Shown here: positions 1 through 64,000 of the stretch, in pieces
How positions within the stretch are numbered: position 1 is the first letter of the stretch
How the letters are laid out: each line of letters starts with the position of its first letter
Assembly (NCBI GenBank): GCA_947444925.1
Contig: CANFBW010000002.1
Span: 64,396-128,395 of the forward strand
Length of the DNA stretch: 64,000 bases
Direction of reading: 5' to 3'
Source of the DNA: Flavobacteriales bacterium
GTDB taxonomy: Bacteria > Bacteroidota > Bacteroidia > Flavobacteriales_C > GCA-002722245
Notes under the pieces: generated by a model
Seen by the model: only the letters and a program-made list of their open reading frames with translations
Database searches by the model: none
Told to the model about the DNA's origin: nothing
Program-made: the position numbers and the translations under genes

Positions 1-130
1 ATATTGATAGCCAGCGCAGAAGGTTTTTATTCGTGAGCAAAGGCATGAAGACACCATAGTTCGATTGGGGGAAGAATCAACTAAAATTGCTGCTGCTATG
101 ATTTATGCTACACGCATATTGCTACTAAAA

Positions 131-3100
131 ATGAAATTGTTTCTGCTAAGAATTATTTCTTCTGTATCTTCTTTTCGAAGAGTATCAAAATATAGATTTC
201 TCACTTCCTCATTGTTGTTTCTGTTGCTTTTACAAGTACCCGCTTTTTCCCAAAAGCCAACAAAATTGTGGTTTTTCGGATGGCATGCTGGCGGGGGTTC
301 TTCTGCTGGGATGGATTTTTCAGGCGGTGCGCCGGTGCAAATGAATGGCATAACAACTGCTGGATTTTATGAAGGAACAACGGTGCAGTCTGATGAATCT
401 GCCATATTGTTTTACTCCAATGGACATTGGGTTAGAAATATAAATCACGTGATCATGCCCAATGGAAGTGGTTTAACAGGGTCTAATGGCCCGCCCGACG
501 GTAGCGCATGCCAAGGAGCTGTTTCTTTTCCTTATCCAGGTTCATCAAGTAAGTATATTTTGATAACGCCTTCAGCCATCGATGGAACGCCAGGCAATGG
601 AATTCGTTGGACTGAAATTGACATGACGCTTGATGCTGGAAAAGGTGATGTTACGGCCAATAAAGACATTAAATTAACGGGTGGAGATCAGGTAACCGAG
701 ATGATTGGCGTGTATGCTGTGTCGTGCAATGAATTTTGGGTGGTGGGACATGAATACAGCTCCAATAATTTTATTGTTATTCATGTTACAGCTGGAGGTC
801 CGCAAGCGCCCGTAAAATATGCTGTTGGTCCAAATATCAGTGCTGCAGGTGGTGCACGCGGATCCATTAAAATCAGTCCCGACGGAAAAAAATTGGTGAT
901 GGTAGGCGGTTGGCCAACAGGTATGAATATTTTTGATTTTAATGCCGTCACTGGAGCAGTGAGTAATCATGTTGCCGTGGGCACTGTTGCCGGCATGACT
1001 TGGGCCTACGGTGCCGAATGGTCGCCAAACAGCCGTTATGTTTTTATGGGCGGATACACGGTCATTAACGGTATTGTTGTGTATGATGTGCAAACCTCAA
1101 CTGGCGCAAGTGTAACTGGTGCAGGATTGTATGGGGTGCTTCAAATGGGTCCCGACGGAGTGATTTATGTTGCCCCACAAAACAATGGTGGCGATTTAAG
1201 TACAATATCAAATCCCAACAACGGTGCTGCCGCTACGTTTACGTCAAATGGTTATGCAGTTGGCGGAGTTGGGGCATGGTTGGGTTTGCCTCAATCGTAT
1301 ACCTGTCCTTCTGCAATACCTTGTGGAGACACCACTTTATCGGTTTCAATTCCTAATTTGTGTACCGCCGCAACGACTTTTGATTTGGACTCTTATATTG
1401 GTACTTCTGATCCCGGGACATGGTCCATCTCAGGCGGACCGGGTGGATATACCGCCACGGTTGCTGGTGATGGACATACTTTTAACGTGAATAGGACGCT
1501 AGGCGGAACTTATACGGTGCGACATACTTTGACGACAGTGAATCCAGGTTGTCCGTCATATTCAGAAAGAACTTTTAAGGTTTTTGACTTGCCCTCAGTG
1601 ACATTGGTATTGGCCGATGATAAAATATGTAAAAATGAAACGGCACAGGCCATTACGGTTGCTTCGCCAGTCGGAGGAACTTTTAGTGGCGCGGGAGTCA
1701 GCGGCGCGAATTATAATGCAGTGTTGACCAGTGCAGGAGCGCATACTATTACGTATACTTATACCGATGGTAATTCTTGTACCAACACAGCGACCGATGT
1801 AATGACGGTATTTGACAGCACAGCGCTTTCATTTGTTTTGGCAGATGATAAAATGTGTGTGAATGAAGCTGTGCAAACAATAACTCTAGCAACTCCTGCT
1901 GGTGGGACTTTCAGCGGATCAGGTGTAAGTGGCGTGAACTACAATCCGGCACTCACAACGGTTGGTCTACACACCATTACCTACACTTTAGTTGATGTTA
2001 ACAGCTGTACATCAACGGCAACAGATGTAATGACAGTGCTTGACACCACAGCAGTTTCTCTAATTTTGGCAGACGATCAAATGTGTAAAAACGAAAGTGC
2101 GCAAGCCATCACTCTTGCCAGTCCTGTAGGCGGCACTTTCAGTGGATCAGGAGTGAGTGGTAATAACTATGATCCAAGCTCCATAACTGCTGGACCTCAT
2201 ACCATTACCTATACTTTTGTAAGTGTTAATACTTGTACATCAAAGGCAACAGATGTAATGACAGTGCTTGACACCACAGCAGTTTCTCTAATTTTGGCAG
2301 ACGATCAAATGTGTAAAAACGAAAGTGCGCAAGCCATAACTCTTGCCAGTCCTGCAGGCGGCACTTTTAGTGGCGCAGGAGTGAGTGGTAATAACTATGA
2401 TCCAAGCTCCACAACTGCAGGCACTCATACCATTAGCTATACTTTGGTGAATGGAAACACTTGTATTTCAAAGGCAACAGATGTAATGACGGTGTTGGAT
2501 ACCACTGCAGTTTCGTTGATTTTGGCCGACGATCAAATGTGTAAAAATGAAGATCCTCAAGCCATAACAGTTGCTAGCCCTGCAGGCGGCACTTTTAGTG
2601 GCGCAGGAGTGAGTGGTAATAACTATGATCCAAGCTCCACAACTGCAGGACCTCATACCATTACCTATACTTTTGTAAGTGTTAATACTTGTACATCAAA
2701 GGCAACAGATGTAATGACAGTGCTTGACACCACGGCAGTTTCTCTAATTTTGGCAGACGATCAAATGTGTAAAAACGAAAGTGCGCAAGCCATCACTCTT
2801 GCCAGTCCTGCAGGCGGCACTTTTAGTGGCGCGGGCGTGAGTGGCAATAACTATGATCCTGGCGCCACAACCGCAGGACCTCATACCATTAGCTATACTT
2901 TGGTGAATGGAAACAGCTGTACATCAAAAGCAACAGATGTAATGACAGTGTTGGATACCACGGCAGTTTCTCTAATTTTGACGGATGATCAAATGTGTAA
3001 AAACGAAAGTGCGCAAGCCATAACTCTTGCCAGTCCTGCAGGAGGTACTTTCAGTGGATCAGGTGTGAGTGGCAATAACTATGATCCTGGCGCCACAACC

Positions 3101-4630
3101 GCAGGGCTTCATACGATTGTGTACACTTTGGTGAGTGTAAATACCTGTACTTCTATAGCAACAGATGTGATGACCGTTTTTGATACCACAGCACTTTCTT
3201 TTGTGTTGACCAATGATAAGATGTGTAAAAATACGATGGCGCAAAACATTGTCTTGGCGACCCCAAGTGGAGGTGTTTTCAGCGGGCAAGGAGTGAACAA
3301 TGGAAAGTTCGACCCGTCATTGGTTTCAGCTGGTACCCATACCATCGTTTACACTTTTGTTGATGGCAATACGTGTGTCAATAAAGCTTCTGCGGTGATG
3401 ACGGTTTTGGATACCACGGCAGCGTCTTTGCTTTTAGGCGATGATCAAATGTGTATCAATGACCCCGCGCAAGCAATTGCTATAGCGAGTCCGGTCGGCG
3501 GGGTATTTAGTGGTTTGGGTGTGAATGGCAATAATTATGATCCTGCACTGACGGTTGCTGGTACGCATACCATTGCGTACACCTTCGTGAATGCCGACAA
3601 TTGCACCAGTACGGCAAAGGCTTTGATGACTGTAAATGCCTTGCCAGTATTGACTTTGGCTGATACATCTGTGTGCCCCGGAGGTAGCATTGCATTAACA
3701 CCAAGTCCTGCAAATTTTGTGAAATACGAATGGAATTCGAATCCGCTATTGAATGGCGCAACATTGAATTACAATTTGCCAAACACACAAGTGTGGGTGA
3801 AGGTTACTAATGCCAAAGGTTGTGTTGATAGCGCCTTTGCTACTATCGCTATGGGCGACACTTTGCATGTTGATTTTGGAGCCGATCGAGAAATATGTAC
3901 TTATGAGGCATTGACTTTAAATGCTGCGCAATACGGTCCGTTTGCCGCACCGGTTGTTTATACTTGGGACAATGTAGTTGGAAACAGCACAAAAACAATC
4001 AAGAGCAGCGGCCAGTATGGCGTTTTGGTGATGGATGGTAGAGGTTGCGCTGGTAGCGACACAATGGTGCTTACAGTTCGTCAAGCGCCAAAAGTTTCTT
4101 TAGGTAGTGATACCACTGTGTGTTTCACAGGACACGAAGTGTGGAAGGGATTTGTGACCGATACTTTCGCCACTATTAAATGGTCTACCGGATCAACGGA
4201 CAGTGCTGCTTTGCTGGAGGAGATAGGAGATGTTTCCGTATTGGTGACAAATCAATACCATTGCGCAGCGGCAGACACCTTAAGTGTGAAGGAGTTTTGT
4301 AAACCGATGCCGCTGTGTTTTCCAAACGTAATGACGCCGAACGGAGATGGTATGAACGATGTTTTTACTCCTTGCATAGAGCTGTATAAAAAGATTGACG
4401 ACGGCAATTACAAGGGCGTTATTGACAATATTATTTTTGTAAGCTTTGTGGTGTATGACCGCTGGGGAATTAAGGTAAATCAGACTTTGGACGTAATTCC
4501 AAAATGGGATGGTACATTTCAAGGCAGGATAGTTGCAAATGGCACCTATTACTATGTGGTGCGTTATTCCGATTCGTCGAAAACCAATTATGAACAAACG
4601 GGGTACATTACCCTTTTGACGAATCCTTAA
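131..4630 (+). CDS. Large secreted repetitive surface protein with a T9SS type-B C-terminal sorting domain (gliding-motility-associated CTD)
   Basis: 1,521-aa ORF. N-terminal hydrophobic signal-like segment. About 12 tandem ~80-aa repeats (consensus ...VSGNNYDPSSTTAGPHTITYTF...CTSKATDVMTVLDTTAVSLILADDQMCKNE...). C-terminus PNVMTPNGDGMNDVFTP...YDRWG matches the CHU_C/T9SS type-B CTD signature. Start is uncertain; ATGs at 98 and 131 are both possible. Confidence 0.75.
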   Translation: MKLFLLRIISSVSSFRRVSKYRFLTSSLLFLLLLQVPAFSQKPTKLWFFGWHAGGGSSAGMDFSGGAPVQMNGITTAGFYEGTTVQSDESAILFYSNGHWVRNINHVIMPNGSGLTGSNGPPDGSACQGAVSFPYPGSSSKYILITPSAIDGTPGNGIRWTEIDMTLDAGKGDVTANKDIKLTGGDQVTEMIGVYAVSCNEFWVVGHEYSSNNFIVIHVTAGGPQAPVKYAVGPNISAAGGARGSIKISPDGKKLVMVGGWPTGMNIFDFNAVTGAVSNHVAVGTVAGMTWAYGAEWSPNSRYVFMGGYTVINGIVVYDVQTSTGASVTGAGLYGVLQMGPDGVIYVAPQNNGGDLSTISNPNNGAAATFTSNGYAVGGVGAWLGLPQSYTCPSAIPCGDTTLSVSIPNLCTAATTFDLDSYIGTSDPGTWSISGGPGGYTATVAGDGHTFNVNRTLGGTYTVRHTLTTVNPGCPSYSERTFKVFDLPSVTLVLADDKICKNETAQAITVASPVGGTFSGAGVSGANYNAVLTSAGAHTITYTYTDGNSCTNTATDVMTVFDSTALSFVLADDKMCVNEAVQTITLATPAGGTFSGSGVSGVNYNPALTTVGLHTITYTLVDVNSCTSTATDVMTVLDTTAVSLILADDQMCKNESAQAITLASPVGGTFSGSGVSGNNYDPSSITAGPHTITYTFVSVNTCTSKATDVMTVLDTTAVSLILADDQMCKNESAQAITLASPAGGTFSGAGVSGNNYDPSSTTAGTHTISYTLVNGNTCISKATDVMTVLDTTAVSLILADDQMCKNEDPQAITVASPAGGTFSGAGVSGNNYDPSSTTAGPHTITYTFVSVNTCTSKATDVMTVLDTTAVSLILADDQMCKNESAQAITLASPAGGTFSGAGVSGNNYDPGATTAGPHTISYTLVNGNSCTSKATDVMTVLDTTAVSLILTDDQMCKNESAQAITLASPAGGTFSGSGVSGNNYDPGATTAGLHTIVYTLVSVNTCTSIATDVMTVFDTTALSFVLTNDKMCKNTMAQNIVLATPSGGVFSGQGVNNGKFDPSLVSAGTHTIVYTFVDGNTCVNKASAVMTVLDTTAASLLLGDDQMCINDPAQAIAIASPVGGVFSGLGVNGNNYDPALTVAGTHTIAYTFVNADNCTSTAKALMTVNALPVLTLADTSVCPGGSIALTPSPANFVKYEWNSNPLLNGATLNYNLPNTQVWVKVTNAKGCVDSAFATIAMGDTLHVDFGADREICTYEALTLNAAQYGPFAAPVVYTWDNVVGNSTKTIKSSGQYGVLVMDGRGCAGSDTMVLTVRQAPKVSLGSDTTVCFTGHEVWKGFVTDTFATIKWSTGSTDSAALLEEIGDVSVLVTNQYHCAAADTLSVKEFCKPMPLCFPNVMTPNGDGMNDVFTPCIELYKKIDDGNYKGVIDNIIFVSFVVYDRWGIKVNQTLDVIPKWDGTFQGRIVANGTYYYVVRYSDSSKTNYEQTGYITLLTNP
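1585..3640 (+). repeat. Intragenic tandem repeat array, period ~240 bp, ~8-9 copies, several near-identical at the DNA level
   Basis: Direct reading: e.g. 2041-2130 vs 2281-2370 vs 2521-2600 vs 2701-2790 are almost identical (tgacaccac(a/g)gcagtttctctaattttggcagacgatcaaatgtgtaaaaacgaaagtgcgcaagccat...). Confidence 0.7.
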
Positions 4631-4649
4631 CGCATGCTTCAATATTTGT

Positions 4650-4686
4650 AAACGGCAATAAGTTCACTTGTTGCCGTTTTTTTTAT
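4650..4686 (+). terminator. Rho-independent terminator after the large T9SS protein gene
   Basis: aacggcaa...ttgccgtt stem followed by a T9 run. Confidence 0.5.
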
Positions 4687-4718
4687 TGATTAGCGTATCT
4701 TTGAAAAAAAATAGCAGC

Positions 4719-5090
4719 ATGAAAGCAAAAATATTAATCAATTCAGGTGAACATTCATTTTCTTCTGATCCTTCAGAAGAAGTAAACAGCATAACGCTCA
4801 GAGACGAAGCGGTTTTTAAATTGTCATTGTTTGATGCCGACGGAAAAGCAGAGGTTTTTGATATTCCCAACTGCAAGATTATCACTGTTGAAGGTTCAAA
4901 ATTCAAAGAAGAAATAGTGATTTCAAAATCATTGATCGATTGTTTGGAGCAAGAAGTAGAAGGTGACGAAGAAACGGTGCACATTGAATTGTGGACAGAG
5001 GTAGAGATTTGGAATCCTGGTTTTGCGCAAGGTTTTTTCTTTGACCTTAAAGATGTTCCAGAGGTTTTGAAAGACATTGAATTAAAATAA
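4719..5090 (+). CDS. Hypothetical acidic protein
   Basis: ORF with ATG at 4719 (MKAKILINSGEHSF...). No recognisable motif. Glu/Asp-rich. Confidence 0.4.
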   Translation: MKAKILINSGEHSFSSDPSEEVNSITLRDEAVFKLSLFDADGKAEVFDIPNCKIITVEGSKFKEEIVISKSLIDCLEQEVEGDEETVHIELWTEVEIWNPGFAQGFFFDLKDVPEVLKDIELK

Positions 5091-5107
5091 TTCTCAAAAA
5101 ACAGCGC

Positions 5108-5500
5108 ATGACCTTAATTAAACACATCAATAAGGTAAAGACCTTTCACGAGGCCTTTAAAATTGGCAATAGTGAAGCGCCCACAACAGCGCTGAGCAAA
5201 GAAGAAATACTTTTGCGTTACAATCTCTTGCATGAAGAAAATGAAGAGTATTTGGAGGCGGCGAATAAAGGCGATATTGTAGAAATTGCCGATGCTTTAG
5301 GTGACCAGCTCTACATTCTTTTTGGAACAATGTTGAGACATGGTTTGCAATACAAAATTGAGGAAGTGTTCGATGAGATTCAGCGTTCCAACATGTCCAA
5401 ACTTGATGCCAACGGACAACCCATTTACCGTGAAGATGGCAAGGTGCTGAAAGGGCCCGCATATTTTCGTCCAGACATCAAAAGCATCTTAAATAAGTAA
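5108..5500 (+). CDS. MazG/HisE-superfamily all-alpha NTP pyrophosphohydrolase-like protein
   Basis: 130 aa. The motif EENEEYLEAA...IVEIADALGDQLYILFGT...VFDEIQRSNMSKL resembles the EExxE...E[IL]ADxLGD metal-binding helices of MazG-like NTP-PPases. Confidence 0.5.
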   Translation: MTLIKHINKVKTFHEAFKIGNSEAPTTALSKEEILLRYNLLHEENEEYLEAANKGDIVEIADALGDQLYILFGTMLRHGLQYKIEEVFDEIQRSNMSKLDANGQPIYREDGKVLKGPAYFRPDIKSILNK

Positions 5501-5538
5501 AATTTCTTTAGCCAAAGTTATCAACCGAAATCCGTTTT

Positions 5539-5901
5539 TTGTTGGTAAATACTATTGCCCTGAAAGCAACGCAAGCGTCATTCATCCGTATTATTAGCAC
5601 AGTAGTTGTTTGTATTGAATATACACTTGATGAAACTCTAAAATACATTTGTATGGAAGAATTTAATTTGAATTACCAGCACCGATACCCGAGAATTGAA
5701 TTCAGCAATGGTGTCAAAATGTTTGGCGTACTTTGGGCCATATACAACAACAAGAAGCGTAAAATGGATTATTATTTTGCCGATTCTAGTGAAATGCGCA
5801 AGCTCAATCAAAGCAATCCTGCTATTTTGTTGGAAGGTATCCGCAAACTGCATCATGTATTCAGAAAAGATGAAATTGTCGCTGTAGAATACCTCAATTA
5901 A
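5539..5901 (+). CDS. Hypothetical protein
   Basis: 120-aa ORF (possibly shorter, from MEEFNLNYQ...). No motif recognised. Confidence 0.3.
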   Translation: MLVNTIALKATQASFIRIISTVVVCIEYTLDETLKYICMEEFNLNYQHRYPRIEFSNGVKMFGVLWAIYNNKKRKMDYYFADSSEMRKLNQSNPAILLEGIRKLHHVFRKDEIVAVEYLN

Positions 5902-5978
5902 GCGGTTAAATACTAATATATGTTAAGGCTTATTGACTTGTGCGGCTTTCTGTTACTTTTGTAACTTAGGCTCAACTT

Positions 5979-7508
5979 GTGAAAAAGCAATACATTAAAA
6001 CCTTATTTCTTGTGATGGCTTTTGCGCTCGTGGGATTGAGCGCCATTCAAATTTATTGGGTGCACAATGCTATTGGTATCAAAGAGCAGCAATTTCAAGA
6101 AAATGTAGGGAGAGCCCTTTACAATGTAGTTTACAAAGCTGAAAAAATTGAGGCCGCACATTACATTAAGATTCACCGCTTGAGTGAATTTGCTGTTGGC
6201 GGAAGAATTGGGCAAAATCAAAGCAAAGATATTGGTTTAGATAGTTCATGCTGCCATTTCCCTTCACACGCAAACAGCAAGGATGACCTTTCTGAATATG
6301 TGACTGGTGAAGGTAAATTACTCAAACGCAGTCGTTCAGCACTTCTTGCTCAATTTGAGCAGGAGATCAATACTACATTCGATCGAGCGGGTATTGACGA
6401 GATTAAGTCGGGAATGGTAAGTGATATCATTAACGATATGATGAACATGCAAAAATCGAGAGTGGAAGAGCGCATCGATCCAGGAATCATTAATCTATTA
6501 TTGGAAGAAGAGTTGTTGAGGGAGGGTCTGAACACTGAGTTTTATTTTGGTGTATTGTCGCAAACGCAGGGAGTAGAGCTGAAGCAGAAGGCTGCGTCTG
6601 ATGAAAAACTTTTGTTAACGCCGTATAAGATCAAAATGTTTCCCGGTGAATTCTCCGTATATCCAAGTTATTTAAGCGTTTATTTCCCCAGGGAAAGAGG
6701 TTTTTTGTGGAAATCGATGATTGGTGTAATGTCTATTTCTGCAATTTTTATAGCCGCTATTATTTTTGTTTTTTGGTACAGTCTGTCTATCATTTTAAAC
6801 CAAAAGAAATTGGCCATTGTAAAAAATGATTTCATCAACAACATGACACATGAACTGAAAACACCAATATCTACAATTTCATTGGCCTGTGAGGTATTGA
6901 AAGACCGCAGTATTCCAAAGGATCAGGAACGTTTAGACCATTATGTGGAAGTCATCAATGAAGAGAATAAACGACTCGGTATTTTGGTGGAAAACGTATT
7001 GCAGTCGGCCGTTTGGGATAGACCTGATTTTAAGCTCAATAAAATTGAGTTGAATGTGCATGAACTTATTCAGCAAGTAGTGGATAGAAGTCACGTACAA
7101 TTGGATGCCAAAAATGGGCAAATTGAAACAACTTTATTGGCCACTGCCTCTTTGTTGGACGTGGACAGAATACATTTCACCAATGTGTTATATAATTTGA
7201 TTGACAATGCTATAAAATACTGTAAAGACAAACCTGTCATACATTTGAGCACGCGTGATGCAGAGGGAGGGATCGTGATTCAGGTGAGTGACAATGGCAT
7301 AGGGATTAGCAAGGAGAATCAGAAAAAAATATTTGAAAAATTATATCGTGTTCCCACGGGAAACTTGCATGATGTAAAAGGGTTTGGACTCGGCTTGAGC
7401 TACGTAAAGGCAATTATTGATCAACATGGTGGAGAAATTCAAGTCAGGAGTCAGTTAAATCAAGGAACAACTTTTAGCATATTCATTCCAAAAAAATCAG
7501 AAATATGA
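5979..7508 (+). CDS. Sensor histidine kinase (HisKA + HATPase_c), membrane-anchored
   Basis: H-box MTHELKTPISTIS. N/G boxes DNGIGISKENQKKIFEKLYRV...GFGLGLSYVK. N-terminal TM segments. GTG start at 5979; its stop overlaps the downstream response-regulator start at 7505-7508. Confidence 0.85.
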   Translation: MKKQYIKTLFLVMAFALVGLSAIQIYWVHNAIGIKEQQFQENVGRALYNVVYKAEKIEAAHYIKIHRLSEFAVGGRIGQNQSKDIGLDSSCCHFPSHANSKDDLSEYVTGEGKLLKRSRSALLAQFEQEINTTFDRAGIDEIKSGMVSDIINDMMNMQKSRVEERIDPGIINLLLEEELLREGLNTEFYFGVLSQTQGVELKQKAASDEKLLLTPYKIKMFPGEFSVYPSYLSVYFPRERGFLWKSMIGVMSISAIFIAAIIFVFWYSLSIILNQKKLAIVKNDFINNMTHELKTPISTISLACEVLKDRSIPKDQERLDHYVEVINEENKRLGILVENVLQSAVWDRPDFKLNKIELNVHELIQQVVDRSHVQLDAKNGQIETTLLATASLLDVDRIHFTNVLYNLIDNAIKYCKDKPVIHLSTRDAEGGIVIQVSDNGIGISKENQKKIFEKLYRVPTGNLHDVKGFGLGLSYVKAIIDQHGGEIQVRSQLNQGTTFSIFIPKKSEI

Positions 7509-8200
7509 ACACTGAAAAAATTAAAATTTTATTGGTCGAGGACGATAAAAATTTAGGTAATCTTTTGAAAGACTATTTAATTGCCAAAGGTTATGACACC
7601 CAATTGGAGGTCGATGGAGACAAGGGTATCAAAGCTTTTTTGGCAGGTAAATTCGACATGTGCGTACTCGACATTATGATGCCAATTAAAGACGGCTTTA
7701 CTCTTGCCAAGGAAATTAGAAATACCAATAAGCAAGTGCCTATTATTTTTTTAACGGCACGTTCTTTAAAGGAAGACAAATTGGAGGGTTTCCGCTCCGG
7801 TGCCGACGATTACATTACCAAGCCGTTTACCATGGAGGAGTTGTCAGCGCGTATTCAAGCGGTTTTGCGCAGAAGTACTGGCGTCATGGTAAGTACCGAG
7901 AAGAAAATGTTTGACGTCGGGAAGTATTATTTTGATTACGATCATCAGTCGTTAAAGGGACCAAATGGCAGTCAGAAATTGACCAGCAAAGAAACAGAGT
8001 TGTTGAAAATGCTGTGTGACAATATGAATGCTGTGCTTGAGCGCGGCATCGCACTAAATCAAATTTGGAAAGACGATAGTTATTTCAATGCGCGAAGTAT
8101 GGATGTGTACATTACCAAGTTGCGAAAGTATTTGAAAGACGACGACAGTATTGAAATTGTAAATGTGCACGGACGGGGTTTTAAATTGACTGTGGGTTAG
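7505..8200 (+). CDS. Response regulator, OmpR/PhoB family (receiver + winged-helix)
   Basis: ILLVEDD...D56-like MCVLDIMMP...FLTA receiver motifs. C-terminal trans_reg_C (LTSKETELLKML...VYITKLRKYL). 4-bp start/stop overlap with the histidine kinase. Confidence 0.85.
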   Translation: MNTEKIKILLVEDDKNLGNLLKDYLIAKGYDTQLEVDGDKGIKAFLAGKFDMCVLDIMMPIKDGFTLAKEIRNTNKQVPIIFLTARSLKEDKLEGFRSGADDYITKPFTMEELSARIQAVLRRSTGVMVSTEKKMFDVGKYYFDYDHQSLKGPNGSQKLTSKETELLKMLCDNMNAVLERGIALNQIWKDDSYFNARSMDVYITKLRKYLKDDDSIEIVNVHGRGFKLTVG

Positions 8201-8252
8201 TTTTTTATTGATTTTCACTGCTGCTAAGATGTTGACAGACCTAGAGGGGTGA

Positions 8253-9224
8253 TTAATGCGCAATATTCATGGCGTCGATAAGTTGCACAAGGTCAATGTC
8301 CTTAATGCATTTGAAATGTCCTTTTGGACATTCTTTGTAGCCGATTTTTGAGCAAGGTCTGCAATTTAAACCTTTCACTTCAGCGATTTGAAAAGACTTT
8401 GCCTGTTTTGGTAGGTAGGGATACATGCCAAATTCGGGAATTGTAGAGCCCCAAACACTTATTATTTTTTTGTTAAAAGCGCTTGCAATATGCATCATTC
8501 CAGTATCAGGCGTTACAACACAATGCGCGTTTTTAAGTATCAAAGCCGATTGGTGCAAAGTACCAACACCGCAAAAATTGATTGTATTTTTGTTGCAATG
8601 CGAAGTAATTCGCGCGCCTAAATCTGCCTCTTTTTTTCCTCCAAGTAAAACCAACGGCAGTGTGCTTTTTTGAGCTATTGCGGTGAGTTGTGTTTCTGTT
8701 AATGTTTTGGTGGCGTGTGCAGCACCTACTACGAGTACGTTATAGGTTGCCGGTAATTCAAAGGGAAGCACTGTGTCTGCTGGAATAAAATAACTTAAGC
8801 CTTCGCTGTCATTGCTTACGCCAAATTCTTCCACAGCTTTGAAATAGCGGTCGATAATGTGAATTTTGGGCAGAATGTCCATTTTGAATTTCACCATCAA
8901 AAATTTTTCGACATTCAGTTTGGGGTATGAAGTGCTATGAACGCCCAATTCGAGGATTGCTTTTTTTGAGCGCAGATTTTTGTGCAGATCGATGATGTGG
9001 TCGTATTTTTCTTTTTTCAATGCAGTCAATACTTCGCGTGTAGAGCGCTCAATAGCGAAAACCTTGTCAATGTTTGGGTTTTCACTCACAAGTACTGCAA
9101 AGTTTGATTTTGTGAGAAAGTGAATGCTGCAATCGGGAAATTTTTTTTTCAAACAACGCACAAGAGGCGTGGTCAAAACAATGTCTCCAATGGAACTGAA
9201 TCTAATAATGAGGAATTTCTTCAC
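8253..9224 (-). CDS. Glycosyltransferase family 9 (ADP-heptose:LPS heptosyltransferase-like)
   Basis: N-terminus MKKFLIIRFSSIGDIVLTTPLVRCLKKKFP and C-terminal GxxSxxxHLAAA-like MMHIASAF are typical of GT9 heptosyltransferases. Confidence 0.7.
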   Translation of the reverse strand: MKKFLIIRFSSIGDIVLTTPLVRCLKKKFPDCSIHFLTKSNFAVLVSENPNIDKVFAIERSTREVLTALKKEKYDHIIDLHKNLRSKKAILELGVHSTSYPKLNVEKFLMVKFKMDILPKIHIIDRYFKAVEEFGVSNDSEGLSYFIPADTVLPFELPATYNVLVVGAAHATKTLTETQLTAIAQKSTLPLVLLGGKKEADLGARITSHCNKNTINFCGVGTLHQSALILKNAHCVVTPDTGMMHIASAFNKKIISVWGSTIPEFGMYPYLPKQAKSFQIAEVKGLNCRPCSKIGYKECPKGHFKCIKDIDLVQLIDAMNIAH

Positions 9225-9305
9225 GACTTAAAGATAAAACCTAAATTTGATTTATGAAACGCGCCTTTCATTTCCCTTGGAATAGAAAAGTATAGATATT
9301 TGTAA

Positions 9306-10073
9306 ATGAATTTGATCGACACTCACGCCCACCTTTACCAAGAAGAATTTTTGCCTGACATTGATGGCGTGATTGCACGCGCGAAGGAAAACGGAATTTC
9401 TAAAATATATTTGCCAAATGTCGATGTCCCTTCTATTGCTGAATTAAAGGCTTTGGTGCTAAAGGATTCTGCGCTTTTTATTCCGATGATGGGCCTGCAT
9501 CCATGTTACGTCAAAGATGATTACAAAGATCAGTTGTCCATTATTGAAGCCGAGTTGCGCCAAGGAACATACGTTGCAGTGGGTGAAATAGGTATCGATT
9601 TGTTTTGGGACAAATCTTTTTTGATGCAGCAGCAAGAGGCTTTTCGCACCCAAATCACCTGGGCACAAGAATTAAATTTACCCATTGTAATTCACGCTAG
9701 AGATTCGTTGGAAGAGATTTTTCAAATTTTGGAAGCGCAAAAAGGCCCTACTTTGAAAGGGATTTTTCATTGTTTTTCGGGAACGGTCGACGACGCCAAA
9801 AGAGTCATTGCGCTCGGCTTTAAAATTGGTGTTGGCGGAGTCGTCACCTTTAAAAATGCTGGTTTAGACAAGGTGCTCAAAGAAATTGCGTTGGAACATC
9901 TGGTGCTTGAAACCGATGCGCCATATTTAACGCCTGTTCCACATAGGGGCAAACGAAATGAATCTTCTTACGTTAAAGGAATAGCAGAGAAAGTAGCAGA
10001 GCTCTATGCGCTGCCACTCAGCGAAGTGGCGCGTGTAACAACGGAAAACGCCGCGGCAATTTTTGATTTTTAA
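9306..10073 (+). CDS. tatD: TatD-family metal-dependent hydrolase/DNase
   Basis: MNLIDTHAHLYQEEF...GEIGIDLFW...HCFSG...LETDAPYL motifs. Confidence 0.85.
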   Translation: MNLIDTHAHLYQEEFLPDIDGVIARAKENGISKIYLPNVDVPSIAELKALVLKDSALFIPMMGLHPCYVKDDYKDQLSIIEAELRQGTYVAVGEIGIDLFWDKSFLMQQQEAFRTQITWAQELNLPIVIHARDSLEEIFQILEAQKGPTLKGIFHCFSGTVDDAKRVIALGFKIGVGGVVTFKNAGLDKVLKEIALEHLVLETDAPYLTPVPHRGKRNESSYVKGIAEKVAELYALPLSEVARVTTENAAAIFDF

Positions 10074-10090
10074 TCTTTGAACTTGAAATT

Positions 10091-11110
10091 ATGGGCAAAT
10101 CAGTATTGATCATATATACCGGAGGAACAGTTGGGATGATAGACGCAGGCAATGGCGTGCTACTGCCCTTTGACATTCACAATCTTTTAAAGTGGATTCC
10201 TGAACTTGGTCGCTTTGAATTTAAAATAGATTCGTTGGCTTTTGAAAGTCCTTTGGATTCATCGAACGTTGGCCCTAAAGAGTGGCAGCAAATTGGACAA
10301 ATGATTGCCGATAATTATGCGCAATACACCGGATTTGTAGTGTTGCACGGCTCCGACACCATGTCGTACACCGCTTCAGCGTTGAGTTTTATGTTTGATG
10401 GCTTGTCGAAGCCTGTAATCTTTACAGGATCACAATTGCCAATTGGTGCCTTGCGAACCGATGCGAAAGAGAATATTTTGACGGCCATAGAATTGGCTGC
10501 AATGACCGATAAGGAGGGTAAAGCACTTATTCCTGAAGTAGGTATTTATTTTGAAAATCATTTGTTTCGCGGCAACAGAACGATAAAGGCAAATTCAGAA
10601 AATTTCGACGCTTTTTTGTCCCCCAATTGTACGGCTTTGGCTGAGGTGGGCGTTCACTTTAAATTGAATGAAGCACAGTTGCGAAAACCTTCTGCTGCAT
10701 TTTCATTTAAATCAGGGCTGAGCGCCGACGTTGCGCTGCTCAAAGTTTTCCCTGGTTTTTCAGCCAAGGTTTTCCAAAGTGTTTTCGACAATCAGTATTT
10801 GAAAGGCTTGGTGCTCGAAACCTATGGTACTGGAAACATTCCGCAGGACAAGCATTTGATTGCGGGCTTGCAACAGCTCTCTGAGCGGGGCGTGCACGTT
10901 ATGGTGGTGACGCAGTGCGTAATGGGCAGTGTAGAGCTGGGGCGCTATGCAACGAGCACTGATTTAAAAGCACTCGATGTTTGTTCGGGTCACGACATTA
11001 CTTCAGAGGCGGCGGTTACCAAAATGATGCATGTGTTGGCCAACAATAATAGTTCTGAAACAATCAAAAGCCAACTGCGCACATCTTTAAGGGGTGAAAT
11101 GACAGTTTAA
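10091..11110 (+). CDS. ansA: L-asparaginase, type I
   Basis: IIYTGGTVGM threonine-triad N-terminus. HGSDTMSYTASALSF. Length 339 aa. Confidence 0.85.
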   Translation: MGKSVLIIYTGGTVGMIDAGNGVLLPFDIHNLLKWIPELGRFEFKIDSLAFESPLDSSNVGPKEWQQIGQMIADNYAQYTGFVVLHGSDTMSYTASALSFMFDGLSKPVIFTGSQLPIGALRTDAKENILTAIELAAMTDKEGKALIPEVGIYFENHLFRGNRTIKANSENFDAFLSPNCTALAEVGVHFKLNEAQLRKPSAAFSFKSGLSADVALLKVFPGFSAKVFQSVFDNQYLKGLVLETYGTGNIPQDKHLIAGLQQLSERGVHVMVVTQCVMGSVELGRYATSTDLKALDVCSGHDITSEAAVTKMMHVLANNNSSETIKSQLRTSLRGEMTV

Positions 11111-11354
11111 GGCGGTAAACGAAAAATTTGCATGCAAATGAAATATTTGCCTATATTTTGCGTCTCTTAACCGAATTTTATGCTGTATCTTTGCAAGAGA
11201 TTTGCTATTTTCGCCCCACATTGTTGCGAATTATATAACAAGAACTTAACATTAAGTAAACAGAACTTGCCGACTTTTACGCTTTCTTTGTAAGGCACAT
11301 TTGTACGGCGATTAGAAAGAAATAAAGATTTTCAAAAACGATAAAAATTAGATT

Positions 11355-12161
11355 ATGAACAACGAAAATTCATTGGTAGGAGCGCTTAAATCAGGCTTTG
11401 CATCCATAGTTATTGTACTTGCTTTGGTGGTGTCGTACTTAGTATACCATTTTGTGTTGGGAAATCCAGCCAACTTTGAAGGTGGCAATCCTGAAAACAA
11501 TCCTCTCCAAGGAAATTTCTTGGGAATTGTGCACAAGGGAGGACAAATCGTGCCAATACTTATTTGTATCAACTTGTTGGTGATTACTTTCTCTATTGAA
11601 AGATTTATCACTGTTCGCCGTGCTAAAGGAAAAGGACGCATTGAATCTTTTGTGCGCAATATCAGAAATATGATCAGTGCAGGCAATGTGGACATGGCGA
11701 TTGCTGAATGCGACAAGCAAAAAGGTTCATTGGCAAATGTGGTGAAATCGGGATTGGAAAAATACAAAGCAGTGGACAAAGATGCATCTCTTGACAAGGA
11801 AGCTAAGATTGCTGCAGTGCAAAAAGAGGTAGAAGAAGCTACATCTCTCGAATTGCCAATGCTTTCAAAAAACCTCGTCATTCTTTCAACTTGTGCTTCA
11901 ATTGCCACATTGATTGGTTTGATTGGTACCGTATTGGGTATGATCAAGTCTTTCTCTGCTCTTGCAAACGCAGGCTCGCCTGATACAGTTGCTTTGGCAA
12001 CAGGTATTTCGGAAGCTTTGATCAACACTGCTTTGGGTATCATTGCTTCTGCCTTGGCGATTATTGCTTACAATTTTTTTACAACTAAAATTGATGCAAT
12101 TACTTACGGTATGGATGAGGCTGGATTCAGCATCTCTAAAACCATCGCATCTAAAAATTAA
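11355..12161 (+). CDS. exbB: MotA/TolQ/ExbB proton-channel protein
   Basis: C-terminal LGLIGTVLGMIKSF...ALATGISEALINTALGIIASALAIIAYNFF is a canonical MotA_ExbB domain. Confidence 0.85.
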   Translation: MNNENSLVGALKSGFASIVIVLALVVSYLVYHFVLGNPANFEGGNPENNPLQGNFLGIVHKGGQIVPILICINLLVITFSIERFITVRRAKGKGRIESFVRNIRNMISAGNVDMAIAECDKQKGSLANVVKSGLEKYKAVDKDASLDKEAKIAAVQKEVEEATSLELPMLSKNLVILSTCASIATLIGLIGTVLGMIKSFSALANAGSPDTVALATGISEALINTALGIIASALAIIAYNFFTTKIDAITYGMDEAGFSISKTIASKN

Positions 12162-12185
12162 TTTTACCAAGCGAATTTATAAGCC

Positions 12186-12815
12186 ATGCCTAAAGTAAAA
12201 GTACCCAGAAGCAATCCAAGCTTGGACATGACGCCCATGGTGGATTTGGCGTTCTTGTTGGTGACTTTCTTTATGCTCACCGCTACCTTTCGCACTGAGC
12301 AAGCTGTGGTGGTGGATACGCCATCTTCTATCTCTGAAAAACTATTGACTGACAATGTGTTGATGGTAACAGTTGATACTGCGGGGCGTGTTTTTTACAA
12401 CATTGACGATCAGAAAGTGCGCGTGAAAGTTTTGGAAAACATGGCCAGTAAATATGCTGTGAAATTTTCTCCAAAAGAAATCAAGGAATTTGAATTGATG
12501 AAAGATGTTGGCATGCCAATGGCAGATCTTAAAAAATATTTGGCAGCCGATCAAAGTGTGCGCATGCAAATGGATAAAAGCACCAAAGGCATTCCTTACG
12601 ATTCTATCACCAATGAATTGGCCGACTGGATTCTTTTCGGTCGCGTTGTAGATGCAAGTATTGCCGAGGAAAATGGAGAAGATGCTGATCGATTGAAAGT
12701 GGCCATAAAAGGAGATTCTGAAGCGAATTACGCCACCATTAGAAAAATAATGAAAGTGTTTCAAGATAAGAAAGTGAACAGTTTTAGTTTGGTAACCAAT
12801 CTTGAAGGAAAATAA
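12186..12815 (+). CDS. exbD: ExbD/TolR biopolymer transport protein (copy 1)
   Basis: DMTPMVDLAFLLVTFFM signature. Confidence 0.85.
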   Translation: MPKVKVPRSNPSLDMTPMVDLAFLLVTFFMLTATFRTEQAVVVDTPSSISEKLLTDNVLMVTVDTAGRVFYNIDDQKVRVKVLENMASKYAVKFSPKEIKEFELMKDVGMPMADLKKYLAADQSVRMQMDKSTKGIPYDSITNELADWILFGRVVDASIAEENGEDADRLKVAIKGDSEANYATIRKIMKVFQDKKVNSFSLVTNLEGK

Positions 12816-12821
12816 AAGGCA

Positions 12822-13445
12822 ATGGCAGAACTGAGTACAGACGACGGAGGTGGTAAAAAAGGCAAGCACCAAAAGCGGAGAGCTAAAAAGAGCTCAACGA
12901 AGGTGGACATGACGCCTATGGTTGACCTTGCCTTTTTGTTGCTGACTTTTTTCGTGCTTACGGCCACCTTTGGCAAACCCAAAACAATGGACATCAATAT
13001 GCCTGTTGATCCTAAGGACAAAAAGAATGTTACCAAAGTTGAAGATCAAACTGCAATGACGGTGCTACTCACAGAACGCAAAGAAGTGATTTACTATTAT
13101 TACGGTGTGTTGAAGCCCGGTACTAAAATTGATTCAACCGACTACGCCGCTAGTGGCTTGAGAAAGATATTGCTCGACAAGAACAAGGGCGTGATTGCCC
13201 AAATTGATGCCTTAAAAGCACAAAAGGAACAGGGTTTATTGGCCGACACCGCCTACAAATCAAAGGCTCAGCTGGTGAAATCCAATAAAGACGCCTTGTA
13301 CGTGATTGTGAAAACCAATGATAAAACAAAGTACAAAAGTGTAGTGGATGTGCTCGATGAATTGAATATTTGCGACGTAGATAAAAAGGCAGTAATGGAC
13401 ATGGCGCCTTCGGAAAAGGCAGCCCTCAAAAAGATTAACAACTAA
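12822..13445 (+). CDS. exbD: ExbD/TolR biopolymer transport protein (copy 2)
   Basis: VDMTPMVDLAFLLLTFFVLTATF signature, Lys-rich N-terminus. Confidence 0.85.
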   Translation: MAELSTDDGGGKKGKHQKRRAKKSSTKVDMTPMVDLAFLLLTFFVLTATFGKPKTMDINMPVDPKDKKNVTKVEDQTAMTVLLTERKEVIYYYYGVLKPGTKIDSTDYAASGLRKILLDKNKGVIAQIDALKAQKEQGLLADTAYKSKAQLVKSNKDALYVIVKTNDKTKYKSVVDVLDELNICDVDKKAVMDMAPSEKAALKKINN

Positions 13446-13448
13446 GTC

Positions 13449-14270
13449 ATGGAAAGAGACTCAGCGCTTGTTTCCAATTGGGACAACGTCACTTCAGATG
13501 GTAGAAATGAACTTGTTTTTGAAGGCAAAAACAAGGAATATGGCGCATACGATATTCGCAAGAAATACAACTTTTCTTTGCTGATTGGTATTGTGTCTGC
13601 TGCTCTTGTATTGACGATAGCGGTGTTGATTCCATTGCTCAATACGCTTTGGAATCAAGAGGAAGAAACAAAGCAGGAGGAGGAAGTAGTCGTGGTGTCC
13701 AACCTCGAAGAGTTGCTGCCCAAAGACAAAGTATTGCCAATGACGCCGCCACCACCGCCACCACCAGTGATGGAAAAAATTAAGTTCACCATTGTTGAAA
13801 TTACCGAAGAAGAAGTAAAGGATCCGCCGGTTGCACAAACGCAATTGGACGATAAGAAAATTGGAGAAAAAACGGAGAAAGGTGATCCTGATGCAACCGA
13901 TTTACCAAGTGTTGAAGCAAGTGATGATTTGCTGGGTGGTGGTGAAGACAATACGCATTATACGGTTGTTCAAAAGGAGGCAAAATATCCAGGTGGAATG
14001 GGGCAATTGGCACAAGACATCAAAGACAATTTCAACAGGGCTTTGGTAGACCAATTAGAGGTAAGCGACGGTTTGGAGCTTAGTTTTATTGTTACTAAAA
14101 CAGGCGAGATTGGAGAACTGCAAATCACAAAGAGTTCAGGCAGTAAGCTGGTTGATAAGGAAACCCTGCGCGTACTTAAATTATTGCCTCGTTGGACTCC
14201 TGCGATGAATGCCGGTAAGCCAGTGATCAGAACATTTGTGGTTCCCTTTGCTTTTGGCGAAGAAGAATAA
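13449..14270 (+). CDS. tonB: Energy transducer TonB
   Basis: Single TM segment, Pro-rich spacer (PMTPPPPPPPVME), C-terminal TonB_C-like fold (...AMNAGKPVIRTFVVPFAF). Confidence 0.8.
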   Translation: MERDSALVSNWDNVTSDGRNELVFEGKNKEYGAYDIRKKYNFSLLIGIVSAALVLTIAVLIPLLNTLWNQEEETKQEEEVVVVSNLEELLPKDKVLPMTPPPPPPPVMEKIKFTIVEITEEEVKDPPVAQTQLDDKKIGEKTEKGDPDATDLPSVEASDDLLGGGEDNTHYTVVQKEAKYPGGMGQLAQDIKDNFNRALVDQLEVSDGLELSFIVTKTGEIGELQITKSSGSKLVDKETLRVLKLLPRWTPAMNAGKPVIRTFVVPFAFGEEE

Positions 14271-14483
14271 TTTCAGCTATGCATCAATTTAAGCAAATTC
14301 TGTACTACTTCAGCGTCACGATGGTTTTTGTATACATAGTGCTTGCAGTGCTGTTGTTGTTTACGGATCTATTGCCGCAAATTCAAGAACCCAATCGAAA
14401 AGTACTTGGCATCATTTTATTCGCCTATACTTTATTTAAATCCTATAAAATATTTGTGCCGAAGCGCCGTCAAAATGTGGAGG

Positions 14484-15416
14484 ATGAAAATTGAAATTGC
14501 GATTTTATTTGTGCTTTTGCTGATTTTTTCGGCCTGCAATGAAACAGCGTCAAAGCCTTTAGATACTCCCACTCAAGGTTCCATTAGTATTGGTGTTGAC
14601 GACTCATATGCGCCCATTATGGAAGCGGAATTGTATGCTTTTCATTCCTTTTACAAATATGCCAAAATTACTGCGCGTTACAAACCTGAGGGTGATGCCG
14701 TGAAAGACTTGTTGAACGATTCTGTGCGTTTGGCGCTCATGAACAGAGAGCTCACCACTGCAGAACTTTCTTATTTTGACCGTTTGCATTTGCATCCGAA
14801 GACGTTGAAAATCGCTAATGATGCAGTGGCACTCATTGTACATCCTGACAATCTCGACACCATGCTGACCATGTCGCAATTAAAACGCATTGTGAGTGCT
14901 GACATTACTTCATGGAAGCAGTTGAATGTCGCATCTAAATTGGGAGATATTACGGTGGTATTTGACAATAAGAATTCAGGAAATGCACGTTATATGCAAG
15001 AAAAACTACTTGACAAGAAGTCTTTTCCAAAGAATTGCTTTGCTGCCAAATCGAACCCGGAAGTATTGCGCTATATTGCGGAGAACAAGGACGCGATTGG
15101 TATCATTGGTGTGAATTGGATCAGTGATAAAGACGATACACTGATGCGTGGTTTTTTGAAAAAAATAAAAGTAGTGTCACTCGCTTCATCAGATGCTGCA
15201 ATCCTGCCAGATGATTATTACCAACCCTATCAGGCCTATATCCAGCAGGGTACTTATCCTCTGTGTCGCAGCGTATATTTGGTCAGTAGAGAAGCGCGTG
15301 CAGGACTTGGCACGGGCTTTGCCGCATTTGTTGCCGGTGACAAGGGGCAACGCATCATTTTAAAGTCGGGATTGGTGCCTGCCACAGCACCTATTAGAAT
15401 TATCAATTTAAAGTAA
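14484..15416 (+). CDS. PstS-like periplasmic phosphate-binding lipoprotein (TonB-cluster associated)
   Basis: Lipoprotein signal (LLLIFSAC), PBP-like fold. Start chosen at the internal ATG 14484, because the upstream part of the 14343 ORF is non-protein-like. Confidence 0.65.
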   Translation: MKIEIAILFVLLLIFSACNETASKPLDTPTQGSISIGVDDSYAPIMEAELYAFHSFYKYAKITARYKPEGDAVKDLLNDSVRLALMNRELTTAELSYFDRLHLHPKTLKIANDAVALIVHPDNLDTMLTMSQLKRIVSADITSWKQLNVASKLGDITVVFDNKNSGNARYMQEKLLDKKSFPKNCFAAKSNPEVLRYIAENKDAIGIIGVNWISDKDDTLMRGFLKKIKVVSLASSDAAILPDDYYQPYQAYIQQGTYPLCRSVYLVSREARAGLGTGFAAFVAGDKGQRIILKSGLVPATAPIRIINLK

Positions 15417-15422
15417 AAGGAC

Positions 15423-17009
15423 ATGAAACAGGTTTTCTCTATTGCTATTCAAACAGTTTTTGCAGTGCTTATTTGTTCAAACAACTTGTGCGCACAAAAT
15501 CTTGCAGATGCAATCAAACAAAGCAACAACGAACAATTTGAAAGTGCCTCTGCTTCATTTGCGAAGTTGCTTGGAACAGAGGTCAATGCCGAAAATTATT
15601 TTTACGCGGGTGAAAATTTGTTCAAGTCAGGTGATCTTGATTCGGCGAGGGTAATGTATCAAAAAGGAAAGGAAGTGGCACCTGAAAACCCTATCAATAC
15701 CGTTGGTTTGGGCAAAGTCATATGGTACAGAAACGACACTGCGTCAAAGGCCCTGTTTGCAGAAGCGCTTGCGCTGTCGAAATCTAAAAATGCTTTGGTG
15801 CTATACAAGATAGCGGAGGCATACATTACAGCGGACAAAAAAAATCTTCCTGAAGCTTTTATTTTATTGAATTTGGCTGCCAAATTAGAGCCTAAGAATC
15901 CTGAAATATACATATTGATGGGTGACGCCTTTTTGGAACAAAACAATGGCTCTCAAGCCATTTTGCAATATGAAAAAGCCAATGAATTGGATGTGAAGTC
16001 AACAAAAGCGATTTTGCGCATCGGTCAGTTGTATGTGCGCACGCGCAACACGGACTTGGCCAATGAATACTACGATAAGGCGAATGCCATTGATTCTACT
16101 TTTGCGCCAGCCTATAGAGAAAAAGCAGAGTTGTATTATCAAGCACAACTTTTTGACAAGGCCATTGCGCAGTACAAAAAGTATTTGCAGTTGAACAACA
16201 ATTTGAGCGCTCGAATTCGCTATGCATCCTTTTTGTTTTTGAACAAGCAATACGCGAATGCAATTGTTGAAATGAATGAAATACAAAAGCGAGACACGTC
16301 GAAAGTGGTGTTGTACCGCCTTTTGGGCTATTCATATTTTGAAACAGCAGACTATGCCAAGGGAATTAGCAATATCAATACTTTTTTTGACAGGGTAGAA
16401 AAAAGCAAGATTAAAATTTTGCCCTCCGACTACCAGTACCAAGGTAAATTACTGTCGAAAACAGGTCAGGATTCATTGGCTGTTCTTGTTTTGACGAGAG
16501 CCATTTCTTTAGATACCACGCAAATTGATTTGTACAATGACTTGGGTACAGTGCAGTACAAATTGAAGCGTTATCCTGATGCAATTGCGTCTTTTGAAAA
16601 ACGCATCGCACTGCGCAACGGTGGATCGGTAAACGACTTTAACGCATTGGGTCGCGCATATTATTTCAACAAGGAATACAAAAAAGCGGATTCTATTTTT
16701 GCGAAAATAGTAGAAGCAAAACCTGAATTGGTGTTGGGGTATTTTTGGAGAGCGCGGTCGAACTCTAAAATGGATCCCGACTTGAAAAGTGGCGCAGCCA
16801 AACCCTATTACGAAGCTTTTATTGAACGCGCTTCGATTGATCCAGTAAAAAACAAGAAGGATTTAATTGAAGGCTACTCTTACAAGGGTTCATTTTTCGG
16901 CTTGGCGAAAGATTTTGCAAGTGCAAAAATATATTTTGCAAAAGTACTTGAGCTTGATCCGGAGAACGCAGCAGCTAAAACCTTTATGTCGAGTAAGGAA
17001 TCCAAATAG
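15423..17009 (+). CDS. TPR-repeat protein with signal peptide
   Basis: Multiple 34-aa repeats with the A/Y/L pattern (AxxYxxxG, LxxNP). Confidence 0.8.
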   Translation: MKQVFSIAIQTVFAVLICSNNLCAQNLADAIKQSNNEQFESASASFAKLLGTEVNAENYFYAGENLFKSGDLDSARVMYQKGKEVAPENPINTVGLGKVIWYRNDTASKALFAEALALSKSKNALVLYKIAEAYITADKKNLPEAFILLNLAAKLEPKNPEIYILMGDAFLEQNNGSQAILQYEKANELDVKSTKAILRIGQLYVRTRNTDLANEYYDKANAIDSTFAPAYREKAELYYQAQLFDKAIAQYKKYLQLNNNLSARIRYASFLFLNKQYANAIVEMNEIQKRDTSKVVLYRLLGYSYFETADYAKGISNINTFFDRVEKSKIKILPSDYQYQGKLLSKTGQDSLAVLVLTRAISLDTTQIDLYNDLGTVQYKLKRYPDAIASFEKRIALRNGGSVNDFNALGRAYYFNKEYKKADSIFAKIVEAKPELVLGYFWRARSNSKMDPDLKSGAAKPYYEAFIERASIDPVKNKKDLIEGYSYKGSFFGLAKDFASAKIYFAKVLELDPENAAAKTFMSSKESK

Positions 17010-17123
17010 CCTCGAATCTTTTGCAGATATTGTAAGTGATGATAAGGACAAAGCTCCTTTATGCGATCCAATTATTTTTTGTATTTTCGTGATACCTTGT
17101 TCATACAAGGGTCAATTGCATAG

Positions 17124-17208
17124 GGAGAGGTGTCAGAGTGGCCGAACGTGCAAGCTTGGAAAGTTTGTGTACCGCAAGGTACCGCGGGTTCGAATCCCGC
17201 CTTCTCCG
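17124..17208 (+). tRNA. tRNA-Ser (anticodon GGA), class II with long variable arm
   Basis: Acceptor stem ggagagg/cctctcc, D-arm gtcagagtggccgaa, anticodon stem caagc/gtttg with loop ttGGAaa, long variable arm, T-arm gggttcgaatccc. CCA not encoded. Confidence 0.85.
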
Positions 17209-17236
17209 CAGATAGATTGTGCAAAACAGTCTAAAA

Positions 17237-17270
17237 GCGTGTAAAATCAAGGTTTTACGCGCTTTTTTTA
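17237..17270 (+). terminator. Terminator downstream of tRNA-Ser
   Basis: gcgtgtaaaa...ttttacgcgc hairpin followed by T7. Confidence 0.5.
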
Positions 17271-17569
17271 TGTTCTTCAAATTCTAAAAAAGTCTAGGTT
17301 TGTCTATACTTTTGGTTTCTTAGCGGGTTTCTTTTTTTTGAAGCCAAAAAAGAAACCAAGCAATTAGACGTTAATAGACATAATAATACTGAAAAACAAT
17401 GAGTTAGGCGACTATTTTCCTCTTTGGAAACGTATGTTTGTAACATAAATAAAGGGGGGCACAACGTAAAAAATTGGTGCCAAATGTCGATAATCAGGTC
17501 GCCGTCAATATATTCATAATAAAGAATAATTTTCTTAATAATATTTTGACGCTTTGATAAATAAGCTAC

Positions 17570-18661
17570 TTAAACCAACTCCGACCTAAAAAGCAACTTC
17601 AAAAACTCACTCGATTCATAAGGTTTTTCCGAACAACAAATTGCCATTCCTTCCGCCAAAATTTCTTTGTTTATTTTTTTACCGATAAAAACAATTTTGC
17701 TCACTCTTTCTTCATTTCCCCAATTGCCAGCGGATTCGCTAACGTATTGATTGTTCACCGACTGAAAAACCAGCTTTTCTTCGAAATGCTTAAAGTTCAA
17801 AATCCCTTTCACCCTGTATAATTTGAAGGCCGCATCATTCAGGAGCATTCTCATCCAGATGTCAAATTTCAAAAGATCCAAAGGTTCGGAAAAAACAAAA
17901 CTACAGCTTGAAATATCGCTGTGCAATTGTGTTTTCTGATTGGGATTGAGTGCCGGGGATTTCTCTAGCGGCGAAGAAAAAGCGTTGAACGAAAGTCCGC
18001 CAAGTGAAGGCGTTTCAATTTTAGCATTTAAAATATTTTCTCTGCTGAAGGCTTTCAAATTTAAAAGATCAATTCCTTCTACCTTACCAAATGCAGACTC
18101 TCTGATGAGAGCCTGATTGTTCATTCTTTTGACAATATTGGTCACCGTTTCTTTTTGATATGCATCAACCTTATCTGTTTTATTGACCAGTACTACATCT
18201 GCTATTGCCACCTGTTTGCAGGCTTCTTCCTGATCTTCGAGTTGCTGTTCAATAAAACGGGCATCTACCAATGTAATTACAGCGTCCAATCGGAAAGCAC
18301 TTTGTATGGTTTCATCTGCCAAAAAACTCATAGCTACCGGAGCCGGATCAGCAATGCCTGTTGTTTCCACCACTAGGTGATGAATTCCCGGATGGGTTTT
18401 GATTAATTTTTGAAGAACAGTAATCAGTTCATCATTTAACTCACAACAGACGCAGCCGCTGGACAGCTCAAATATTCCGTCTTCAACACCCACCACTAAA
18501 TCGCTGTCGATGTTGATTTCCCCAAATTCATTTTCAATGACGGCGATTTTCTTTGTTGGATTTTGCCTGATTAATTCATTCAACAAAGTTGTTTTTCCGG
18601 CGCCGAGAAACCCTGTGAGAATGGTTACAGGAATTCTTTGATCTTGTTTGTTATTTTCCAT
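17570..18661 (-). CDS. COG0523 (CobW/YeiR/ZigA-type) G3E GTPase metallochaperone, paralog 1
   Basis: Walker [13 protein letters not shown], CxCC metal motif GCVCCEL, ETTGIADPAPV. C-terminal CobW_C-like segment. Confidence 0.8.
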   Translation of the reverse strand: MENNKQDQRIPVTILTGFLGAGKTTLLNELIRQNPTKKIAVIENEFGEINIDSDLVVGVEDGIFELSSGCVCCELNDELITVLQKLIKTHPGIHHLVVETTGIADPAPVAMSFLADETIQSAFRLDAVITLVDARFIEQQLEDQEEACKQVAIADVVLVNKTDKVDAYQKETVTNIVKRMNNQALIRESAFGKVEGIDLLNLKAFSRENILNAKIETPSLGGLSFNAFSSPLEKSPALNPNQKTQLHSDISSCSFVFSEPLDLLKFDIWMRMLLNDAAFKLYRVKGILNFKHFEEKLVFQSVNNQYVSESAGNWGNEERVSKIVFIGKKINKEILAEGMAICCSEKPYESSEFLKLLFRSELV

Positions 18662-19541
18662 AATCCAATAATTCTTTTCCTGAGTTTTTCATAAGTCCGA
18701 TAGCCCATTTAATAATGACAAGTGAACTGATAATACCTACGATAGCATCGAACGCAATCCAATCAAAATAATATCCGATGAGAAGGGAAACAATAGCGGC
18801 AATACTTGTGAGCATATCGGCCAGCACATGAAAATATGCCGCGCGAATATTGTGATCGCCGTGGTCATGATCATGATGAAGCACCTTTGCGCTAATTGCA
18901 TTTACAACCAATCCAATAATACCAACCAAAATAGCTTCCTTAAATTTAATTGTTTCGGGATGCATCAATCGCTCTATAGATTCCACCGACATTAGGAAAG
19001 CCACTATCAATAGTACTATAGCGCTGGTGTACCCTGCAAGCGATAAAATTTTAGCTGTTCCGTTTTTAAATTTTTCGTTTGCCTTGTGTCTTCGTGCAAA
19101 GTAATAGGCGATCCAGCAAAGTCCTATGGCAAAAACATGGGAAGCCATGTGCCAGCCATCGGCCAGTAAAGCCATTGAGTGTGAATGATAGCCAATGCCT
19201 ATTTCCAAAGCTACGGCCAGCACATTGATGAGTACTACTGTTTTTGCTTTTCGTTCGTGATCGTGATGATGGTGTGAAGGATTTTCACAAGAATGTTCAC
19301 TGCCCAAAGGCATTTCTATTTTTTGCCGGATATCTTTTTTGGTAACTTCCTCTAAAGGTTTTTCCAATAGATACCTGTTCATTTTACTGATATTTCCATT
19401 GGGAAAAACCATGATCACGGTAGTTCTGTTTTGACCGTTGGCATAACCCGTTTCAGAAATGAGAATGGAATGCTCCTCGTTGATGCGGAGTTTCCTTCTT
19501 ACCCATTCTTTTATTTTCTCTCTTAAATCTTCTGTTTTCAT
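18651..19541 (-). CDS. Minimal cation-diffusion-facilitator (CDF) transporter fused to an N-terminal ~90-aa domain of unknown function and a His-rich linker
   Basis: Six predicted TM helices with the CDF TM2 signature ALLADGWHMASH and TM5 HVLADMLTS. No C-terminal cytoplasmic domain. Linker HHHHDHERK and loop HHDHDHGDH. The N-terminal domain resembles the standalone ORF 21951-22214. Confidence 0.65.
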   Translation of the reverse strand: MKTEDLREKIKEWVRRKLRINEEHSILISETGYANGQNRTTVIMVFPNGNISKMNRYLLEKPLEEVTKKDIRQKIEMPLGSEHSCENPSHHHHDHERKAKTVVLINVLAVALEIGIGYHSHSMALLADGWHMASHVFAIGLCWIAYYFARRHKANEKFKNGTAKILSLAGYTSAIVLLIVAFLMSVESIERLMHPETIKFKEAILVGIIGLVVNAISAKVLHHDHDHGDHNIRAAYFHVLADMLTSIAAIVSLLIGYYFDWIAFDAIVGIISSLVIIKWAIGLMKNSGKELLDYGK

Positions 19542-19545
19542 AGAT

Positions 19546-20583
19546 TTACGCGCGAATATCCATTATTACTATTTCTCCGTTTTTGCTTCCGGTGGCCAGT
19601 TGTAAATCGTTGGGAGCCCACATTAATGACGTAAGTTCGTTGCCTATTTTCCATTTAACAACAGCTTTGTCTGAACTTTCGGGATACCACAATACTACTC
19701 TGCCCTCCACATCAGCAGAGGCCAGTAATTTTCCTTTGTGCTGAAATTGCAGGGCACTGATTTTAGTGGAGTGTCCCGACAGTGTTAATGGCGCTGTACC
19801 GATGGGAATTTTTCCAGCGAATTTCCACAGAATCAATTCAGCATCATTCGGAGTAGCGAGGAATTTGGCTTCACTGTCCCAAGCCATATTTCTTAATTTT
19901 CCGGGATAGCCCGACATTTGAAAATCGCTTTTAAGCAGATAAGGCAATGGCCACACATGAACACAATTGTCCTGCGTTCCTGCACAAATGAATTTTGAGT
20001 CGGGACTCCAGAAAAGAGAAATCATGGAATTTTGCCAAGGCAAAGTTTGATACGGTTCTTTTTCTTCCACCTTAATTATTTTCACTCCGCCATAGCAGGC
20101 ATAAGCCATTTCACTACTATCGGCTTTCCAGCATAAAGAAGCAATAGAACTGCCTGCTTCAATATACTCATGAATCAGTTCGCCCTGCGCCGACCATAAC
20201 CTCAAAAGTTTTCCTGACGCGCTGGCAAAATATTTTCCGTTGGGCGACCAGTTTACATGCTCCACCCAATGGCTACCGCCTTCCAGTTCTTTAATCGTAT
20301 TTCCTGCCTCGGTATCCCACAAGCGGATTTTTCCATCCTGTCCGCCGGAAAGAAATTTATTTTCCTGAGGAGAATGCGCCAAACAAATAATGCCTGAGGC
20401 ATGTGCTTCGGCGTGAGTGTAGGTTTGTGTGGTTTTAGTATTGATCACACAAATTTCTCCGGCAGCCGAAGAAGCGCAAAGCCACTGCGCATCTTTTGAC
20501 CAGCTCAAGCCGGTAATGTAATCCTTAAGCTGCGTGCGCCACACTTCCTGATTATTTTGCGTTTGTAATTCTTTGTTCATCAC
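19546..20583 (-). CDS. WD40 beta-propeller protein
   Basis: About seven repeats ending in hydrophobic-W-D/S ([36 protein letters not shown]). Confidence 0.75.
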
Positions 20584-21947
20584 AGTACAGCTTCTTTAGA
20601 GCGGATGAGGCAGGATTGAAATCCTTTCATGATTTCTTCGCGGTTTAGATTTTTACCAATAAACACCACTTGATTTTTTCGCTTTTCGCCGGGACGCCAT
20701 TTCCTGTCGGATTGCGCATCAAAAAGCATGTGTACTCCCTGAAAAACAAAACGCTCATCGTTGCCCTTAATATTTAAAATTCCCTTCATCCGGAAAATAT
20801 CAGTTCCCTTGTTTTGCAACAACCAGTTGATCCACTCATCCATTTTTTGAAGATCCAGTTCCCCTTCGGTGTCAATACCAACAGAAGACACGGCATTGTC
20901 GTGTTCATGCGTATGCTCAAATTCACGAAAAGAAAGAGGCCATACTAAATTTTCATTCTGAAAAATTTTCATTCCAAATTCATTGGGGTGGTGTTGTGTA
21001 TATAAAATATAGTATCCGTTTTTTTTCATCTTGAACTTATATTCATTCACCTTGTCATCCACCACAAGTTGATTCAGCGCGTTATTTGTTTTAAGAAATT
21101 TTTGTGGGCGGATGAGAAAAGACGCTTCAGAAAAAAGTTTGATGGCCAGTTTCTTTCCATTTTCAATTTCATTTTCCTCTGCCGAATCGACTTTAACAAT
21201 CGCAATATCCATAGTGGGATCAGGCCCTTCGTCCAACGCCAAAGAATATTCAAATTCATTCAATTCGTAAATAGCAGCCCATTCAAAAGGAACTTCTTCA
21301 TTTAAAATACCGGGATTGATTTCCACTTTGGCATTAAGGTCGAAGGCTTTTACATTTAGTATTTTGTCCATGTCGATATCCGCATCTTTGGTTTTGTAAA
21401 CCTTAGCTTGCGGGTTCATCCGTTGTATTTTATTTTCCAGTTTTTCAAGTTCGCCGGCACTCACCAAATCAATTTTATTGAGCAGAATAACATCGGCAAA
21501 AGCGATTTGCTCCTGACATTCGGAACTGTTGTCGATGTGTAACCACACGTGCTTTGTATCCACCACGGTGATGATCGCATCCAAACTCATCTGTTCTTTC
21601 ATTTCATCGTCTACCCAAAAAGTTTGTGCTACAGGCGCAGGATTGGCGAGTCCTGTAGTTTCTACAATGATGTAGTCAAATTTATCTTTGCGCTTCATGA
21701 GCTGTCCGAGAATACGGATAAGGTCGCCGCGCACCGTACAGCAAATACAGCCATTGTTCATTTCAAATATTTCTTCATCGGCACCTATCACCAATTCATG
21801 ATCAACACCCACTTCGCCAAATTCATTTTCAATCACCGCAATTTTTTTACCGTGATTTTCTTTTAATATCCTGTTCAGTAAAGTTGTTTTTCCAGAGCCT
21901 AAAAATCCTGTAAGGATAGTCACCGGAATGGTTTTGTTATTTTCCAT
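20580..21947 (-). CDS. COG0523 G3E GTPase metallochaperone, paralog 2 (long form with ~150-aa insertion)
   Basis: [30 protein letters not shown]. Insertion carries the His-rich patch EFEHTHEHD. 4-bp overlap with the WD40 gene. Confidence 0.8.
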
Positions 21948-21950
21948 ATA

Positions 21951-22214
21951 TCAATTTTTTTTAGTTTTTAATCCGTCAATATCCCATTTGCGCACGTAGG
22001 TGAGCGGCTTGCCGATTTTAAATTTCAGGGTTTCATTTTCTTTGTAAATTACAATGATAGTTTCCACATCGGGACAATTAGGTTCTGCGCATTTAAGCTC
22101 CGTCACTGTGATGATGACATCATCTGATAAAAGCAATTTAGTCCTTGTCCATTCCTTGACAAGTTTCTTGATTTTACTATTATCTATATCGTTGGGGTTT
22201 TTTAAAAGTGCCAT
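21951..22214 (-). CDS. Small protein (87 aa), standalone copy of the unknown domain fused to the CDF
   Basis: KLVKEWTRTKL...ETIIVIYKENETLKFKIGKPLTYVRKWDI aligns with the CDF N-terminus KIKEWVRRKL...TTVIMVFPNGNISKMNRYLLEKPLEEVTKKDI. Confidence 0.45.
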   Translation of the reverse strand: MALLKNPNDIDNSKIKKLVKEWTRTKLLLSDDVIITVTELKCAEPNCPDVETIIVIYKENETLKFKIGKPLTYVRKWDIDGLKTKKN

Positions 22215-22216
22215 AA

Positions 22217-22987
22217 TTAAAACAACATTTTTTCAATAACACTAACCATTAACATACATAAAACACCAAGACTAATTACCACTCCCTGCACCAACTGATA
22301 TTGTACTTTAGAAGTGTTGTGTAACTCAGGAATCAAATCTGTTGAAGCGATATAAATAAATCCCCCGGCTGCAATAGGTAAAAGATAATTGACCGGAAGC
22401 GCCATAAAAGAACCCAGTAGCAATACCGCCACCACTCCAGCAACACAGGTAAGCGAACAAAGGAAATTATACCACACCGCCTGTTTGGGCGAATAGCCGC
22501 CGTGAATCAACGCGCCTATATCACCCACTTCCTGCGGAATTTCATGAATGATAATGGCGAGCGTTGTGGTCACGCCCAACGCCGGACTGGCCATAAAACT
22601 TCCGGCAATCAAAGTACCATCAATGAAATTGTGAACGGCATCGCCCACCAGATTCATTTTTGCCATAGGTTGTGGTTTTGTGACAGAATGCAGCACAGGC
22701 GTATAAAACTGATGCTTCCAACGAATTATTTTTTCAAGAAAAAAGAACAATAATATTCCTCCCACTGTAACCACCAACACAGAATGCATATCGCCAATGC
22801 GTGTGATGGCATCAGGAATAAGATGCAAAAACGCATCGCCCAGCAACACACCCACTGCGAGACTCATTAAAAACTGCAAAGAATTTTTAAGGGTTTTCTC
22901 CTTGATAAATAAAGCAAATGCTCCTATCAAAGAAACGAAGCTCACTATGAGTGCGGCCAAAACCGAATTTATCCAAATTACATCCAT
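22217..22987 (-). CDS. zupT: ZIP-family metal permease (ZupT-like)
   Basis: HEIPQEVGDIGALI and HNFIDGTLIA signatures, eight TM helices. Confidence 0.8.
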   Translation of the reverse strand: MDVIWINSVLAALIVSFVSLIGAFALFIKEKTLKNSLQFLMSLAVGVLLGDAFLHLIPDAITRIGDMHSVLVVTVGGILLFFFLEKIIRWKHQFYTPVLHSVTKPQPMAKMNLVGDAVHNFIDGTLIAGSFMASPALGVTTTLAIIIHEIPQEVGDIGALIHGGYSPKQAVWYNFLCSLTCVAGVVAVLLLGSFMALPVNYLLPIAAGGFIYIASTDLIPELHNTSKVQYQLVQGVVISLGVLCMLMVSVIEKMLF

Positions 22988-22996
22988 ATCACTTTT

Positions 22997-24184
22997 TTAT
23001 AAATTCCATGTGTCTTCAAAAGAAATTCCTGTCTGCATCGCTATAATTTCAGAATCTGTACAAATACATTCTTGTAAACCTGAAGTGATTTGCTCCACGT
23101 CCATATCCTGACCGATGATTACCAGTTCATTTATCCTGTCACCCCATGTTTCATCCATACGAGCAAGAATAGAAGCTTCATCGCCATTGTGGTTTTTCCA
23201 TTCTTCCCTTGGTTTGGAAATCCACCATACACCTGCCTTTTCGGGACTCACAGAACCACCTGCTTGATTCCAGCTAAAAGCATCCTCAGGGCGAGAAGCC
23301 ATCCAAAACATTCCTTTACTGCGCAAAACATTTTCAGGCCAGTAATCATTTACATACTCTAAAAATCTTGCAGGATGAAAAGGTTTTTTCTCTCTGAAAA
23401 CAAAAGAACTTAATCCATATTCTTCTGTTTCCGGTGTGTGTGGTTTTTCTAATTCATTGATCCAACTGAGCGCAGCCGATGACTTTTCAAAATCGAAGAG
23501 TCGAGTATTAATAATTTCATCTAAAGGAACTTTGCCAAAAGAAGATTCAATGATTTTTGCAGAAGAATTGAGCTTGCGAAGGATTGCTTTTAATTCTGCC
23601 AAACGTTGCGGACGAACTAAATCGGATTTATTTATAACAATGACGTTGGCAAATTCTATCTGATCGACCAAAAGATTGACTATTGTTCTATCGTCGTCCT
23701 GATCGTTATTTAATTTTCTTTCATAAATCGTTTCTAAGCTTTGAAAATCTTCTGCGAAATTAAACGCATCTACAACAGTGACCAGAGTATCTAAAGAACT
23801 GAATTTAGAAAGATCAATTCCTGATGGCTCATCTATATAAGAAAAAGTTTGTGCAACAGGTAAAGGTTCCGAGATGCCAGTGGATTCAATCACCAAATAA
23901 TCAAACCTGTTTTCCATCGCTAATTTTTCTACTTCTTTCAAAAGGTCTTCACGCAGGGTACAGCAAATACATCCGTTCGACATCTCTACGAGTTTTTCTT
24001 CCGTGCGCGATAGCACATTTTCGTTTTTTACAGTAGAGGCATCTACATTAACTTCACTCATGTCATTGACGATCACTGCCACTTTCATTCCTTCCTTGTT
24101 GTGCAAAATGTGATTGAGTAAAGTGGTTTTTCCTGCACCAAGAAATCCACTTAAAACTGTTACAGGTAATTTTTTCATTTTCAT
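22997..24184 (-). CDS. COG0523 G3E GTPase metallochaperone, paralog 3
   Basis: [31 protein letters not shown]-terminal CobW_C ([12 protein letters not shown]). Confidence 0.8.
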
Positions 24185-24209
24185 ATTTTTATTTCTCTAT
24201 TCTATATAA

Positions 24210-24236
24210 GGGCGGAACCGGGGATTGGTTCCGCCC
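24210..24236 (-). terminator. GC-rich hairpin between the OMP gene and the COG0523 operon
   Basis: gggcggaacc ggggatt ggttccgccc forms a perfect 10-bp stem. Flanking U-tract on the minus strand is weak. Confidence 0.4.
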
Positions 24237-24259
24237 CAATTGAGGGGAGAGGAGGGATT

Positions 24260-24997
24260 TTATTTTAGTTTATATGCCAATCCTAATGAACCATTGATCC
24301 AACTCATTTGCTGATTGGTGACCAATCTTCCTGCGGTATTGCTCCTGTTTTCATTACTGATGGCAACTCCCGGCGTGCTGAAATAATCGCACATTAATGA
24401 AAGTGCCATTTTTTCGGAAAAGGAATATTTAAATCCTAAACCCAGCTGCCAGCCAAAAGCCGAAGCTGTTGAACTCAATTGCGTGAAGGCCGGATTATCT
24501 TCCAGCTGAACTGAAACTTCAGGAGTGGAGATGCTTTGCGCCAATCCGCCTAAAGCACGGGCTTCTATACTGAATTTATTGAAAGGCAATGAAAAATATG
24601 GCCCTACCAAAAAGTTCAATGTTCTGTATCTGCTGTTGGTGATAACAGTAGATTCGTCAACACCAAAGGCATCGGTATAGCTGTCTCCTAATTTGGTAGC
24701 ATCGTCCTTAGTTAATCCACCGTGATCGGAAAAATTTAGTACGCCTCCGACTCCTATATTTTTGTGGAAATAATAAGCTCCGTCAAATCCAATATTGAAT
24801 CCTGTTTTCGCAAATCCGGAAGTATTGTTCCAGCTGCCAAACTCACCTAAATCAGTGGAAGCAAAATTCCCAAGCGGAGCTGATACTCCTCCTGAAAGGC
24901 CAAGAAAAAAATTGCCTGTGCTTTCTTCCTGCGCACAGATGGTTGATGTAAGCAGCACTATTGCTGTGAGTACACTGAATATATTTTTTGTTTTCAT
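24260..24997 (-). CDS. Outer-membrane beta-barrel protein (porin-like), signal peptide
   Basis: Signal peptide, alternating amphipathic strands, C-terminal ...LGLAYKLK with aromatic/hydrophobic terminus. Confidence 0.5.
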   Translation of the reverse strand: MKTKNIFSVLTAIVLLTSTICAQEESTGNFFLGLSGGVSAPLGNFASTDLGEFGSWNNTSGFAKTGFNIGFDGAYYFHKNIGVGGVLNFSDHGGLTKDDATKLGDSYTDAFGVDESTVITNSRYRTLNFLVGPYFSLPFNKFSIEARALGGLAQSISTPEVSVQLEDNPAFTQLSSTASAFGWQLGLGFKYSFSEKMALSLMCDYFSTPGVAISNENRSNTAGRLVTNQQMSWINGSLGLAYKLK

Positions 24998-25024
24998 ATC
25001 CTGTTTTTAAAAATTAATTTCTGC

Positions 25025-25702
25025 TTATTGAATAGTTACATTGAATCCTACATCTAAATCGGTGGAGCCCGGCGTGTAAGTGCCATTTTTAGAATTGGGC
25101 TGGTGTCTCAGCATCAATCTCAACCAGCCTGTACTGTTGGCTCCTGTGACAAAACTTGATTGTAAGCCCAAAGGATAAACCTGCGGATTAGAATCATGAT
25201 CTGTAATACTCACAGTAAGATTCAATGCGTTGGAACTCACTGTTGCAGTGGTAGAAGCATTGGTAGGAATAGGATCGGGAAGCACATCTCCGGAAGTATA
25301 AGGAATTACAAAAGCACTCATGCTTGGCAGTGATTGATAAAAAAACAAATGATAGTTTGCCCTTTCTTTTATTTCATTGGAAACATTGAAAACCGGACTC
25401 TGTGATTTATCCAGCAGCACCAGCTCGGCAGTATAAGTAGCATTGGCTTTCAGTGTAAGGTCGACTTTGCTCACATCTACAGGTAAAGGATAGCCATTAG
25501 CATCTAGCAGCTGTTCCCACGTGGCGGTATCTTTATCAAAAGGAGCCAGTGTGTTGGTAACAATTACAGAAACCGTTGTGAGGGCTTCATTGGCGATAGT
25601 AGGCGCAACTACCTGCTCCTCCTTGTTACAGGCTTGTATGGTGAAAGCCACCAATACTACAGCCAGTAATTTTGTTTTTGAAATGTACTTCATTTTAATC
25701 AT
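25025..25702 (-). CDS. Lipoprotein of unknown function encoded directly downstream of the TonB-dependent receptor
   Basis: Lipobox ...FTIQAC NKEE. Ser/Thr-rich beta-type sequence. Confidence 0.5.
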   Translation of the reverse strand: MIKMKYISKTKLLAVVLVAFTIQACNKEEQVVAPTIANEALTTVSVIVTNTLAPFDKDTATWEQLLDANGYPLPVDVSKVDLTLKANATYTAELVLLDKSQSPVFNVSNEIKERANYHLFFYQSLPSMSAFVIPYTSGDVLPDPIPTNASTTATVSSNALNLTVSITDHDSNPQVYPLGLQSSFVTGANSTGWLRLMLRHQPNSKNGTYTPGSTDLDVGFNVTIQ

Positions 25703-25712
25703 CGTTTAAGGT

Positions 25713-28082
25713 TTAATTATTATTGGTATTGTGTTTAGAAAATTCAAAAGGGACTTTTATTCTCAGCACGAAATTTCTGCCTAAATCATCAGTGAAATAG
25801 CGAAAACGGTTGAGATAATCCCTGTAAGATTTGTTGAGCATATTGTTCACCGAAAAATCAACGGAAACAACTTGCTTGCCTATAAGGAAATCAAAGTTGA
25901 TATTGGCACCTAACAAAACATATCCCGCCGGAGGAAGCGCAAAGTCGCTGTTGGCAGGAACATTATTTTGTTTTGCCACATTCAGGTTGCTGATGCCCAG
26001 CGATACTTTTTGGAGTTTTCCGATTTTTCCGATTTCATATTTTATAGAATTATCTATTCTATTAGACGGTGCATAAATCAGGAAATCATGAATGCTGTTA
26101 TTGTAAGCATAGATATAAGATGTTTTTGTGGTAAAAGTAATTTTGTGAAGTGTATATTCTGCTTTCACATCAACTCCGGTAAATACAACATTTGCTTGTG
26201 TATAGCTGAAAGCAGGGAATGACCCGCGAATGGTATGAATAGCAATTAAATCGGGTTTGAGATAAGTGTAATTGATAATGATGTTATGGTAAGCACCAAA
26301 ATTCAACACAAAATTTTTGTTGGAATATTTTATTTCCGAATTGAAATTATACGCGTGTTCAGGAACGAGATTAGAATTTCCTATTTCATACGAAGCTGCA
26401 CTTTGATGAACTCCCTTAGAAAACAGTTCATTCACAGTAGGCGCTTTCCATGCCGTGCTAAAATTTGCACTTATGCTCATTTTCTCTGTGAGTCGGTATT
26501 CGGCTCCTGCAGCGATAGTGAAATTTTCGTAGTGGTAAGTGGGGGTAATGACCTGCGCGGTAGTGTTATCAAGCATATAAACTCTCATCCATCTGTAATC
26601 GTAGCGGATACCGCCTTCTATACTCCACCTGTTTTTCTGCCATTTCTCAATCCATAAAATTCCGCCGCCATAGTTCCTGAAATTAGGAATCAAAAATTCG
26701 TACTTCCGTACATTTCCCTGTGTAATTCCATTAAATCCGATGCTTCCCTTTATGTTTTTAAAAGATTTATGTTCCCAAATACCATCGAGTGTTTGGGTTT
26801 GTATTCTCAAATAAAGTTCGGGATTCAGCTTGCCTGTAAAAGGGATATATCCATATTCCGATCTTTCGTTTTGCTGGGAAGCAAAGGTTAATTCAAACCT
26901 TCCCAGTTTTTCAGATTTGTAATATGCTTTTGCTTTAAACAAATTGTGTTGAACCAATTGATAAGGACGATCGATAGTATAAGTGAATACATCGGGAGTA
27001 AGGGGCTTATCTCTTTTAATTGCCGACAGAATATCACTTACCGCTTCGGCATGTGTGCCGGAAAAAATTCCCAGCTGAGTAAAAAAGCTACTGTAATAAA
27101 GTTCCGCTCCGTAATTCTTTTTAGTGTAGGCTAAAGTGGCGGAATAATTAATTTCTTTAGAGGCTGTATTATCCATATAATAATAAGCCGTTCTGCTATT
27201 TCCTGAGCGTTTATAAGTTCCCTGTACACGCCAGCTTAATCCCGAAAATTTTTTACCAAAAGCTCCATCCAACATTGCAGAAGATGTTCCCGCATATCCG
27301 TTGCTCATGCCAACTAAATTTATTTCTCCGCCAATGCCGGGATTAATACGCATTTTTTTAGGCTCCACCAGAATAACTCCCCCGATCGCATCAGAACCGT
27401 AACGGATACTTGCTGCACCTTTCACCACAATTAGATTAGTAGCGATGAAGGGATCAATTTCGGGAGCATGCTCCGACCCCCATTGCTGACCCTCCTGTCT
27501 TATTCCATTATTCAATATCAATATCCGATTGCTGTGTAATCCGTGGATAACAGGTTTTGAAATAGAAGGGCCAGTTTGAATCGTATAAACACCGGCAAGA
27601 CTTTTCAGAGATTCACCTAAAGAAAGTCCTCTTGTTTTGTCGAGTTCCTTTCCTTTGATTTGTTCCTGTGGTTGTATCAACGGCACACTATCATTACCTC
27701 TTCTTTTTACAATCAATATTTCATGAATCGAACAAGTATCGAAATGCATGGTTACATCCTGTGAATGATTCCCCTGTATGTGCAAAGTGCACGTAAACGT
27801 TTTGTGCCCCACATGACTATACTGTACCGTATATGAACCCGCGCAAATAAAATTTAAATGATACACTCCACTATCATTAGTGGCCATACCTTTATTGAGT
27901 TCTTTAATTTCCACAGAAACAGATGATAAATTTTGATGGGTTTCGCCACTGTACACTTTCCCGCTTAGAGTAAAAGAGCATTTGTCTGTATTCACCTGAG
28001 CGTATAAATGCCCATAACAAAACAGCATTGACATGCTTGCCGTATAAAAAAACTTCATGAAATAATTAGAATTTAAAACCAA
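25713..28082 (-). CDS. TonB-dependent receptor with N-terminal carboxypeptidase-regulatory-like domain
   Basis: CarbopepD_reg-like N-terminus (SGKVYSGETHQ...NDSGVYHL). Plug domain (VYTIQTGPSISKPVIHGLHSNRILILNNGIRQEGQQWG). Long beta-barrel with C-terminal aromatic residue. Confidence 0.85.
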   Translation of the reverse strand: MVLNSNYFMKFFYTASMSMLFCYGHLYAQVNTDKCSFTLSGKVYSGETHQNLSSVSVEIKELNKGMATNDSGVYHLNFICAGSYTVQYSHVGHKTFTCTLHIQGNHSQDVTMHFDTCSIHEILIVKRRGNDSVPLIQPQEQIKGKELDKTRGLSLGESLKSLAGVYTIQTGPSISKPVIHGLHSNRILILNNGIRQEGQQWGSEHAPEIDPFIATNLIVVKGAASIRYGSDAIGGVILVEPKKMRINPGIGGEINLVGMSNGYAGTSSAMLDGAFGKKFSGLSWRVQGTYKRSGNSRTAYYYMDNTASKEINYSATLAYTKKNYGAELYYSSFFTQLGIFSGTHAEAVSDILSAIKRDKPLTPDVFTYTIDRPYQLVQHNLFKAKAYYKSEKLGRFELTFASQQNERSEYGYIPFTGKLNPELYLRIQTQTLDGIWEHKSFKNIKGSIGFNGITQGNVRKYEFLIPNFRNYGGGILWIEKWQKNRWSIEGGIRYDYRWMRVYMLDNTTAQVITPTYHYENFTIAAGAEYRLTEKMSISANFSTAWKAPTVNELFSKGVHQSAASYEIGNSNLVPEHAYNFNSEIKYSNKNFVLNFGAYHNIIINYTYLKPDLIAIHTIRGSFPAFSYTQANVVFTGVDVKAEYTLHKITFTTKTSYIYAYNNSIHDFLIYAPSNRIDNSIKYEIGKIGKLQKVSLGISNLNVAKQNNVPANSDFALPPAGYVLLGANINFDFLIGKQVVSVDFSVNNMLNKSYRDYLNRFRYFTDDLGRNFVLRIKVPFEFSKHNTNNN

Positions 28083-28123
28083 TTAATCCGCCTGTTCAGC
28101 AAGGAATAATTACAACACTTACT

Positions 28124-28477
28124 TTAAATAGTATTTGCTGCGGGAGGAGATCTTCCTGAGGATTCAGGAGTGATTTTTTCTGCTTTAAGCAGTAAAAGGG
28201 AATAATTGTTATAAGTATAAAAAACCGGACTTTTTACAAAAACTAAATCATTGTAATACAATTCATGTGAAAGATTCAGAGAACATATTTTACATTTCTC
28301 ATCTGCTTTACAGATTTCTTGTTCGGGATTATCATGCTTTTTTTGATGCGCTGAATGCTGCGTGTGATTGTGTAAAAACCCCGATACAACCTGTATAAAA
28401 AGAAGGTTGAAAAGGAGAACACCCGATAAAACGATATTTAAAATTGCTCGTATTTTCACAAATTTTTGTTGCAACAA
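28124..28477 (-). CDS. Small His/Cys-rich membrane protein (questionable)
   Basis: TTG start. One TM helix followed by HNHTQHSAHQKKHD and CKADEKCKICS. Could be spurious. Confidence 0.3.
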   Translation of the reverse strand: MLQQKFVKIRAILNIVLSGVLLFNLLFIQVVSGFLHNHTQHSAHQKKHDNPEQEICKADEKCKICSLNLSHELYYNDLVFVKSPVFYTYNNYSLLLLKAEKITPESSGRSPPAANTI

Positions 28478-28562
28478 CGATTCAAATGTATAAATATATT
28501 TTTAATGCAACAATGTTTCACGTAAACTTAACATAGACTACGGAAAATAATATCTTTGCAGA

Positions 28563-28991
28563 ATGGCACATTTAAAGAAAGAAAATATTGAGCACCTTCT
28601 TCGGGAACATCAGCTAAAATTAACACCCCAAAGAGTGGCTGTGCTAAAAGTATTCTTAGAAAGAGACAAAGTGATGAGTCTGGCTTCCCTCAACAAATAC
28701 TTAGGGAAAGATTTTGACAGGATTACTTTGTACCGCACATTGAATGCCTTTGAAGAAAAAGGATTGATCCATAAAATCCCTGATAAAGAAGTTGCTTCTT
28801 ATGCGCTTTGTAAACATGACTCCATCAGCCATTCACACGAAGACAACCACGCTCATTTCAAATGCACCAGTTGTTCCCTTACTGTTTGCCTCGATGAAGT
28901 TCAGATTCCACAAATAGTTCTTCCAAAGAAATTCAAGGCTCAAAAATTCAATTTTATAGTGGAAGGGCTTTGCGAGGACTGTAAAAAGTAA
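28563..28991 (+). CDS. Fur-family metalloregulator (Zur-like by context)
   Basis: LKLTPQRVAVLKVF DNA-binding helix. HSHEDNHAHFKCTSC...CEDC metal sites. Divergent from the TBDR operon. Confidence 0.8.
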   Translation: MAHLKKENIEHLLREHQLKLTPQRVAVLKVFLERDKVMSLASLNKYLGKDFDRITLYRTLNAFEEKGLIHKIPDKEVASYALCKHDSISHSHEDNHAHFKCTSCSLTVCLDEVQIPQIVLPKKFKAQKFNFIVEGLCEDCKK

Positions 28992-29177
28992 TATCCTGAA
29001 ATCTAGTTGAAATACAAACTGCTTTCATAAACCAATCTCAACTATTTTCAATTTCGAACATTTTGCATTTTTTGCAAATAGTTAAAGTGTCTTAGTCGAT
29101 GAGATCGGCATTTAATTGGCTCAGAAGCTCTATGACTGTAAGAATTTTGTTACAAATGTGTAGCTTTGAGCCCGCTG

Positions 29178-29217
29178 AAAGGGACTTTACAAATAAAAGT
29201 GTAAAGTCCCTTTTTTT
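29178..29217 (+). terminator. Rho-independent terminator ~190 bp downstream of the Fur-family gene
   Basis: gggactttaca...tgtaaagtccc stem followed by T7. Confidence 0.45.
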
Positions 29218-29300
29218 GTGCCAACGAATTTTATTTGCTCTGTATAAAAAAGCTAATATTGTTTTTCAAATAAGATGCAATCGAAAAATTAAGAGTCATA

Positions 29301-29855
29301 TTGAATCATATTTTGCCTATTGACGAGGAAAGTTGGGCCATGCTGTTGCCGCACCTGAAATCGCAGCAAATGGAGTGCGGTGATTTTTTGTGTCGCAGCG
29401 GTGAAATTTGCAAATCCATTGCGTTCATTCAAAGTGGTTCCATGCGTGCCTATTATACTTCGGACGATTTGTTAGAGACCAATTTATTGCTCTGTTCGCA
29501 AAATGAATTTATTTGTGATTACGAAAGTTTTATTACGCAGTCGCCTGCGAAATACAATGTTGAAGCCATCGAAAGAACAAATGTGATAGTGTTGTCGAAG
29601 TCGGTTTTGGATGCCTTGTACGCGGAATCTTTTTATTGGAATTGCTTCGGGCGGAAAGTGGCCGAAGGGATATATTTGAGCTCGAAAGCGCGTGCGGAAG
29701 AACTGCTGTTTTATGGACCTGAAGAGCGTTACCTGCGCTTGATGCGCAAACACCCCGAATATTTTCAAAAGTATGCGCTGAAACATTTGGCGGGCTACTT
29801 GGGGATTGCCCCGCAATCGCTCAGTAGAATTCGTGCACGACTTGTGCAGCATTAA
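29301..29855 (+). CDS. Crp/Fnr-family transcriptional regulator
   Basis: cNMP-binding-like N-terminus. C-terminal HTH (LKHLAGYLGIAPQSLSRIRARL). Confidence 0.75.
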   Translation: MNHILPIDEESWAMLLPHLKSQQMECGDFLCRSGEICKSIAFIQSGSMRAYYTSDDLLETNLLLCSQNEFICDYESFITQSPAKYNVEAIERTNVIVLSKSVLDALYAESFYWNCFGRKVAEGIYLSSKARAEELLFYGPEERYLRLMRKHPEYFQKYALKHLAGYLGIAPQSLSRIRARLVQH

Positions 29856-29904
29856 TTAACTTGGGTTAAGCAGTGCACTCATCGCAGTTTATTATTTTTG
29901 TTGC

Positions 29905-30333
29905 ATGATAATTCAAATTTCTGGAATACTATTATTTGTAATTTTTGTCCTGATTTCGGGCATTCACTTTTACTGGGCGTTCGGCGGCAAATGGGGCGTT
30001 GATGCAGCATTGCCTAGCAATGGTGAAGGAGAACGCGTGTTGAAGCCTCGACAAATTGACACCTTTGCTGTTGCTGCCGTGTTTGCTGGAATTGGTGTTT
30101 TTTATTTGGTGATGGGTACTGTAGTGCTTATTGATTTGCCTTTATGGATGCCCAAGTATTTGGGGTGGATTTTTCCTTTTGTTTTTTTAATCAGAGCGGT
30201 CGGTGACTTTAAATATTTGGGAATTTTTAAAAAAGAAAAGAGGAGTTTATTTGCCCAGCTGGACACTAAATATTATTCTCCTCTTTGTTTGTTCATCACT
30301 TTTTTAGCAGTGCTTGTTCAAGTTTTTCGATGA
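29905..30333 (+). CDS. DUF3995-like small membrane protein
   Basis: N-terminus HFYWAFGGKWGVDAALP is characteristic. 4 TM helices. Confidence 0.5.
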   Translation: MIIQISGILLFVIFVLISGIHFYWAFGGKWGVDAALPSNGEGERVLKPRQIDTFAVAAVFAGIGVFYLVMGTVVLIDLPLWMPKYLGWIFPFVFLIRAVGDFKYLGIFKKEKRSLFAQLDTKYYSPLCLFITFLAVLVQVFR

Positions 30334-30341
30334 ATAATTTT

Positions 30342-30554
30342 ATGATTATCCGCAATTGTACCAGTCCTCTCACAGAAGTGGCGATAGATCCTTTAAAGAC
30401 CGAAACTTTGTTTCTCCTCTTAATCTCAAATCTCAGGAAGACAATCATTCGCGAAAAACCTATGTGGAAAATCGTTCGCATTTGTCCTCCTGAGGTACTC
30501 CGAAGGATCTATCGCCCTAGACATAAATCAACTGGTACAATTGCGGATAATCAT
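30342..30554 (+). ncRNA. Unclassified structured intergenic element, copy 1 (candidate sRNA or MITE-like repeat)
   Basis: Perfect 21-bp terminal inverted repeat 30342-30362/30534-30554. Inner 14-bp stem 30380-30393/30503-30516. Conserved hairpin gaaac-ttt-gtttc. Second inner stem ctcaggaagaca/tgtcctcctgag around a 39-nt loop. Conserved core shared with 63429-63604. Confidence 0.4.
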
Positions 30555-30833
30555 ATAATTTTTAACGAATTCATGGTTAATGCTGCCCTTGTTGCCATTT
30601 CTCTTAATTTAAAGGAGGCGCGCACAAGGAGAAATCAATTGCTCTATGATTCGACTGAAGCGTCGCGTGAATGGCGCTAAATTTAGCGTTTGATAACGAT
30701 GGGGTCGTGCGGTCGGTTCCTTTAAATTGGAATTAGCCATATGGAGAATTTGCTTCCATATGATTTCAAGAGCAAGTGAAGGTCATATCCAATGTGTCGC
30801 CGAATCGCACAGAATGAAGAAATTTGTGGTCAA

Positions 30834-31640
30834 TTATTTTGCGACTGCAAGGAAATTGATGGTGATAAAGATTTCGTAGGTTTCTTTGTACACGGGCATT
30901 TCAAATAATCCGTTTTTCAAAACTCTGTAGATGGTGTAGTTGTCTTTTAAGAGGTAGAAAAAATCTTGAAAATAGGTTCTTGAATCAATGTTGCAGCCAC
31001 CAAATTCGAATTGAATAAAGTTTATTTTTTTGTCAGAGATCATTTTTTTTGCACCCTTCAAAGCCTCAAACTCATGCCCTTCAATGTCAAGTTTTAAAAA
31101 GTGAATTCTGTCGATGTTGTTTTTGGCGCAGTATGCGTCTACCGTCGATAATTTAATTTCTTCAGTATTGTCAAAAGCAATTCCAAAGTGATCTAACTTG
31201 CGGTGGTAAACCGAAGCCATACCTGATCCGTCGGAATTTGAGTAAAGTAACTGTGTGTTTTCAACATCACTTAAACCTAAATTATTTGAGATGAGATTGT
31301 GCACATGTTTAGTGTTTTTTAAAAAGTCGTTGTAAGTTATTACAGAAGGCTCGAAGGAGTGAATGTGTGCATTTGTATTAAATACTTTAGAAAGTTCATT
31401 GCAGTATTGTCCTATGTTGGCACCAACGTCAAAGATGGTGATTGAGGGCTCTTTTTTTAAAGCTGCAGCAACATGTTTCATTGCAAAAATCTCGCCGCCA
31501 TTTTCTAAGTCTCCACCGTTGCCGTAATTCATGTTACTCAAGGTGATGCTGTTGATGGTTTCCCAAAATTTTTGATCTTTTGTTTTAAGAGACAATCGAT
31601 ACAGGATGGACAATATTGCTTTTTTTATGAAATTTTTCAT
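30834..31640 (-). CDS. FkbM-family SAM-dependent methyltransferase
   Basis: FDVGANIGQY motif (Methyltransf_21). Confidence 0.7.
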   Translation of the reverse strand: MKNFIKKAILSILYRLSLKTKDQKFWETINSITLSNMNYGNGGDLENGGEIFAMKHVAAALKKEPSITIFDVGANIGQYCNELSKVFNTNAHIHSFEPSVITYNDFLKNTKHVHNLISNNLGLSDVENTQLLYSNSDGSGMASVYHRKLDHFGIAFDNTEEIKLSTVDAYCAKNNIDRIHFLKLDIEGHEFEALKGAKKMISDKKINFIQFEFGGCNIDSRTYFQDFFYLLKDNYTIYRVLKNGLFEMPVYKETYEIFITINFLAVAK

Positions 31641-31821
31641 TTATGATGATTCAATGCGTGAACTAATTCTTTGTATGCAAAAATAGTATTTTTTGAGTGT
31701 AAATTGTACTTAATCAGCTTTAAGTACTTCCGAAGTAGTTTTTTAATGATATTTTTTTTACTTTAAAACCTTAACCAACTAAAGTTGTTCTGCTCGGGAC
31801 AAAATTCACAATCTAAACCAG

Positions 31822-33975
31822 ATGAGAATATTCATACTTTACATAGGGCTTTGCCTATGTTTTACAACGGCGCATTTGTGCGCACAAGCCCCTCTTGCCA
31901 GGTTTGGAAAAATTAAATTGGTGGGTAATCAGCTTAGTTCTGAATGCGGCACAGCTATTCAATTGAGAGGCATTTCTTCATTTGGTCCGCAGTTCAATCC
32001 CAATTGCTACAACAACAATTCGTTGGATGCAATTGCCAACGATTGGCATGCTGATGTTTTTCGTATTGCCATGTATGTAAATGAAGGTGGTTATTTGAGC
32101 GATTCATCGTACTGGAAATCATGGATAGACAATCAAGTGGACGAGTGTGTGAAACGCGGTATTTACTGCATTATTGACTGGCATATTTTAGGGGTTGATG
32201 GTGATCCAAATTTGGTGCTTCCCTATGCCAAATCTTTTTGGAATTATATGTCGAAGAAGCACGCTGGCAAGAAAAATGTGCTTTATGAAATATGCAACGA
32301 ACCCAATGAACGATTTCGCTATGGAAATGCAGCGAATGAAAAGGATGTGAATTGGGCGCGCATCAAGCAGTATGCTGAAATTGTCATTCCCATCATACGT
32401 AAGAATGATCCTGAGACCATGATTATTGTGGGCACACCCTACTGGAGCAATCGCCCATGGCGCGTTGTTGCTAATCCATTGACGGGAGCCAATGCTCACA
32501 ACACGATGTATACTTTTCATTACTATGCTGGAACGGCACAGCACAATTTGAATTTAGATACGGTGAAAACCATTCTCGATAAAATCCCTGTTTTTGCTAC
32601 AGAAGCTGGTTTGAGCGAAGAAAGTGGAACGGGTGTGGTTGATGTTAATGCTGCGCAAAATTTCGCCAATGTCCTGGGCGGCAACAATCCAGCGGGCATT
32701 AAAGTGAGTTGGTGTATTTGGAGTTTTGTTGACAAAAATGAATCGTCGGCTTTGCTTACGCCAAGCAGTTGCACCAACGGCACTTGGAACAGCAGATCTG
32801 CCGCTGGGAATGAAACCTACGACATATTGAATACGCCTGCAAAAGATGGTAGTACTTGTTTTCCTGAGCCAGTGATTTCGGTGCAACCTCAAAGCACCGT
32901 GGTGAAGTCAGGGGCCAGTACTTCAATGGTTGTTGTGGCTTCAGGCGAACAACTTCAGTATTTGTGGCAGAAGAGTGCCGACGGTATCGTTTGGACAGAC
33001 ATTGTTAATTCCAACAATGACAGCCTAACGATCAATGTTGCCACTATTTCTAATGAAGGGTATTATCGCGTGGAAGTTAGTAATTTCGTGGGTTATGTTT
33101 TTAGTCAAAAAGCATTTTTAAATTTTTATGAGAATGGCCCCTATTTCGGCACAGCATTAAATATACCCGGAAAAATTGAAGCAGAGAATTATGATATTGG
33201 TGGCCAAAATGTATCTTACTATGATTCATCGCCGGGCAATACCGGCAATGCTTACCGCAGTGACGATGTTGATATTCAAAGCACCACCGACAGCTTAGGA
33301 GGTTATGGAACGGGTTATTGGGTGAATGGCGAATGGTTGGAGTTTTCGGTGAATGTTTTGACTAGCGCTTCTTATGACTTTTATTTTCGTGTTGGTTCTG
33401 CTTTGGCAGGTACCAAGTTTGAAATAATTCTTGATGGCAACGTACTTATCTCACAAGTAAATGTGCCCAATTTAAACAGTTGGAGTCTATTGCGTACTGT
33501 TGCTGTGAAGGGAATTAATCTAACCAAAGGCAATAAAAAATTGAGAGTGCGCGCATTGAGCGATGGGTTTAATTTGAATTATTTTGAAGTCATTGGCCCC
33601 TTGTTCGATTGTAACTTACAGCTGAATGGAAGCGCCACCATCGACGCTTGTGGCAATTGTGCGGGCGGTAACACTGGCCTGCTTCCGAAAACCGATGCGA
33701 ACAAGTGCTACGATGTGTTGACAGGAATAACCACTGTTGGCGTTGGAGCAGAAAATGTGTTGCTTTACCCCAATCCATTTGAAGAACATTTTTTTTTGCG
33801 AACGAGTGCTTTGGTTGATATTGAAATATTTGACCTTTATGGGAAATCAGTTTTTTGTCAAGCACATGTAGGGTCTACTGTCGTTGCGTTTCCAGCTACA
33901 CTGGCGTCGGGGGTGTATTTTGTGCATTATACTTCTTTGGAAGGAAAAGGCGTACAAAAAATCGAAAAAAGATAG
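31822..33975 (+). CDS. Glycoside hydrolase family 5 endoglucanase with Ig-like/CBM modules and T9SS type-A C-terminal sorting domain
   Basis: Signal peptide. GH5 NEP catalytic motif (VLYEICNEPN), downstream TEAG. C-terminal ...LLYPNPFEEHFFL...GVYFVHY...KIEKR is a Por_Secre_tail-like CTD. Confidence 0.8.
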   Translation: MRIFILYIGLCLCFTTAHLCAQAPLARFGKIKLVGNQLSSECGTAIQLRGISSFGPQFNPNCYNNNSLDAIANDWHADVFRIAMYVNEGGYLSDSSYWKSWIDNQVDECVKRGIYCIIDWHILGVDGDPNLVLPYAKSFWNYMSKKHAGKKNVLYEICNEPNERFRYGNAANEKDVNWARIKQYAEIVIPIIRKNDPETMIIVGTPYWSNRPWRVVANPLTGANAHNTMYTFHYYAGTAQHNLNLDTVKTILDKIPVFATEAGLSEESGTGVVDVNAAQNFANVLGGNNPAGIKVSWCIWSFVDKNESSALLTPSSCTNGTWNSRSAAGNETYDILNTPAKDGSTCFPEPVISVQPQSTVVKSGASTSMVVVASGEQLQYLWQKSADGIVWTDIVNSNNDSLTINVATISNEGYYRVEVSNFVGYVFSQKAFLNFYENGPYFGTALNIPGKIEAENYDIGGQNVSYYDSSPGNTGNAYRSDDVDIQSTTDSLGGYGTGYWVNGEWLEFSVNVLTSASYDFYFRVGSALAGTKFEIILDGNVLISQVNVPNLNSWSLLRTVAVKGINLTKGNKKLRVRALSDGFNLNYFEVIGPLFDCNLQLNGSATIDACGNCAGGNTGLLPKTDANKCYDVLTGITTVGVGAENVLLYPNPFEEHFFLRTSALVDIEIFDLYGKSVFCQAHVGSTVVAFPATLASGVYFVHYTSLEGKGVQKIEKR

Positions 33976-33978
33976 CAA

Positions 33979-34737
33979 TTAAACACGTTTTTTTTTAGTC
34001 CAAAATCTCAGTAAAAAAAAGGTGTTTGACGAAAAATAGTAGCCACTTACTTTTTTTTTGAAAGAGCGCAAACTTGTTTTTGGTGTCACTTCGATTCTTC
34101 GAATTTGAAAGGGATCTTCGCTGAAAAAGGACGCTCCTTTGTTGGTGGATACAGCGAACTTGTAGCCAGCATCTTGAGTCGTTTTTTTGATAAGTTTATT
34201 GCATGCGCCAAAAGGATAGGAAAAGGAAATGACCTGTGTTTCAAGAAGATTTTCTATGTCTTTTCTTGACCCTTCGATTTCGCGTTTTATTTCTGTTGCC
34301 CTGCAAAGTAATAGATTGGGATGTGTTTGGGTGTGCGCACCGAATTCGATGCCGTAATTTCTCATTTCAATAGCCTGTGTTTTGTTGAGAAGTGCTACTG
34401 CAGGCTCCCCTTCAGCGTTGCTCCAAGTGTTGTTTGTGGTTTTGGATACGCAAAAAATAATTGCTTTAAAATCGTATTTTTTTAAGATTGGAAACGCAAT
34501 GTCGAAGTTGTCTACGTATCCATCATCAAAGGTTAATATTACTTTTTTGTTTAGGTTTTGTATAGGGTCTTTTTGCAAATCTTCAAAGGTGATACATTGG
34601 AAATTTTGTTGATGCAGATAAAGCATTTGTTTTTCAAATTCTTTTTCCCAAACGTATATTTTGTGTTTGCCAATGGCGCAATTTTGGTTGACAATGCGGT
34701 GGTAAAGGAGAACGGGCAATTGATAGTTCGTTGGCAT
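33979..34737 (-). CDS. Polysaccharide deacetylase (NodB homology) family protein
   Basis: LTFDDGYVDNF and HTQTHP motifs. Confidence 0.75.
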   Translation of the reverse strand: MPTNYQLPVLLYHRIVNQNCAIGKHKIYVWEKEFEKQMLYLHQQNFQCITFEDLQKDPIQNLNKKVILTFDDGYVDNFDIAFPILKKYDFKAIIFCVSKTTNNTWSNAEGEPAVALLNKTQAIEMRNYGIEFGAHTQTHPNLLLCRATEIKREIEGSRKDIENLLETQVISFSYPFGACNKLIKKTTQDAGYKFAVSTNKGASFFSEDPFQIRRIEVTPKTSLRSFKKKVSGYYFSSNTFFLLRFWTKKKRV

Positions 34738-34810
34738 ACTTTTTTAAAGGATGAATTTGTTGCACATGGTTAAATTTTAGTGCCAGTAGTCATCTCAAAA
34801 AAAGTATAAC

Positions 34811-35692
34811 ATGAAAGTATCTGGTTTTTCTTTTATTAAAAATGCATTGAAATACGACTACCCAATTAGGGAGGCTATTTTATCCATCTTGCCCATTTGT
34901 GATGAATTTGTAATCGCGGTTGGAGAATCAGACGATGATACTTTGAATTACATCGAATCCATTAACTCCCCAAAAATAAAAATATTAAAAACCGTTTGGG
35001 ATGAAACATTGCGTGAGGCAGGGTGTGTACTGGCTGAGGAGAGCAATAAAGCATTTAGGGCCATTGACGAGGACAGTGATTGGGCATTTTACGTGCAAGG
35101 CGACGAGGTTTTTCACGAAAATGATTTGCTCAAAATTAAAAATGCAATGATACAATACAAGTACGACAGCGAAATTGACGGATTGCTTTTCGATCACTTA
35201 AATTTTTACGGTTCGTACGATTACTATGCAGATTCACGGCATTGGCAGAAAAAGGAAATACGGGTGGTGAGGAACAATAAAAATATTTATTCATATAAGG
35301 ACGCCATGAGTTTTCGTCAGGGCAAAAACAGAAAATTAAATGTGGCATATGTTGATGCCTGCATTTATCATTACGGTTGGGTAAAAAAGCCGAGCGCAAT
35401 GCAACAGAAGCAAGTAGCGTTTCAAAAGTTATGGCACAGCGATGAATGGCTTGCTGAAAACACAAGTGCTGCTGAGGAGTTTGACTTTACGAATGCTGAT
35501 TCTGTGGCACTTTTCAATGGCTCGCATCCTAAGGTAATGCACGAGCGCATTGCGCAAATGAATTGGCAATTTTCTTTTAATCCTAGTAGAGCTAAAAAGG
35601 AATCACTTCGTCGGCGCGTTCTAAATAAGATTTATAAAAGCACGGGCTTGCACATTGGGGAATTCAAAAATTATTTGTTGCTGCGCAAATAG
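34811..35692 (+). CDS. Putative glycosyltransferase (GT2-like), low certainty
   Basis: N-terminal FSFIKNALKYDYPIREAILSILPICDEFVIAVGESDDDT pattern resembles LPS-type GT2 N-termini. No clear DxD seen. Confidence 0.4.
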   Translation: MKVSGFSFIKNALKYDYPIREAILSILPICDEFVIAVGESDDDTLNYIESINSPKIKILKTVWDETLREAGCVLAEESNKAFRAIDEDSDWAFYVQGDEVFHENDLLKIKNAMIQYKYDSEIDGLLFDHLNFYGSYDYYADSRHWQKKEIRVVRNNKNIYSYKDAMSFRQGKNRKLNVAYVDACIYHYGWVKKPSAMQQKQVAFQKLWHSDEWLAENTSAAEEFDFTNADSVALFNGSHPKVMHERIAQMNWQFSFNPSRAKKESLRRRVLNKIYKSTGLHIGEFKNYLLLRK

Positions 35693-35693
35693 C

Positions 35694-36671
35694 CTAATTT
35701 TTTTCAGCTTTGCCAATGGTCGTTATTTGCCATACAACTACTGCTGCAAGTGCTGTTGAGATAAGTAAAACAAGATTGTTTTGATCGGGAATTTCATCGG
35801 TCATTGAGCCTGTTTTGTAGGCGACCACGATGGCCAGGCTGTTATTGAGCGCGTGCGCAAGCATGGAGCTGCGGATATCTTTGCTCCAATAGTACAAATA
35901 GCCCAAAACGAGTCCCAGGAGTAGTCGAACGAAAAATCCATAAAATTGAAAATGAATCAAACTAAAAAGGGTTGCGCCTACAAAAATGGCAAGGTGCGTG
36001 TTCATTTTACTTTGTAATAAAATGTTTTGCAAGCCAGCTCTAAAAACCAATTCTTCAGCAATGGCGGTCACTACACCAATGAAAAGAACCATTAAAGTAA
36101 GTTCGCCTAGCGAATGAATATCAGTAAAACTCAACGTATAAATTCCGCTTTGAATTTCAGGGGCCAACAACCAATTTTGCAAGCTTTGCCATGGAATGTA
36201 AATGTTGCGATTCCATTCGCCAATAAGTCCGACCAAGGGCATCACTAAAAGCAGGAGAACTGCTGATAAAGCATACATTTTTAAATTGGCTGGACGAGAC
36301 GCAATAATCGAGAGCGGTTTTTTGTATACAATCCAGAGAAAAATACTTCCCGCTGTGAGTAATGAAAGTTGATTGCTCAAAATCAAGAACCATTTTGCAT
36401 AGACCATGTGTTGGTAGTTGGGGAGGTATTGCGGCAGTAAATCAAAGCCATATTTTGCTGCTTCATCAGGACTCAGCCCGCTGTTCATACTTATTTTTGT
36501 CAGCTCCTCAATGATTTCATTGACCGCGTTTAAGTCGGCGCCTGAGAAATCAAAGCACCATTGAAAGATGCCCATAATCAGCAAAGGAACGAGTACTAAG
36601 GCTGCTGTGCTGATAGCAACAAGTAAAGCCAGTTTTACCCAAGTGGAGCTATTTTCGAAGAAAGGTCGATT
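35694..36671 (-). CDS. CPBP-family intramembrane metalloprotease (CAAX protease/Abi)
   Basis: EELVFRAGLQN (motif 1), FSLIHF, HALNN motifs. Start set at the internal ATG 36671, because the upstream part of the ORF overlaps the dusB start. Confidence 0.7.
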   Translation of the reverse strand, partial: NRPFFENSSTWVKLALLVAISTAALVLVPLLIMGIFQWCFDFSGADLNAVNEIIEELTKISMNSGLSPDEAAKYGFDLLPQYLPNYQHMVYAKWFLILSNQLSLLTAGSIFLWIVYKKPLSIIASRPANLKMYALSAVLLLLVMPLVGLIGEWNRNIYIPWQSLQNWLLAPEIQSGIYTLSFTDIHSLGELTLMVLFIGVVTAIAEELVFRAGLQNILLQSKMNTHLAIFVGATLFSLIHFQFYGFFVRLLLGLVLGYLYYWSKDIRSSMLAHALNNSLAIVVAYKTGSMTDEIPDQNNLVLLISTALAAVVVWQITTIGKAEKN

Positions 36672-36699
36672 CATTTTAAAATTCTCTATTTTTGCATTT

Positions 36700-37695
36700 A
36701 TGGTAAAGATAGGAAATATAGAGTTGCCCGATTTTTCGCTGCTGCTTGCGCCAATGGAAGATGTGAGTGACCCGCCATTTCGGATGCTGTGTAAAAAGCA
36801 CGGTGCTGACTTGATGTACACCGAGTTCATTTCTTCAGAAGGCTTGATTAGAGACGCATTTAAGAGTCGGCAGAAGTTAGATATTTACGAAGCAGAGCGT
36901 CCTATAGGGATACAAATTTTTGGTGGAGACATTGAAGCAATGGGCGAAGCAGCGGCTATTGTAGAGTCGGCGAATCCTGATTTGATTGATATTAATTTTG
37001 GTTGTCCTGTGAAAAAGGTTGTTTGTAAAGGTGGCGGAGCCGCTATATTGCAAGATATTCCAAAGATGGTTCGCCTGACAGAACAAATTGTGAAATCTAC
37101 CAATCTGCCAGTTACTGTTAAAACACGTTTGGGCTGGGATGAAAAATCAAAACACATTGTTGATGTTGCTGAGCGCTTGCAGGATATAGGCATTAAAGCC
37201 TTGTCGATTCACGGAAGAACGCGTGTGCAAATGTATAAGGGTGATGCGGATTGGACTTTAATTGGCGAGGTAAAAAACAATCCGCGCATGAAAATTCCAA
37301 TCTTTGGAAACGGCGATATTGATTCACCTGAAAAAGCAAAATTGTACAAGGAGCGTTATGGTGTCGATGGCATTATGATTGGTCGTGGTGCTATTGGTCA
37401 TCCCTGGATATTTGAGGAAGTAAAACATTTTTTGAAAACCGGCGAACACTTGCCTCCGCCAACGATTGAACAACGGGTAGAAGCTTGCAAATTTCACTTG
37501 CATCAATCCTTAAAATGGAAGGGTGAAAAATTGGGAGTGGTAGAAATGCGCCGTCATTACGCCAATTATTTTAAGGGCTATCCCAACATCAAAGATTACC
37601 GCTTAAGAATGTGCACATTGGATGATTCACAAGATGTGGAAGTGGTGTTGAACGAAGTGATGGTGAAGTATCAGGGGATGCACATCGAAGTATAG
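36700..37695 (+). CDS. dusB: tRNA-dihydrouridine synthase
   Basis: LAPMEDVSDPPFR...INFGCPVKKV...GNGDI motifs. Start at internal ATG 36700. Confidence 0.8.
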   Translation: MVKIGNIELPDFSLLLAPMEDVSDPPFRMLCKKHGADLMYTEFISSEGLIRDAFKSRQKLDIYEAERPIGIQIFGGDIEAMGEAAAIVESANPDLIDINFGCPVKKVVCKGGGAAILQDIPKMVRLTEQIVKSTNLPVTVKTRLGWDEKSKHIVDVAERLQDIGIKALSIHGRTRVQMYKGDADWTLIGEVKNNPRMKIPIFGNGDIDSPEKAKLYKERYGVDGIMIGRGAIGHPWIFEEVKHFLKTGEHLPPPTIEQRVEACKFHLHQSLKWKGEKLGVVEMRRHYANYFKGYPNIKDYRLRMCTLDDSQDVEVVLNEVMVKYQGMHIEV

Positions 37696-37714
37696 CTTCA
37701 CGTCGAAATTCTGT

Positions 37715-39043
37715 TTACAATTTTATTTTAAGAAAGGCTTCGAAGGGCCTTCTGTGCAAAAATTTGTTGCTGTCCCAAAGCAGCGCGCACGCCATCACTA
37801 AAAATGGCATTGCCGGAATTTTGTAGCGCACAAGGGTGCCTATGATGGGTGTTACTACGCCTGATAGGGTGTACAAGATGAGCGTGAAGGAAGCAAAAAA
37901 AATGAGATAGGTGCTGGTGCGAGCGTCGGGTTTCTTGAACCAAAGTATTGTGATTAAGAAAACAAGGAACAGTAATGTGTTTTCTAAAGCCGACGCCAGC
38001 ACGACTGGTGAAAAAGGCTGCAGACCGTCCCAAATGAAAGGCCGAAGAAACGCATTGAACAAGCCTTCAGGCACCGCTGCAAAGAAGCTGCTGAAATTGT
38101 CGCGCAAATCATGGGTTTGCACCACACTGCCTGAATTCATCACTTGTGCCAATCCATAAAAGCTTTTTTTCTGCCATTGTAGTCCATTTAAAAAGGAATG
38201 AAAAGGACTGACGATGTGGAAGACGACCGCCGCTGCAATGAACATCAAATGAACGATGGCTGCTTTTAAAAATGGTTTTCTGTAGCCTTTTCTTTTGATC
38301 CAAAACAAGGAGATTAGGCCGGGAAGCAGCGCCACGGCCACATAAAATTTCACAAAAAACAAGCCAATAGAAGTGAGGGCGATGAGGGCGAAGTATTTCA
38401 AGGACTTGGGGCCATCTGACCAGCGTTCAAAGCCATAAACAAAGAGGCCCATAAGTAAAAATAAAAACCCTTCTTTCAATATTCCTGAGGACCAAAAAAT
38501 CACCGAAGGCAAAAGAAAGATCGCAGAAAACAAAAATGCTTTTTTGCCTATGAATAATTTTTCAAATGCCGAGAATAGAAACAATTTTCCAATCAAAGAC
38601 ATTAAGCAAAAAAAGAGAATGTGCACATAAAAATACCCGCCTGAAAATATCATCATCACGGCATTGATGCGGATCATTGTGCGGTTGTCGTTGTATAGGT
38701 ATTTGTTGTTGAGCACATACCAGTTGTACATTTTATCGTACACAGGTGTGAGTTGTGGTACTTCGCAGTGATAACCTGTGATCATGCGTAAATAATCGGT
38801 AGGTGATTCCCATAACAGTTGGTAAATGTGCACACTATCGTCAAAGTATTTGAATGTGTCGGCGAGATTTCTTTGCGGGTAGTACAGCGTGTATATCACA
38901 CTTAAAACAACGCCTGCTGCGACGTGCAGGGCGTATACCAACAAAATACTTCTGCGCTGCAAAGCAAATCGTCCAAAAAACGGAAGTTTCCAAATAGCAA
39001 GTGCTATTGCCAACAACCACGCTATGGTGCAAAAGATTTCCAT
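37715..39043 (-). CDS. Polytopic integral membrane protein of unknown function (~12 TM)
   Basis: Hydrophobicity pattern only. Confidence 0.45.
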   Translation of the reverse strand: MEIFCTIAWLLAIALAIWKLPFFGRFALQRRSILLVYALHVAAGVVLSVIYTLYYPQRNLADTFKYFDDSVHIYQLLWESPTDYLRMITGYHCEVPQLTPVYDKMYNWYVLNNKYLYNDNRTMIRINAVMMIFSGGYFYVHILFFCLMSLIGKLFLFSAFEKLFIGKKAFLFSAIFLLPSVIFWSSGILKEGFLFLLMGLFVYGFERWSDGPKSLKYFALIALTSIGLFFVKFYVAVALLPGLISLFWIKRKGYRKPFLKAAIVHLMFIAAAVVFHIVSPFHSFLNGLQWQKKSFYGLAQVMNSGSVVQTHDLRDNFSSFFAAVPEGLFNAFLRPFIWDGLQPFSPVVLASALENTLLFLVFLITILWFKKPDARTSTYLIFFASFTLILYTLSGVVTPIIGTLVRYKIPAMPFLVMACALLWDSNKFLHRRPFEAFLKIKL

Positions 39044-39045
39044 TT

Positions 39046-39677
39046 TTAAAATCCGATTTCTAGATCCAATTTGCTACGAAGTTGTTCGAGTAGCGGGTTT
39101 TTTTCCACCAGTTTTTTGTATTTGTCGGAAGAGGTGTACAGCCCTTTTTCTTCTGCTCCTTTTTCAATGAAGGTGCTGAGGTTGATGTCGAAATTGTTGA
39201 GTTTATTGCGCACGAAGGTGAGTAGTTCCGCTTTGATTTCTGATAGGTCGTGTTCCTGCGCTTTGTTGAAAATTTTAAGTTGTATGGTATTGCTGTCAAT
39301 CAGCGTTGGTGCGTTCTTCGTGAGCGTGGTATAAATATCGAGGTCAGTGTTTTTTACCAATTCAGCATATTCACTCCACGTTGCCAAAAGGTCAGCTTCA
39401 GTGAAAGCTTTGTTGCTGTAGTCGGTGCGCACTTCTACTTTTATTTCAGTGGGCTCTGGTTTTAGAATTTTGCTGATGTTGACCGACTTCATTGCGATTT
39501 TGGTGCGGTTGAGCGTTGGTCTTTTCTCGTCGGTATTTTCTTCAGACTTTGTTGCTGCTACTGCTGCACTGTTGGTGTTTGCGGCAGTACTTTCAGAAAC
39601 AATTGGTTTTTTAGCGAGTGGAGTAGCAGCCTGAATTTTAGGCAGTGGTATTCTCAGTTGGCGAAGCTTTTTTTTTT
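39046..39677 (-). CDS. dnaX: dnaX tau-specific C-terminal extension, open only in the -1 frame from the A10 run
   Basis: The -1 frame from 39668-39677 reads KKKLRQLRIPLPKIQAATPLAKK...MKSVNISKIL... continuously to the stop at 39046. Confidence 0.5.
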
Positions 39678-40778
39678 AAGATCAGATAGGTTTTCTGAAC
39701 ACAGTTTCAATAAGCACAGTTCTATCAGCAAACGCTTGTTTTTACTGGATTTGTATTGAATATCAGCTTCGTTGATAACTTGCAATCCGCAGAGCAAAAA
39801 ATCGTCGGAACACTTTGCGGTTTGTTCGAGATAAAGTGTTTTGTTTTTTTCGGATGTTTCAAGAATGGTCGTTGTAATGGCGTTTTTACACAACAGCAAG
39901 TTTCGGAAATGTTCGCCAAGTCCAAGGATGAAGTTGTGTTCGTCAAAACCTTTGGCCAATACTTCGTTGAGCAGCATTAAACTGTCGGGAATATTTTTGT
40001 CGAGTAAAAAATTGGTCGCTTTAAAATAGTAATCTGAATCGAGCACATTCAAGGTGCTGATGACCGCTTGGTAGGTCAGGTTCTTGTTTGAGAAAGTGAC
40101 CAGTTGATCAAAAATTGATAAAGCATCGCGCAATCCGCCGTCGGCTTTTTGCGCTATGATATGAAGAGCGTCGGCTTCGTAAGCGATGTTTTCTTGTTTT
40201 GCAATTTTTTCGAGGTGCTGCACGATGTCATTTACCGTTATTCTGTTGAATGAAAAAATCTGGCAACGCGAAAGGATGGTGGGCAGTATTTTGTGTTTCT
40301 CTGTGGTGGCCAATATAAATACGGCATGCGCCGGCGGTTCTTCCAATGTTTTCAAAAAGGCGTTGAACGCTGATTGAGAGAGCATGTGCACCTCATCTAT
40401 AATGTAGGCTTTCTTTGTTCCGATTTGCGGTGCAATGCGCACTTGATTGACCAAGTTACGGATATCGTCTACTGAGTTGTTGGATGCAGCATCGAGTTCA
40501 TATACATTGAGCGACTGCCCAGAATCAAAAGATTTGCAGGATTCACATTCATTGCAGGCCTCAATGTCTTTGGTGATGGATTGACAGTTGATGGTTTTTG
40601 CTAAAATTCGAGCGCAGGTGGTTTTTCCTGTTCCTCGCGGACCGCAAAATAAAAATGATTGCGCCACCTGATGGTTGCGAATGGCATTTTTTAACGTGGA
40701 TACAATGGAAGTTTGTCCAACTACCTGATCAAAGGTGGCTGGTCTGTATTTTCGTGCCGATACTACAAAGGATTCCAT
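39654..40778 (-). CDS. dnaX: DNA polymerase III subunit gamma/tau, N-terminal ATPase part; zero-frame product stops 8 codons after an A10 run
   Basis: YRPATFDQVVGQ...CGPRGTGKTTCARILAK...CNECESC zinc module. Frame ends ...DLKKKSFAN*. Confidence 0.8.
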   Translation of the reverse strand: MESFVVSARKYRPATFDQVVGQTSIVSTLKNAIRNHQVAQSFLFCGPRGTGKTTCARILAKTINCQSITKDIEACNECESCKSFDSGQSLNVYELDAASNNSVDDIRNLVNQVRIAPQIGTKKAYIIDEVHMLSQSAFNAFLKTLEEPPAHAVFILATTEKHKILPTILSRCQIFSFNRITVNDIVQHLEKIAKQENIAYEADALHIIAQKADGGLRDALSIFDQLVTFSNKNLTYQAVISTLNVLDSDYYFKATNFLLDKNIPDSLMLLNEVLAKGFDEHNFILGLGEHFRNLLLCKNAITTTILETSEKNKTLYLEQTAKCSDDFLLCGLQVINEADIQYKSSKNKRLLIELCLLKLCSENLSDLKKKSFAN

Positions 40779-41012
40779 GTGGAGGCAAATATAGGAAAGA
40801 GTTTAGAGTTCGCTGTATTGCACGAGGCTTGTTTTTAAACAATTTATAAAAAAGGGATTGCTATATTTGCAGTTCAGTGCAAAGTGCTTGAAAGCAACTA
40901 TTAACGAGTTCTTGTTAATAAACTTTTAAAAAGATTTGGTTGTAACAAATTCTTTTGTATTTTTGCCCTCCGCTTTTTTTTATGGCGGGATGAATATTTT
41001 TAAATAAACTGA

Positions 41013-41378
41013 TTGGTAATGAGTCAATACGAGACAATTTTTGTGATGACGCCGGTTCTTTCAGACGAACAGTTGAAAGAAACAGTGAGCGAGTATGTTA
41101 ATTTATTGAAGCAAAAGGGCGCGGAAATCGTTCACCAGGACAACTGGGGCTTAAGAAAACTAGCGTATCCTATTAAAAAGAAATCAACAGGGTTTTACCA
41201 CCTTATTGAATTCAAGGGACCAGGGTCTGTGATAGCAGAACTTGAATTAGCCTATAAAAGAGATGAACGATTATTGAGATTCCTTTCTGTGAATCTTGAC
41301 GATCATGCAGTCGCTTTCAATGATAAATTCAGAGGAAAGTCAGGAAGTAAGTCTAAAAAAGAAGAAGTAAAAGCATAA
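41013..41378 (+). CDS. rpsF: 30S ribosomal protein S6
   Basis: YETIFVMTP...[11 protein letters not shown]. Confidence 0.9.
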
Positions 41379-41388
41379 TTCGAAAACA

Positions 41389-41655
41389 ATGGCAGCAGAG
41401 TCAGATATCAGATATCTTACACCTCCTTCAATTGAGGTAAAAAAAGATAAATATTGCCGCTTTAAAAAAAGCAAGATCAAACATGTGGATTACAAAAATC
41501 CTGATTATTTGATGCGTTTTTTAAACGAGCAAGGTAAGGTTCTTCCAAGAAGACTTACAGGTACATCTTTGAAATTTCAAAGAAAAGTATCTCAATCTAT
41601 TAAAAGAGCGAGACAATTGGCATTGTTGCCGTTTGTTGCAGATAATTTAAAATAA
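41389..41655 (+). CDS. rpsR: 30S ribosomal protein S18
   Basis: YLTPPS...[26 protein letters not shown]. Confidence 0.9.
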
Positions 41656-41663
41656 GAATTGCA

Positions 41664-42110
41664 ATGGAAGTGATCTTAAAAAAAGACATTCAGCCTCTTG
41701 GATTCCAAGATGATGTTGTTACAGTAAAGCCTGGTTATGGCAGAAATTTCTTGATTCCTCAAGGATACGCTGTTTTGGCTACAGTTTCTGCAAGAAAAGT
41801 ACATGCTGAAAACGTTAAGCAACGCGCTAAAAAAGACGAAAAAGCAAAGGCAGATGCAAATGCATTGGCTGCTAAACTTCAAGGTTTAGAAGTTAAGGTA
41901 TCAGCAAAAGCTGGCGAAAGCGGAAAAATATTTGGTTCAGTAATCAACGTACAAGTTGGTGACGCATTGAAAGCTTTGGGCGTTGAGATCGACAGAAAAA
42001 CGATCAAAATCCTTGGTGGTGGCGTTAAGACTTTGGGTTCTTATGAAGCTGAAGTGAAATTGCACCGTGAAATTACTGCGAAATTTAATTTCGAAGTTGT
42101 AGCTGGATAA
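41664..42110 (+). CDS. rplI: 50S ribosomal protein L9
   Basis: MEVILKKDIQPLGFQDDVVTVKPGYGRNFLIPQG. Confidence 0.9.
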   Translation: MEVILKKDIQPLGFQDDVVTVKPGYGRNFLIPQGYAVLATVSARKVHAENVKQRAKKDEKAKADANALAAKLQGLEVKVSAKAGESGKIFGSVINVQVGDALKALGVEIDRKTIKILGGGVKTLGSYEAEVKLHREITAKFNFEVVAG

Positions 42111-42130
42111 GCAAAACAAAAAACGTAGAA

Positions 42131-42162
42131 GCCCCTCGATACAAATCGAGGGGCTTTTTTTA
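42131..42162 (+). terminator. Rho-independent terminator of the rpsF-rpsR-rplI operon
   Basis: gcccctcga-tacaaa-tcgaggggc followed by T7. Confidence 0.7.
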
Positions 42163-42173
42163 TTTTATGGGAA

Positions 42174-43190
42174 ATGAAAAATATTAAGTTCATGTTGGTC
42201 TTGCTGTTTTCGCAACAGATGTTGTCGGCGCAAGAAATAGTCATTGCAAATTGGTACAACGACAAATCGGGGGCAGTGGTGATGTCTTTTGACGATTGGT
42301 TGGAAGGGCATGAAAAAATTGTAGTTCCTGAACTCATTAAAAGAAATTTGCCTGCTACTTTTTTTGTTTCAATACAAAACGCAAAATGGCGGCGTACTTC
42401 CTACGAAGTTATGCGCGAGGCACAGGCGCATGGCTGTGAAATTGCCAATCACACGATGACGCATCCAAGTTTACCCACGCTTTCCCACGCGGCTGCTAAA
42501 ATAGAAATTGACGATGCCCGACAAACGATCATCGATTCAGTGCCCAGTGCGCAGTGCCTCACTTTTGCCTATCCTATGGGAACCAAAAATCCTGAAATCA
42601 TTGCAATGGTGCAGCGCCAGCATATTGGTGCCCGCAGTGTGGCATTGATTGACGAGCGAAATATCACTTACGACTTCGCCAGCGATAGCAGTGATTATTT
42701 CAAAATAGGAACTGTTCGCGTGTGGCACATTGTAAGTTTAGAAAAGGTGGTTCAATGGCTTGATTATACTGCAAAAGGTGGTGGTTTACTTACATTTATG
42801 TTGCATTCGGTGTACAATGAAAATATAGAAAAAGGCTGGGACGCCATGCCGCAGGAATATATATGCGCGATGATGGACACCTTGAAATCGCGTCAAGATA
42901 TATTGTGGGTATGTACTTTTGCTGCCGCTATGAAATACCACCAAGAAAAGAAACAAACGGAGATCAAATTGATCAAAGAAAAGAAAGGAGTGCGCACGTT
43001 TGCGCTCCAATCGCCTTTAGATGCAACGATTTACAATCAAGAACTTACATTAAAGATGGCGAAAACTGCTAATACAACTAAAATCAAACAGGGATTTAGA
43101 AATGTAGATTTTCAATATTCAGCCGATGGAAAATGGATATTGTTCAACGTGCTTCCGGGAAGCGGCAATTTCACCATCGACAGCAACTAA
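42174..43190 (+). CDS. Secreted polysaccharide deacetylase-like (NodB fold) protein
   Basis: Signal peptide, MSFDDW, ANHTMTHP motifs. Confidence 0.6.
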   Translation: MKNIKFMLVLLFSQQMLSAQEIVIANWYNDKSGAVVMSFDDWLEGHEKIVVPELIKRNLPATFFVSIQNAKWRRTSYEVMREAQAHGCEIANHTMTHPSLPTLSHAAAKIEIDDARQTIIDSVPSAQCLTFAYPMGTKNPEIIAMVQRQHIGARSVALIDERNITYDFASDSSDYFKIGTVRVWHIVSLEKVVQWLDYTAKGGGLLTFMLHSVYNENIEKGWDAMPQEYICAMMDTLKSRQDILWVCTFAAAMKYHQEKKQTEIKLIKEKKGVRTFALQSPLDATIYNQELTLKMAKTANTTKIKQGFRNVDFQYSADGKWILFNVLPGSGNFTIDSN

Positions 43191-44008
43191 GGATTGAGTA
43201 AGTTGGCGTATTGGTATTCTTCAAACAAACCAATGTCGTCGTATATCAATTGACGTATGGGTAGAAAATTGTCTTTGTCGGCGTAGAAGGTGATTTTTTT
43301 GCAGTACAAGTTTGGAATTAAAATTTCTTCGTCTTCGTCCAAGTCATCATAATCATCAACCGTTTCCTTGTTTTTCTCCAACATCATGTAATCGCTGATG
43401 TTTAAACGCGTTGCGATGGTGGTTAAGGTTTCGTCTTTTTTCACAATGTATTTAACAAATGCAAACTGCGGGAAATTGCAGCTCACAACCAAGCATTTTT
43501 TGCCTTGCCACTCTGTTTCACCATCAATAGTGCAATAGTCTTTGTATCGGTAGCCTATTTTTTGTGAATAGGTATGCATGATTTTCGCGAAGTAATTAAA
43601 ACCTATTTCGAATATAGTGTGGTGTTGCTTGTCGCGCAACAATGAACCGAATGGATCAAGTTTAAGGGTAACGTATGGAAACGCATTGGGCTTTACTGTT
43701 GCTTTGTTGTCGTTCGTTCCGGTGGCGAATAGCAGTTCTTTTCCGCCTTGAGGTCCTAAAGTTTTCAAGTACAGTTTAAAGGGATTGTTTTCGAGTTTGA
43801 TTGCACTCGATCCTTTTTCCATCACACCTTTGATGCGCTCTGATTTTGTAAAGGTGAATGACAAAACGTTATTTGCTTTTACGGCTGCTATCGTTTTTTC
43901 AATGACTTCATTTACTTTTAAATTTTCTTGCGCCAACTTGGCGCTGCTAAAAGAAAACACAGCAGAGCAGCAAATAATAAAGAGAATTATGGCGCTGTGT
44001 TTTTTCAT
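43187..44008 (-). CDS. Secreted protein with C-terminal LysM-like segment
   Basis: Signal peptide. C-terminal DETLTTIATRLNISDYMMLEKN...ILIPN resembles LysM. Confidence 0.4.
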   Translation of the reverse strand: MKKHSAIILFIICCSAVFSFSSAKLAQENLKVNEVIEKTIAAVKANNVLSFTFTKSERIKGVMEKGSSAIKLENNPFKLYLKTLGPQGGKELLFATGTNDNKATVKPNAFPYVTLKLDPFGSLLRDKQHHTIFEIGFNYFAKIMHTYSQKIGYRYKDYCTIDGETEWQGKKCLVVSCNFPQFAFVKYIVKKDETLTTIATRLNISDYMMLEKNKETVDDYDDLDEDEEILIPNLYCKKITFYADKDNFLPIRQLIYDDIGLFEEYQYANLLNP

Positions 44009-44049
44009 ATTTAACTTGTTCTACGGCCAATCTCTGTATTAGATACAGC

Positions 44050-44550
44050 TTATTTTTTATTTCCCTTTTCCACCGCAGCAAGTGATTCCATAACCTTTAT
44101 TTTCAAATTTTCTTTGAAAACCAGCATTCTTTGTTGCACTTCGGGATTGGAAGCGCCTATGATTTGTGTGGCCAGTATACCAGCATTTTTTGCTGCGTCA
44201 AGTGCCACTGTTGCTACTGGCACGCCATTGGGCATTTGTAAAATTGAAAGTACAGAGTCCCATCCGTCGATAGAGTTGCTTGATTTGATAGGCACCCCAA
44301 TTACCGGAAGCGGCGTTAAAGAAGCGACCATTCCAGGCAAGTGTGCAGCACCGCCCGCACCAGCAATAATAACTTTGAGTCCTCTGCCCGCAGCAGATTT
44401 TGCGTATTCAAACATACGCTCTGGCGTGCGGTGCGCAGATACTACGGTGATTTCAAATGAGATTTTCAACTCCGTTAGCACATCAGCAGCATCTTGCATG
44501 ATTCTTAAATCTGATTGGCTACCCATGATGATTCCTACTTCTGCGCTCAT
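44050..44550 (-). CDS. purE: N5-carboxyaminoimidazole ribonucleotide mutase
   Basis: [10 protein letters not shown]...AHRTPE...[13 protein letters not shown]. Confidence 0.9.
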
Positions 44551-45689
44551 GCTATTACTTTTAAAGTGTCTTTAATAATTTTTGCTTTAACAATGGCTTT
44601 CTCAAGGCTTTTGTCGACTACAGTGACATGTCCCATTTTGCGAAAAGGTTTTGTTTCGGTTTTTCCATAAATGTGCACATTGACACCGTCAGTGGCCATT
44701 GCCTGCTCAATGCCTTGGTATTTGACAGCGCCCACATAATCTTTTTCGCCAAGTAAATTCACCATTACTGAAGGGATGGTGATGTCGGTATTTCCTAAGG
44801 GCATGCCCATAAGACAGCGTAGCAATTGGTCGTATTGCGAAGTTTCGTTGCCTTCAATAGTTTGATGCCCACTGTTGTGAGGGCGCGGCGCAATTTCATT
44901 CACAAGCAGTTCGCCCTCCTTGGTGATGAACATTTCCACGGCAAGTATACCCACCATATCTAGTTGCACAATGATTTTTTTTGCCAATTCCATCGCCTGT
45001 ATTTCCAGTGTTTTTGAAATTTTAGCTGGAGAAAAAAGAAATTCCACCAAATTTGCTTCGGCATTGAATTCCATTTCTACTGGTGGGTAAGCTTTCACGT
45101 CGCCATTTTGCCCACGACAGGCAATGACTGAAATTTCTTTGTGAATAGGAACCAGTTGCTCCAGGATGCAAGGACCGTCAAAAGCGTTTTCAATATCGGC
45201 TGCGCTTCTAAGTACTTGAACTCCTTTACCGTCGTATCCGCCTTTGCGCAGTTTCTGTACTAAGGGCAATTGATTTTTGAAGAGTTCTAAATCCTGTTTT
45301 CCTTCAATCAAATAGAAATCAGAAGTAGGAAAACCGTTGTTCTTGTAAAATAATTTTTGAAGTCCCTTGTCTTGCACGACTTTAATGGCGCGTGGTTGCG
45401 GAAAAACCTTAATCCCTTCTTTTTCCAATTGCTCAAGTGCTTCAACACATACATTTTCAATTTCTATCGTCACCACATCGCATTTTTTGCCGAAGTCGTG
45501 TACCAATTTAAAATTATTGAGATCACCGCGGTAAAACCAATTGCTGATTTCCCTGCAGGGTGCGTGAGTGTCAGGATCGATAAAAGCCATTTCGACGTTG
45601 TAGCTGTATGATTTTTGGAGCAACATTCTGCCCAATTGACCACCACCCAAAACGCCTATTTTTAATCCTTTATAGAAGGGTTTTTCCAT
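44547..45689 (-). CDS. purK: N5-carboxyaminoimidazole ribonucleotide synthase (ATP-grasp)
   Basis: [14 protein letters not shown]-terminus, ATP-grasp core. Start moved to ATG 45689; stop overlaps the purE start at 44547-44550. Confidence 0.85.
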
Positions 45690-45814
45690 GGGGTCAAAGA
45701 TAGAAAAAAGTTGTGAGTTCTTTGTTTGTCCCGTAGGGCTCTTCATTCTGTAGGGTAAAAAGCAACAATTGAGTAATTTTTGTATATTAGACACCTTGTT
45801 TTAAAATCGCTACT

Positions 45815-46393
45815 ATGTTGAACATTGTTTTATTTGGCCCTCCGGGCGCAGGAAAAGGCACGCAATCTACAAGATTGCTGGAGAAATATGGTTTGGTGCA
45901 CCTGTCTACAGGTGATATCTTGAGAGCTGAAATAAATGCCGGAACGGTGTTGGGACTTACGGCGAAGTCACTTATTGATAAAGGTGAGTTGGTGCCCGAC
46001 GAAGTGGTGATAGGCATGATTGATAATAAAATTAGCGCTAGTGCAAACAAGAACGGTTTTATTTTCGATGGATTTCCGCGCACTACACCACAAGCTAAAG
46101 CTTTGGATGAAGTATTGCAGAAAAAAAATACGGGTATCACTTGTATGTTAGCGCTTGAGGTTCCTGAACCTGAACTAATTGTTCGTTTGCTCGAAAGAGG
46201 AAAAGTGAGTGGTAGAGCTGATGACCAAGATGAAAACACGGTGATCAACAGAATTAAGGTATACAATGAGTCTACGTTGCCATTGAAAGATTTTTACAAA
46301 GCACAAGAAAAATTCGCTGCCATTCACGGTGTTGGAACGGTAGATGCTATTTTTGAATCGCTTTGCGAGGCCATTGACGGCGTTAAAGCCTAA
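45815..46393 (+). CDS. adk: Adenylate kinase
   Basis: GPPGAGKGTQ P-loop, short-lid form. Confidence 0.9.
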   Translation: MLNIVLFGPPGAGKGTQSTRLLEKYGLVHLSTGDILRAEINAGTVLGLTAKSLIDKGELVPDEVVIGMIDNKISASANKNGFIFDGFPRTTPQAKALDEVLQKKNTGITCMLALEVPEPELIVRLLERGKVSGRADDQDENTVINRIKVYNESTLPLKDFYKAQEKFAAIHGVGTVDAIFESLCEAIDGVKA

Positions 46394-46484
46394 CGCAGTT
46401 CAAAGTTTCAGGTTCAAAGTTCGAGGGAAGCTAGGTACGGGAATGAAACATTGAACATTTAACTTTTATCATTGAACGAATAAA

Positions 46485-47468
46485 ATGGAAAACAACTTTA
46501 TAGATTACGTCAAAATTTGCTGTCGTTCGGGCGCTGGAGGTGCGGGTTGCATGCACTTTTTGCGGGATAAGATCACCGATAAAGGTGGTCCAGATGGCGG
46601 AAATGGAGGCAGAGGCGGACACATTATTTTGCGTGGCAGTCATCAGCATTGGACTTTACTCCATTTAAAATATAGAAAGCACATTATTGCCGAAAATGGC
46701 GAGCCTGGTGGTTCAAGTCATAAGTCAGGTAAAACTGGGGAAGATATTATTTTGGATGTACCTTTGGGTACCATTGTTAAGGATGCCGAAAGTGGAAATG
46801 TGGAGTGTGAAATTATTGAGGAAGGGCAAACCTATATCATTGCTCCAGGAGGTAGAGGCGGAATGGGTAATTCAAATTTCAAATCGGCAACCAACCAAAT
46901 GCCGCAACACCACCAAACAGGTGAAGAAGGAAAAGACGACTGGAAGATTTTAGAGTTGAAAGTTTTAGCCGATGTTGGCTTTGTTGGTTTTCCGAATGCA
47001 GGTAAAAGTACTTTATTGTCGGTGATCACCGCTGCAAAGCCCGAGATCGCGGACTATCCTTTTACGACTTTAGTGCCAAATTTAGGTATTGTAAAATACA
47101 AAGATTACAAATCATTTGTAGTAGCGGATATTCCTGGAATTATCGAGGGAGCGCACGAAGGGAAGGGCTTGGGTCATCGTTTTTTGCGCCACATTGAAAG
47201 AAATTCGATTTTGCTTTTTGTGATTCCTGCCGACAGCAATGACATTAAAAAAGAGTACAACATTTTGTTGAATGAGTTGGAAGAATACAATCCAGAGTTG
47301 CTCGACAAAAAAATAGTTTTAGCGATCAACAAGTCTGACATGCTCGATGATGAGCTGAAACGCGAAATCGCCAAGGACTTGCCGCGCGTGCCTTATCTTT
47401 TTGTTTCTGCGTTGAAAAAAGAAGGATTAGAGCAATTGAAAGATTTGCTCTGGAAGGAACTCAAATAG
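46485..47468 (+). CDS. obg: GTPase Obg/CgtA
   Basis: Gly-rich Obg fold ([15 protein letters not shown]). G domain GFPNAGKST. Confidence 0.9.
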
Positions 47469-47486
47469 AATTCATAACTTTAGCGA

Positions 47487-48062
47487 ATGGTGGAAACAGT
47501 CATTCAGTGGGATAGACAGCTGTTCAAGTGGGTCAATCAGAGTTTGTATTCTGATGCCATGGATGTGTTGATGCATTACTTGAGCGAGCGCTTGATCTGG
47601 CTACCGATTTACGTTGCGGTGATTTTTTACCTGTTTTACATATTTAGTGAAAAAGTTTGGTGGATATTGCTCGCAGTGGCCATGCTTGTGGCGTCAACCG
47701 ATGTGGTGTCCTCACATGTTATAAAAAAGTCCGTGCAACGTTATCGTCCCTGTCAAGAAAAAGCATCCCTTGGCTTTGTTGTCCGTCAATATCCAGGAGA
47801 TGGATGCAGCGAATATGGATTTGTGTCGTCACACGCGAGTAATTCTTTTGGATTGGCAGTTTTTTTTGGCCTACTTTTTTTTGACAAGAACAAATGGTGG
47901 TTATGGGGATCATTGCTTTGGGCTTCATTAATAGGCTTTAGTCGTATTTATCTTGGTGTGCATTATCCTTTAGACGTTATTGGTGGAGCGATTTTAGGTG
48001 CAAGTTTTGGTTACATTTGGTGGAGGTTTTTAGGTGTGAAATTAAAAAACGTAGAAGCATGA
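47487..48062 (+). CDS. PAP2-family phosphatase (undecaprenyl-diphosphatase-like)
   Basis: KxxxxxxRP (QRYRP), SSHAS, SRIYLGVHYPLDV motifs. Confidence 0.75.
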   Translation: MVETVIQWDRQLFKWVNQSLYSDAMDVLMHYLSERLIWLPIYVAVIFYLFYIFSEKVWWILLAVAMLVASTDVVSSHVIKKSVQRYRPCQEKASLGFVVRQYPGDGCSEYGFVSSHASNSFGLAVFFGLLFFDKNKWWLWGSLLWASLIGFSRIYLGVHYPLDVIGGAILGASFGYIWWRFLGVKLKNVEA

Positions 48063-48433
48063 ACTTTTTGTCGATAGTGCTGATTTTTTTGGGTGGCGGT
48101 GCAGGTAGCGTGTTGCGTTATGGCATTGGCCGAGGTGCTCAGCATTTTGTGCAATGGAATTTTCCGCTGGCGACCTTTATTGCCAATGTGGTGAGTTGCA
48201 CCGTGATGGCTTTGGTTTTGTATTATTTTAAGGAGAAACCCGCTTTCGAAACAGTATTCAAAACATTTGTGTTGATTGGCTTTTGCGGTGGCTTGAGTAC
48301 CTTTTCAACTTTTTCGTATGAGACTTTTCTTTTGCTGAAGCAAGGAGAAAAAGGCATGGCTTTTTTAAATGTTGGGTTGAGTGTGCTAATGTGTTTGTCG
48401 GTCTTTTATTTTTTTATGAAGGAGGCACGTTAG
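48059..48433 (+). CDS. crcB: Fluoride channel CrcB/Fluc
   Basis: GGGAGSVLRY...GFCGGLSTFSTF motifs. 4-bp overlap with the PAP2 gene. Confidence 0.8.
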   Translation: MNFLSIVLIFLGGGAGSVLRYGIGRGAQHFVQWNFPLATFIANVVSCTVMALVLYYFKEKPAFETVFKTFVLIGFCGGLSTFSTFSYETFLLLKQGEKGMAFLNVGLSVLMCLSVFYFFMKEAR

Positions 48434-48505
48434 CAATAGTGTAGTTTTGTTGGCGTTAAATGATTTTAGGCAAGATTATTGTTGCTGTTTTGATGAGATT
48501 GTATT

Positions 48506-50926
48506 TTGTTGAAGATTCGCTATAAATATTTAGTAATAATGTTCTTCCTTTTGGGAGTTGGTATTGTTCGTGCCCAATTGGTGGTGAATCACCAGGACGT
48601 AAATTTTCTGGTGCAAAAAGTATTGCTGTGTGACAATATTAAAGTTTCGAATGTGGTGATCAATGCGAACACCAATATGCTGGGCTACTTCAACGGTACG
48701 AAGTCGAATGTTGGTTTGAAGGAAGGATTGATTTTAAGCACGGGAAATGTGAGTCACGCCATTGGTCCAAACAATGAAGCAGGCGATCCTATTGACGTTC
48801 CGCCCGATCAGAAGAAGGGCTATGGTTTGCCCGGTGATCCTGATTTGGAAAAACTGTCGCCCCCTACGATGGATGCCGCCGTATTGGAATTTGATTTTGT
48901 GCCACTTGCCGATTCAATCTCTATTAAATATGTTTTTGCTTCTGAAGAATACCTCGAATATGTGAACAAGGGCGTTAACGATGTTTTTGGGTTTTTCCTG
49001 AGTGGGCCCGGTATTTCCGGTCCGTATGCGCGGGGAGCCGTTAATATTGCTTTGACACCCGGCACTTCTACCCCGGTGAGCGTGAATACGATCAACAAAA
49101 ATAAAAATTCAAATCTGTACATCGACAATGGCACCGGACTTCCGGGAACTGCGCAATACAATAACAATAAGGTGGTGCAGTATGATGGACTTACGCGCCC
49201 ATTGGTGGCGCGATATCCGGTGACGCCCGGGTTGACTTATCACATTAAGTTGGCTATTGCCGATGTTGGTGATGGTATTTTTGATTCTGCGGTTTTTTTG
49301 GAAGCAAACAGTTTTTTTTCAAAAAACTTCAACACGCATCAAATCGTCACTTATGAAAGTCTTTATGAAGGCTGCGACAGCGCTGTGGTGAGTTTGAAAA
49401 TGACACCTTCTAAATTTAAGATTGGTAAAATTCCTGTCCGTTTACTGGGGACTGCGCAAAATGGCATCGACTATAAAAAGTTGCCCGACTCGGTGATGAT
49501 CAACCCCATCAACGGAACAGTTTCATTCAATATCGTGCCTTTGAAAGACAATGTTGCCGATGACAATGAGTTTGTTGATATTGTATTGATTAGTTCACCC
49601 TGCAGCAGCGATACCATTCATTTTTCTATCAAAGATCTTATGCCTATTGTTGCAACCAGTTATGATACGGTATACTGCGGTCAGCAAATTAATATTACGG
49701 CGAAATACAAAGGTGGTGCCGATGCGAGTCTTTCTTGGTTGATGAATGGCAGCGATAAAAAAACCATTTCGGTGAATCCGGGCTGGAACAGTACCGATTA
49801 TTTTTACACCGTTAACGACCATTGTAAGCAAGGTCCTGTACAAGCCAAAGTGCGCGCTGTGGTGAACAACAAAAAACCAAAGGCGGGTCCCGACCAGCGC
49901 TATTGCAGTGGTCCAGATGTGATAGTGGGGGAGTTGCCCAATGCAGGTTTTTCATACAGTTGGAATCCAACAGCAGGATTGAGCAATGCTTTGGTTTCGC
50001 AGCCAACGGTTAGTCTCACCAATTCAAGTGGCACTAAAAGTGTAGTCAACTATATTGTAAAAGCCGACAATGGCATGTGTCAGGCGTACGACACTGTAGT
50101 AGTATCTGTATTGCCCAATCCATTGGCAAACATTGATCCCGTGAACATGGTGGCTTGCCCGATCTTCTATGTTAATCCTAAAGAAAATTCTCTTGTCGCT
50201 GATTCTGTCGAGTATTTTTGGTCGAGTTCAACGGGTCAAAAGAAGAGAGGAAAAAATGCGATTCTTGCTTTTCCCACGCAGGGTTTTTACAGCTTGTATT
50301 TAACGGTGACAAATTATGGCATGTGCAGTTCGCAAGACAGTGCGTCCCATAACGTTGAAATATTAACGCCGCCGGTCGCTGACTTTACTTTGAGCGATAC
50401 GGTTGTTAATATGATTACTCCCACCATTAGCATTACAGGTAATGCGCAATTGGCTGACACTTGTTTTTCTGATGTGTTGAGTCCAACAGGCGTTTTGCTG
50501 TTCGCCTCTCCTACTTGTGATTATACTTTCGATATTCCTACAGCGGGCAACAACAAGGTGGTGCAATACGTCATTGCGAAAAATGGTTGCAGAGATACCT
50601 TAGAAAAAAATATTTATGTGAAGCCCGAGTACTTTGTGTATGCACCGAATGCCTTTACGATCAATGGCGACGGTTTGAACGAAGAATTTAAGGTGTATTA
50701 TTCATGGGCGATTACCGACTTCGACTTCACGGTTTACGACAGATGGGGTCACGAGATGTATCACCAAGTGGGTGATGGCCGAGAAGTGTCATGGGATGGC
50801 CGAGCGCTCGATGGCAGCATGCAACCCATTGGTGTGTATGTGTACAAGTACACTTATTCGCGTCCGCTTCGGGGAAAGATGGTAGATAAAGTGGCGGGAT
50901 ACGGTCACATCACCTTGTTGCGATAG
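48506..50926 (+). CDS. Secreted multi-domain protein with T9SS type-B C-terminal sorting domain
   Basis: Signal peptide from a TTG start. C-terminal YAPNAFTINGDGLNEEFKV...YDRWG CHU_C signature. Confidence 0.7.
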   Translation: MLKIRYKYLVIMFFLLGVGIVRAQLVVNHQDVNFLVQKVLLCDNIKVSNVVINANTNMLGYFNGTKSNVGLKEGLILSTGNVSHAIGPNNEAGDPIDVPPDQKKGYGLPGDPDLEKLSPPTMDAAVLEFDFVPLADSISIKYVFASEEYLEYVNKGVNDVFGFFLSGPGISGPYARGAVNIALTPGTSTPVSVNTINKNKNSNLYIDNGTGLPGTAQYNNNKVVQYDGLTRPLVARYPVTPGLTYHIKLAIADVGDGIFDSAVFLEANSFFSKNFNTHQIVTYESLYEGCDSAVVSLKMTPSKFKIGKIPVRLLGTAQNGIDYKKLPDSVMINPINGTVSFNIVPLKDNVADDNEFVDIVLISSPCSSDTIHFSIKDLMPIVATSYDTVYCGQQINITAKYKGGADASLSWLMNGSDKKTISVNPGWNSTDYFYTVNDHCKQGPVQAKVRAVVNNKKPKAGPDQRYCSGPDVIVGELPNAGFSYSWNPTAGLSNALVSQPTVSLTNSSGTKSVVNYIVKADNGMCQAYDTVVVSVLPNPLANIDPVNMVACPIFYVNPKENSLVADSVEYFWSSSTGQKKRGKNAILAFPTQGFYSLYLTVTNYGMCSSQDSASHNVEILTPPVADFTLSDTVVNMITPTISITGNAQLADTCFSDVLSPTGVLLFASPTCDYTFDIPTAGNNKVVQYVIAKNGCRDTLEKNIYVKPEYFVYAPNAFTINGDGLNEEFKVYYSWAITDFDFTVYDRWGHEMYHQVGDGREVSWDGRALDGSMQPIGVYVYKYTYSRPLRGKMVDKVAGYGHITLLR

Positions 50927-50977
50927 TTTGCTTATTGTGCCTACTTGTGTTAAATTCGTGATTCAAAATACAGCACT

Positions 50978-52099
50978 TTGACGATAGCCTATCTTTCTAC
51001 TTTTTATCCTTTTCGCGGCGGAATCGCGCAATTTAATGCTTCGTTCTACCGAGCTTTAGAGAAGGAGCATGTTGTTCACGCTTTTACTTTTACGCGACAA
51101 TATCCTGAGTTTCTATTTCCGGGAAAAACGCAAATGGTGGAGGAGAAAGACAATGCCGATAAAATTCCTGCTGAGCGTTTGCTGGATACCGTGAATCCTT
51201 TTACCGGAAGTATCACTGCCAAGGCCATCAATAAAACAGAACCCGATATTTTATTGATGAAATATTGGATGCCTTTTTTTGCGCCATCGCTAGGGGCTGT
51301 GGCTGCCAAGATGAATTCAAATACCAAGACGATTGCGATTTTAGACAACGTGCTTCCACATGAAAAGCACTTTTACGATATTCCACTCACCAAGTATTTT
51401 TTAAATCAGTGCGATGGTTTTGTAGTGATGAGCGATGCCGTGAAAAAAGATTTACTGAGCTTGAAGCCTGATGCTAAATTTATTTTGCACCAACATCCTT
51501 TCTACGATCATTTCGGACCCATCGAGGACAGCGCTGCTGCACGTGCAAAACTGAGCATTGCAGTGGATCAAAAGGTGCTTTTGTTTTTTGGATTTATTCG
51601 CGGTTACAAAGGCTTGGATATTTTGTTGGAAGCCTTTAAAAATGCGGGTAACGACTATACCTTGCTCATTGCCGGAGAACCCTACGAAGATTTTGAAAAA
51701 TACCAACCTGCCATCGACGCTTTGAAAGCTGCAGGAAAGAATGTTGTTGACCACATTCGCTACATTGAAGACCACGAGGTGCCCACCTTATTTTCTGCTT
51801 CCGATGTGTGCGTGCTGCCCTACAAAAGCGCGACCCAAAGCGGTATCGCTTCTATCGCCATGCATTTTGAGTTGCCGATGATTGTCACCAATGTGGGCGG
51901 TTTGCCGGAGGAAGTGGACAATGGAAAAACGGGAATGATTGCCACTGAGGTGTCTGCGCCTGCTGTATGGCAAGCCATTGACGCATACTTTAAAAATAAT
52001 TTAAAGTCGACTTTTCAGCAAAACATTGCTGCCACTAAGCAGCAGCGCTCTTGGAAAAATTTGGCGGAGGCAGTGGTTGCTTTTTCAAAAACGATTTAG
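50978..52099 (+). CDS. Glycosyltransferase family 4 (GT1-type fold)
   Basis: C-terminal ...LPYKSATQSGIASIAMHFELPMIVTNVGGLPE matches the GT4 E-x7-E region. TTG start. Confidence 0.7.
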   Translation: MTIAYLSTFYPFRGGIAQFNASFYRALEKEHVVHAFTFTRQYPEFLFPGKTQMVEEKDNADKIPAERLLDTVNPFTGSITAKAINKTEPDILLMKYWMPFFAPSLGAVAAKMNSNTKTIAILDNVLPHEKHFYDIPLTKYFLNQCDGFVVMSDAVKKDLLSLKPDAKFILHQHPFYDHFGPIEDSAAARAKLSIAVDQKVLLFFGFIRGYKGLDILLEAFKNAGNDYTLLIAGEPYEDFEKYQPAIDALKAAGKNVVDHIRYIEDHEVPTLFSASDVCVLPYKSATQSGIASIAMHFELPMIVTNVGGLPEEVDNGKTGMIATEVSAPAVWQAIDAYFKNNLKSTFQQNIAATKQQRSWKNLAEAVVAFSKTI

Positions 52100-52233
52100 T
52101 GCTCGTCGCCACTTGCTTGCACGGCCAATGTTTATGCAGGATAGTGTGGTCTGCGGAAATCTATCTGCAATAAATTTCGAACACCTTCTTTTTTATCGAA
52201 TACAATAGTTATTTTTGGACCTTTCTGAAAAAT

Positions 52234-54474
52234 ATGCAAACAAAAACAGTACAACCAGCGGTTACTTTAGAGGTGGCAAAATCTGTCGGACTTCTTGAAA
52301 GCGAATTCGAAAAAATAAAATCCATATTGGGACGTGATCCTAATTTTACGGAGTTGAGTATTTTTTCAGTGATGTGGTCAGAACATTGTTCGTACAAAAA
52401 TTCCATCAAATGGTTGAAGACATTGCCAAAGAAAGGCGATAGAATGTTGGTGGAAGCGGGAGAAGAAAATGCAGGTTTGGTGGATATTGGATCTGGTTTG
52501 GCGTGCTGTTTTAAAATAGAATCACACAATCATCCATCTGCTTTGGAGCCCTACCAAGGGGCTGCGACGGGAGTGGGAGGAATCAACCGCGATATTTTCA
52601 CCATGGGTGCTCGTCCCATTGCTCAATTGAATTCACTTCGTTTTGGAAATATTGAATTGGCCCGAACCAAATGGTTGGTAAAAGGTGTGGTATCAGGTAT
52701 TGGACATTACGGCAATGCCTTTGGCGTGCCGGTAGTAGGGGGTGAAGTGTTTTTTGACGATTGTTACAATACCAATCCTTTGGTAAACGCCATGTCTGCG
52801 GGTATCGTAAAGGTAGGTGAAACCATTTCTGCGATTTCTGAAGGTCCTGGAAACCCAGTTTTTATAGTAGGTTCAGCGACAGGTAAAGATGGAATCCACG
52901 GAGCAACATTTGCTTCTGAAGACATTACTGAGGATTCAGAAGACAAAATTCCAGCGGTACAAGTTGGTGATCCGTTTCAAGAAAAATTGTTGTTGGAGGC
53001 TTCTTTGGAATTGATCAAAACTGGCGCTGTTGTTGGCATGCAAGATATGGGTGCGGCAGGAATCACCTGCTCTACCTCAGAGATGAGTGCGAAGGGAAAA
53101 TGTGGAATGGAAATTCATTTGGACAAGGTGCCGATGCGTCAAGCGAATATGGAGCCTTTCGAAATTTTGTTGTCTGAATCACAAGAGCGCATGCTCGTAG
53201 TGGTGCACAAAGGAAGAGAAAAAGAAGTGCTGGATATTTTTGAGAAATGGGATTTGAACTGTGTTGAAATTGGTACGGTTACAGCCGGCGAACGCATCAA
53301 ATATTATTTCCATGGAGAATTGGTTGCCGACGTTCCTGCCGATGATTTGGTTTTGGGTGGTGGTGCTCCAGTGTATGAAAGAGAATACAAAGAACCTGCG
53401 TCTTATGCAGAATCAAAAAAATTCAATATCGCTCAAATCGAAGAGCCTTTGAACTTACAAGAAGTTATCGAAACGATGATCACCCACCCCAACTTGGCTT
53501 CTAAAGCATGGGTAATTCAACAATACGACTCTATGGTGGGTACTGCCAATATGAGTACCAATCAGCCCACTGATGCGGGGATAGTGAACATCAAAGGTAC
53601 CGATAAAGCGATTGCTTTAACGGTTGATTGCAACGCTCGTTACGTAAATGCCGATCCTGAGATCGGAACGATGATTGCGGTTTGCGAAGCGGCGCGAAAC
53701 ATTGTTGTTTCGGGCGGTGAACCGGTGGCGATCACCAATTGTTTGAATTTTGGAAATCCATATGTTCCTGAAGTATACTGGCAGTTTGTTGGTGCTATCA
53801 AAGGTATGGGCGAAGCTTGCCGTCGTTTGGGTACGCCTGTAACGGGAGGAAATGTTTCATTTTACAACCAATCTACCTTAGATGGAAAAGTGGTTCCTGT
53901 ATTTCCTACGCCAACAATTGGTATGTTGGGAATAGTAGACGACAAAAGCACCATAACGCCACTTGGTTTTCAGAAAAAGGGCGATTTGATTTTTATGCTC
54001 GGTAGCGCGCATGACGACATTAGTTCTTCGCAATATTTGGTTTCTATTCACGGTGTGAAGTCTTCTCCTGCTCCATATTTCAATCTCGACGAAGAAGTGG
54101 AATTGCAAAAGGTGGTGAAAAAATTAATCGGCGCTGCAGTAATAGAGTCGGCGCACGACGTTTCTGACGGTGGTTTGTTTATAACGCTTTTTGAATCAGG
54201 TTTGCCAAAGTCTTTGGGCTTTGACATTACCCTGCCAATTGAATTCCGCAGAGATGCTTTCTTGTTTGGGGAATCTCAGTCGAGAGTGATTGTTTCCATT
54301 CGCGAAGAAAACCACGATGCTTTCTTGAAAGTACTTGAAGGTTCAACGATGCCACATACTTTATTAGGACACGTGACCAAAGGCGAGTTGCGTATTGACG
54401 ACGAGAGCTACGGTTTTGTAGAAGATTTAAGAGTACAATTCGACAGCGCGTTGGGCGATTTGTTGAATAAGTAA
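52234..54474 (+). CDS. purL: Phosphoribosylformylglycinamidine synthase subunit PurL
   Basis: SEHCSYKNS...[21 protein letters not shown] motifs. 746 aa. Confidence 0.9.
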
Positions 54475-54482
54475 CAGAGCTT

Positions 54483-55763
54483 TTATTTTAATGTGGCGGC
54501 GATGTATTGCGCAATCAAGAGGTTTCCTCTGGCATTAAGGTGTGTGTCGTAGTGCCAGTACAGCAAGGCCCTTTCGCTTTCGAAATGTTTTTTGGATTCC
54601 CTGATTATAAAGGGTTTGCTGTCGTGAAAATCAACGGCATTTTCTGTTGCAACACTACTGAGTAATTTACTGAGCGGCGATGCGCAGGTGTCGGAAGTCC
54701 ATTCTTTTTTTCCATACAACAACCACTGGTACACCTCTTCTTTTGAGGGCAGTAAATAGATTTTGAGTGCTATGTTTTTTTCGCGCATCAACTGCATTGT
54801 TGCTCTAAGTGTTGCTTTTAGTGCCTTGTAGTTTTTATGTGTTTCTATCTCACAATTGCAACAGCCATAATTTTCAAATTCTTTAGCATAGTTGCTGTAG
54901 AAGGTGATTTCTTGATTTTTGTTTATTTTTTTGCGGAGCAGTAGCGCTTGTTTGTCTTCGCTGTGCGCAAGAGACTCAAGTGCGCAACGCAGGGGTGATT
55001 TTTCTCGAAATGCAAAAAAAGAGTCGCGTGCTCTTTCTGTTTTTTTGGCTACGGTATACAGCTCATCGGTGTTCCGGAGCGGACCATAGTTGCCTTCTAG
55101 GTCATTGCCGGCAAAGAGCAACCAAAGTACTGGCGCGCCTTTTTTAAGAGAAATATTTTTGAGTTCGCGTTGCAGTAAATGAAATTGCTCCCATGGTCCG
55201 TTTCCTGAAACAGAAAGATTGTAGCTGTTGTAGTGGAGGTTGGAATAAAGTAATTCACTAATGGTGCTATCTTGCGTGCACATGCCAACTCCGAATGAAT
55301 CGCCAATCAAAAGCGCATCACAATTTTTTTTTGTGTGTGCGTTGTTGCGAAATCCGAGTGCGTCTGTTTTGATGTGTAGTATTTGTTCGCGCGCATTTGG
55401 GTTATTGCTGGGCGCATCACTGTAGTGGATGTCGCGCTCTTGCAAGGGCTTGTATTTTTGAAGCAGGGGCAGGTCGGTAGATGCGAATAAACTTTCTTGT
55501 TCTGCTTGCCAATTGCGGTAAATGTTTATGCTGAGATCGATAGCAGAAATTGAAATGCACAACAGTGTAACAAGAAAAAAGTAATTGCGCGTGCTGCTGT
55601 TTTTATTCAGGAGTTCGCGCTTGCGCCAGATGAGAAAAAGTGCGGTCAGAAAAACGAGGGAGAGCAATATAAAAGCCGATTTTCCCCAAATGAGGCCACT
55701 CGCCAAAGGCAATAGGTAAGCTGTGCAAAGAAAAAATAGCAGTGCGAAAAATCTTTTTTTCAT
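54483..55763 (-). CDS. Membrane-anchored SGNH/GDSL-like hydrolase family protein (tentative)
   Basis: N-terminal TM segments. ALLIGDSFGVG GDS(L)-like block. C-terminal DTHLNARGN. Confidence 0.4.
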   Translation of the reverse strand: MKKRFFALLFFLCTAYLLPLASGLIWGKSAFILLSLVFLTALFLIWRKRELLNKNSSTRNYFFLVTLLCISISAIDLSINIYRNWQAEQESLFASTDLPLLQKYKPLQERDIHYSDAPSNNPNAREQILHIKTDALGFRNNAHTKKNCDALLIGDSFGVGMCTQDSTISELLYSNLHYNSYNLSVSGNGPWEQFHLLQRELKNISLKKGAPVLWLLFAGNDLEGNYGPLRNTDELYTVAKKTERARDSFFAFREKSPLRCALESLAHSEDKQALLLRKKINKNQEITFYSNYAKEFENYGCCNCEIETHKNYKALKATLRATMQLMREKNIALKIYLLPSKEEVYQWLLYGKKEWTSDTCASPLSKLLSSVATENAVDFHDSKPFIIRESKKHFESERALLYWHYDTHLNARGNLLIAQYIAATLK

Positions 55764-55820
55764 CGTGCTAAATATAGCAATAGTGCGCGTTGTTTATTGA
55801 ATCGTTGCGAAAAGGAAGGG

Positions 55821-56693
55821 CTAAAACATTATTTTACATTGAGGCATCAAGGCGCGTAAAAGATCTATGTCGGTGCTAGAAATAGGATTTCCTCTGAGGT
55901 CAAGCAGCTCTAATTTTTTCAGGAGTGCAATTTCTTCGGGCACGATTTTTATGTTATTGTCTTTGAGTGAAAGGGATTTCATTTGTACTAAATCAAAAAG
56001 AGAAGTAGGTATTGTTTCAATGGTGTTTCCTTCTAGTATCAATGTTTGCAGGTTTTGTAGGTTGCCAATTTGAGTTGATATTTTTTTGATTTTACAAGCG
56101 ACCAAAGTCACTTCTTTCAATTGTAGGCATTTGGTAATACTGCGCGGAAATCCATGCAGATTGGAATTGTAAATGGTGATCGAGCGCAGTTTTGGGATTT
56201 TCGAAATGGCAGCGCCAACACGAAAGGTGTCGGTGCTATTGCTGTGTATCTGCAGGGTCTGTAAGTTGAGCAGTGTGGCCATTTCTGATGGCAGTGAGTC
56301 GAGCGCGCTTTGTTGCAGCAGCAATACTTCTAAAAGTTGCCAGTTGACCATTGAAGTCGGAAAGTGCTGCAGCGGGTTTTGAGCAATTTGCAAATACACC
56401 AATTCGCTGAGAGCGCCCATTTCGGTGGGTAATGTGCTCAAGCGGTTGTTGCGCAATACTGCGATTTGCAAGTGCGGCAGGCGTTTTATTTTTTGAATGT
56501 CTTTGCTGAGGTCTTCGTTTTCGGATTGCAATTTGTATACGTCATCTTTTGATTTCATAGCTTCTTCAAAGGAACTGAAGGTTTTGGCTTGCAGCGGTCC
56601 ATATTTATTGAAGGGGCTTTCGGCATCTTGTGCAACACTGCATTTGCAGAGAAAAACAAAGAGGAAGAGGGAGAATGTTTTCATATCTGCCAT
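55821..56693 (-). CDS. Leucine-rich-repeat (LRR) protein with signal peptide
   Basis: Tandem LxxLxxLxLxxNxLxxLP repeats. Confidence 0.7.
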   Translation of the reverse strand: MADMKTFSLFLFVFLCKCSVAQDAESPFNKYGPLQAKTFSSFEEAMKSKDDVYKLQSENEDLSKDIQKIKRLPHLQIAVLRNNRLSTLPTEMGALSELVYLQIAQNPLQHFPTSMVNWQLLEVLLLQQSALDSLPSEMATLLNLQTLQIHSNSTDTFRVGAAISKIPKLRSITIYNSNLHGFPRSITKCLQLKEVTLVACKIKKISTQIGNLQNLQTLILEGNTIETIPTSLFDLVQMKSLSLKDNNIKIVPEEIALLKKLELLDLRGNPISSTDIDLLRALMPQCKIMF

Positions 56694-56768
56694 TAAAATA
56701 AGAAGTTCTTAACAAATTCTGTTTAAATAATTTTGCGAGGGCTATAAAAGAAAAATAATTTACATCCC

Positions 56769-56776
56769 TATTTTTG
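56769..56776 (+). promoter_or_regulatory. Bacteroidetes sigma-A -7 element TAttTTTG upstream of sigA
   Basis: Matches the TAnnTTTG consensus 36 nt upstream of the ATG. A TTTG-type -33 candidate lies at ~56732. Confidence 0.35.
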
Positions 56777-56811
56777 ATTTACGTAAATTGCCACAAATTG
56801 ATAGAGTACCT

Positions 56812-57675
56812 ATGAGACAGCTGAAAATTACCAAATCCATCACCAACAGAGACAGCATTACCTTAGACAAGTATTTGCAGGAAATTGGTAAAGTAACATT
56901 GATCACTTCGGAAGAAGAAGTAGAGTTGGCTGTGAAGATCAGAGCCGGTGATGCGCAAGCGTTGGAGCGATTGACAACAGCGAATCTTCGCTTTGTGGTG
57001 TCGGTTGCAAAACAATACCAAAATCAAGGCTTGTCATTGCCTGATTTGATCAACGAAGGCAACTTGGGTTTGATCAAGGCTGCACAAAGATTTGATGAAA
57101 CAAGAGGTTTTAAATTTATATCCTACGCCGTATGGTGGATTCGTCAGTCTATTATTGCTGCGATTGCCGACCAAAGCAGAATGGTGCGCCTGCCTTTGAA
57201 CAAAGTAGGTAATCTTACAAAAATTAAGAAGGGGATCTCTGATCTCGAACAACGATTGGAAAGAGAACCAACGGTGGAAGAGATTGCTGAAGCCGTAGAA
57301 ATGGAGGTGGATGAAGTGGTTGGTGCCATTAGTATTTCTGGGCGACATACTTCATTGGATGCTCCTTTTCAAGAAGGTGAAGACCATGGTTTGATAGATA
57401 TTATTCAAAATGAAGATTCACCGACAGCCGATAAAAAATTAATTTTCGAATCTTTGCATGCTGAAATTCAGCGCTCTCTGTCAACTTTGACTGAGCGCGA
57501 GGCCGATGTGTTGCGTATGTTTTTTGGCATTGGCTTGCCTCATGCCTACACTCTCGAAGAGATTGGCAATAAACACGGTTTGACACGCGAGCGCGTTCGT
57601 CAAATTAAAGAGAAAGCAATTCGTCGATTGAAGCACCACACTAAAAGCAAATTGCTAAGATCTTATTTGGGATAG
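56812..57675 (+). CDS. rpoD: RNA polymerase primary sigma factor (sigma-70 family, short Bacteroidetes form)
   Basis: Region 2 [37 protein letters not shown]. Region 4 [14 protein letters not shown]...EEIG...TRERVRQI. Confidence 0.85.
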
Positions 57676-57695
57676 CAACTTGCCATCATTGTACA

Positions 57696-57728
57696 AAGCC
57701 ATCTTTGCAAAAAGATGGCTTTTTTTAT
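57696..57728 (+). terminator. Rho-independent terminator of sigA
   Basis: aagccatcttt-gca-aaagatggctt followed by T8. Confidence 0.6.
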
Positions 57729-58120
57729 GTCACACCGAGTCGCTATCTATCAGATATACAGTGGTGTTGTGTTGGAAACGAATTCTGCTTTAATAATATT
57801 ATTTCAAAAAACGTAATCAGCTAAATATTGTTTCTTTCCTTTAAAATTAAGGATTATGGAAATTATTTTTTTATTTTTATTTTTATTATGTGGAAACGAA
57901 TTGTATATTTGTGTCACTAGGTTAAAGTTGTAAGGCACCGTGGTGTTTCGGTTCAATATCGTTCTTTCTATTACTCAAGTTGTAAGCTTATTGATTGGCT
58001 GAAAAACACGAGTTCCTTATAAAGTTGTTTTATTATTTTCATCCCTCTAAAAGTCACCTGCGCTCCAGGTGACTTTTTCATTTAAACCATTTTTATTTTT
58101 GTTAGTCTTATCTTTGCTTC

Positions 58121-60904
58121 ATGAAAGGTAAAATCGTTTTGTTTTTTATTCTTTGCTGTTCGCTGCTTGTGGCACAATCTAATACTGTAACAGGACAACT
58201 GAATGACAGCAGTAATTCTATTTCTGTGAGAGAGGCGGAGGTATTGTTGGTGAATAACTCGGATTCAACCCTGCGCTATAAAGGAGAGACCCGTGATGAT
58301 GGATTTTTTAAAATTAATGTTGCTGTTCGGGGAGCTTATCAGCTATTGATTGCGACAAAGGGTTATTTGCCGTACGCACAAAACATTGAAATAAATGGCA
58401 GTGACGTGGCTTTGGGTAAAATAGAGCTGCGCTTGCAAAGCATTGCCTTGGCTAAAATTAAAATTTCGGGCAGTGCTGTCCTTAATAAGCAAGACACCAT
58501 TCAGTACAATGCTAGTTCTTACAAAACCAATGTAGATGCAACGGTAGAAGAATTAGCGAAAAAAATGCCCGGACTCACACTTGAAAACGGGGTAATGAAA
58601 GCGCAAGGTGAAGATGTAAAAAAAGTGCTCGTTGATGGCAAACCTTTCTTTGGTGACGATGCCACCCTGGCTTTGAAAAACATTTCTGCCGACATGGTGG
58701 CGCGCATTGAGGTATTTGACCAGTGGAGCGATCAAGCGGTGTTTACTGGTTTTGACGACGGGCAAGCGTCAAAAACCATCAACATCATCACCAAGAAAAA
58801 TGTTAAAAATGGCATTATTGCCAAGGCTTATACAGGCTATGGCGACGGAGATAAATACCAGGGCGGGGGTAATTTTAATTATTTTAAAGGCAATCGCCGC
58901 TTCACATTGTTGGCCTTGACGAACAATATCAATCAGTCGAATTTTTCTATGCAAGATCTCACGGCCGCCACCGGATCGTCGGCCCCGCCAATGATTTTGG
59001 GTAGAGCTGGTGGACCAAACAATGCCAGTAATCCTGTCAATAATTTTATGGTCAGCGGTCAGCCGGGCATCAATGCGGCGAATTCACTCGGACTCAATTA
59101 CAGTGATTTTTGGGGCAGTAAAATGAAGTTTACCGGCAGTTATTTTTTCAATCACATCAATAACACCAACAATCAATCTTTGGCACGTCAGTATTACTCT
59201 GTGAGCGATACAGCGCAGCTTTACAACGAAAGCAGTGTAAATACCAGCGCCAATTACAACCACCGCGCCAATGTTCGTTTTGAGTATTATATTGATTCGC
59301 TGAATTCCATTATTGCAACGCCCTCGTTCTCTTTGCAAAGCGGAAATTCACTTTTGAACGTAAATGGATTGAATGCCTTGACTACAGGCGATTCTTTGAA
59401 TTCGTCTGTCAATTCCTATACCGCTCAAAACAGTACTTATCGCGCCATCAACGACCTGCTTTTTCGGCACCGTTTTGTAAAAAAAGGAAGAACTCTTTCT
59501 TTTAATGTGCGTGAGGAATGGAGCAATAGAAATGCCAATGGTGATTTGGCGGCAGAAAATTACTATTTCTCCACTGTTCTGACAAAGAGTTTGCGCCAAA
59601 GTACGGTGCAGAATAGTCCGAATCAAAGTCATGCCCTTACAGTGAATTACACCGAGCCGATAGGAAAATGGAGTCAAATTCAAGTAAGCTACAAGGGTAC
59701 TTATCTCACTAATTATTTGGGCGTTGAAACAAGCAATAACAGTAATCTTTTATTGATGTTTACCGATAGTTCACTGAGCAATAAAATGCAAACTAATTTT
59801 TTCACACATTTGCCGGGAGCAGCATTTCGCATCAACAAAGGTAAGAGCTTGCTGTCGTTAGGAGCGGATTACCAATATTCTTTGATGTACGGTGATCAAA
59901 GTTTTCCAACAACATCAACCTTGAATAAAACTTTTCAAAATGTACTTCCCAACGGGATGTTCAGGTATAAGTTTTCCAAAAATATGGATTGGCGCGTGAA
60001 CTTGCGCAATCGCATTGATTTGCCCAATGCGTCGCAGTTGCAGGAAGTATGGAACAATAGCAATCCCTTGCTTCTTTCGCTTGGTAACGCAGCTTTAGTG
60101 CCTCAAAATGTGTGGGTGTTGTACAATCGCTTTTCATACACGAATCCGGTAAACGCACAGTCGTGGATGGTTTTTGCGATGCTGCGCAAAATTGAGCATT
60201 ACGTTTCAAATTCAACCTCGTTGCTGGCAGTAGATACAGTGTTGCAGGGCAAAAGTCTTTTGGCGGGAACACGCTATACACAGCCTATAAATGTTGATGG
60301 ATATTGGAATTCGCGCGTGTATGTGGTGTATGGAACACCGCTGAAAAAATTGAAGATGAATTTGAACTTAACCACCGGGTTTTTCTCATCGGCAACACCA
60401 ACCTTAATGAATGCCAAGCGTGGGATTTCCAATTCATATTCGTTTAATGAAGCAGTGTCGCTGTCGAGCAACATCAGTGAAAACATTGATTTCACGTTGA
60501 GTACAACGGCCAATTACAATATCGTCAACAATTCATTGCAGGCGAATGCTTACAACTATTTCAACCTGGTGACCTCTGCTAAAGTGACCTACCGATTTTG
60601 GAAGGGCGCGGTGCTGCAATCTGAATTGAACCACACATGGTACGCCGGTTTGAATCAAAATTTCAACATCAATTACGCTTTGTGGAACTCGTCGGTGGCC
60701 AAAAAAATTGGCAAAGAAGATGCTTTTGAAATCAAACTTTCAGTGTTTGATGCCCTGCAGCAAAACAACAGTGTGTCGAGAAATGTGAGCGATACCTATG
60801 TTGACGACCTTAAAAGTTTGGTTTTGCAGCGCTATTTTATGCTGACGGCGACCTACAAAATCAAAAAATTAAAGGCGGGAGATCTGCCCGGCGAAAAGCC
60901 TTGA
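58121..60904 (+). CDS. TonB-dependent-receptor-like outer-membrane beta-barrel protein (CarbopepD_reg + plug)
   Basis: Signal peptide, CarbopepD_reg-like N-terminus, plug-like block (DTIQYNASSYKT...GLTLENG...), ~700-aa barrel. Confidence 0.7.
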   Translation: MKGKIVLFFILCCSLLVAQSNTVTGQLNDSSNSISVREAEVLLVNNSDSTLRYKGETRDDGFFKINVAVRGAYQLLIATKGYLPYAQNIEINGSDVALGKIELRLQSIALAKIKISGSAVLNKQDTIQYNASSYKTNVDATVEELAKKMPGLTLENGVMKAQGEDVKKVLVDGKPFFGDDATLALKNISADMVARIEVFDQWSDQAVFTGFDDGQASKTINIITKKNVKNGIIAKAYTGYGDGDKYQGGGNFNYFKGNRRFTLLALTNNINQSNFSMQDLTAATGSSAPPMILGRAGGPNNASNPVNNFMVSGQPGINAANSLGLNYSDFWGSKMKFTGSYFFNHINNTNNQSLARQYYSVSDTAQLYNESSVNTSANYNHRANVRFEYYIDSLNSIIATPSFSLQSGNSLLNVNGLNALTTGDSLNSSVNSYTAQNSTYRAINDLLFRHRFVKKGRTLSFNVREEWSNRNANGDLAAENYYFSTVLTKSLRQSTVQNSPNQSHALTVNYTEPIGKWSQIQVSYKGTYLTNYLGVETSNNSNLLLMFTDSSLSNKMQTNFFTHLPGAAFRINKGKSLLSLGADYQYSLMYGDQSFPTTSTLNKTFQNVLPNGMFRYKFSKNMDWRVNLRNRIDLPNASQLQEVWNNSNPLLLSLGNAALVPQNVWVLYNRFSYTNPVNAQSWMVFAMLRKIEHYVSNSTSLLAVDTVLQGKSLLAGTRYTQPINVDGYWNSRVYVVYGTPLKKLKMNLNLTTGFFSSATPTLMNAKRGISNSYSFNEAVSLSSNISENIDFTLSTTANYNIVNNSLQANAYNYFNLVTSAKVTYRFWKGAVLQSELNHTWYAGLNQNFNINYALWNSSVAKKIGKEDAFEIKLSVFDALQQNNSVSRNVSDTYVDDLKSLVLQRYFMLTATYKIKKLKAGDLPGEKP

Positions 60905-61030
60905 AATTAACGGAAATAGACTTCCTCTTTAAATTAATTCAAGTTTTTGCCTCTAGTCCTTTGCTTGTATGCTAAAATTCTTATTTTTGGCTACTACTCA
61001 ATAAGAGCTATAATACAAAAACCAATTGAC

Positions 61031-63313
61031 ATGGCATTTGATATCGAAATGATTAAAGCTGTTTACTCTAAATTTCCATCTAGAGTAAGTGCAGCGAGAA
61101 AGGTGGTCGGCCGACCTTTGACATTGACCGAAAAAATCCTTTATACACATTTGTGGCAAGGTGAGTCTTCAGAGTCGTACAAACGCGGCGGATCTTATGT
61201 TGACTTTGCGCCAGACCGCATCGCTTGTCAAGATGCTACTGCGCAAATGGCTTTGTTGCAATTTATGCAGGCTGGAAAAAGCCGTGTTGCCGTACCCACT
61301 ACAGTTCATGCTGATCACTTGATTCAGGCTAAATTGGGCGCGAAATCAGATTTAAACACATCAAACATCACCAATAAAGAAGTATTTGATTTCTTGAGTA
61401 CGGTGACCAATAAATACGGTATCGGTTTTTGGAAACCAGGAGCAGGTATCATTCACCAAGTGGTGTTGGAAAACTATGCTTTCCCTGGTGGAATGATGAT
61501 TGGAACCGATTCTCACACGGTAAATGCAGGTGGATTGGGAATGGTGGCCATCGGTGTAGGTGGTGCTGATGCGGTAGACGTTATGTCGGGAATGGCTTGG
61601 GAATTAAAGTTTCCAAAACTAATCGGTATTAAATTAACAGGTAAATTAAACGGATGGACGGCTTCTAAAGACGTTATCCTGAAAGTAGCTGGCATACTCA
61701 CTGTAAAAGGAGGAACAGGTTGCATCGTTGAATATTTTGGAGAAGGAGCAGAGTCTTTGAGTTGCACAGGTAAAGGAACCATTTGCAATATGGGTGCTGA
61801 AATTGGCGCTACCACGTCCACTTTTGGTTACGATGAATCAATGGAACGTTACCTGCGTTCTACCAGCAGAAATGATGTTGCTGATGCTGCTAATGCGGTG
61901 AAGGAACATTTAACTGCTGACCCTGAAGTTTACGCTAATCCAGAAAAATATTTCGACCAAGTAATTGAAATCAACTTGAGTGAATTGGAGCCACATGTAA
62001 ATGGTCCGTTCACACCAGATAGAGCAACGCCTATTTCTCAGTTGAAAGCAGAAGCTATTGCCAACGAATGGCCTTTGAAAATTGAATGGGGCTTGATCGG
62101 TTCTTGCACCAATTCATCTTACGAAGATTTGGCCAGATCGTCTTCTATCGCGCAACAAGCGGTGGATAAAGGTTTGGTTACAAAGGCAGAATTCGGTATC
62201 AATCCTGGATCTGAGCAAGTGCGTTACACTGCCGAAAGAGATGGTTTGTTAGCTCCTTTCGACAAAGTGAATGCTACTTTGTTTACCAATGCTTGCGGGC
62301 CATGTATTGGTCAGTGGGACAGAGCGGGTGCTGATAAAAAAGAAAAAAACACCATTATTCACTCTTTCAACAGAAACTTTGCGAAGAGAGCCGATGGTAA
62401 TCCAAATACATTTGCCTTCGTTGCTTCGCCAGAAATCGTTGCTGCATTGGCAATTGCTGGTGATCTTGGTTTCAATCCATTAACAGATACTTTAACCAAC
62501 GACAAAGGAGAACAAGTTAAATTCGACGCACCTAAAGGTGACGAATTGCCTGCTAAAGGTTTTGCTGTAGAAAACAATGGCTACCAAGCGCCAGCTGCCG
62601 ATGGTTCATCAGTGGTGGTAGCGGTGAGTCCAACTTCTGATCGTTTGCAATTGTTAGAAGAGTTTACGCCTTGGAACAAGAAAAATATCACCGGTGCTAA
62701 ATTGCTGATTAAAGCAAAAGGAAAATGTACTACGGATCATATTTCTATGGCTGGTCCATGGTTGAAATACAGAGGTCACTTAGACAACATTTCTAACAAC
62801 TGTTTGATTGGTGCTGTTAACGCCTTTGGTGAAGCCGTAAATAAAGTAAAAAATCAATTGACGGGTGAATTTGGTGAAGTGCCTGCAGTAGCGCGCGCTT
62901 ACAAAGCAGCTGGTGTTCCTACCATCGTTGTTGGTGATGAAAACTATGGCGAAGGTTCTTCAAGAGAACACGCTGCTATGGAGCCTCGCTTCTTAGGTGT
63001 TGTTGCGGTATTGGTGCGTTCATTCGCTCGTATCCACGAAACCAACTTGAAAAAACAAGGAATGTTGGGATTGACTTTCGCTAATCCTGCTGACTACGAT
63101 AAAATTCAAGAAGACGATACCATCGACTTCACTGACTTAGAGCAATTCGCTCCAGGAAAACCATTGACTTTGAAATTTACACATGCCAATGGAAGTGTTG
63201 ACGAAATCAAATGCAACCACACTTACAACGACAGCCAAATCGGTTGGTTTGTTGCGGGTTCGGCGTTGAATTTAATTAAAATGGAAGCCGCTAAAAGTGG
63301 TGCTACAGCTTAA
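61031..63313 (+). CDS. acnA: Aconitate hydratase (AcnA/mitochondrial-type, ~760 aa)
   Basis: [36 protein letters not shown] cluster-ligand motifs. Confidence 0.9.
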
Positions 63314-63337
63314 TTAAAATTGATATATTGAATAAGA

Positions 63338-63367
63338 TCCCCACTGAATTTCAGTGGGGATTTTTAT
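63338..63367 (+). terminator. Rho-independent terminator of the aconitase gene
   Basis: tccccactga-att-tcagtgggga followed by T5. Confidence 0.6.
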
Positions 63368-63428
63368 TTACTTTTAGTTTGTTGGAGGATGAAAGGCTTT
63401 TTGAAAAGCGATGTGAATAATAAAATAA

Positions 63429-63604
63429 ATGATTGTCCGCAATCGTAACCGTTGTGTGCCGAAATTGGCGATAGATACTTCAAAGACCGAAACTTCGTTT
63501 CTCCTCTTAGGCTCAAATCTCAGGAAGACAAATGTAACCGATTACCAACAAAAGTTTTTTGACAATGGTTGTCTTCCTGAGGTACTCCGAAGGATCTATC
63601 GCCC
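63429..63604 (+). ncRNA. Unclassified structured intergenic element, copy 2
   Basis: Shares with 30342-30517: 5' box atgattRtccgcaatYgtaMc, ggcgatagat, aaagaccgaaacttYgtttctcctctta, ctcaaatctcaggaagaca, 39-nt variable loop, tgtcYtcctgaggtactccgaaggatctatcgccc. Confidence 0.4.
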
Positions 63605-63942
63605 CTCCGCCTCACCTAGCGTTCTTTTCGCTAAGTGATGTTTCCACTCTCAAAGCCTGAGGCTTATTTTCTGTTGACTAGATGAGGCTTCGCCCATAAG
63701 TGTTCGAAACCTTAATTAGTGAAAATTGGCTTAGCGAAGAGAACGTGAAGCCAAGTGTGTACTGCGGCGCTTATTCTGATGCTATAGATGGTGCAGTGCT
63801 GCGTAAGTTACACTTGCACAATAAATGCTTTTTGGAATTGCATTGTTCAAATATTTGCCTATCTTAGAAACAGAGACGCCAGTCTCCAGGGAATTTTCTT
63901 TACTCTTCTTAGTGTTTTTTTTATTTATTTAAACTAATGACT

Positions 63943-64000
63943 ATGAAGACGAATGCCTTTATTAAATTGACTTTTGCTGTGCTTTTGTGTAGTGCTTTTT
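63943..64000 (+). CDS. 5' end of a secreted-protein gene (signal peptide), truncated by window end
   Basis: MKTNAFIKLTFAVLLCSAF. Confidence 0.3.
   Translation, partial: MKTNAFIKLTFAVLLCSAF

What the first reader, a model, noticed from the sequence alone, without database searches (positions are those of the whole stretch)
17570..24184. Seven-gene metal-homeostasis operon: three COG0523 GTPase paralogs interleaved with a WD40 propeller, a ZIP importer, a domain-fused mini-CDF and a small DUF protein
Seven minus-strand genes run from 17570 to 24184 with 4-11-bp overlaps or <=10-bp gaps, so a single transcript is likely. Three distinct COG0523 G3E GTPases (363, 455 and 395 aa) carry a conserved CxCC motif each. 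They are encoded together with a ZIP uptake permease and a CDF efflux-type carrier in the same operon, which is unexpected for a simple zinc-starvation response. A seven-bladed WD40 protein embedded in a bacterial metallochaperone operon is not a described arrangement. Established knowledge: COG0523 proteins (ZigA, YeiR, YciC, ZagA, Zng1) are Zur-regulated zinc metallochaperones, and WD40 propellers are protein-interaction scaffolds. Inference: this may be a multi-component zinc-trafficking machine in which the WD40 protein scaffolds several chaperones.
Basis: partly seen in the sequence, partly recalled or inferred. Interest (0 to 1): 0.75.

Follow-up and report, generated by a model that had tools for sequence, protein, structure and literature searches.

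The report
Metal-starvation operon with GTPase–propeller module
This is a metal-starvation (most likely zinc) gene cluster from an uncultured Bacteroidota bacterium; its GTPase–WD40 pairing was already noted in 2009, but it also contains an uncharacterised small two-cysteine protein that accompanies that pair in many phyla and is a testable candidate partner for a metallochaperone whose partners are unknown.

Summary
The seven genes and their domain calls are real: three COG0523 GTPases with CxCC, a ZIP, a CDF and a WD40. Four details are wrong. The propeller has eight blades, not seven. The "DUF" protein has no family. The unit is larger: four upstream same-strand genes (including a TonB-dependent receptor) and a divergent Fur-family regulator with two operator-like boxes. 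COG0523–WD40 clustering, including predicted Zur control, was published in 2009. The WD40 does not go with all three GTPases. In about 80 of 88 loci from many phyla it follows one orthologous long COG0523 (52–62% identical, usually overlapping). New here: the 87-aa protein belongs to an unannotated family (about 1,400 clusters, invariant Cys-x4-Cys-Pro, no solved structural relative). It sits beside that pair in 52 of 88 loci. A cysteine-less copy forms the N-terminal domain of the CDF, which lacks the C-terminal domain. Neighbours elsewhere are ZnuA, TonB-dependent receptors, NicO, CDF and Fur. Best reading: a Fur-family (probably Zur) metal-limitation regulon containing a three-protein metal-delivery module. 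Its mechanism is inferred, not shown.

The parts
28563..28991 (+). Divergent Fur-family regulator (142 aa); metal specificity unassigned
   Evidence: Pfam FUR, E 5e-12. NCBIfam Zur, Fur and PerR models all score far below their cut-offs. A Fur-family gene adjoins the module in L006, the P0002 contig, L010, L011, L089 and L090.
28470..28520 (.). Two operator-like boxes. Box A is 28506-28520 (TGCAACAATGTTTCA). Box B is 28470-28484 (TGCAACAACGATTCA). They flank a Bacteroidota-type -7 element, TACATTTG (28483-28490, minus strand).
   Evidence: Two 23-nt direct repeats lie 36 nt apart. They have 1 and 2 mismatches to TGCAAC-N3-GTTGCA. That exact motif occurs at only 5 sites in 88 loci, all in Bacteroidota and including sites just upstream of ZIP and NicO genes.
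28124..28477 (-). Small membrane protein (up to 117 aa; true start uncertain) with one TM segment, a His-rich stretch and CKxCxxC
   Evidence: ORF and hydropathy analysis. No family assigned.
25713..28082 (-). TonB-dependent outer-membrane receptor (789 aa)
   Evidence: Pfam CarbopepD_reg_2, Plug and TonB_dep_Rec_b-barrel. It has weak similarity to ZnuD and heme receptors, all below cut-off.
25025..25702 (-). Probable lipoprotein (225 aa, ...AFTIQAC), no family
   Evidence: Conserved in L006.
24260..24997 (-). Small outer-membrane beta-barrel protein (245 aa)
   Evidence: Pfam OMP_b-brl, E 1e-10. An N-terminal hydrophobic segment fits a signal peptide.
24209..24237 (-). G+C-rich 11-bp hairpin in the 75-nt gap before the first GTPase gene. 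It could be an internal terminator, attenuator or stabiliser.
   Evidence: RNA fold gives dG -26.3 kcal/mol, z -4.8, with 0 of 200 shuffles folding as well. There is only a weak U tract. No TAnnTTTG element lies between it and the ATG.
22997..24184 (-). COG0523 GTPase G3 (395 aa), ZigA-like; CICC at aa 72-75
   Evidence: cobW + CobW_C. NCBIfam ZigA scores 563 bits against a cut-off of 600. Orthologs at 55-61% identity occur in L009, L010 and L049.
22217..22987 (-). ZIP-family permease (256 aa)
   Evidence: Pfam Zip, E 8e-45. ZupT model scores 56 bits, below cut-off. ZIP orthologs adjoin the module in L001/L012 and L070.
21951..22214 (-). 87-aa protein of an unannotated family; invariant Cys42 and Cys47 (C-x4-C-P, window 22068-22091) in a beta-hairpin loop
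20580..21947 (-). COG0523 GTPase G2 (455 aa), the WD40-linked ortholog group; CICC at aa 67-70, a family-less insert of about 135 aa (window 20928-21335) and HTHEH at aa 345
   Evidence: cobW + CobW_C. Orthologs are 52-62% identical across phyla, against 41% and 36% to G1 and G3. It lies immediately upstream of the WD40 gene in about 80 of 88 loci. The insert has no Pfam match.
19546..20583 (-). Cytoplasmic eight-bladed WD40 propeller (344-345 aa; probable ATG start at 20580)
   Evidence: Pfam WD40. The AF2 model has pLDDT 93.6. Eight-bladed structures fit best. No signal peptide. At least 554 reference genomes hold a relative.
18651..19541 (-). CDF transporter without a C-terminal domain (296 aa). 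The N-terminal domain (19287-19541) is homologous to the 87-aa protein but lacks both cysteines. It is followed by HHHH and the membrane domain (18666-19250).
   Evidence: Cation_efflux at aa 102-292. DmeF model 230.6 bits (cut-off 250); ZitB 121 bits. The N-terminal domain matches the small protein by BLASTP (E 6e-7), by hhalign against the family profile (probability 96.3%, E 2e-9) and by HMM on the L006/L007 ortholog (E 6e-9).
17570..18661 (-). COG0523 GTPase G1 (363 aa), lineage-specific; overlaps the CDF gene by 11 nt; CVCC at aa 70-73
   Evidence: cobW + CobW_C. The CDF-COG0523 pairing is kept in the 61%-identity relative. A COG0523-CDF pair also lies next to the WD40 in L024. There is no clear ortholog elsewhere.

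Best explanation
The locus is a metal-limitation regulon, most likely for zinc, of an uncultured Bacteroidota bacterium. It is probably repressed by the divergent Fur-family protein through two operator-like boxes that flank the -7 promoter element.

Proposed parts and roles (all inferred from family membership and context):
1. An outer-membrane uptake set: TonB-dependent receptor, lipoprotein and small beta-barrel.
2. A ZIP inner-membrane importer.
3. Three COG0523 metallochaperone GTPases with different partners.
- G3 is a ZigA-like stand-alone chaperone.
- G2 belongs to an ortholog group that is almost always followed, usually with overlapping stop and start codons, by an eight-bladed cytoplasmic WD40 protein. 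It is often preceded by an 87-aa two-cysteine protein.
- G1 is translationally coupled to a DmeF-like CDF.

For G2 I propose a three-protein metal-delivery module by analogy with other G3E systems (UreE/UreG/UreDF, HypA/HypB). The small protein would hand metal to or from the CxCC site of the GTPase. The WD40 would be the docking platform or nucleotide-state regulator that connects the GTPase to its client.

The CDF has lost the usual cytoplasmic domain and carries a cysteine-less copy of the small-protein fold instead. That copy would dock the chaperone machinery at the transporter. The CDF could then remove competing Co/Ni, or pass metal outwards to periplasmic proteins.

Shown here: gene content, orthology, conservation of adjacency, the domain homology, the fold models and the operator motif. 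Inferred: the identity of the metal, all physical interactions, and the direction and purpose of transport.
For: Conservation of the layout: the same 11-gene layout occurs in a 94%-identity relative. In a 61%-identity relative the Fur-family gene lies directly beside ZIP-87aa-COG0523(455)-WD40-CDF-COG0523(359).

G2-WD40 adjacency: a G2-type COG0523 ends 0-50 nt before the WD40 gene in about 80 of 88 loci. These come from Bacteroidota, Poribacteria, Acidobacteriota, Chloroflexota, Planctomycetota, Verrucomicrobiota, Proteobacteria and Thaumarchaeota. An identical 13-nt overlap is seen in six distant lineages. G2 orthologs are 52-62% identical, against 36-41% to the in-operon paralogs.

Small protein: it lies next to the pair in 52 of 88 loci. 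Three family members chosen independently of the WD40 all sit beside a long COG0523 and a ~350-aa gene; that gene is a recorded WD40 in two loci and matches the window WD40 by tblastn (35.7% identity) in the third. Cys42 and Cys47 are invariant in 122 sequences.

CDF: its N-terminal domain is homologous to the small protein.

Metal context: the unbiased neighbour census found ZnuA 6, TonB-dependent receptors 5, FUR 5, NicO 5, CDF 4 and extra cobW 8. Haas 2009 predicted Zur sites upstream of znuCBA-COG0523-5-WD40 operons. G3 scores 563 bits against the ZigA model.

Operator: TGCAAC-N3-GTTGCA occurs at 5 exact sites in 88 loci, all in Bacteroidota, including sites just upstream of ZIP and NicO. 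Near-matches lie upstream of the ZigA-like and Fur-family genes of L010.
Against: No experiment supports any interaction, metal specificity or regulation here.
- The Fur-family protein cannot be assigned to Zur, Fur or PerR by sequence.
- The window's two boxes are imperfect (1 and 2 mismatches). At up to 3 mismatches the motif is not enriched in the window.
- The hairpin at 24209-24237 may terminate transcription before the seven genes. No promoter motif was found after it.
- The small protein is absent from Thaumarchaeota, Planctomycetota, Verrucomicrobiota and some Bacteroidota loci, so the module works without it in many lineages.
- The CDF is most like Co/Ni exporters (DmeF). NicO, HupE/UreJ and CbtAB neighbours elsewhere fit Co/Ni as well as Zn.
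- The WD40 shows no conserved Cys/His cluster that would indicate metal binding.
Confidence: 0.6

Rival explanations
1. One reading: the WD40 protein is a common scaffold that holds all three COG0523 GTPases together in one zinc-trafficking machine.
For: All are encoded in one tight gene string. WD40 propellers are multivalent interaction platforms (established knowledge). Clusters with three COG0523 paralogs recur: L091 has cobW362-cobW382-small-cobW455-WD40.
Against: In most of the 88 loci the WD40 has only the G2-type GTPase next to it. G1 has no ortholog outside close relatives, and G3 is only sometimes nearby. The extra paralogs in other clusters are not orthologous to G1.
Confidence: 0.1
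2. The module handles cobalt or nickel (for example for B12 or Ni/Co enzymes) rather than zinc, and the regulator senses that metal.
For: The CDF scores best against the Co/Ni exporter DmeF: 230.6 bits against 121 for ZitB. In Nitrosopumilaceae the pair lies beside CbtA/CbtB and a precorrin-2-dehydrogenase-like gene. NicO and HupE/UreJ are frequent neighbours. Haas 2009 also lists HoxN next to subgroup 5.
Against: No cobalamin or NiCo riboswitch is found in the window or in L001, L003, L010 or L011. ZnuA is the commonest transporter neighbour. Zur sites are predicted upstream of alpha-proteobacterial COG0523-5-WD40 operons. A ZigA-like paralog and a ZIP lie in the same operon. No B12 biosynthesis genes adjoin the window cluster.
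Confidence: 0.15
3. The WD40 protein is not a client adaptor. It is a regulator of the GTPase cycle of G2 (acting like a GAP, GEF or GDI, as G-beta or RCC1-type propellers do for other GTPases). The small protein is the true client or metal store.
For: Strict one-to-one adjacency with conserved translational coupling suggests a stoichiometric GTPase-propeller complex. COG0523 proteins have low intrinsic GTPase activity and unknown activators (PMC11672702).
Against: There is no direct evidence. The family-conserved residues are mostly structural WD40 positions. The tools used here cannot distinguish this model from the adaptor model.
Confidence: 0.25
4. The propeller is an AztD-like periplasmic zinc chaperone that feeds an uptake system.
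For: AztD is a beta-propeller. Its genes also neighbour ZnuA, Fur and CobW genes (PMC6689063).
Against: There is no signal peptide or hydrophobic N-terminus. The sequence is a canonical WD40 repeat protein; its best PDB sequence matches are WD40 proteins, and AztD is not among the top 60 shown. The gene is translationally coupled to a cytoplasmic GTPase.
Confidence: 0.02

Closest known systems
COG0523 'subfamily 5'-WD40 gene clusters (Haas et al. 2009, BMC Genomics 10:470), e.g. the Zur-site operons znuCBA-COG0523-5-WD40(-sapB) of Bradyrhizobium japonicum, Nitrobacter and Rhodopseudomonas palustris
   Same: A COG0523 GTPase is directly followed by a WD40 gene. The surroundings hold metal importers (ZnuABC, HoxN/NicO) and a Fur-family regulator, with predicted control by zinc limitation.
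   Different: The importers here are ZIP and a TonB-dependent receptor, not ZnuABC. Two further COG0523 paralogs and a CDF lie in the same string. The small two-cysteine protein and its copy on the CDF were not described in that paper. I did not test whether the alpha-proteobacterial WD40 proteins belong to the same ortholog family.
Eukaryotic ZNG1 (CBWD)-METAP1 zinc metallochaperone system
   Same: It is a COG0523 GTPase with a CxCC site, induced by zinc limitation, that uses a dedicated protein-protein contact to reach its client. Haas 2009 places most eukaryotic COG0523 proteins in the same subfamily as the WD40-linked prokaryotic ones.
   Different: G2 lacks the N-terminal CPxLxP METAP1-binding motif, which the 2024 review says is absent from bacterial homologues. 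The partner here is a WD40 propeller, not a zinc-finger domain. The client is unknown. Phylogenetic placement of G2 with ZNG1 was not tested here.
Accessory systems of other G3E GTPases: UreE/UreG/UreD-UreF (urease) and HypA/HypB (hydrogenase)
   Same: Each combines a G3E GTPase with a small metal-binding partner and a scaffold protein, encoded together. This is the template for the proposed three-part module.
   Different: There is no sequence or fold relationship between the small protein or the WD40 and UreE, UreF, UreD or HypA. The resemblance is one of logic only.
ZigA / ZagA (YciC) Zur-regulated COG0523 chaperones
   Same: G3 aligns end to end with the ZigA model (563 bits) and lies in a cluster next to a Fur-family regulator.
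   Different: The score is below the curated equivalog cut-off of 600. No histidine-utilisation or folE genes are nearby. G1 and G2 are different subtypes.
Soluble metallochaperone plus homologous domain on its transporter (CopZ/Atx1 and the N-terminal domains of CopA-type ATPases)
   Same: A small stand-alone protein and an N-terminal transporter domain share one fold and are encoded in the same operon.
   Different: The fold is different and the transporter is a CDF. The transporter copy has lost both cysteines, so it cannot be a like-for-like metal acceptor.
CDF transporters lacking the cytoplasmic C-terminal domain (e.g. Maricaulis maris MmCDF3; from my own knowledge, not checked here) and DmeF-type Co/Ni exporters
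   Same: A six-helix Cation_efflux membrane domain with no C-terminal domain. Best family match is DmeF.
   Different: It has an N-terminal domain of the orphan small-protein family and is translationally coupled to a COG0523 GTPase. It scores below the DmeF cut-off (230.6 against 250).

Membership tests
COG0523 (G3E P-loop GTPases) | N-terminal cobW/G3E GTPase domain with Walker A GxxGxGKT | tested here: met
   PF02492 E-values of 4e-53, 1e-63 and 1e-56 for G1, G2 and G3. GFLG(A/S)GKT is present in all three.
COG0523 (G3E P-loop GTPases) | N(G/S)CxCC metal-binding motif between G2 and G3 loops | tested here: met
   SGCVCC, NGCICC and NGCICC. C67, C69 and C70 are invariant in alignment A6.
COG0523 (G3E P-loop GTPases) | CobW_C C-terminal domain | tested here: met
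   PF07683 E-values of 2e-17, 1e-24 and 1e-24.
COG0523 (G3E P-loop GTPases) | Metal-dependent GTP hydrolysis and metal transfer | not testable with these tools
   Biochemical assay needed.
ZigA equivalog (NCBIfam NF038288), for G3 | Score at or above the curated cut-off (600 bits) | tested here: not met
   563.2 bits with full-length alignment 6-385 / 1-380. This is a near miss, so I call it 'ZigA-like'.
Haas subfamily 5 / ZNG1-type COG0523, for G2 | Genomic clustering with a WD40 gene and metal importers | tested here: met
Haas subfamily 5 / ZNG1-type COG0523, for G2 | Phylogenetic grouping with eukaryotic ZNG1/CBWD | not tested
Only YjiA is in the PDB.
Haas subfamily 5 / ZNG1-type COG0523, for G2 | N-terminal CPxLxP METAP1-binding motif (eukaryotic ZNG1) | tested here: not met
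   G2 starts [14 protein letters not shown], going directly into the P-loop strand. The review states that the motif is absent from bacterial homologues.
WD40 repeat beta-propeller | Multiple WD40 repeats forming a closed propeller | tested here: met
   PF00400 E 5e-37. The model has pLDDT 93.6 and pTM 0.90. It has eight blades.
AztD periplasmic zinc chaperone | Export signal and periplasmic location | tested here: not met
   No hydrophobic N-terminus.
Cation diffusion facilitator (CDF) | Six-helix Cation_efflux membrane domain with HxxxH/D (TM2) and HxxxD (TM5) site | tested here: met
   PF01545 E 2e-35; TIGR01297 174 bits, above its cut-off of 82. The motifs WHMASH and FHVLAD can be read in the sequence.
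Cation diffusion facilitator (CDF) | Cytoplasmic C-terminal (ZT_dimer) domain | tested here: not met
   The protein ends 4 residues after the membrane-domain profile, and no ZT_dimer hit is found.
DmeF Co/Ni exporter equivalog (NF033827) | Score at or above 250 bits | tested here: not met
   230.6 bits. The shortfall is plausibly due to the missing C-terminal domain.
ZIP family | Zip Pfam domain | tested here: met
   PF02535 E 8e-45. The ZupT equivalog is not met: 56 bits against 252.
Zur (zinc uptake regulator) | Fur-family fold | tested here: met
   PF01475 E 5e-12.
Zur (zinc uptake regulator) | Assignment to Zur rather than Fur, PerR or another type | tested here: inconclusive
   PerR 47.5, Zur 39.6 and Fur 39.5 bits, all far below their cut-offs.
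Zur (zinc uptake regulator) | Operator upstream of zinc-uptake genes | tested here: inconclusive
   A clade-specific inverted repeat, TGCAAC-N3-GTTGCA, lies upstream of ZIP, NicO, ZigA-like and Fur-family genes in Bacteroidota loci. The window has two imperfect copies. Binding was not tested.

The most novel reading that the evidence does not exclude
The 87-aa Cys-x4-Cys protein, the long COG0523 GTPase and the eight-bladed WD40 form a dedicated three-component metal-insertion machine. It is conserved from Bacteroidota to Chloroflexota, and as a two-component core in archaea. It would be the prokaryotic counterpart and possible ancestor of the eukaryotic ZNG1 system. The same small fold has been recruited as a docking domain on a CDF, so that a nucleotide-driven chaperone is coupled directly to a membrane transporter.
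Probability: 0.3. Interest if true: 0.8.

Novelty: new variant of a known kind. Interest (0 to 1): 0.55.

Why it matters
The partners and clients of bacterial COG0523 metallochaperones remain largely unknown. The 2024 Chemical Reviews survey names only CobW and Nha3 as exceptions, and neither 'WD40' nor 'propeller' occurs in the part of it that is held, which includes the COG0523 section. This locus, and the roughly 90 related loci examined, give two concrete and conserved candidate partners for one COG0523 ortholog group: an eight-bladed WD40 and a small two-cysteine protein from a family that has no annotation at all. They also show a transporter that carries a copy of the small protein's fold. 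Each prediction can be tested with standard interaction, metal-binding and gene-expression experiments. Some organisms carrying the COG0523-WD40 pair are genetically tractable, for example Bradyrhizobium and Rhodopseudomonas from the lists in Haas 2009. If the module works as proposed, it would extend the 'small chaperone + GTPase + scaffold' logic of urease and hydrogenase maturation to zinc allocation.

Tried and rejected
1. The single-sequence indexed search with the 87-aa protein found only its 98% twin. A profile built from ORFs that I extracted from the loci was needed.
2. The first 30-sequence WD40 alignment was too diverse for the genome scan. An 11-sequence alignment worked.
3. The palindrome TTGTTGCAACAA was rejected as the operator. 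At up to 2 mismatches it is not enriched in the window: 14 matches against 11.2 expected. The 6-3-6 repeat TGCAAC-N3-GTTGCA, found by comparing Bacteroidota loci, fits better.
5. The AFDB library was unavailable.
6. The G2 insert has no Pfam match even at E 10.
7. Edmonds et al. 2021 (PMC8360895), which contains a COG0523 neighbourhood analysis, is not held. I cannot exclude that it mentions the WD40 or the small protein.
8. The idea that the G2 insert and the small protein always co-occur was rejected. Thaumarchaeota and several other lineages have the insert without the small protein.
9. The AztD identity of the propeller was rejected.
10. Riboswitch control was rejected.

Full report
OBSERVATION. 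The seven minus-strand ORFs lie at exactly the stated coordinates. Their junctions are +9, +2, +3, -4, +4 and -11 nt. Pfam and NCBIfam confirm every domain call. The 363-, 455- and 395-aa products have cobW + CobW_C. The 296-aa product has Cation_efflux, the 345-aa product WD40 repeats and the 256-aa product Zip. Each GTPase has a Walker A motif and a CxCC motif. Several details in the finding are wrong or incomplete, as set out below.

THE UNIT IS LARGER. Four more genes lie upstream on the same strand. They encode a small His-rich membrane protein (28124-28477), a TonB-dependent receptor (25713-28082), a family-less lipoprotein (25025-25702) and a small outer-membrane beta-barrel (24260-24997). 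A Fur-family regulator (28563-28991) is transcribed divergently. A metagenomic relative whose WD40 is 94% identical has the same 11-gene layout plus the regulator. In a 61%-identity relative the Fur-family gene sits directly beside ZIP-87aa-COG0523(455)-WD40-CDF(294)-COG0523(359). A strong hairpin (11 bp, dG -26.3 kcal/mol, z -4.8) lies at 24209-24237, in the 75-nt gap before the first GTPase gene. It has only a weak U tract, and I found no Bacteroidota -7 motif after it. So it is open whether the seven genes are a separate transcript, a read-through continuation, or both.

REGULATION. The 85-bp region between the regulator gene and the cluster holds two 23-nt direct repeats 36 nt apart. Comparison with other Bacteroidota loci revealed a 6-3-6 inverted repeat, TGCAAC-N3-GTTGCA. 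The exact motif occurs at only 5 sites in 88 fetched loci (about 1.5 Mb), where my rough estimate is that about 0.1 would be expected by chance. All five sites are in Bacteroidota. They include sites just upstream of a ZIP gene (L001/L012) and a NicO gene (L011). L010 has near-matches upstream of its own Fur-family gene and 10 nt upstream of its ZigA-like gene. The window's two copies have 1 and 2 mismatches. They flank a TACATTTG element, which fits the Bacteroidota -7 consensus TAnnTTTG (that consensus is from my own knowledge). This geometry suits a repressor. The motif is not enriched elsewhere in the window. The regulator cannot be assigned to Zur, Fur or PerR by sequence. No riboswitch of any kind is present.

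THE WD40 PROTEIN. It is cytoplasmic, with no hydrophobic N-terminus. It is a canonical WD40 and not an AztD-type periplasmic propeller. The AlphaFold model is very confident (pLDDT 93.6, pTM 0.90) and shows 31 strands and eight sequence repeats. Eight-bladed structures superpose at TMq 0.80-0.87 and rmsd 2.6-3.0; these are Rsa4/NLE1, ODA16, TBL1XR1 and the designer proteins Tako8 and Ika8. Seven-bladed structures reach only TMq 0.60-0.69 at rmsd 4-6. The protein therefore has eight blades, not seven. It belongs to a sharply defined family of stand-alone proteins of about 345 aa (30-46% identity over about 95% of the length). At least 554 reference genomes from many phyla hold a relative.

THE CONSERVED CORE. 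I ran a tblastn census with all the window proteins against 88 loci. In about 80 loci a COG0523 most similar to the 455-aa paralog (G2) ends 0-50 nt before the WD40 start on the same strand. The exceptions are five Planctomycetota/Verrucomicrobiota loci and one truncated contig; a few other contigs are cut inside the GTPase gene. An identical 13-nt overlap of the two genes recurs in six distant lineages: Thaumarchaeota, Planctomycetota, Poribacteria, Ktedonobacter and two uncultured lineages. G2 orthologs are 52-62% identical across these phyla, against 41% and 36% to G1 and G3 in the same operon. Most G2 orthologs carry an insert of about 135 aa that matches no family. So the WD40 is specifically the partner of one ortholog group and not a general scaffold. 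ZigA-like G3 orthologs (55-61% identity) lie nearby in some loci. G1 has no clear ortholog beyond close relatives.

PRIOR KNOWLEDGE. Haas et al. 2009 stated that prokaryotic COG0523 subfamily 5 clusters with WD40 genes, ZnuABC and creatininase-like genes. That subfamily also holds most eukaryotic members. Their supplement lists predicted Zur-site operons znuCBA-COG0523-5-WD40(-sapB) in Bradyrhizobium, Nitrobacter and Rhodopseudomonas, and notes HoxN transporters as neighbours. I found no functional work on the WD40 partner. The 2024 Chemical Reviews survey has no occurrence of 'WD40' or 'propeller' in the part held, which includes its COG0523 section. It says that bacterial clients are largely unknown. 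Only three held papers contain both 'COG0523' and 'WD40'. Edmonds et al. 2021 could not be read.

THE CDF. It has a DmeF-like membrane domain (230.6 bits against a cut-off of 250; ZitB 121 bits). It has no cytoplasmic C-terminal domain. Its first 85 or so residues are homologous to the small protein: BLASTP E 6e-7, hhalign against the family profile at probability 96.3% and E 2e-9, and an HMM hit on the L006/L007 ortholog at E 6e-9. This copy lacks both cysteines and is followed by an HHHH stretch. The gene overlaps G1 by 11 nt. A CDF next to a COG0523 near the WD40 also occurs in a verrucomicrobial locus, and a 55%-identical CDF lies near the WD40 in a Bacteroidia locus.

NEIGHBOURHOOD. I ran a Pfam census of 150 flanking ORFs from 22 phylogenetically diverse loci, leaving out G2 and the WD40 themselves. 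The counts were cobW 8, ZnuA 6, TonB-dependent receptors 5, FUR 5, NicO 5, Cation_efflux 4, HupE_UreJ_2 3, DUF6702 3, ArsR 3, HMA 3, ABC-3 2 and Zip 2. So importers, a CDF and several COG0523 paralogs together form a recurrent pattern and are not an anomaly.

INTERPRETATION. The best-supported reading is a Fur-family-controlled metal-limitation regulon. Four observations favour zinc: the ZigA-like paralog, the ZIP, the prevalence of ZnuA among neighbours elsewhere, and the published Zur-site predictions. Cobalt or nickel remains a live alternative because of the DmeF-like CDF and the NicO, HupE and CbtAB neighbours. Within the regulon, small protein + G2 + WD40 is proposed as a three-part delivery module, by analogy with UreE/UreG/UreDF and HypA/HypB. 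The CDF N-terminal domain would be a docking copy of the small-protein fold. All interactions, the metal involved and the purpose of the CDF are inferences.

VERDICT. The finding is a real and well-conserved system whose headline feature was already published. It gains interest from a previously unannotated third component and its fusion to a transporter. I class it as a new variant of a known kind, with interest 0.55.

Noticed in passing
window 17124-17209 (+) and 17233-17266: A tRNA-Ser(GGA) gene converges on the end of the operon. It is followed by a 15-bp terminator-like hairpin with a T run. About 360 nt of non-coding sequence separate it from the stop codon of the last GTPase gene.
   Followed up: partly
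window 28124-28477 (-): The first gene of the cluster encodes a small single-pass membrane protein. It has a His-rich stretch (HNHTQHSAHQKKH) and a CKADEKCKIC motif. It has no family, only a weak LIC10965-like hit.
   Followed up: partly
window 25025-25702 (-): A 225-aa lipoprotein lies between the TonB-dependent receptor and the beta-barrel. It matches no family and is conserved in L006. It may be a surface metal-capture partner of the receptor.
   Followed up: no
window 29301-30333 (+): A cNMP-binding (Crp-like) protein and a DUF3995 membrane protein follow the Fur-family gene. The same trio is conserved in L006.
   Followed up: no
L010 5284-8422 and 11010-12862; L011 5865-7065: In two other Bacteroidota, a thioredoxin-like [2Fe-2S] ferredoxin-like protein occupies the slot just upstream of G2 instead of the small Cys protein, and it is preceded by NicO. 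A three-gene set HMA-DUF6702-HupE_UreJ_2 occurs twice, once on each side of the G2-WD40 pair.
   Followed up: partly
L003/L004 5593-9709 (Nitrosopumilaceae): In Thaumarchaeota the COG0523-WD40 pair is flanked by divergent CbtB/CbtA (predicted cobalt transporter) and a precorrin-2-dehydrogenase-like gene. DtxR-like, NikR-like and ZnuABC genes lie within 8 kb. This hints that the metal served may differ between lineages.
   Followed up: partly
[not shown]
   Followed up: partly
L091 2545-7706: A genome from another lineage (GCA_028285035.1) also strings three COG0523 paralogs with the small protein and the WD40: cobW362-cobW382-small86-cobW455-WD40. The two extra paralogs are not orthologous to the window's G1 and G3.
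   Followed up: partly
L005 5355-6125 (Gemmataceae): A creatininase-family gene lies near the short (323-aa, insert-less) COG0523-WD40 pair. This matches the COG1402 association noted by Haas 2009.
   Followed up: no

Follow-up and report, generated by a model that had tools for sequence, protein, structure and literature searches.

Two copies of a small undescribed domain in a Flavobacteriales operon of COG0523 GTPases and metal transporters

Organization of the operon

The window analyzed here, a 64,000-nucleotide stretch of DNA from a Flavobacteriales bacterium, carries a tightly packed operon. Its genes lie in the order small transmembrane (TM) ORF, TonB receptor, lipoprotein, outer membrane protein (OMP), COG0523-A, ZIP, an 87-aa ORF, COG0523-B, WD40, CDF and COG0523-C, and a Fur-family gene diverges from its head. 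The features are as follows, with the basis of the assignment in parentheses where one applies; "s-domain" denotes the small domain examined in this study.

28563-28991, plus strand: Fur-family regulator gene
28478-28562, within 28478..28991 (plus strand): divergent promoter region
24260..28477, minus strand: operon head, whole
28124-28477, minus strand: small His/Cys-rich membrane ORF
25713-28082, minus strand: TonB-dependent receptor
25025-25702, minus strand: lipoprotein with no Pfam match
24260-24997, minus strand: OMP beta-barrel
22997..24184, minus strand: COG0523-A, ZigA-like, 563 bits against a curated cut-off of 600
22217..22987, minus strand: ZIP-family permease with a weak ZupT-like match; the 87-aa ORF is the next gene downstream
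21951..22214, minus strand: standalone 87-aa s-domain protein (BLASTP, family HMM, AlphaFold2)
22059..22100, minus strand: family hallmark loop, residues 39-52, E-L-K-C-A-E-P-N-C-P-D-V-E-T (family alignment)
20580..21947, minus strand: COG0523-B, 455 aa, CxCC motif GCICC (domain search)
19546..20583, minus strand: cytoplasmic WD40 beta-propeller protein, 345 aa (Pfam, gene context)
19314..19541, minus strand: divergent, cysteine-free s-domain copy, CDF residues 1-76 (BLASTP, HMM, AlphaFold2)
19248..19313, minus strand: predicted disordered linker with HHHHDH, CDF residues 77-98 (AlphaFold2, clade comparison)
18651..19247, minus strand: CDF transmembrane domain, residues 99-296 plus stop, six TMs, DmeF-like (Pfam, NCBIfam, relatives)
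17570..18661, minus strand: COG0523-C, 363 aa, its start overlapping the CDF stop by 11 nt (domain search)

The ZIP stop codon is followed at once by the start codon of the 87-aa ORF, whose own stop codon lies 3 nt before the start of COG0523-B. COG0523-B, in which an insert of ~170 aa separates the GTPase and CobW_C domains, is the paralog type found most commonly beside genes of the 87-aa protein's family elsewhere, and the WD40 gene is the recurrent third member of that triad. The paralog type of COG0523-C also adjoins standalone s-domain genes (s-genes) in other Bacteroidota (L013, L016, L021, and L024). In the shared promoter region, a conserved element of the AACATTGTTGCA type is present in two direct copies, the 13-base AACATTGTTGCAT and the mismatched AATCGTTGTTGCA; a 12-bp palindrome, TTGTTGCAACAA, lies just outside the region at 28466-28477 and overlaps the start of the small ORF. 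Three lineages retain the divergent Fur-family gene, whose product is matched equally weakly by PerR, Zur and Fur models.

The free protein and the CDF N-terminus share one domain

The original prediction was that one domain of ~80 aa occurs twice in this operon, once alone and once at the N-terminus of the CDF, and both ORFs lie exactly where it placed them (21951-22214 and 18651-19541, minus strand). When the 87-aa ORF was compared with the full-length CDF by BLASTP, a single alignment resulted; it paired ORF residues 15-79 with CDF residues 6-71 at 29% identity (30.8 bits, E=2e-6) and recovered the segments that had been quoted as alike. We also built a family profile HMM from 89 members, with the CDF copy excluded; it scored 116.6 bits with the 87-aa ORF over a core of ~70 residues and 45 bits with CDF residues 5-81 (E=4e-10, taking 1e6 as the nominal database size), and it found an orthologous fusion, P0106, at 34 bits. 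Apart from the two copies, none of the 460 window ORFs of at least 50 aa, taken in all six frames, was matched. AlphaFold2 predicted the same helix-strand-strand-strand-helix (alpha-beta-beta-beta-alpha) order for both copies, with mean pLDDT values of 86 and 85. In the 87-aa ORF the predicted elements are a helix at 13-27, strands at 34-41, 50-57 and 62-67, and a helix at 76-80; in the fused copy they are a helix at 3-18, strands at 25-32, 39-46 and 55-59, and a helix at 68-76.

Identity of only 29% and the absence of the hallmark cysteines from the CDF copy might suggest that the likeness arose by chance or composition, with no common domain. That explanation is refuted by the BLASTP alignment, by the CDF-excluding HMM, which recovered both fusions and gave no spurious matches among the window ORFs, and by the identical order of predicted elements, and we regard its probability as negligible. 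The 87-aa ORF and CDF residues ~3-76 are two copies of one undescribed small domain.

A widespread family with a two-cysteine hallmark loop

The s-domain family comprises 504 clusters at 50% identity (E<=1e-3), nearly all of them standalone proteins of 77-127 aa that are annotated "hypothetical protein" in their source records. Searches with 90 members returned no Pfam, NCBIfam or PDB match, bearing out the earlier description of the domain as unknown. The family is thus real, unnamed and widespread, with the 87-aa ORF as one of its canonical members. Its ~70-residue core is predicted to be alpha-beta3-alpha and carries the hallmark E-x2-C-x-[E/D]-P-x-C-P-x2-E-T, within which the C-x-[E/D]-P-x-C-P loop that joins strand 1 to strand 2 is near-universal and the Cx4C spacing is kept in 181 of 187 members. 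In the 87-aa ORF the near-invariant residues are E39, C42, C47 and T52, with the cysteines in C42-A-E-P-N-C47-P, and the pLDDT of the model dips in the block of residues 41-50. We consider this loop a candidate metal or thiol site. Two cysteines by themselves make an incomplete zinc site.

Two existing or apparent assignments were set aside. Some members bear a RefSeq/IMG "nitrate reductase" label, implying NarJ/TorD identity; PF02613 matched neither the 87-aa ORF, nor the CDF N-terminus, nor any of the 90 members. The label probably spread from rare fusions of NarJ to the s-domain, such as L077 and L078, in which PF02613 matches the N-terminal part only. The top Foldseek matches of both s-domain models were dsRBD, SRP14 and T7 Gp1.2, alpha-beta3-alpha folds that have the same order of elements as the s-domain; however, these matches were weak (E of 0.05 or worse, TM-scores below 0.5) and therefore argue for neither homology nor RNA binding. 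A double-stranded-RNA-binding domain in particular was rejected (Foldseek E>=0.15, TM<0.5, no Pfam dsrm match).

Family genes adjoin COG0523 and WD40 genes in many bacteria

A survey of genomic context, which the original prediction had proposed alongside the profile search, covered 80 loci from several phyla, dereplicated at 80% identity, with neighbors counted within 3.5 kb. COG0523 genes were present at 48 of the 80 loci (60%) and WD40 genes at 36 (45%); among the 39 loci with both flanks of at least 3 kb, the counts were 30 (77%) and 20, respectively. As the loci were drawn from two motif-based scans, these percentages are not representative of the whole family. The most common gene orders were s>COG0523-B>WD40 and COG0523-B>WD40>s, and other recurrent neighbors were FUR, ZnuABC, ZIP, NicO, DUF1826, and DHOase-like amidohydrolases. 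Among cultured organisms, Gemmobacter aquarius has the arrangement Fur-ZnuBA-COG0523-WD40-s-...-DUF1826-COG0523, and in Agrobacterium rubi, Phyllobacterium, and Mesorhizobium an s-gene is paired with a COG0523 gene in the vicinity of genes for Fur-family proteins or zinc ABC transporters. The s-gene abuts a ZIP gene in the window and in L012, L033 and L051, and a NicO gene in L036; in the high-GC loci L036, L098 and L115, DmeF-like CDFs that possess a C-terminal domain are encoded near the triad. Family genes thus adjoin COG0523, chiefly the long B-type followed by WD40, in metal-starvation clusters of the Fur/Zur type.

This adjacency spans phyla but is not universal. No COG0523 gene lay near the s-gene in 22 of 29 Bacteroidota genome loci, where its neighbors were instead RibBA, an MBL-rhodanese protein and thioredoxin, or META/RND genes, and in Beijerinckia the neighbors offered no metal context. 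An alternative is that the family consists mainly of thiol/redox or sulfur-handling proteins with a redox-active Cx4C, that proximity to COG0523 reflects co-regulation rather than partnership, and that the cysteine-free fused copy is no more than a structural appendage. A thioredoxin gene lies one or two genes downstream of the s-gene in approximately five Chitinophagaceae/Cytophagaceae loci, an MBL-fold plus rhodanese protein is encoded directly after it in three of them (L005, L006 and L009), one locus has a neighbor resembling a thioredoxin-like 2Fe-2S protein, and the partner in the L077/L078 fusions is a NarJ-like chaperone. Adjacency to COG0523/WD40 is, however, far more common, crosses phyla and often involves overlapping stop and start codons, with metal transporters and Fur-family regulators as neighbors rather than redox systems; we consider a redox role unlikely.

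The fused copy lies on a tail-less, DmeF-like CDF

The CDF matched PF01545 (Cation_efflux) at 122.7 bits against a cut-off of 26.6, over residues 102-292 of 296, and TIGR01297 at 174 bits against a cut-off of 82. The putative transport-site residues, read from the sequence, are H131/H135 in TM2 and H238/D242 in TM5. Its best family is the DmeF Co/Ni efflux protein (NCBIfam NF033827), with which it shares H-x3-H in TM2, H-x3-D in TM5 and His-rich cytoplasmic segments; it differs in its score (230.6 bits, below the curated equivalog cut-off of 250), in its N-terminal s-domain and in having no C-terminal domain, an absence that may account for the shortfall. That the usual cytoplasmic tail is missing, as had been claimed, was confirmed: a Pfam search of the CDF gave no ZT_dimer match, TIGR01297 is matched no further than model position 200 of 285, only ~12 residues follow TM6, and the COG0523-C gene already begins 11 nt before the end of the CDF stop codon.

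The closest relatives (50-63% identity) are 205-250 aa in length, have neither a C-terminal domain nor an extra domain, and end at a matching ...SGKxLxDY position. The C-terminal domain is likewise absent from the closest ~100 homologs, and about a fifth of the top 120 relatives carry an N-terminal nitroreductase domain instead. The protein is part of a large clade of DmeF-like CDFs in Bacteroidota from which the C-terminal domain is naturally absent, and most of these CDFs have no extra domain either. Because tail-less relatives do without the module, loss of the tail is a trait of the clade, independent of the module, and the idea that the module "replaces" it is not supported.

The s-domain copy, being upstream of TM1 of a CDF, is on the cytoplasmic side. 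It retains E30, T41, K61-P62-L63 and D70, while Y33 and G36 stand in place of the hallmark cysteines and the loop is two residues shorter; having no C-x-[E/D]-P-x-C-P loop, it is a degenerate family member. Of the 120 CDF clusters closest to the window's CDF, just two lineages at the species level had an N-terminal s-domain. The second species keeps both the fusion (P0106, CDF identity 67%) and a free copy, and the near-invariant Trp of the fused copy is lost in P0106 as well. A pN/pS of 0.09 for the N-terminal module, against 0.06 for the transmembrane domain, indicates that the fused copy is under purifying selection despite its divergence and loss of cysteines. Identity between the two species is 48% for the fused copy versus 74% for the free copy, pointing to faster evolution of the former. 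The HHHHDH stretch does not belong to the module. His-rich segments ahead of TM1 are a general trait of this CDF clade, and HHHHDH is not conserved in P0106, from the sole other species with the fusion.

The CDF C-terminal domain of YiiP, CzrB and MamM has a ferredoxin-like beta-alpha-beta-beta-alpha-beta fold. The original prediction offered, as one of two possibilities, that the module replaces this domain; in that case it would, together with the His-rich linker, sense metal or mediate dimerization and so gate transport. The module is indeed a small alpha/beta domain under selection, on the cytoplasmic side of a CDF that has no C-terminal domain, and the C-terminal domain of canonical CDFs is itself small and metallochaperone-like (PMC4995437). 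Nevertheless, hundreds of close tail-less relatives manage with no extra domain or with a nitroreductase domain, the two cysteines that are the family's sole conserved candidate ligands are gone from the fused copy, the His-rich linker is not maintained in the orthologous fusion, and the alpha-beta3-alpha topology is unlike the ferredoxin-like fold; such a substitution thus seems improbable.

A possible partner of COG0523 GTPases

The other possibility, that the module is a docking site for the co-encoded GTPases, is consistent with the strongest evidence obtained: the standalone family adjoins COG0523/WD40 across phyla, and COG0523-C overlaps the gene of the fused CDF. In the model that we propose, and to which we assign roughly even chances, the free protein would work in the cytoplasm as a metal-handling adaptor and accessory to the COG0523/WD40 machinery, and the fused copy, devoid of ligands, would serve as a docking tether on the exporter. 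Through its two-cysteine loop, the free protein would hold metal or pass it on while exchanging ligands with the CxCC site of the GTPase; Zn(II) or Co(II) is the probable ion, and the metal might be taken up at the ZIP or NicO permeases often encoded next to the protein. The fused copy, having kept the docking surface and lost the ligands, would act as a built-in tether that draws a COG0523 GTPase, most likely the translationally coupled COG0523-C, to the cytoplasmic mouth of the exporter. During zinc starvation, ZIP import would thereby be coupled physically to metal allocation by the GTPases and to the export, via the DmeF-like CDF, of metal that is surplus or wrong.

Alternatively, the standalone protein could be a client or metal buffer of the GTPases rather than an adaptor, acting as a small Zn/Co-binding store or sink that COG0523 loads in starvation, with the CDF copy as a decoy that has no partner function. 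Its conserved two-cysteine loop, small size and co-transcription with metallochaperones would suit such a role; yet one two-cysteine site per ~85 residues offers poor storage capacity, and the recurrent fusion or adjacency to transporters, together with selection on a ligand-less copy, are better explained by protein-protein contacts. We give this alternative little weight.

Its position beside COG0523 GTPases in many bacteria makes the s-domain a testable candidate for their accessory partner. Small cytoplasmic proteins with few conserved metal ligands are encoded beside G3E GTPases in known systems, namely UreE with UreG and HypA with HypB; UreE and HypA are thought to pass metal to or from the GTPase, and UreF/UreH form the urease scaffold. 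The s-protein is likewise small and encoded beside a G3E-family GTPase, its candidate partner being COG0523 rather than UreG or HypB, and WD40 would correspond functionally to the UreF/UreH scaffold. This analogy is one of function, drawn from gene context: the s-protein, for which Pfam, NCBIfam and PDB gave no match, has no sequence or fold similarity to UreE or HypA and has just two conserved cysteines. A more specific reading, which we advance tentatively and hold to be less probable than not, is that the two-cysteine protein is a dedicated COG0523 partner in the role of UreE or HypA, coupling the GTPases to ZIP, NicO and CDF via a WD40 scaffold. If so, the CDF fusion would serve as a Rosetta stone, recording that a GTPase directly controls either the delivery of metal to a transporter or the transporter's gating; we know of no such mode of regulation for CDFs.

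No such small partner of COG0523 was described in the literature searched. Haas et al. (2009, PMC2770081) noted for one COG0523 subfamily (5) that its prokaryotic members occur in clusters with znuABC and genes for WD40 repeats, and that predicted Zur sites lie upstream. The COG0523-B/WD40 pair in the window fits that description, the likeness being at the level of the gene pair; the small two-cysteine protein is mentioned neither in that study nor in the literature retrieved on the subject. In Cupriavidus metallidurans, ZupT, two COG0523 proteins (CobW2/CobW3) and DmeF form one functional Zn/Co network; genetics and physiology showed them acting together in Zn/Co homeostasis under zinc starvation (PMC11340326), which lends the proposed model independent physiological support. 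Its components are of the same kinds as those in the window (a ZIP importer, COG0523 GTPases, and a DmeF-type CDF). There, however, the genes lie scattered, with no adaptor reported, whereas the window has them in a single operon together with an extra domain that occurs twice, once as part of the CDF.

The operon and its two copies of a small domain

The minus strand of the window at ~17.5-28.5 kb is occupied by a tightly packed operon, as judged by ORF calls, Pfam and NCBIfam, whose genes either overlap or are separated by gaps of 0-10 nt.

Genes of the operon, from its head to its final gene, and the divergent regulator
28563-28991, plus strand: Fur-family gene, divergent from the operon
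28124-28477, minus strand: small His/Cys-rich membrane ORF at the operon head (117 aa; no Pfam match)
25713-28082, minus strand: TonB-dependent receptor
25025-25702, minus strand: lipoprotein (225 aa; no Pfam match)
24260-24997, minus strand: OMP beta-barrel
22997-24184, minus strand: COG0523-A, first of three COG0523 GTPase paralogs (ZigA-like, 563 bits against a cut-off of 600)
22217-22987, minus strand: ZIP permease
21951-22214, minus strand: 87-aa ORF, the standalone copy of the small domain (s-domain)
20580-21947, minus strand: COG0523-B (455 aa)
19546-20583, minus strand: WD40 propeller
18651-19541, minus strand: cation diffusion facilitator (CDF)
17570-18661, minus strand: COG0523-C, the operon's final gene

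Everything points to a unit for metal acquisition and allocation during metal starvation, most likely zinc starvation. The operon type is already known. In Cupriavidus metallidurans, ZupT (a ZIP permease), CobW2 and CobW3 (both COG0523) and DmeF constitute one Zn/Co homeostasis network under zinc starvation, as established by genetics and isotope-flux experiments (PMC11340326); the operon includes exactly these types of component. NCBIfam scores did not assign the operon's Fur-family regulator to Zur over Fur or PerR.

Several features of the operon were noted in passing. The divergent promoter region (window 28466-28545) contains two direct copies of a AACATTGTTGCA-like element ~36 bp apart; the second copy contains mismatches (AATCGTTGTTGCA) and leads into a 12-bp palindrome without mismatch, TTGTTGCAACAA (28466-28477). 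The 67%-diverged species (locus L033, 4005-4060) retains both copies, and the repeats are a candidate operator. In the 117-aa ORF, a single hydrophobic segment at the N-terminus is accompanied by a His/Cys-rich stretch (HNHTQHSAHQKKHD...CKADEKCKICS). The ORF is also conserved in L001, L010 (33% identity) and L033/L034, in every case with the Fur gene on one side and the transport genes on the other. The lipoprotein, which has only a weak NigD-like N-terminal match, has homologs in L010 and, directly 3' of TonB-dependent receptor genes, in L013 and L021; it may act with the TonB receptor in capturing metal at the cell surface. COG0523-B carries a ~170-residue insert (residues ~185-352) at the junction of its GTPase and CobW_C domains, including a His-rich EHTHEHD stretch that is absent from paralogs COG0523-A and -C. 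Immediately past the end of the operon, a tRNA-Ser(GGA) gene occupies 17124-17209 on the other (plus) strand.

The original prediction held that one ~80-aa domain is present twice in this operon, as the 87-aa ORF and as the N-terminal module of the CDF, and this proved correct. BLASTP of the 87-aa ORF against the whole CDF yielded a single alignment (residues 15-79 against 6-71, 29% identity, E=2e-6). An HMM of 89 family members that did not include the CDF copy gave 45 bits for CDF residues 5-81 and 34 bits for the orthologous fusion of another species; among 460 six-frame ORFs of the window, it matched nothing beyond the two copies. That the two segments are alike by chance is refuted. Using family alignments, AlphaFold2 predicted a helix-strand-strand-strand-helix arrangement for both the 87-aa ORF (H13-27, E34-41, E50-57, E62-67, H76-80; pLDDT 86) and residues 1-98 of the CDF (H3-18, E25-32, E39-46, E55-59, H68-76; pLDDT 85), with CDF residues 78-98 predicted to be disordered; this model comprises residues 1-98 only.

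Two sources of the fused copy were considered and rejected. Recent duplication within the operon was discarded because the 87-aa ORF of the same operon (25% identity) is not a nearer relative of the fused copy than other members are. Descent from the s-domain subgroup adjoining C-type COG0523 genes gave no signal, the copy being equally distant from all subgroups. When the small proteins were placed on the full-length CDF N-terminus in one MAFFT alignment, they were misaligned.

An unnamed family of two-cysteine proteins

The domain had been called unknown, and its members do form a real family without a name. Word-indexed homolog searches with either the 87-aa ORF or the CDF N-terminus returned a 98% ortholog only, or nothing, so an exhaustive HMM search was needed: HMMER against 1.84 billion cluster representatives retrieved 504 proteins at E<=1e-3, of which 51 reached E<=1e-10. 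Almost all of the 504 are standalone proteins of 77-127 aa, and a single CDF fusion is among the representatives listed. Near-invariant positions (87-aa numbering) are W22, E39, C42, C47, T52, K69, and D78, and the loop between strands 1 and 2 carries the motif E-x2-C-x-[E/D]-P-x-C-P-x2-E-T. The Cx4C pair is found in 181 of the 187 sequences in hand, the exceptions being the CDF fusions and three odd members.

Not one of 90 members matched any Pfam or NCBIfam family, the family profile matched no PDB sequence, and neither single sequences nor profiles of three and 90 sequences gave anything credible against Pfam, NCBIfam and PDB; Apc13p and DEK_C were rejected as identities, their matches being below their cut-offs. 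Foldseek searches of PDB with both models gave a best E of 0.05, with TM<0.5; dsRBD, SRP14, and T7 Gp1.2 share the topology of both models, as weak matches only (E at least 0.05, TM<0.5).

Public sources label the members 'hypothetical protein' or, for a few, 'nitrate reductase (delta subunit)'. In loci L077 (3-866, plus strand) and L078 (2-916, plus strand) we observed a second type of fusion, in which a NarJ/TorD-like chaperone domain (PF02613, 25.7 bits) is followed by a C-terminal s-domain with both cysteines; an ORF resembling NarI, on a reading of the sequence only, lies 3' of it. Such fusions are the probable source of the nitrate reductase label (e.g., WP_140533447.1), a propagating mis-annotation that this analysis corrects. 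Other long s-domain fusions in high-GC loci were mostly artefacts of upstream ORF extension, and only the NarJ-like one looks real. In addition, a conserved F-x-N-P-x-D-P-x-N peptide, predicted to be disordered, stands N-terminal to helix 1 (residues 4-12 of the 87-aa ORF; window 22179-22205, minus strand). It is present in 26 of 29 Bacteroidota members (loci L004-L032), in none of 80 members of the 'EPGCPP' subgroup, and not in the CDF-fused copy, and may be a short docking motif.

Association with COG0523 and WD40 genes

Among the G3E metallochaperone GTPases, COG0523 forms the branch that is both the largest and the most poorly understood, with few known clients, such as FolE for ZagA and METAP1 for ZNG1. 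Genomic context had been proposed as a check on the prediction, and in other genomes the family proved to be linked to both COG0523 GTPases and WD40 proteins. We assembled 29 loci from Bacteroidota genomes and 80 from metagenomes (the 'EPGCPP' subgroup), and added look-ups of individual members. In this sample, which was gathered through two motif-pattern subgroup alignments and is thus biased and not a random sample of the family, COG0523 was within 3.5 kb of the s-domain gene (s-gene) in 48 of 80 loci dereplicated at 80% identity, and WD40 in 36 of 80; where both flanks extended at least 3 kb, the counts were 30 and 20 of 39, respectively.

The partner COG0523 best matches the window's COG0523-B in most cases, with s>COG0523-B>WD40 and COG0523-B>WD40>s as the most frequent gene orders. 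Further recurrent neighbors are Fur-family regulators, ZnuABC, NicO, DUF1826, DHOase-like amidohydrolases, and CbiM. The triad is shared by Bacteroidota, Alphaproteobacteria, and metagenome contigs of high G+C that are unclassified, cultured strains included, and several hundred examples are available from metagenomes. Among annotated replicons, that of Gemmobacter aquarius carries Fur, ZnuBA, COG0523, WD40, the s-gene (WP_108437646.1), a hypothetical gene, DUF1826, and COG0523, while COG0523-s pairs lie beside Fur-family or zinc ABC transporter genes in Agrobacterium rubi, Phyllobacterium zundukense, and Mesorhizobium. The family is a genomic partner of COG0523/WD40 and of metal-starvation genes. 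One COG0523 subfamily has been reported to cluster with WD40 genes (Haas et al. 2009; PMC2770081), the sole related item in the literature retrieved on COG0523/WD40 partners, in which the small protein goes unmentioned. With its two-Cys protein of ~85 aa, its COG0523 paralog of the long type, and its WD40 propeller, the triad provides a concrete set for joint testing. The literature searched yielded no description of a bacterial accessory protein of COG0523, and the family, the triad, and the s-domain-CDF architecture appear undescribed in the databases and literature searched.

No COG0523 gene was nearby in 22 of the 29 Bacteroidota genome loci, where the s-gene was (i) 3' of RibBA, (ii) 5' of MBL-rhodanese and thioredoxin genes, or (iii) near META/RND genes. 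The thioredoxin and rhodanese neighbors would fit a family of mainly thiol/redox function, but they are a minority context. The RibBA position, directly 5' of the s-gene, is that of Saprospiraceae (L011, L014, L015, L017-L019); GTP cyclohydrolase II is a zinc enzyme. The thioredoxin gene, within one or two genes after the s-gene, is that of Chitinophagaceae/Cytophagaceae (L004-L006, L008, L009), an MBL-fold+rhodanese protein coming first in three of these five loci (L005, L006, L009). Both contexts are without COG0523 and are left unexplained by our main reading, in which the small protein serves the COG0523/WD40 machinery.

The CDF exporter and its fused module

As predicted, the CDF lacks the C-terminal domain: Cation_efflux (Pfam) extends to residue 292 of the protein's 296, and the match to TIGR01297 breaks off at position 200 of the 285 in the model. 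Its best family match is DmeF, a Co/Ni exporter (230.6 bits against a cut-off of 250). The closest homologs (205-250 aa, from Bacteroidota and Ignavibacteria, with 50-63% identity over the membrane domain) stop at the same ...SGKxLxDY position, and the missing domain is therefore a clade trait; several of these tail-less proteins are encoded on contigs of hundreds of kb and thus are not fragments. Most of them show nothing more at the N-terminus than a short His-rich segment, and about one-fifth of the top 120 have an N-terminal nitroreductase domain. P0221, P0223, P0246, P0261, and others join this fold (PF00881) to a CDF without the C-terminal domain, in a total of ~430-440 aa, an architecture of which we know no published description. 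The s-domain is carried by only two of the top 120, P0188 (a near-identical ortholog) and P0106 (67% identical), and its fusion would be a new domain architecture for CDF transporters. DmeF-like CDFs with the C-terminal domain lie beside the triad in the unrelated high-GC loci L036, L098, and L115, so the association of CDFs with the triad predates the fusion and extends beyond it.

At the P0106 locus the core gene order is unchanged (Fur ... ZIP, s87, COG0523(455), WD40, NTD-CDF, COG0523(359)), where s87 is the free and NTD the fused copy; a second lineage has therefore kept both. Identity across the two lineages is 74% for the free protein, 78% for the membrane domain, 48% for the fused module, and 40% for the linker. 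The fused module is under purifying selection, with no decay; pN/pS between the window and its 97% relative, from small counts, was 0.09 for the module, 0.06 for the membrane domain, and 0.03 for the free protein. Both family cysteines have been lost from the fused copy, which retains E30, T41, K61-P-L, and D70.

The original prediction had offered two roles for the module, as a replacement for the canonical regulatory domain of the CDF or as a docking site for the GTPases, and had noted a HHHHDH linker beside it. The former, by which the module stands in for the C-terminal domain as sensor or dimerizer, is disfavored, since tail loss is a trait of a clade whose members mostly have no module, the ligands of the fused copy are gone, and the HHHHDH linker is not conserved in the P0106 fusion.

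A possible adaptor for metal allocation

We instead favor docking. The free protein would be an accessory of the COG0523/WD40 machinery, its two-Cys loop holding a metal ion or exchanging it with the CxCC site of the GTPase, and it may pick up the metal at ZIP or NicO permeases, its frequent gene neighbors. A rival reading is that it is a client or metal buffer of the GTPases, and no adaptor. Under the adaptor reading, the fused copy would have kept a docking surface (the four retained positions) without the ligands, and would anchor a COG0523 paralog, most likely the translationally coupled COG0523-C, at the exporter as a tether. Metal flow could then be coupled: a low-specificity ZIP would import, the GTPases would allocate zinc, and the CDF would rid the cell of metal that is in surplus or competes (Co or Ni, as for DmeF). 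We consider this overall adaptor/tether picture an even bet; the partnership of the family with COG0523/WD40 is much more certain, and the tethering by the fused copy less so. A ligand-less copy on a DmeF-like exporter suggests a way in which the ZIP/COG0523/DmeF network, known in Cupriavidus by genetic definition only, might be physically wired.

One further member, P0107 (104 aa; L123-L125), is a standalone protein with one cysteine that resembles the N-terminal module of the CDF more closely than it does the 87-aa ORF. It is preceded by an s87-like ORF and a 50-aa N-terminal fragment of COG0523, and followed by a Fur-family gene and a TonB receptor; these loci look like a collapsed remnant of the same operon.

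Follow-up and report, generated by a model that had tools for sequence, protein, structure and literature searches.

A 213-bp non-coding element of an uncultured freshwater Bacteroidota lineage is very probably a MITE with IS1595-family ends

The 213-bp element described here is, at a probability that we put at about 0.93, a non-coding MITE carrying the ends of a group of IS1595-family ISs that is widespread in Bacteroidota. It lies in the window, i.e. the whole stretch of 64 kb that was analysed, and its host is an uncultured freshwater Bacteroidota lineage. Our reading rests on an 8-bp duplication on both sides of the element, on the coexistence of empty and occupied alleles, and on ends that are common to transposase-encoding IS1595-family elements, and it is strongly supported by them. 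Genome-wide copy number apart, every testable feature of a MITE was found. An earlier note had described the element as a candidate structured sRNA or MITE; the MITE part of that proposal stands on the duplication, the alleles and the IS1595 ends, and the sRNA part found no support, given the lack of any Rfam match, the lack of compensatory changes among the copies, and the fold-back of 41 out of 42 MITEs with these ends among the matches listed.

Inverted-repeat searching returned the coordinates and the perfect 21-bp terminal inverted repeats that the earlier note had given (Table 1). The exact complement of ATGATTATCCGCAATTGTACC (30342-30362) is found at 30534-30554, pairing reaches 24 bp with the adjoining AGT/ACT, and with the A/T flanks included the inverted repeat amounts to 33 nt at 94% (30333-30365 / 30531-30563). 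The 21-mer, allowing up to three mismatches, has three matches in the window against 0.00 expected from window shuffles, so that the repeats are far beyond chance. The left terminal repeat is the presumed end for transposase binding and cleavage. The nested internal stems of the earlier description were also recovered, as a perfect 14-bp stem and, further in, as arms at 30432-30444 and 30482-30494 found by inverted-repeat search; the loop reported as 39 nt measures 37 nt between 13-nt arms and 39 nt between arms of 12 nt, and the gaaac-ttt-gtttc hairpin is present in the minimum-free-energy fold of the element. The convergent DUF3995 and FkbM genes on either side were borne out by matches to PF13160 and PF05050. 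At 213 bp and with no transposase coding capacity, the element is well within the length of a MITE (below about 500 bp), and tblastn of an intact IS1595-family transposase with the same ends (from L023, see below) against the 64-kb window gave no significant match. The window also carries genes for proteins with a T9SS tail and for TonB-dependent receptors, from which we take the host to be a member of the Bacteroidota.

Table 1. Positions in the window of the element, its parts, its second copy and the neighbouring genes
Feature	Position	Strand	Sequence or size	Remarks
DUF3995 gene (PF13160)	29905-30333	+		Element directly 3' of its stop codon
Left target-site duplication	30334-30341		ATAATTTT, 8 bp	Directly after TGA stop of DUF3995 gene
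MITE (copy 1)	30342-30554		213 bp	Perfect 21-bp terminal inverted repeats and nested internal stems
Left terminal inverted repeat	30342-30365	+	ATGATTATCCGCAATTGTACC then AGT	Inverted-repeat search
Left arm of perfect internal stem	30380-30393		GGCGATAGATCCTT, 14 bp	Inverted-repeat search; kept in copy 2 and L086
Segment with gaaac-ttt-gtttc hairpin	30394-30431		38 nt	Three-copy alignment and fold
Innermost stem and loop	30432-30494		13-nt arms, 37-nt loop	One A/C mismatch in the arms
Right arm of perfect internal stem	30503-30516		AAGGATCTATCGCC, 14 bp	Inverted-repeat search
Right terminal inverted repeat	30531-30554	-	ACT then GGTACAATTGCGGATAATCAT	Inverted-repeat search
Right target-site duplication	30555-30562		ATAATTTT, 8 bp	Sequence and allele alignment
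FkbM-type methyltransferase gene (Methyltransf_21, PF05050)	30834-31640	-		Converges on DUF3995 gene
Copy 2	63429-63603	+		Left terminal repeat 63429-63449 (3 mismatches) and conserved core 63467-63603

The 8-bp direct repeat ATAATTTT that lies on both sides of the element had been overlooked in the earlier note. We compared it across ten metagenome places that encode an identical DUF3995 protein, drawn from independent samples and assemblers, by aligning the junctions. The occupied allele, identical to the window, occurs in L003 and L004 as well as in the window itself, and two further contigs (L008, L009) end inside the element. In L001, L002 and L005 the site is empty and holds a single ATAATTTT (...CGATGA ATAATTTT TAACG...), as expected if the 8 bp were duplicated on insertion, and the intergenic gap of occupied and empty contigs differs by exactly 221 bp, i.e. 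213 + 8. A third, deleted allele, ATAATCATATAATTTT, was found in three independent assemblies (L006, ~690-705; L007, ~1110-1125; L010, ~709-724), where it leaves eight extra bases relative to the empty site (...CGATGA ATAATCAT ATAATTTT TAACG...); it corresponds to the loss of 213 bp between an ATAAT pentamer of the left duplication and another ATAAT within the right terminal repeat. Since the flanks of all these alleles are 99.2-100% identical to the window, the three alleles are variants within one population, and their presence gives the presence/absence polymorphism of a MITE. The element was inserted recently and its site remains polymorphic in the source population, although the empty allele could be the product of precise excision instead of the ancestral state. 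The deletion is most likely the result of replication slippage across the hairpin, i.e. a 'nearly precise excision'; it could conceivably be a footprint made by a transposase. The same alleles bear on the 131-aa ORF that overlaps the element, which the earlier note had taken to be probably spurious. The ORF has no NCBIfam match, an ATG start gives a version of 112 aa whose first base is also that of the element, and alleles without the element have ORFs of 35 or 45 aa in its place. These results support the earlier view, and we regard the overlapping ORF as spurious.

The link to the IS1595 family comes from other elements with the same ends. A metagenome scan with a degenerate form of the terminal repeat gave at least 120 stretches, a large number of which lie where a contig ends, and the pairing of inverted matches among those listed yielded 58 unique bounded elements, of which 47 measure 69-339 bp and 11 measure 1.4-4.5 kb; two elements of about 1.0 kb each (L023 and L122) were bounded at looser stringency. 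Among the matches listed, most of the long elements encode IS1595-family transposases, and the same ends surround such genes in L023, L122, L034, L069, L082 and others. These transposases contain the DDE_Tnp_IS1595 domain and the N-terminal zinc ribbon that define the family, with Pfam E-values of 2e-20 and 9e-18 for PF12762 and of 2e-6 and 7e-8 for PF12760, and with NCBIfam scores for NF033547 of 194-206 bits against a cutoff of 75. L023 is a compact IS of 997 bp with an intact transposase of 313 aa, while L122, from a freshwater lake metagenome, is an IS of 1005 bp with a frameshifted transposase, whose ends agree with those of the window element in 23 of 25 positions. Among the matches listed, 22 of the 58 elements are flanked by direct repeats identical at 8/8 positions, with a shift of up to 1 nt in either direction allowed, against 0.56% in a control that took left and right flanks from different elements, and the flanks of the same 58 are 88% A+T. 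Flanking duplications of 8 bp are usual for IS1595-family members (PMC8101967). The exact 21-mer was also found in genomes of Prevotella, Cyclobacteriaceae, Algoriphagus, Chryseobacterium and Ignavibacteria, and a literature search for the terminal-repeat sequence found no paper. The target duplication and the homology of the ends to an IS mark the element as mobilised by a transposase, which speaks against another class of palindromic repeat (a REP/BIME-like element, an integron attC site or a retron non-coding RNA), even though a long imperfect palindrome with a variable centre in an intergenic position would fit such repeats. The neighbouring genes encode a DUF3995 protein and an FkbM methyltransferase, so that no integrase, reverse transcriptase or RAYT-like gene (RAYT being the REP-associated tyrosine transposase) adjoins the element. 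REP elements are about 35 bp long and attC sites about 60-140 bp with R/L boxes, sizes that 213 bp with perfect 21-bp ends does not fit. We have rejected these three candidates on these grounds and regard them as hardly credible.

The scan also brought up larger elements with the same ends. Several IS1595-family elements from the rumen carry passenger genes (L034, 458-2768; L069, 517-2699; L130, 11-3184; L121, 250-4028; L082, 118-4635; L136, 678-2983). The passengers encode Bro-N domain proteins, membrane-like proteins lacking annotation and an N6 DNA methylase with a type I S-subunit specificity domain, the last of these in L082 and L121. Three elements of 1.5-1.7 kb (L019, 414-1994; L060, 7695-9222; L014, 2380-4060) have the same terminal repeats around a KilA-N or Bro-N gene only; as they contain no transposase, they are cargo-only non-autonomous elements, intermediate between MITE and IS. 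The terminal repeat further occurs in the viral contigs L164 (IMG/VR UViG_3300037454_000255), L165 and L166. In L164 it bounds a 2.3-kb element (416-2720) with a transposase-sized ORF of 315 aa, the predicted N-terminus of which is like that of the other transposases, and with an ORF of 289 aa that appears to resemble the Bro-N passengers. One 8-kb rumen contig (L104) holds three MITEs of about 301 bp with these ends (543-845, 5798-6098, 6401-6701), two of them about 600 bp apart with near-identical left flanks.

The earlier note had labelled the element 'copy 1', implying a further copy, and a second is indeed present in the window (Table 1). The core of copy 2 is nearly identical to that of copy 1 and its 37-nt loop is unrelated; it has no recognisable right terminal repeat or target duplication. 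A weak terminal-repeat-like stretch at ~63807-63826 was considered as its right end and rejected, having no matching target duplication and being unpaired in the fold. Copy 2 is positioned just after the terminator-like hairpin of an aconitase gene and is present and identical in 7/7 contigs retrieved via that gene; it is also carried by scaffold_14, in which the copy 1 site is empty; therefore copy 2 is old and fixed and copy 1 is recent. Directly after the core of copy 2, and upstream of a GH18 gene with a T9SS tail, are about 220 bp of unique and strongly self-pairing sequence (63604-63830; 25-nt arms, 63620-63644 / 63721-63745), which match nothing in Rfam and show no similarity to any fetched locus; this stretch could be a second insertion, which would have moved the right end of copy 2 away, or it could be a leader of the downstream gene. 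The third copy of the core, L086, comes from another locus and another metagenome, is 183 bp long and has its own 8-bp duplication, TTAATAAT. It adjoins a stop codon in a convergent intergenic region and has the same loop as copy 1. The 38-nt hairpin segment of copy 1 is replaced in L086 by the 8-nt CGGAATAC, which makes the left arm of L086 a perfect complement of its right arm, and because of this replacement we regard 30394-30431 of copy 1 as an indel in the left arm that is not required. Three copies of the core were thus found, two in the 64-kb window and L086. A BLAST search with the core against more than 150 fetched loci gave matches to L086, to the two window copies and to contigs allelic to them, and to nothing else, and the interior of the element is therefore untraceable to the subterminal sequence of any full-length IS examined; a 20-mer core probe, ACTCCGAAGGATCTATCGCC, gave 0 matches in 185,579 species-representative genomes, and genome loci retrieved by the terminal repeat had no similarity to the core. 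The earlier note had held that dozens of identical copies with target-site duplications would make the element a plain MITE, an outcome that has in effect been reached, though with three copies of the core and not dozens.

The fold of the element is very stable, with z-scores of -12.0 on the + strand and -12.7 on the - strand. Such a low folding energy, together with a second copy that keeps the stems while its loop differs, would be compatible with an independent structured sRNA gene in which the terminal repeats form the closing helix, and the lack of a match to any known RNA family would be compatible with a new one. The earlier statement that the element belongs to no nameable RNA family held: Rfam gave no match at E ≤ 10 on 30200-30700, and only chance-level matches at E ≤ 10 around copy 2 (63320-63960). 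Across the whole window, the sole match at the gathering threshold is a tRNA gene (17124-17208, 42.2 bits). Folding, however, is shared by the whole group. With the 25-nt ends removed, 41/42 MITEs with these ends, among the matches listed, fold with z < -3 relative to dinucleotide shuffles, with a median interior z of -6.7 and a value of -6.9 for the window copy; the three MITEs on the single rumen contig have the most extreme z-scores, -14 to -18. The sampled interiors of other such MITEs are unrelated in sequence, so that fold-back is a general trait of these MITEs, of which the window copy is typical. The nested stems do not mark a particular RNA, and nothing points to a dedicated RNA gene. 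The covariation check proposed in the earlier note came out negative, as the alignment of the three copies, a very small sample, contains no compensatory and no double changes; in the 14-bp stem, an A to C change in L086 and a C to A change in copy 2 are both uncompensated, and one substitution in copy 2 restores pairing at an A/C mismatch. Moreover, L086 lacks a 30-nt hairpin segment, and a scan for promoter and terminator consensus sequences, which is sigma-70 based and poorly suited to Bacteroidota, scored nothing at the element above shuffle expectation. An sRNA gene would also have to account for the 8-bp target duplication, for the empty-site alleles and for a 'closing helix' that is the end sequence of transposase-encoding IS1595-family elements, and we consider it very improbable. 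The fold-back interiors suggest that these MITEs originate when one end is duplicated in inverted orientation, or else that the family favours a hairpin; they might reflect a requirement of IS1595-type transposition, or the birth of the MITE by such a duplication.

Another possibility is that the MITE has also been co-opted. Its hairpin would act on the flanking genes at the RNA level, by terminating transcription, by stabilising mRNA 3' ends or by serving as a target of RNase III, and the core would be kept for that role. The positions of the copies would agree with this, as copy 1 and L086 both adjoin stop codons in convergent intergenic regions and the copy that follows the aconitase terminator-like hairpin is fixed in the population, and so would the stable fold on both strands. 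Furthermore, copies 1 and 2 differ at 3/21 positions of the terminal repeat and are identical over 30/30 positions in part of the core. For a MITE it is unusual that the core should be more conserved than the terminal repeat, and this leaves some room for constraint on the core. Against co-option, the insertion is polymorphic and can be dispensed with, as the circulating empty and deleted alleles show; the preference for A+T-rich targets seen in the flanks accounts for the location beside stop codons; no terminator-like site was scored at the element; the stem changes are uncompensated among the three copies; and fold-back is general among MITEs with the same ends and differing interiors. Because the site is dispensable in the population, an effect on the 3' ends of neighbouring transcripts is a minor rival to the MITE reading, and we consider it unlikely. 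Similarly doubtful is the broader idea that the conserved core (GGCGATAGATCCTT ... CTCAGGAAGACAA / loop / TTGTCCTCCTGAG ... AAGGATCTATCGCC) works as a hairpin module that transposition has carried to the ends of genes in this freshwater lineage of Bacteroidota. If this were true, the core could be a portable bidirectional terminator or an RNA-stability element with a swappable loop.

For the element as a MITE, we propose the following series of steps. An IS1595-family DDE transposase with a zinc ribbon, encoded elsewhere in the genome or population, would bind both ends over 21-24 bp and insert the element at an A+T-rich target via an 8-bp staggered cut, the repair of which would give rise to the ATAATTTT duplication. 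The hairpin would then promote slippage deletions. What we infer from the data is that the element is mobilised in trans, which transposase is active and where it is encoded, and how the deletion came about; the autonomous partner is deduced from elements in other samples.

MITEs are very numerous in Bacteroidota (bioRxiv 10.1101/2024.01.18.576219), and these findings leave the understanding of transposable elements unchanged. They document a natural example of an IS1595-family MITE site that independent metagenomes of a single population show occupied, empty or with a nearly precise deletion. They also document a type of terminal repeat that is common to Bacteroidota from rumen Prevotella to freshwater Cyclobacteriaceae and that is found at the ends of compact ISs, of ISs with cargo and of many MITEs shaped as hairpins. 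In annotation, masking as a MITE is appropriate for the element, and neither the 112-aa nor the 131-aa ORF should be called a gene.

The closest named IS is ISBbi1, whose end, CTGATTCTCCGCAAACACACC, shares 15/21 bases with the window end, with the common pattern xTGATTxTCCGCAA...ACC. Like the window element, the IS1595-family and ISBbi1-like ISs of Bacteroidota have 8-bp duplications at A+T-rich targets (PMC8101967), and the transposases that accompany the same ends match NF033547, PF12762 and PF12760, as the IS1595 family does. Unlike these ISs, which measure about 1 kb, the window element is without a transposase and measures 213 bp. The ISBbi1 transposase is 44.7% identical to a transposase that uses the window-type end, and because the transposases are only ~45% identical, the autonomous partner would be a different, apparently unnamed IS1595-family IS. 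An IS1595-derived MITE is known from Haloquadratum walsbyi, where it is related to ISHwa6 and has 165 bp, 25-bp inverted repeats and 8-bp direct repeats (PMC3852290). Likened by description, both elements are short and non-coding, have ends of ~21-25 bp and an 8-bp duplication and derive from the IS1595 family; the hosts differ, being an archaeon for the H. walsbyi MITE and a member of the Bacteroidota for the window element. The Correia elements of Neisseria, RUP of Streptococcus and ERIC are, as the window element is, intergenic sequences of 100-300 bp with terminal repeats and strong fold-back over the whole length, and these hairpin-forming families can affect neighbouring transcripts, but their ends, their target duplications (for example TA for Correia) and their parent IS families are other than those of the window element. 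Finally, the 'precise' and 'nearly precise' excision of Tn10 and Tn5 proceeds by transposase-independent slippage across inverted repeats. The nearly precise excision follows the same pattern as ATAATCATATAATTTT, in which the ATAAT repeats are brought together by the hairpin; the deletion described here was seen as natural alleles in metagenomes, not as measured events.

What the first reader, a model, noticed from the sequence alone, without database searches (positions are those of the whole stretch)
39668..39677. dnaX interrupted at an A10 homopolymer: zero frame yields a gamma-length product, tau-length product requires a -1 shift (or one extra A)
On the coding (minus) strand, CTT AAAAAAAAAA GCT is followed 8 codons later by a stop. 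The -1 frame is open from the A-run through 39046 and encodes a Lys/Ala/Thr-rich linker plus a conserved-looking C-terminal region. Established knowledge: E. coli makes gamma by -1 ribosomal frameshifting at A AAA AAG, and Thermus thermophilus uses transcriptional slippage on an A9 run in dnaX. Here the polarity is reversed (full-length needs the shift). That suggests either programmed transcriptional slippage generating both products, or a homopolymer sequencing or assembly error, or a genuine frameshift mutation.
Basis: partly seen in the sequence, partly recalled or inferred. Interest (0 to 1): 0.55.

Follow-up and report, generated by a model that had tools for sequence, protein, structure and literature searches.

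The report
dnaX split at conserved A10 slippage run
The replication clamp-loader gene dnaX of this uncultured Bacteroidota bacterium is split at a run of ten A's, so the short (gamma) protein is read directly and the long (tau) protein needs one extra A or a -1 shift; the run is real and conserved, and this layout was already described bioinformatically in 2013.

Summary
On the minus strand, dnaX (40778-39654) carries an A10 run (39677-39668). The zero frame stops four sense codons after the run and gives a 374-aa gamma-length protein. The -1 frame, which is what an A11 transcript would read, is closed by a TAA at the start of the run. It then stays open for 207 codons to 39046, giving a 577-aa tau.

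It is neither an assembly error nor a pseudogene. Four independent metagenome assemblies carry the identical A10. Five diverged relatives keep CTT-A10-GCTTCGCC, the same phase and the same polarity, even at saturated synonymous divergence. The -1 ORF is under strong purifying selection (dN/dS about 0.09) and matches the C-terminus of the Bacteroidota-type DnaX model.

Across 80 other Bacteroidota species, 59 have exactly A10 at this junction. Tau lies in frame 0, -1 or +1, and the other two frames close within 0-14 codons.

Antonov et al. 2013 described exactly this two-ORF dnaX with A10 in Flavobacterium, Cytophaga and Chlorobium, so this is a new member of a known kind. Transcriptional slippage is the likeliest mechanism, but that is inferred, not shown.

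Two side observations may be new. Many lineages have a hairpin abutting the run, although it is weak in this window. Three Bacteroidales species have an in-frame UAG at the junction instead of an A-run.

The parts
39654..40778 (-). dnaX ORF1. Zero-frame product of 374 aa (gamma-length; clamp-loader AAA+ domains I-III), ending ...LSDLKKKSFAN*.
   Evidence: ORF listing. Pfam DNA_pol3_delta2 5.5e-45, DNAX_ATPase_lid 9.9e-17, DNA_pol3_gamma3 3.9e-05 (23.9 bits, just under its 24.4-bit cut-off). TIGR02397 dnaX_nterm 3.3e-128.
39668..39677 (-). A10 slippage run (T10 on the + strand), the proposed site of the frame change. It starts at codon position 1 (phase 0).
   Evidence: Identical in 4 independent assemblies and in 5 diverged relatives. 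Exactly A10 in 59 of 80 other Bacteroidota species.
39676..39678 (-). TAA in the -1 frame, overlapping CT-TAA. It closes the tau frame immediately 5' of the run, so the two frames overlap only between this TAA and the zero-frame TGA, a stretch that contains the run.
   Evidence: Stop map of the three frames (frame-2 stop at gene index 1100).
39654..39656 (-). Zero-frame stop TGA, four sense codons after the run. It terminates gamma on A10, A13 and A7 transcripts.
   Evidence: The TGA is conserved in relatives.
39638..39640 (-). +1-frame stop TAA, nine sense codons after the run. It would terminate a 379-aa gamma-like product on A9 or A12 transcripts.
39046..39669 (-). Tau-specific part, read in the -1 frame: 207 codons plus the stop. 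It comprises a low-complexity linker (about 39418-39669) that begins with the conserved KLR(Q/R)LRIPLPK, and a folded C-terminal domain (about 39049-39417). Automated gene callers report only 39046-39492 as a 148-aa 'DUF8439' ORF.
   Evidence: NCBIfam PRK14971 positions 428-613 of 614, E 1.1e-25. tblastn to in-frame tau C-termini, e.g. L002 at 2.9e-22. dN 0.076 against dS 0.83 versus L085. AF2 model with pLDDT 83-91 over residues 90-170. PF28557 precomputed on the called ORF.
39680..39700 (-). Weak hairpin GUUCAGA-aaaccua-UCUGAUC ending 2 nt before the run (-3.7 kcal/mol). It is listed because stronger hairpins occupy this position in many other lineages. It is not established as functional here.
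   Evidence: fold. (29th percentile within its own gene). (enrichment across loci).

Best explanation
This is a programmed recoding site in dnaX.

The DNA encodes the short clamp-loader subunit (gamma, 374 aa) in the zero frame. It encodes the tau-specific linker and C-terminal domain in the -1 frame. The two frames overlap only over a short stretch that contains the A10 run.

The likeliest mechanism is slippage of RNA polymerase on the T10 template. A 10-bp rA:dT tract is as long as the whole RNA-DNA hybrid, so the nascent RNA can realign and yield transcripts with 9, 10, 11 or 12 A's.
- A10 transcripts (also A13 and A7) give gamma.
- A11 transcripts (also A14 and A8) give the 577-aa tau, with one extra Lys and then KLRQLRIPLPK...
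- A9 or A12 transcripts give a 379-aa gamma-like protein.

One gene would thus supply both clamp-loader subunits. The polarity is reversed relative to Thermus and to most Bacteroidota.

What is shown here: the anatomy, the reality of the A10 count, its conservation, and purifying selection on the -1 ORF. What is inferred: that the shift happens at transcription rather than at translation, and in what proportion.
For: Real A10.
- The identical junction appears in four independent assemblies.
- The exact 374-aa ORF is seen on 8 contigs.
- No other homopolymer in the window breaks a gene.

Conserved in the clade.
- Relatives whose tau C-part is 85% down to 49% identical all keep CTT-A10-GCTTCGCCGAYTGAGAAT, with the same phase, the same -1 polarity and the same synteny.
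- This holds although dS is 0.83 to saturated.
- All 17 close protein homologues of the C-part are stand-alone ORFs.

The -1 ORF is translated.
- dN/dS is about 0.09 overall and about 0.03 in the domain.
- An invariant motif starts directly after the run, and no start codon is conserved there.
- The C-part matches the C-terminus of the Bacteroidota DnaX model, and the fused protein passes the PRK14971 cut-off (744.9 against 685 bits).

Phylum-wide signature.
- Among 81 loci including the window, 60 have A10, 5 have A9, 2 have A11 and 1 has A13.
- The run occurs in all three codon phases.
- Counting loci with an A run of at least 9, tau is in frame 0 in 51, frame -1 in 14 and frame +1 in 3.
- In every case the two non-tau frames stop 0-14 codons after the run.
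- Broken and unbroken genes share the same run length. Random indel errors would not produce that.

Pointers to transcription rather than -1 ribosomal frameshifting.
- The conserved length is 9-10 or more, although 7 would suffice for a ribosomal heptamer.
- Loci with +1 polarity exist, and a -1 ribosomal shift cannot serve them.
- There is no downstream stem-loop and no upstream SD-like sequence (read directly from the sequence).
- Hairpins abutting the 5' side of the run are enriched in other lineages, the position of the known nascent-RNA slippage stimulator.

Literature.
- The same architecture with A10 was reported and attributed to transcriptional realignment (PMC3711429).
- Thermus A9 slippage has been demonstrated experimentally (PMC1088944; PMC5009743).
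Against: - There is no transcript or protein evidence for this organism or, as far as I could find, for any Bacteroidota dnaX.
- No fused protein from this clade is present in the protein collection.
- A10 also contains an in-phase A_AAA_AAA heptamer. Ribosomal -1 slippage, or ribosome sliding on poly(A), could contribute or even dominate.
- The upstream hairpin that would favour the transcriptional model is weak in this window (-3.7 kcal/mol, unremarkable within its own gene).
- The efficiency and the gamma:tau ratio are unknown.
Confidence: 0.72

Rival explanations
1. Tau is made mainly by -1 ribosomal frameshifting, or by ribosome sliding, on the poly(A) tract. The in-phase heptamer is A_AAA_AAA, from the zero-frame codons AAA AAA AAA. 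tRNA-Lys would re-pair perfectly in the -1 frame, and the transcripts would be faithful A10 copies.
For: - An in-phase A_AAA_AAA heptamer is present.
- E. coli dnaX uses the related A_AAA_AAG.
- The 2016 review describes the reversed-polarity dnaX genes in terms of ribosomal frameshifting and names a Chlorobium candidate with E. coli-like stimulators.
- The window needs exactly a -1 shift.
Against: - There is no downstream stem-loop: z = +0.5 for the window and mean z = -0.34 across 68 loci.
- No SD-like element lies upstream (read directly from the sequence).
- The conserved run length is 9-10 or more, not 7.
- Three species need a +1 change at the same A10 (L046, L053, L063).
- In in-frame species both alternative frames are closed right after the run. 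That fits a population of transcripts carrying insertions and deletions.
Confidence: 0.2
2. It is a split gene. ORF1 yields a gamma-like clamp-loader subunit. ORF2 is translated independently, from an internal start, as a free C-terminal polypeptide. No fusion is ever made, and the A10 is incidental or codes only for Lys.
For: - Gene callers annotate two ORFs, and public databases hold the second as a stand-alone 'DUF8439' protein.
- Most of the best 150 hits in the representative library are short proteins.
Against: - The frames overlap only at the run, and the -1 frame is closed by a TAA at the start of the run.
- The first ATG lies 59 codons downstream of the run, yet those 59 codons are conserved. 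The invariant KLR(Q/R)LRIPLPK begins at the run.
- The starts chosen by gene callers differ between relatives: CTG, TTG or ATG.
- The same domain is fused in frame in 51 other species.
- The A10 is conserved as nucleotides in all three codon phases, although Lys codons elsewhere in dnaX are only 67% AAA.
- Untethered from the clamp loader, this domain would lose the linking role that tau has (established knowledge of tau).
Confidence: 0.05
3. It is a homopolymer sequencing or assembly error (true length A11), or a recent inactivating frameshift mutation.
For: Homopolymers of 10 are error-prone on some platforms. Two of 80 species show A11 with tau in frame (L006, L021).
Against: - A10 is identical in four independent sample assemblies, one of which differs by a SNP elsewhere in the gene.
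- The same A10 and polarity are kept in five relatives at dS 0.8 to saturated.
- All 16 frame-broken A10 loci (the window plus 15 others) have exactly the modal length A10 rather than A9 or A11.
- The -1 ORF has no stop in 207 codons and dN/dS is about 0.09.
- Other homopolymers in the window do not break genes.
Confidence: 0.02

Closest known systems
Two-ORF dnaX with a poly-A tract, where recoding is required for tau (Antonov, Coakley, Atkins, Baranov, Borodovsky 2013, NAR 41:6514; PMC3711429)
   Same: - The gamma-length ORF is followed by a -1 ORF that encodes the tau C-terminus.
- An A10 sits at the junction. The paper's Figure S3 lists Flavobacterium johnsoniae, F. psychrophilum, Cytophaga hutchinsonii and Chlorobium spp. 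with A10 followed by G. The window reads A10-GCTTCGCC.
- It is the same phylum group (Bacteroidota/Chlorobiota).
   Different: - This is a different, uncultured lineage: at most about 70% identity in the N-terminal part to any of the 80 fetched species.
- The paper covered 17 genes, all with -1 polarity. It inferred the mechanism by aligning the poly-A with the Thermus motif and did not test dnaX experimentally.
- From the text I read, the paper did not report that in-frame orthologues keep the same A10, that +1 polarity exists, or that a hairpin sits 5' of the run.
Thermus thermophilus dnaX transcriptional slippage on A9 (Larsen et al. 2000, PNAS 97:1683, as summarised in PMC1088944 and PMC5009743)
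   Same: - A homopolymeric A run lies at the domain III / tau-specific boundary of dnaX.
- Stops sit close by in the alternative frames.
- One gene gives two clamp-loader subunits.
- The likely mechanism is the same.
   Different: - In Thermus, tau is the zero-frame product and gamma comes from slipped transcripts. Here gamma is the zero-frame product and tau needs the slipped (+1 A) transcript.
- The run is A10 rather than A9.
- Slippage has been shown experimentally in Thermus and not here.
E. coli dnaX -1 programmed ribosomal frameshift (A_AAA_AAG with an upstream SD-like element and a downstream stem-loop)
   Same: The same gene and the same boundary are involved, a Lys-codon slippery sequence is used, and gamma and tau come from one gene.
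   Different: - In E. coli the shift makes gamma, not tau.
- It needs flanking stimulators that are absent here.
- It acts at translation.
Nascent-RNA stem-loop-stimulated RNA polymerase slippage (Roseiflexus IS630, Penno et al. 2015, as described in PMC5009743)
   Same: In many Bacteroidota dnaX genes a hairpin ends 0-3 nt 5' of the slippage run. That layout matches the Roseiflexus stimulator and intrinsic terminators.
   Different: - In Roseiflexus the motif is heteropolymeric (T5C5) and gives a single-base deletion.
- Here the motif is a homopolymer that should slip without help.
- The hairpin is weak in this window, and its function in dnaX is untested.

Membership tests
DnaX (clamp-loader gamma/tau subunit) | An AAA+ ATPase module with a lid and domain III (DnaX N-terminal 355-aa equivalog) | tested here: met
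   TIGR02397 dnaX_nterm: 427.9 bits against a cut-off of 250, covering residues 6-360. Pfam DNA_pol3_delta2 and DNAX_ATPase_lid pass their cut-offs; DNA_pol3_gamma3 scores 23.9 bits, just under its 24.4-bit cut-off.
DnaX (clamp-loader gamma/tau subunit) | A tau-specific C-terminal region homologous to that of full-length DnaX of the same phylum | tested here: met
   The -1 frame product matches PRK14971 positions 428-613 of 614, E 1.1e-25. The fused 577-aa protein scores 744.9 bits against a cut-off of 685. tblastn hits in-frame tau C-termini.
DnaX (clamp-loader gamma/tau subunit) | The C-terminal domain has the fold of tau domain V (KH-like, the Pol III alpha-binding domain) | tested here: inconclusive
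   - The AF2 model has pLDDT 83-91 over residues 90-170.
- The best PDB matches are the KH-like DciA DUF721 and DnaA domain I, but they are weak: E 0.04-0.07, TM 0.65 on the target.
- PMC9912922 states that this KH fold is shared by DnaX domain V.
Two-ORF dnaX requiring recoding for tau (Antonov 2013 class) | ORF1 is gamma-length, ORF2 encodes the tau C-terminus in the -1 frame, and the frames overlap only at the junction | tested here: met
Two-ORF dnaX requiring recoding for tau (Antonov 2013 class) | A poly-A tract (7-10 A, mostly A10) at the frame junction | tested here: met
   A10 at 39668-39677.
Two-ORF dnaX requiring recoding for tau (Antonov 2013 class) | The frameshift position and direction are conserved among orthologues, so it is neither an error nor a pseudogene | tested here: met
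Programmed transcriptional slippage (Thermus dnaX type) | A homopolymeric A/T run of at least 9, as long as the RNA-DNA hybrid | tested here: met
   A10 is present. Efficient slippage at runs of 9 and a 9-10 bp hybrid are described in PMC5009743.
Programmed transcriptional slippage (Thermus dnaX type) | Heterogeneous A-run lengths in mRNA but not in DNA | not testable with these tools
   No transcript data were available. No fused protein from this clade is in the protein collection.
Programmed transcriptional slippage (Thermus dnaX type) | The full-length product is encoded in the zero frame, and the slipped transcripts give the short product | tested here: not met
   The polarity is reversed in the window. 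It is met in 51 of the 68 Bacteroidota loci (window included) that carry an A run of at least 9.
E. coli-type dnaX -1 ribosomal frameshift | An in-phase X_XXY_YYZ heptamer | tested here: met
   A_AAA_AAA lies within the run, from the zero-frame codons AAA AAA AAA.
E. coli-type dnaX -1 ribosomal frameshift | A downstream stem-loop and an upstream SD-like stimulator | tested here: not met
   The fold of 39590-39760 gives z = +0.5. Downstream 60-nt windows in 68 loci give mean z = -0.34. The upstream 20 nt, CAGAAAACCTATCTGATCTT, has no AGGAGG-like element.

The most novel reading that the evidence does not exclude
The A10 would be a phylum-wide, length-tuned RNA-polymerase slippage module in Bacteroidota dnaX, and the genomic frame of tau would be interchangeable among 0, -1 and +1 between lineages. 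That pattern is expected only if roughly half of all transcripts are slipped. In many lineages the module would also include a nascent-RNA hairpin that abuts the run and acts as a slippage stimulator, a terminator-like hairpin-plus-run layout that has not been described for dnaX. A few Bacteroidales would have replaced the module with an in-frame UAG whose readthrough makes tau.
Probability: 0.35. Interest if true: 0.55.

Novelty: new member of a known kind. Interest (0 to 1): 0.3.

Why it matters
Annotation. Gene callers split this dnaX into a 'gamma/tau' ORF and an orphan ORF filed under a domain of unknown function (PF28557, DUF8439). That ORF is the tau-specific C-terminus. It should be joined to ORF1 as a programmed slippage product and should not be flagged as a pseudogene or a hypothetical protein.

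Biology. The window adds an uncultured lineage to the class in which the essential long subunit of the replicase depends on a non-templated base. The comparative data gathered here show three things: the same A10 is kept whichever frame tau is in, both other frames are always closed, and the run survives saturated synonymous divergence. Together these are strong indirect evidence that slippage at this site is efficient and selected. They make Bacteroidota dnaX a good system for measuring RNA-polymerase slippage rates and for testing whether an adjacent hairpin tunes them.

Tried and rejected
1. RNA structure at the window's site. The fold of 39590-39760 is no better than its shuffles (z = +0.5). 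Downstream windows across loci show no signal. I therefore rejected an E. coli-like stimulatory stem-loop.

2. Rfam and tRNA scans of the window. They found only a tRNA-Ser at 17124-17209.

3. Promoter and terminator consensus scan of 38900-41100. The counts match the shuffle expectation. The scan uses sigma-70 consensus hexamers, which may not suit Bacteroidota promoters (own knowledge), so it says little about an internal promoter.

4. Local Pfam scan of the C-part. It gave no significant family. The local copy appears to lack PF28557, which the precomputed tables report.

6. Metagenome scan for the UAG-context motif CATAGATTGCAAGG. These were chance matches, so this was a dead end.

7. Test for UAG reassignment in L066. 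Two contiguous same-frame ORFs separated by a TAG have no Pfam hits, so there is no evidence either way.

8. Other suspicious ORF overlaps in the window (29905/30285, 47487/48017, 35694/36568). They are distinct genes with over-extended mechanical starts, not further frameshifts.

9. Representative-library search. Short stand-alone hits dominate the best 150. Contig-edge fragments cannot be told apart from true ORF2s, so I did not use these counts as a frequency estimate.

10. A formal covariation test of the upstream hairpin. I did not attempt it, because the stem changes register between lineages and overlaps coding sequence.
Full report
**1. The observation**

On the minus strand the window reads ...CTG TGT TCA GAA AAC CTA TCT GAT CTT AAA AAA AAA AGC TTC GCC AAC TGA.

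- The A10 occupies 39677-39668.
- The zero-frame ORF runs from the ATG at 40778 to the TGA at 39656-39654 and encodes 374 aa.
- The -1 frame carries a TAA formed by the last T of CTT and the first two A's (39678-39676). It is then open for 207 codons to the TAA at 39048-39046.
- Inserting one A gives a continuous 577-aa protein. Deleting one A gives a 379-aa product that stops at 39640-39638.

So the two long frames overlap only between the TAA at the start of the run and the zero-frame TGA, a stretch that contains the run.

A10 is the longest homopolymer in the 64-kb window. Of the 23 long homopolymer runs (A/T of at least 8, G/C of at least 7), it is the only one at a frame break. The others lie inside intact ORFs or between genes. 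Other overlapping ORF pairs in the window are distinct genes.

**2. What the two frames encode**

ORF1 is the DnaX clamp-loader core. TIGR02397 dnaX_nterm scores 427.9 bits. Pfam DNA_pol3_delta2 and DNAX_ATPase_lid pass their cut-offs, and DNA_pol3_gamma3 falls just under its cut-off (23.9 against 24.4 bits).

The fused 577-aa protein passes the curated cut-off of the Bacteroidota-type full-length model PRK14971 (744.9 against 685 bits). The -1-frame part alone matches positions 428-613 of 614 of that model at E 1.1e-25. By tblastn it also matches the in-frame C-termini of full-length DnaX in Pedobacter, Aquimarina, Kordia and others.

An AlphaFold model of this part has a disordered linker (residues 11-55, pLDDT below 50) and a confident alpha/beta domain (pLDDT 83-91 for residues 90-170). 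Its best PDB matches are weak hits to the KH-like DciA DUF721 domain and DnaA domain I (E 0.04-0.07, TM 0.65 on the target). One paper states that DnaX domain V shares this fold (PMC9912922). That is consistent with a domain-V-like module but does not prove it. A PDB sequence-profile search found nothing.

Public tables file the second ORF under Pfam PF28557, 'DUF8439'.

**3. Not an error and not a pseudogene**

The exact 374-aa ORF1 occurs on 8 contigs. Four independent assemblies (one Logan run and three ENA metagenomes) carry an identical CTT-A10-GCT junction. One of them differs from the window by a single substitution elsewhere in the gene.

All 17 close homologues of the C-part in the 5.8-billion-protein collection are stand-alone ORFs of 140-199 aa (44-96% identity). 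None is fused.

I fetched the DNA for five such relatives, whose C-part identity runs from 85% down to 49%. All have ORF1 of 374 aa, apart from two alternate gene calls (382 aa in L088 and 314 aa in L091, whose junction DNA matches L089 and L090 respectively). All have the same synteny: rplI-rpsR-rpsF lies divergent from dnaX, and a 442-aa membrane protein follows it. All share the junction CTT-A10-GCTTCGCCGAYTGAGAAT, with the same phase, the same zero-frame TGA and the same -1 polarity.

Against the nearest relative, the -1 ORF has dN 0.076 and dS 0.83. The ratio is about 0.03 in the folded domain and about 0.33 in the linker. Against the more distant relatives, dS is 1.7 to saturated.

The motif KLR(Q/R)LRIPLPK is conserved across the clade (one Q/R difference) and begins at the run itself. 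No start codon is conserved there, and gene callers pick CTG, TTG or a distant ATG in different relatives.

A mutable 10-nt homopolymer has kept its exact length across this much divergence. A 207-codon frame under purifying selection is reachable only through the run. Together these rule out a sequencing error and a decaying pseudogene. They also make independent translation of ORF2 unlikely.

**4. The wider picture**

A scan of one genome per species returned 80 Bacteroidota dnaX loci. Their N-terminal parts are at most about 70% identical to the window's.

Run length at the end of domain III, for the 80 loci:

| Run | Loci |
|---|---|
| Exactly A10 | 59 |
| A9 | 5 |
| A11 | 2 |
| A13 | 1 |
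| No run of 8 or more | 13 |

The run occurs in all three codon phases. Lys codons elsewhere in these genes are only 67% AAA. The conservation is therefore at the nucleotide level, not in a KKK peptide. A/T runs of at least 9 are about 70 times denser in the junction windows than in 529 kb of flanks.

Tau frame among A10 loci, now counting the window:

| Tau frame | A10 loci |
|---|---|
| 0 | 44 |
| -1 (includes the window) | 13 |
| +1 (L046, L053, L063) | 3 |

The A9 and A11 loci have tau in frame. The A13 locus has -1 polarity, as expected for A10 plus 3.

In every locus the two frames that do not encode tau are closed 0-14 codons after the run. The frame-broken loci have the same modal length as the unbroken ones. 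Programmed heterogeneity at the run predicts this. Random indel errors do not.

**5. Mechanism**

No tool here can see transcripts, so the step at which the frame changes is inferred. I favour RNA-polymerase slippage (about 0.7) for these reasons.

- The conserved length is 9-10 or more, about the length of the RNA-DNA hybrid, and such runs slip efficiently in bacteria (PMC5009743; PMC1088944). A ribosomal heptamer needs only 7.
- The +1-polarity species cannot be served by a -1 ribosomal shift. Transcripts with one A fewer or two more would serve them.
- Closure of both alternative frames in in-frame species matches the Thermus logic, where every length other than 3n yields gamma.
- No downstream stem-loop is present (window z = +0.5; 68 loci mean z = -0.34). 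No upstream SD-like element is visible in the sequence.

Ribosomal -1 slippage or sliding on the in-phase A_AAA_AAA cannot be excluded and may contribute (about 0.2).

**6. Comparison with what is known**

This architecture has been published. Antonov et al. [quoted passage not shown] They described 17 genes from 12 genera, all with -1 at the DNA level, nine of them with A10. These include Flavobacterium johnsoniae, F. psychrophilum, Cytophaga hutchinsonii and several Chlorobium relatives. They attributed the recoding to transcriptional realignment by analogy with the Thermus A9 (PMC3711429).

The 2016 recoding review repeats this. It also notes that, at about 50% efficiency, a single-nucleotide change can swap which product needs the shift (PMC5009743).

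I found no paper that tests a Bacteroidota dnaX experimentally.

The window is therefore a new member, from an uncultured lineage, of a known kind. A specialist would not be surprised.

**7. Side observations that may be new**

*(a) A hairpin directly 5' of the run.*

- In 32 of 68 loci, the 30 nt upstream of the run fold into a hairpin of at most -5 kcal/mol that ends 0-3 nt before the first A.
- The expectation is 12.2 from dinucleotide shuffles of the same windows. It is about 7 from 10,958 control windows in the same genes.
- At -8 kcal/mol or stronger, the figures are 34% observed against 2.8% in controls.
- After clustering the upstream windows at 70% identity, 25 of 53 clusters still contain a hit.
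- Stem sequences differ between lineages. Some changes are compensatory even at the cost of amino-acid changes: AUC...GAU in L023, L035 and L080 becomes CUG...CAG in L015.
- The layout is that of the nascent-RNA stem-loop that stimulates slippage in Roseiflexus IS630.
- In this window the hairpin is weak (-3.7 kcal/mol, 29th percentile within its own gene). I do not claim it for this locus.

*(b) An in-frame UAG instead of a run.*

- Three uncultured Bacteroidales loci without an A-run (L039, L059, L066) end the gamma-length ORF at an in-frame UAG.
- They share the context C-A-UAG-AUUGC(A/U)AGG, followed by a short GC hairpin.
- The same frame then continues for 189-254 codons to the conserved tau C-terminus.
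- This suggests stop-codon readthrough as another route to tau.
- A motif scan of metagenomes returned only chance matches.

*(c) L055.* It has tau in the +1 frame with only an A5 nearby.

**8. Verdict**

The site is a genuine, conserved programmed recoding site. It is most probably transcriptional slippage on A10 with reversed polarity, and it was already described as a class in 2013.

Interest is 0.3. The main practical consequence concerns annotation: the 'DUF8439' ORF should be joined to dnaX.

Noticed in passing
Loci L001-L080, the 30-40 nt immediately 5' of the dnaX A-run (e.g. L080 4040-4060, L053 4071-4094, L068 4080-4103). In the window: 39680-39700 (-).: A hairpin ends 0-3 nt before the A-run in 32 of 68 loci. 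The expectation is about 12 from shuffles and about 7 from control windows. At -8 kcal/mol or stronger it is 34% against 2.8%. Stem sequences differ between lineages and include compensatory changes that alter amino acids. The layout resembles the nascent-RNA stem-loop that stimulates RNA-polymerase slippage. It is weak in the window itself (-3.7 kcal/mol).
   Followed up: partly
L039 2788-2790, L059 4102-4104, L066 4099-4101: Three uncultured Bacteroidales dnaX genes have no A-run. They carry an in-frame UAG at the gamma/tau junction, in the conserved context CA-UAG-AUUGC(A/U)AGG followed by a short GC hairpin. The same frame continues for 189-254 codons to the conserved tau C-terminus. Tau may be made by stop-codon readthrough. 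A metagenome motif scan gave only chance matches.
   Followed up: partly
L055 4150-4152: The gamma-length ORF (383 aa) ends at a TAA, and the tau C-terminus continues in the +1 frame for 248 codons. Only an A5 (GCTAAAAATCC) is nearby. This could be an assembly error or yet another recoding signal.
   Followed up: no
L046 4093-4102, L053 4095-4104, L063 4061-4070: Three species have the same A10 but with tau in the +1 frame, so they need one A fewer or two more. From the text read here, the 2013 paper describes only -1 cases.
   Followed up: partly
window 39046-39492 (-): Gene callers report this 148-aa ORF as a separate protein, and public tables assign it to Pfam PF28557 'DUF8439'. It is the C-terminal domain of tau. 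A profile of the domain finds 2,869 cluster representatives at E of 0.001 or better, and most of the best 150 are short proteins with the domain at their C-terminal end. Many 'DUF8439' proteins may therefore be unjoined ORF2s of dnaX, or fragments.
   Followed up: partly
window 39637-39669 (-): Directly after the run, the tau frame encodes KLR(Q/R)LRIPLPK. The motif is conserved in all clade relatives, even where the rest of the linker has diverged completely. The underlying nucleotides GCTTCGCCGAYTGAGAAT are also nearly invariant, as expected for a dual-coding stretch that also holds the end of gamma. The function of the motif is unknown.
   Followed up: no
L066 4537-4770 (tau C-terminal domain): A weak, sub-threshold Pfam hit to PF11490 DNA_pol3_a_NII, the PolC N-terminal domain II (E 6e-4, 20 bits against a cut-off of 26.3). 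It hints at a distant relationship between the Bacteroidales tau C-domain and that PolC domain.
   Followed up: no
window 33979-34060: Three homopolymers (T9 at 33988, A8 at 34013, T9 at 34051) cluster at the 3' end of the polysaccharide deacetylase ORF 33979-34737 (-), next to the convergent gene that ends at 33975. This is an AT-rich convergent junction. No frame break was seen.
   Followed up: no
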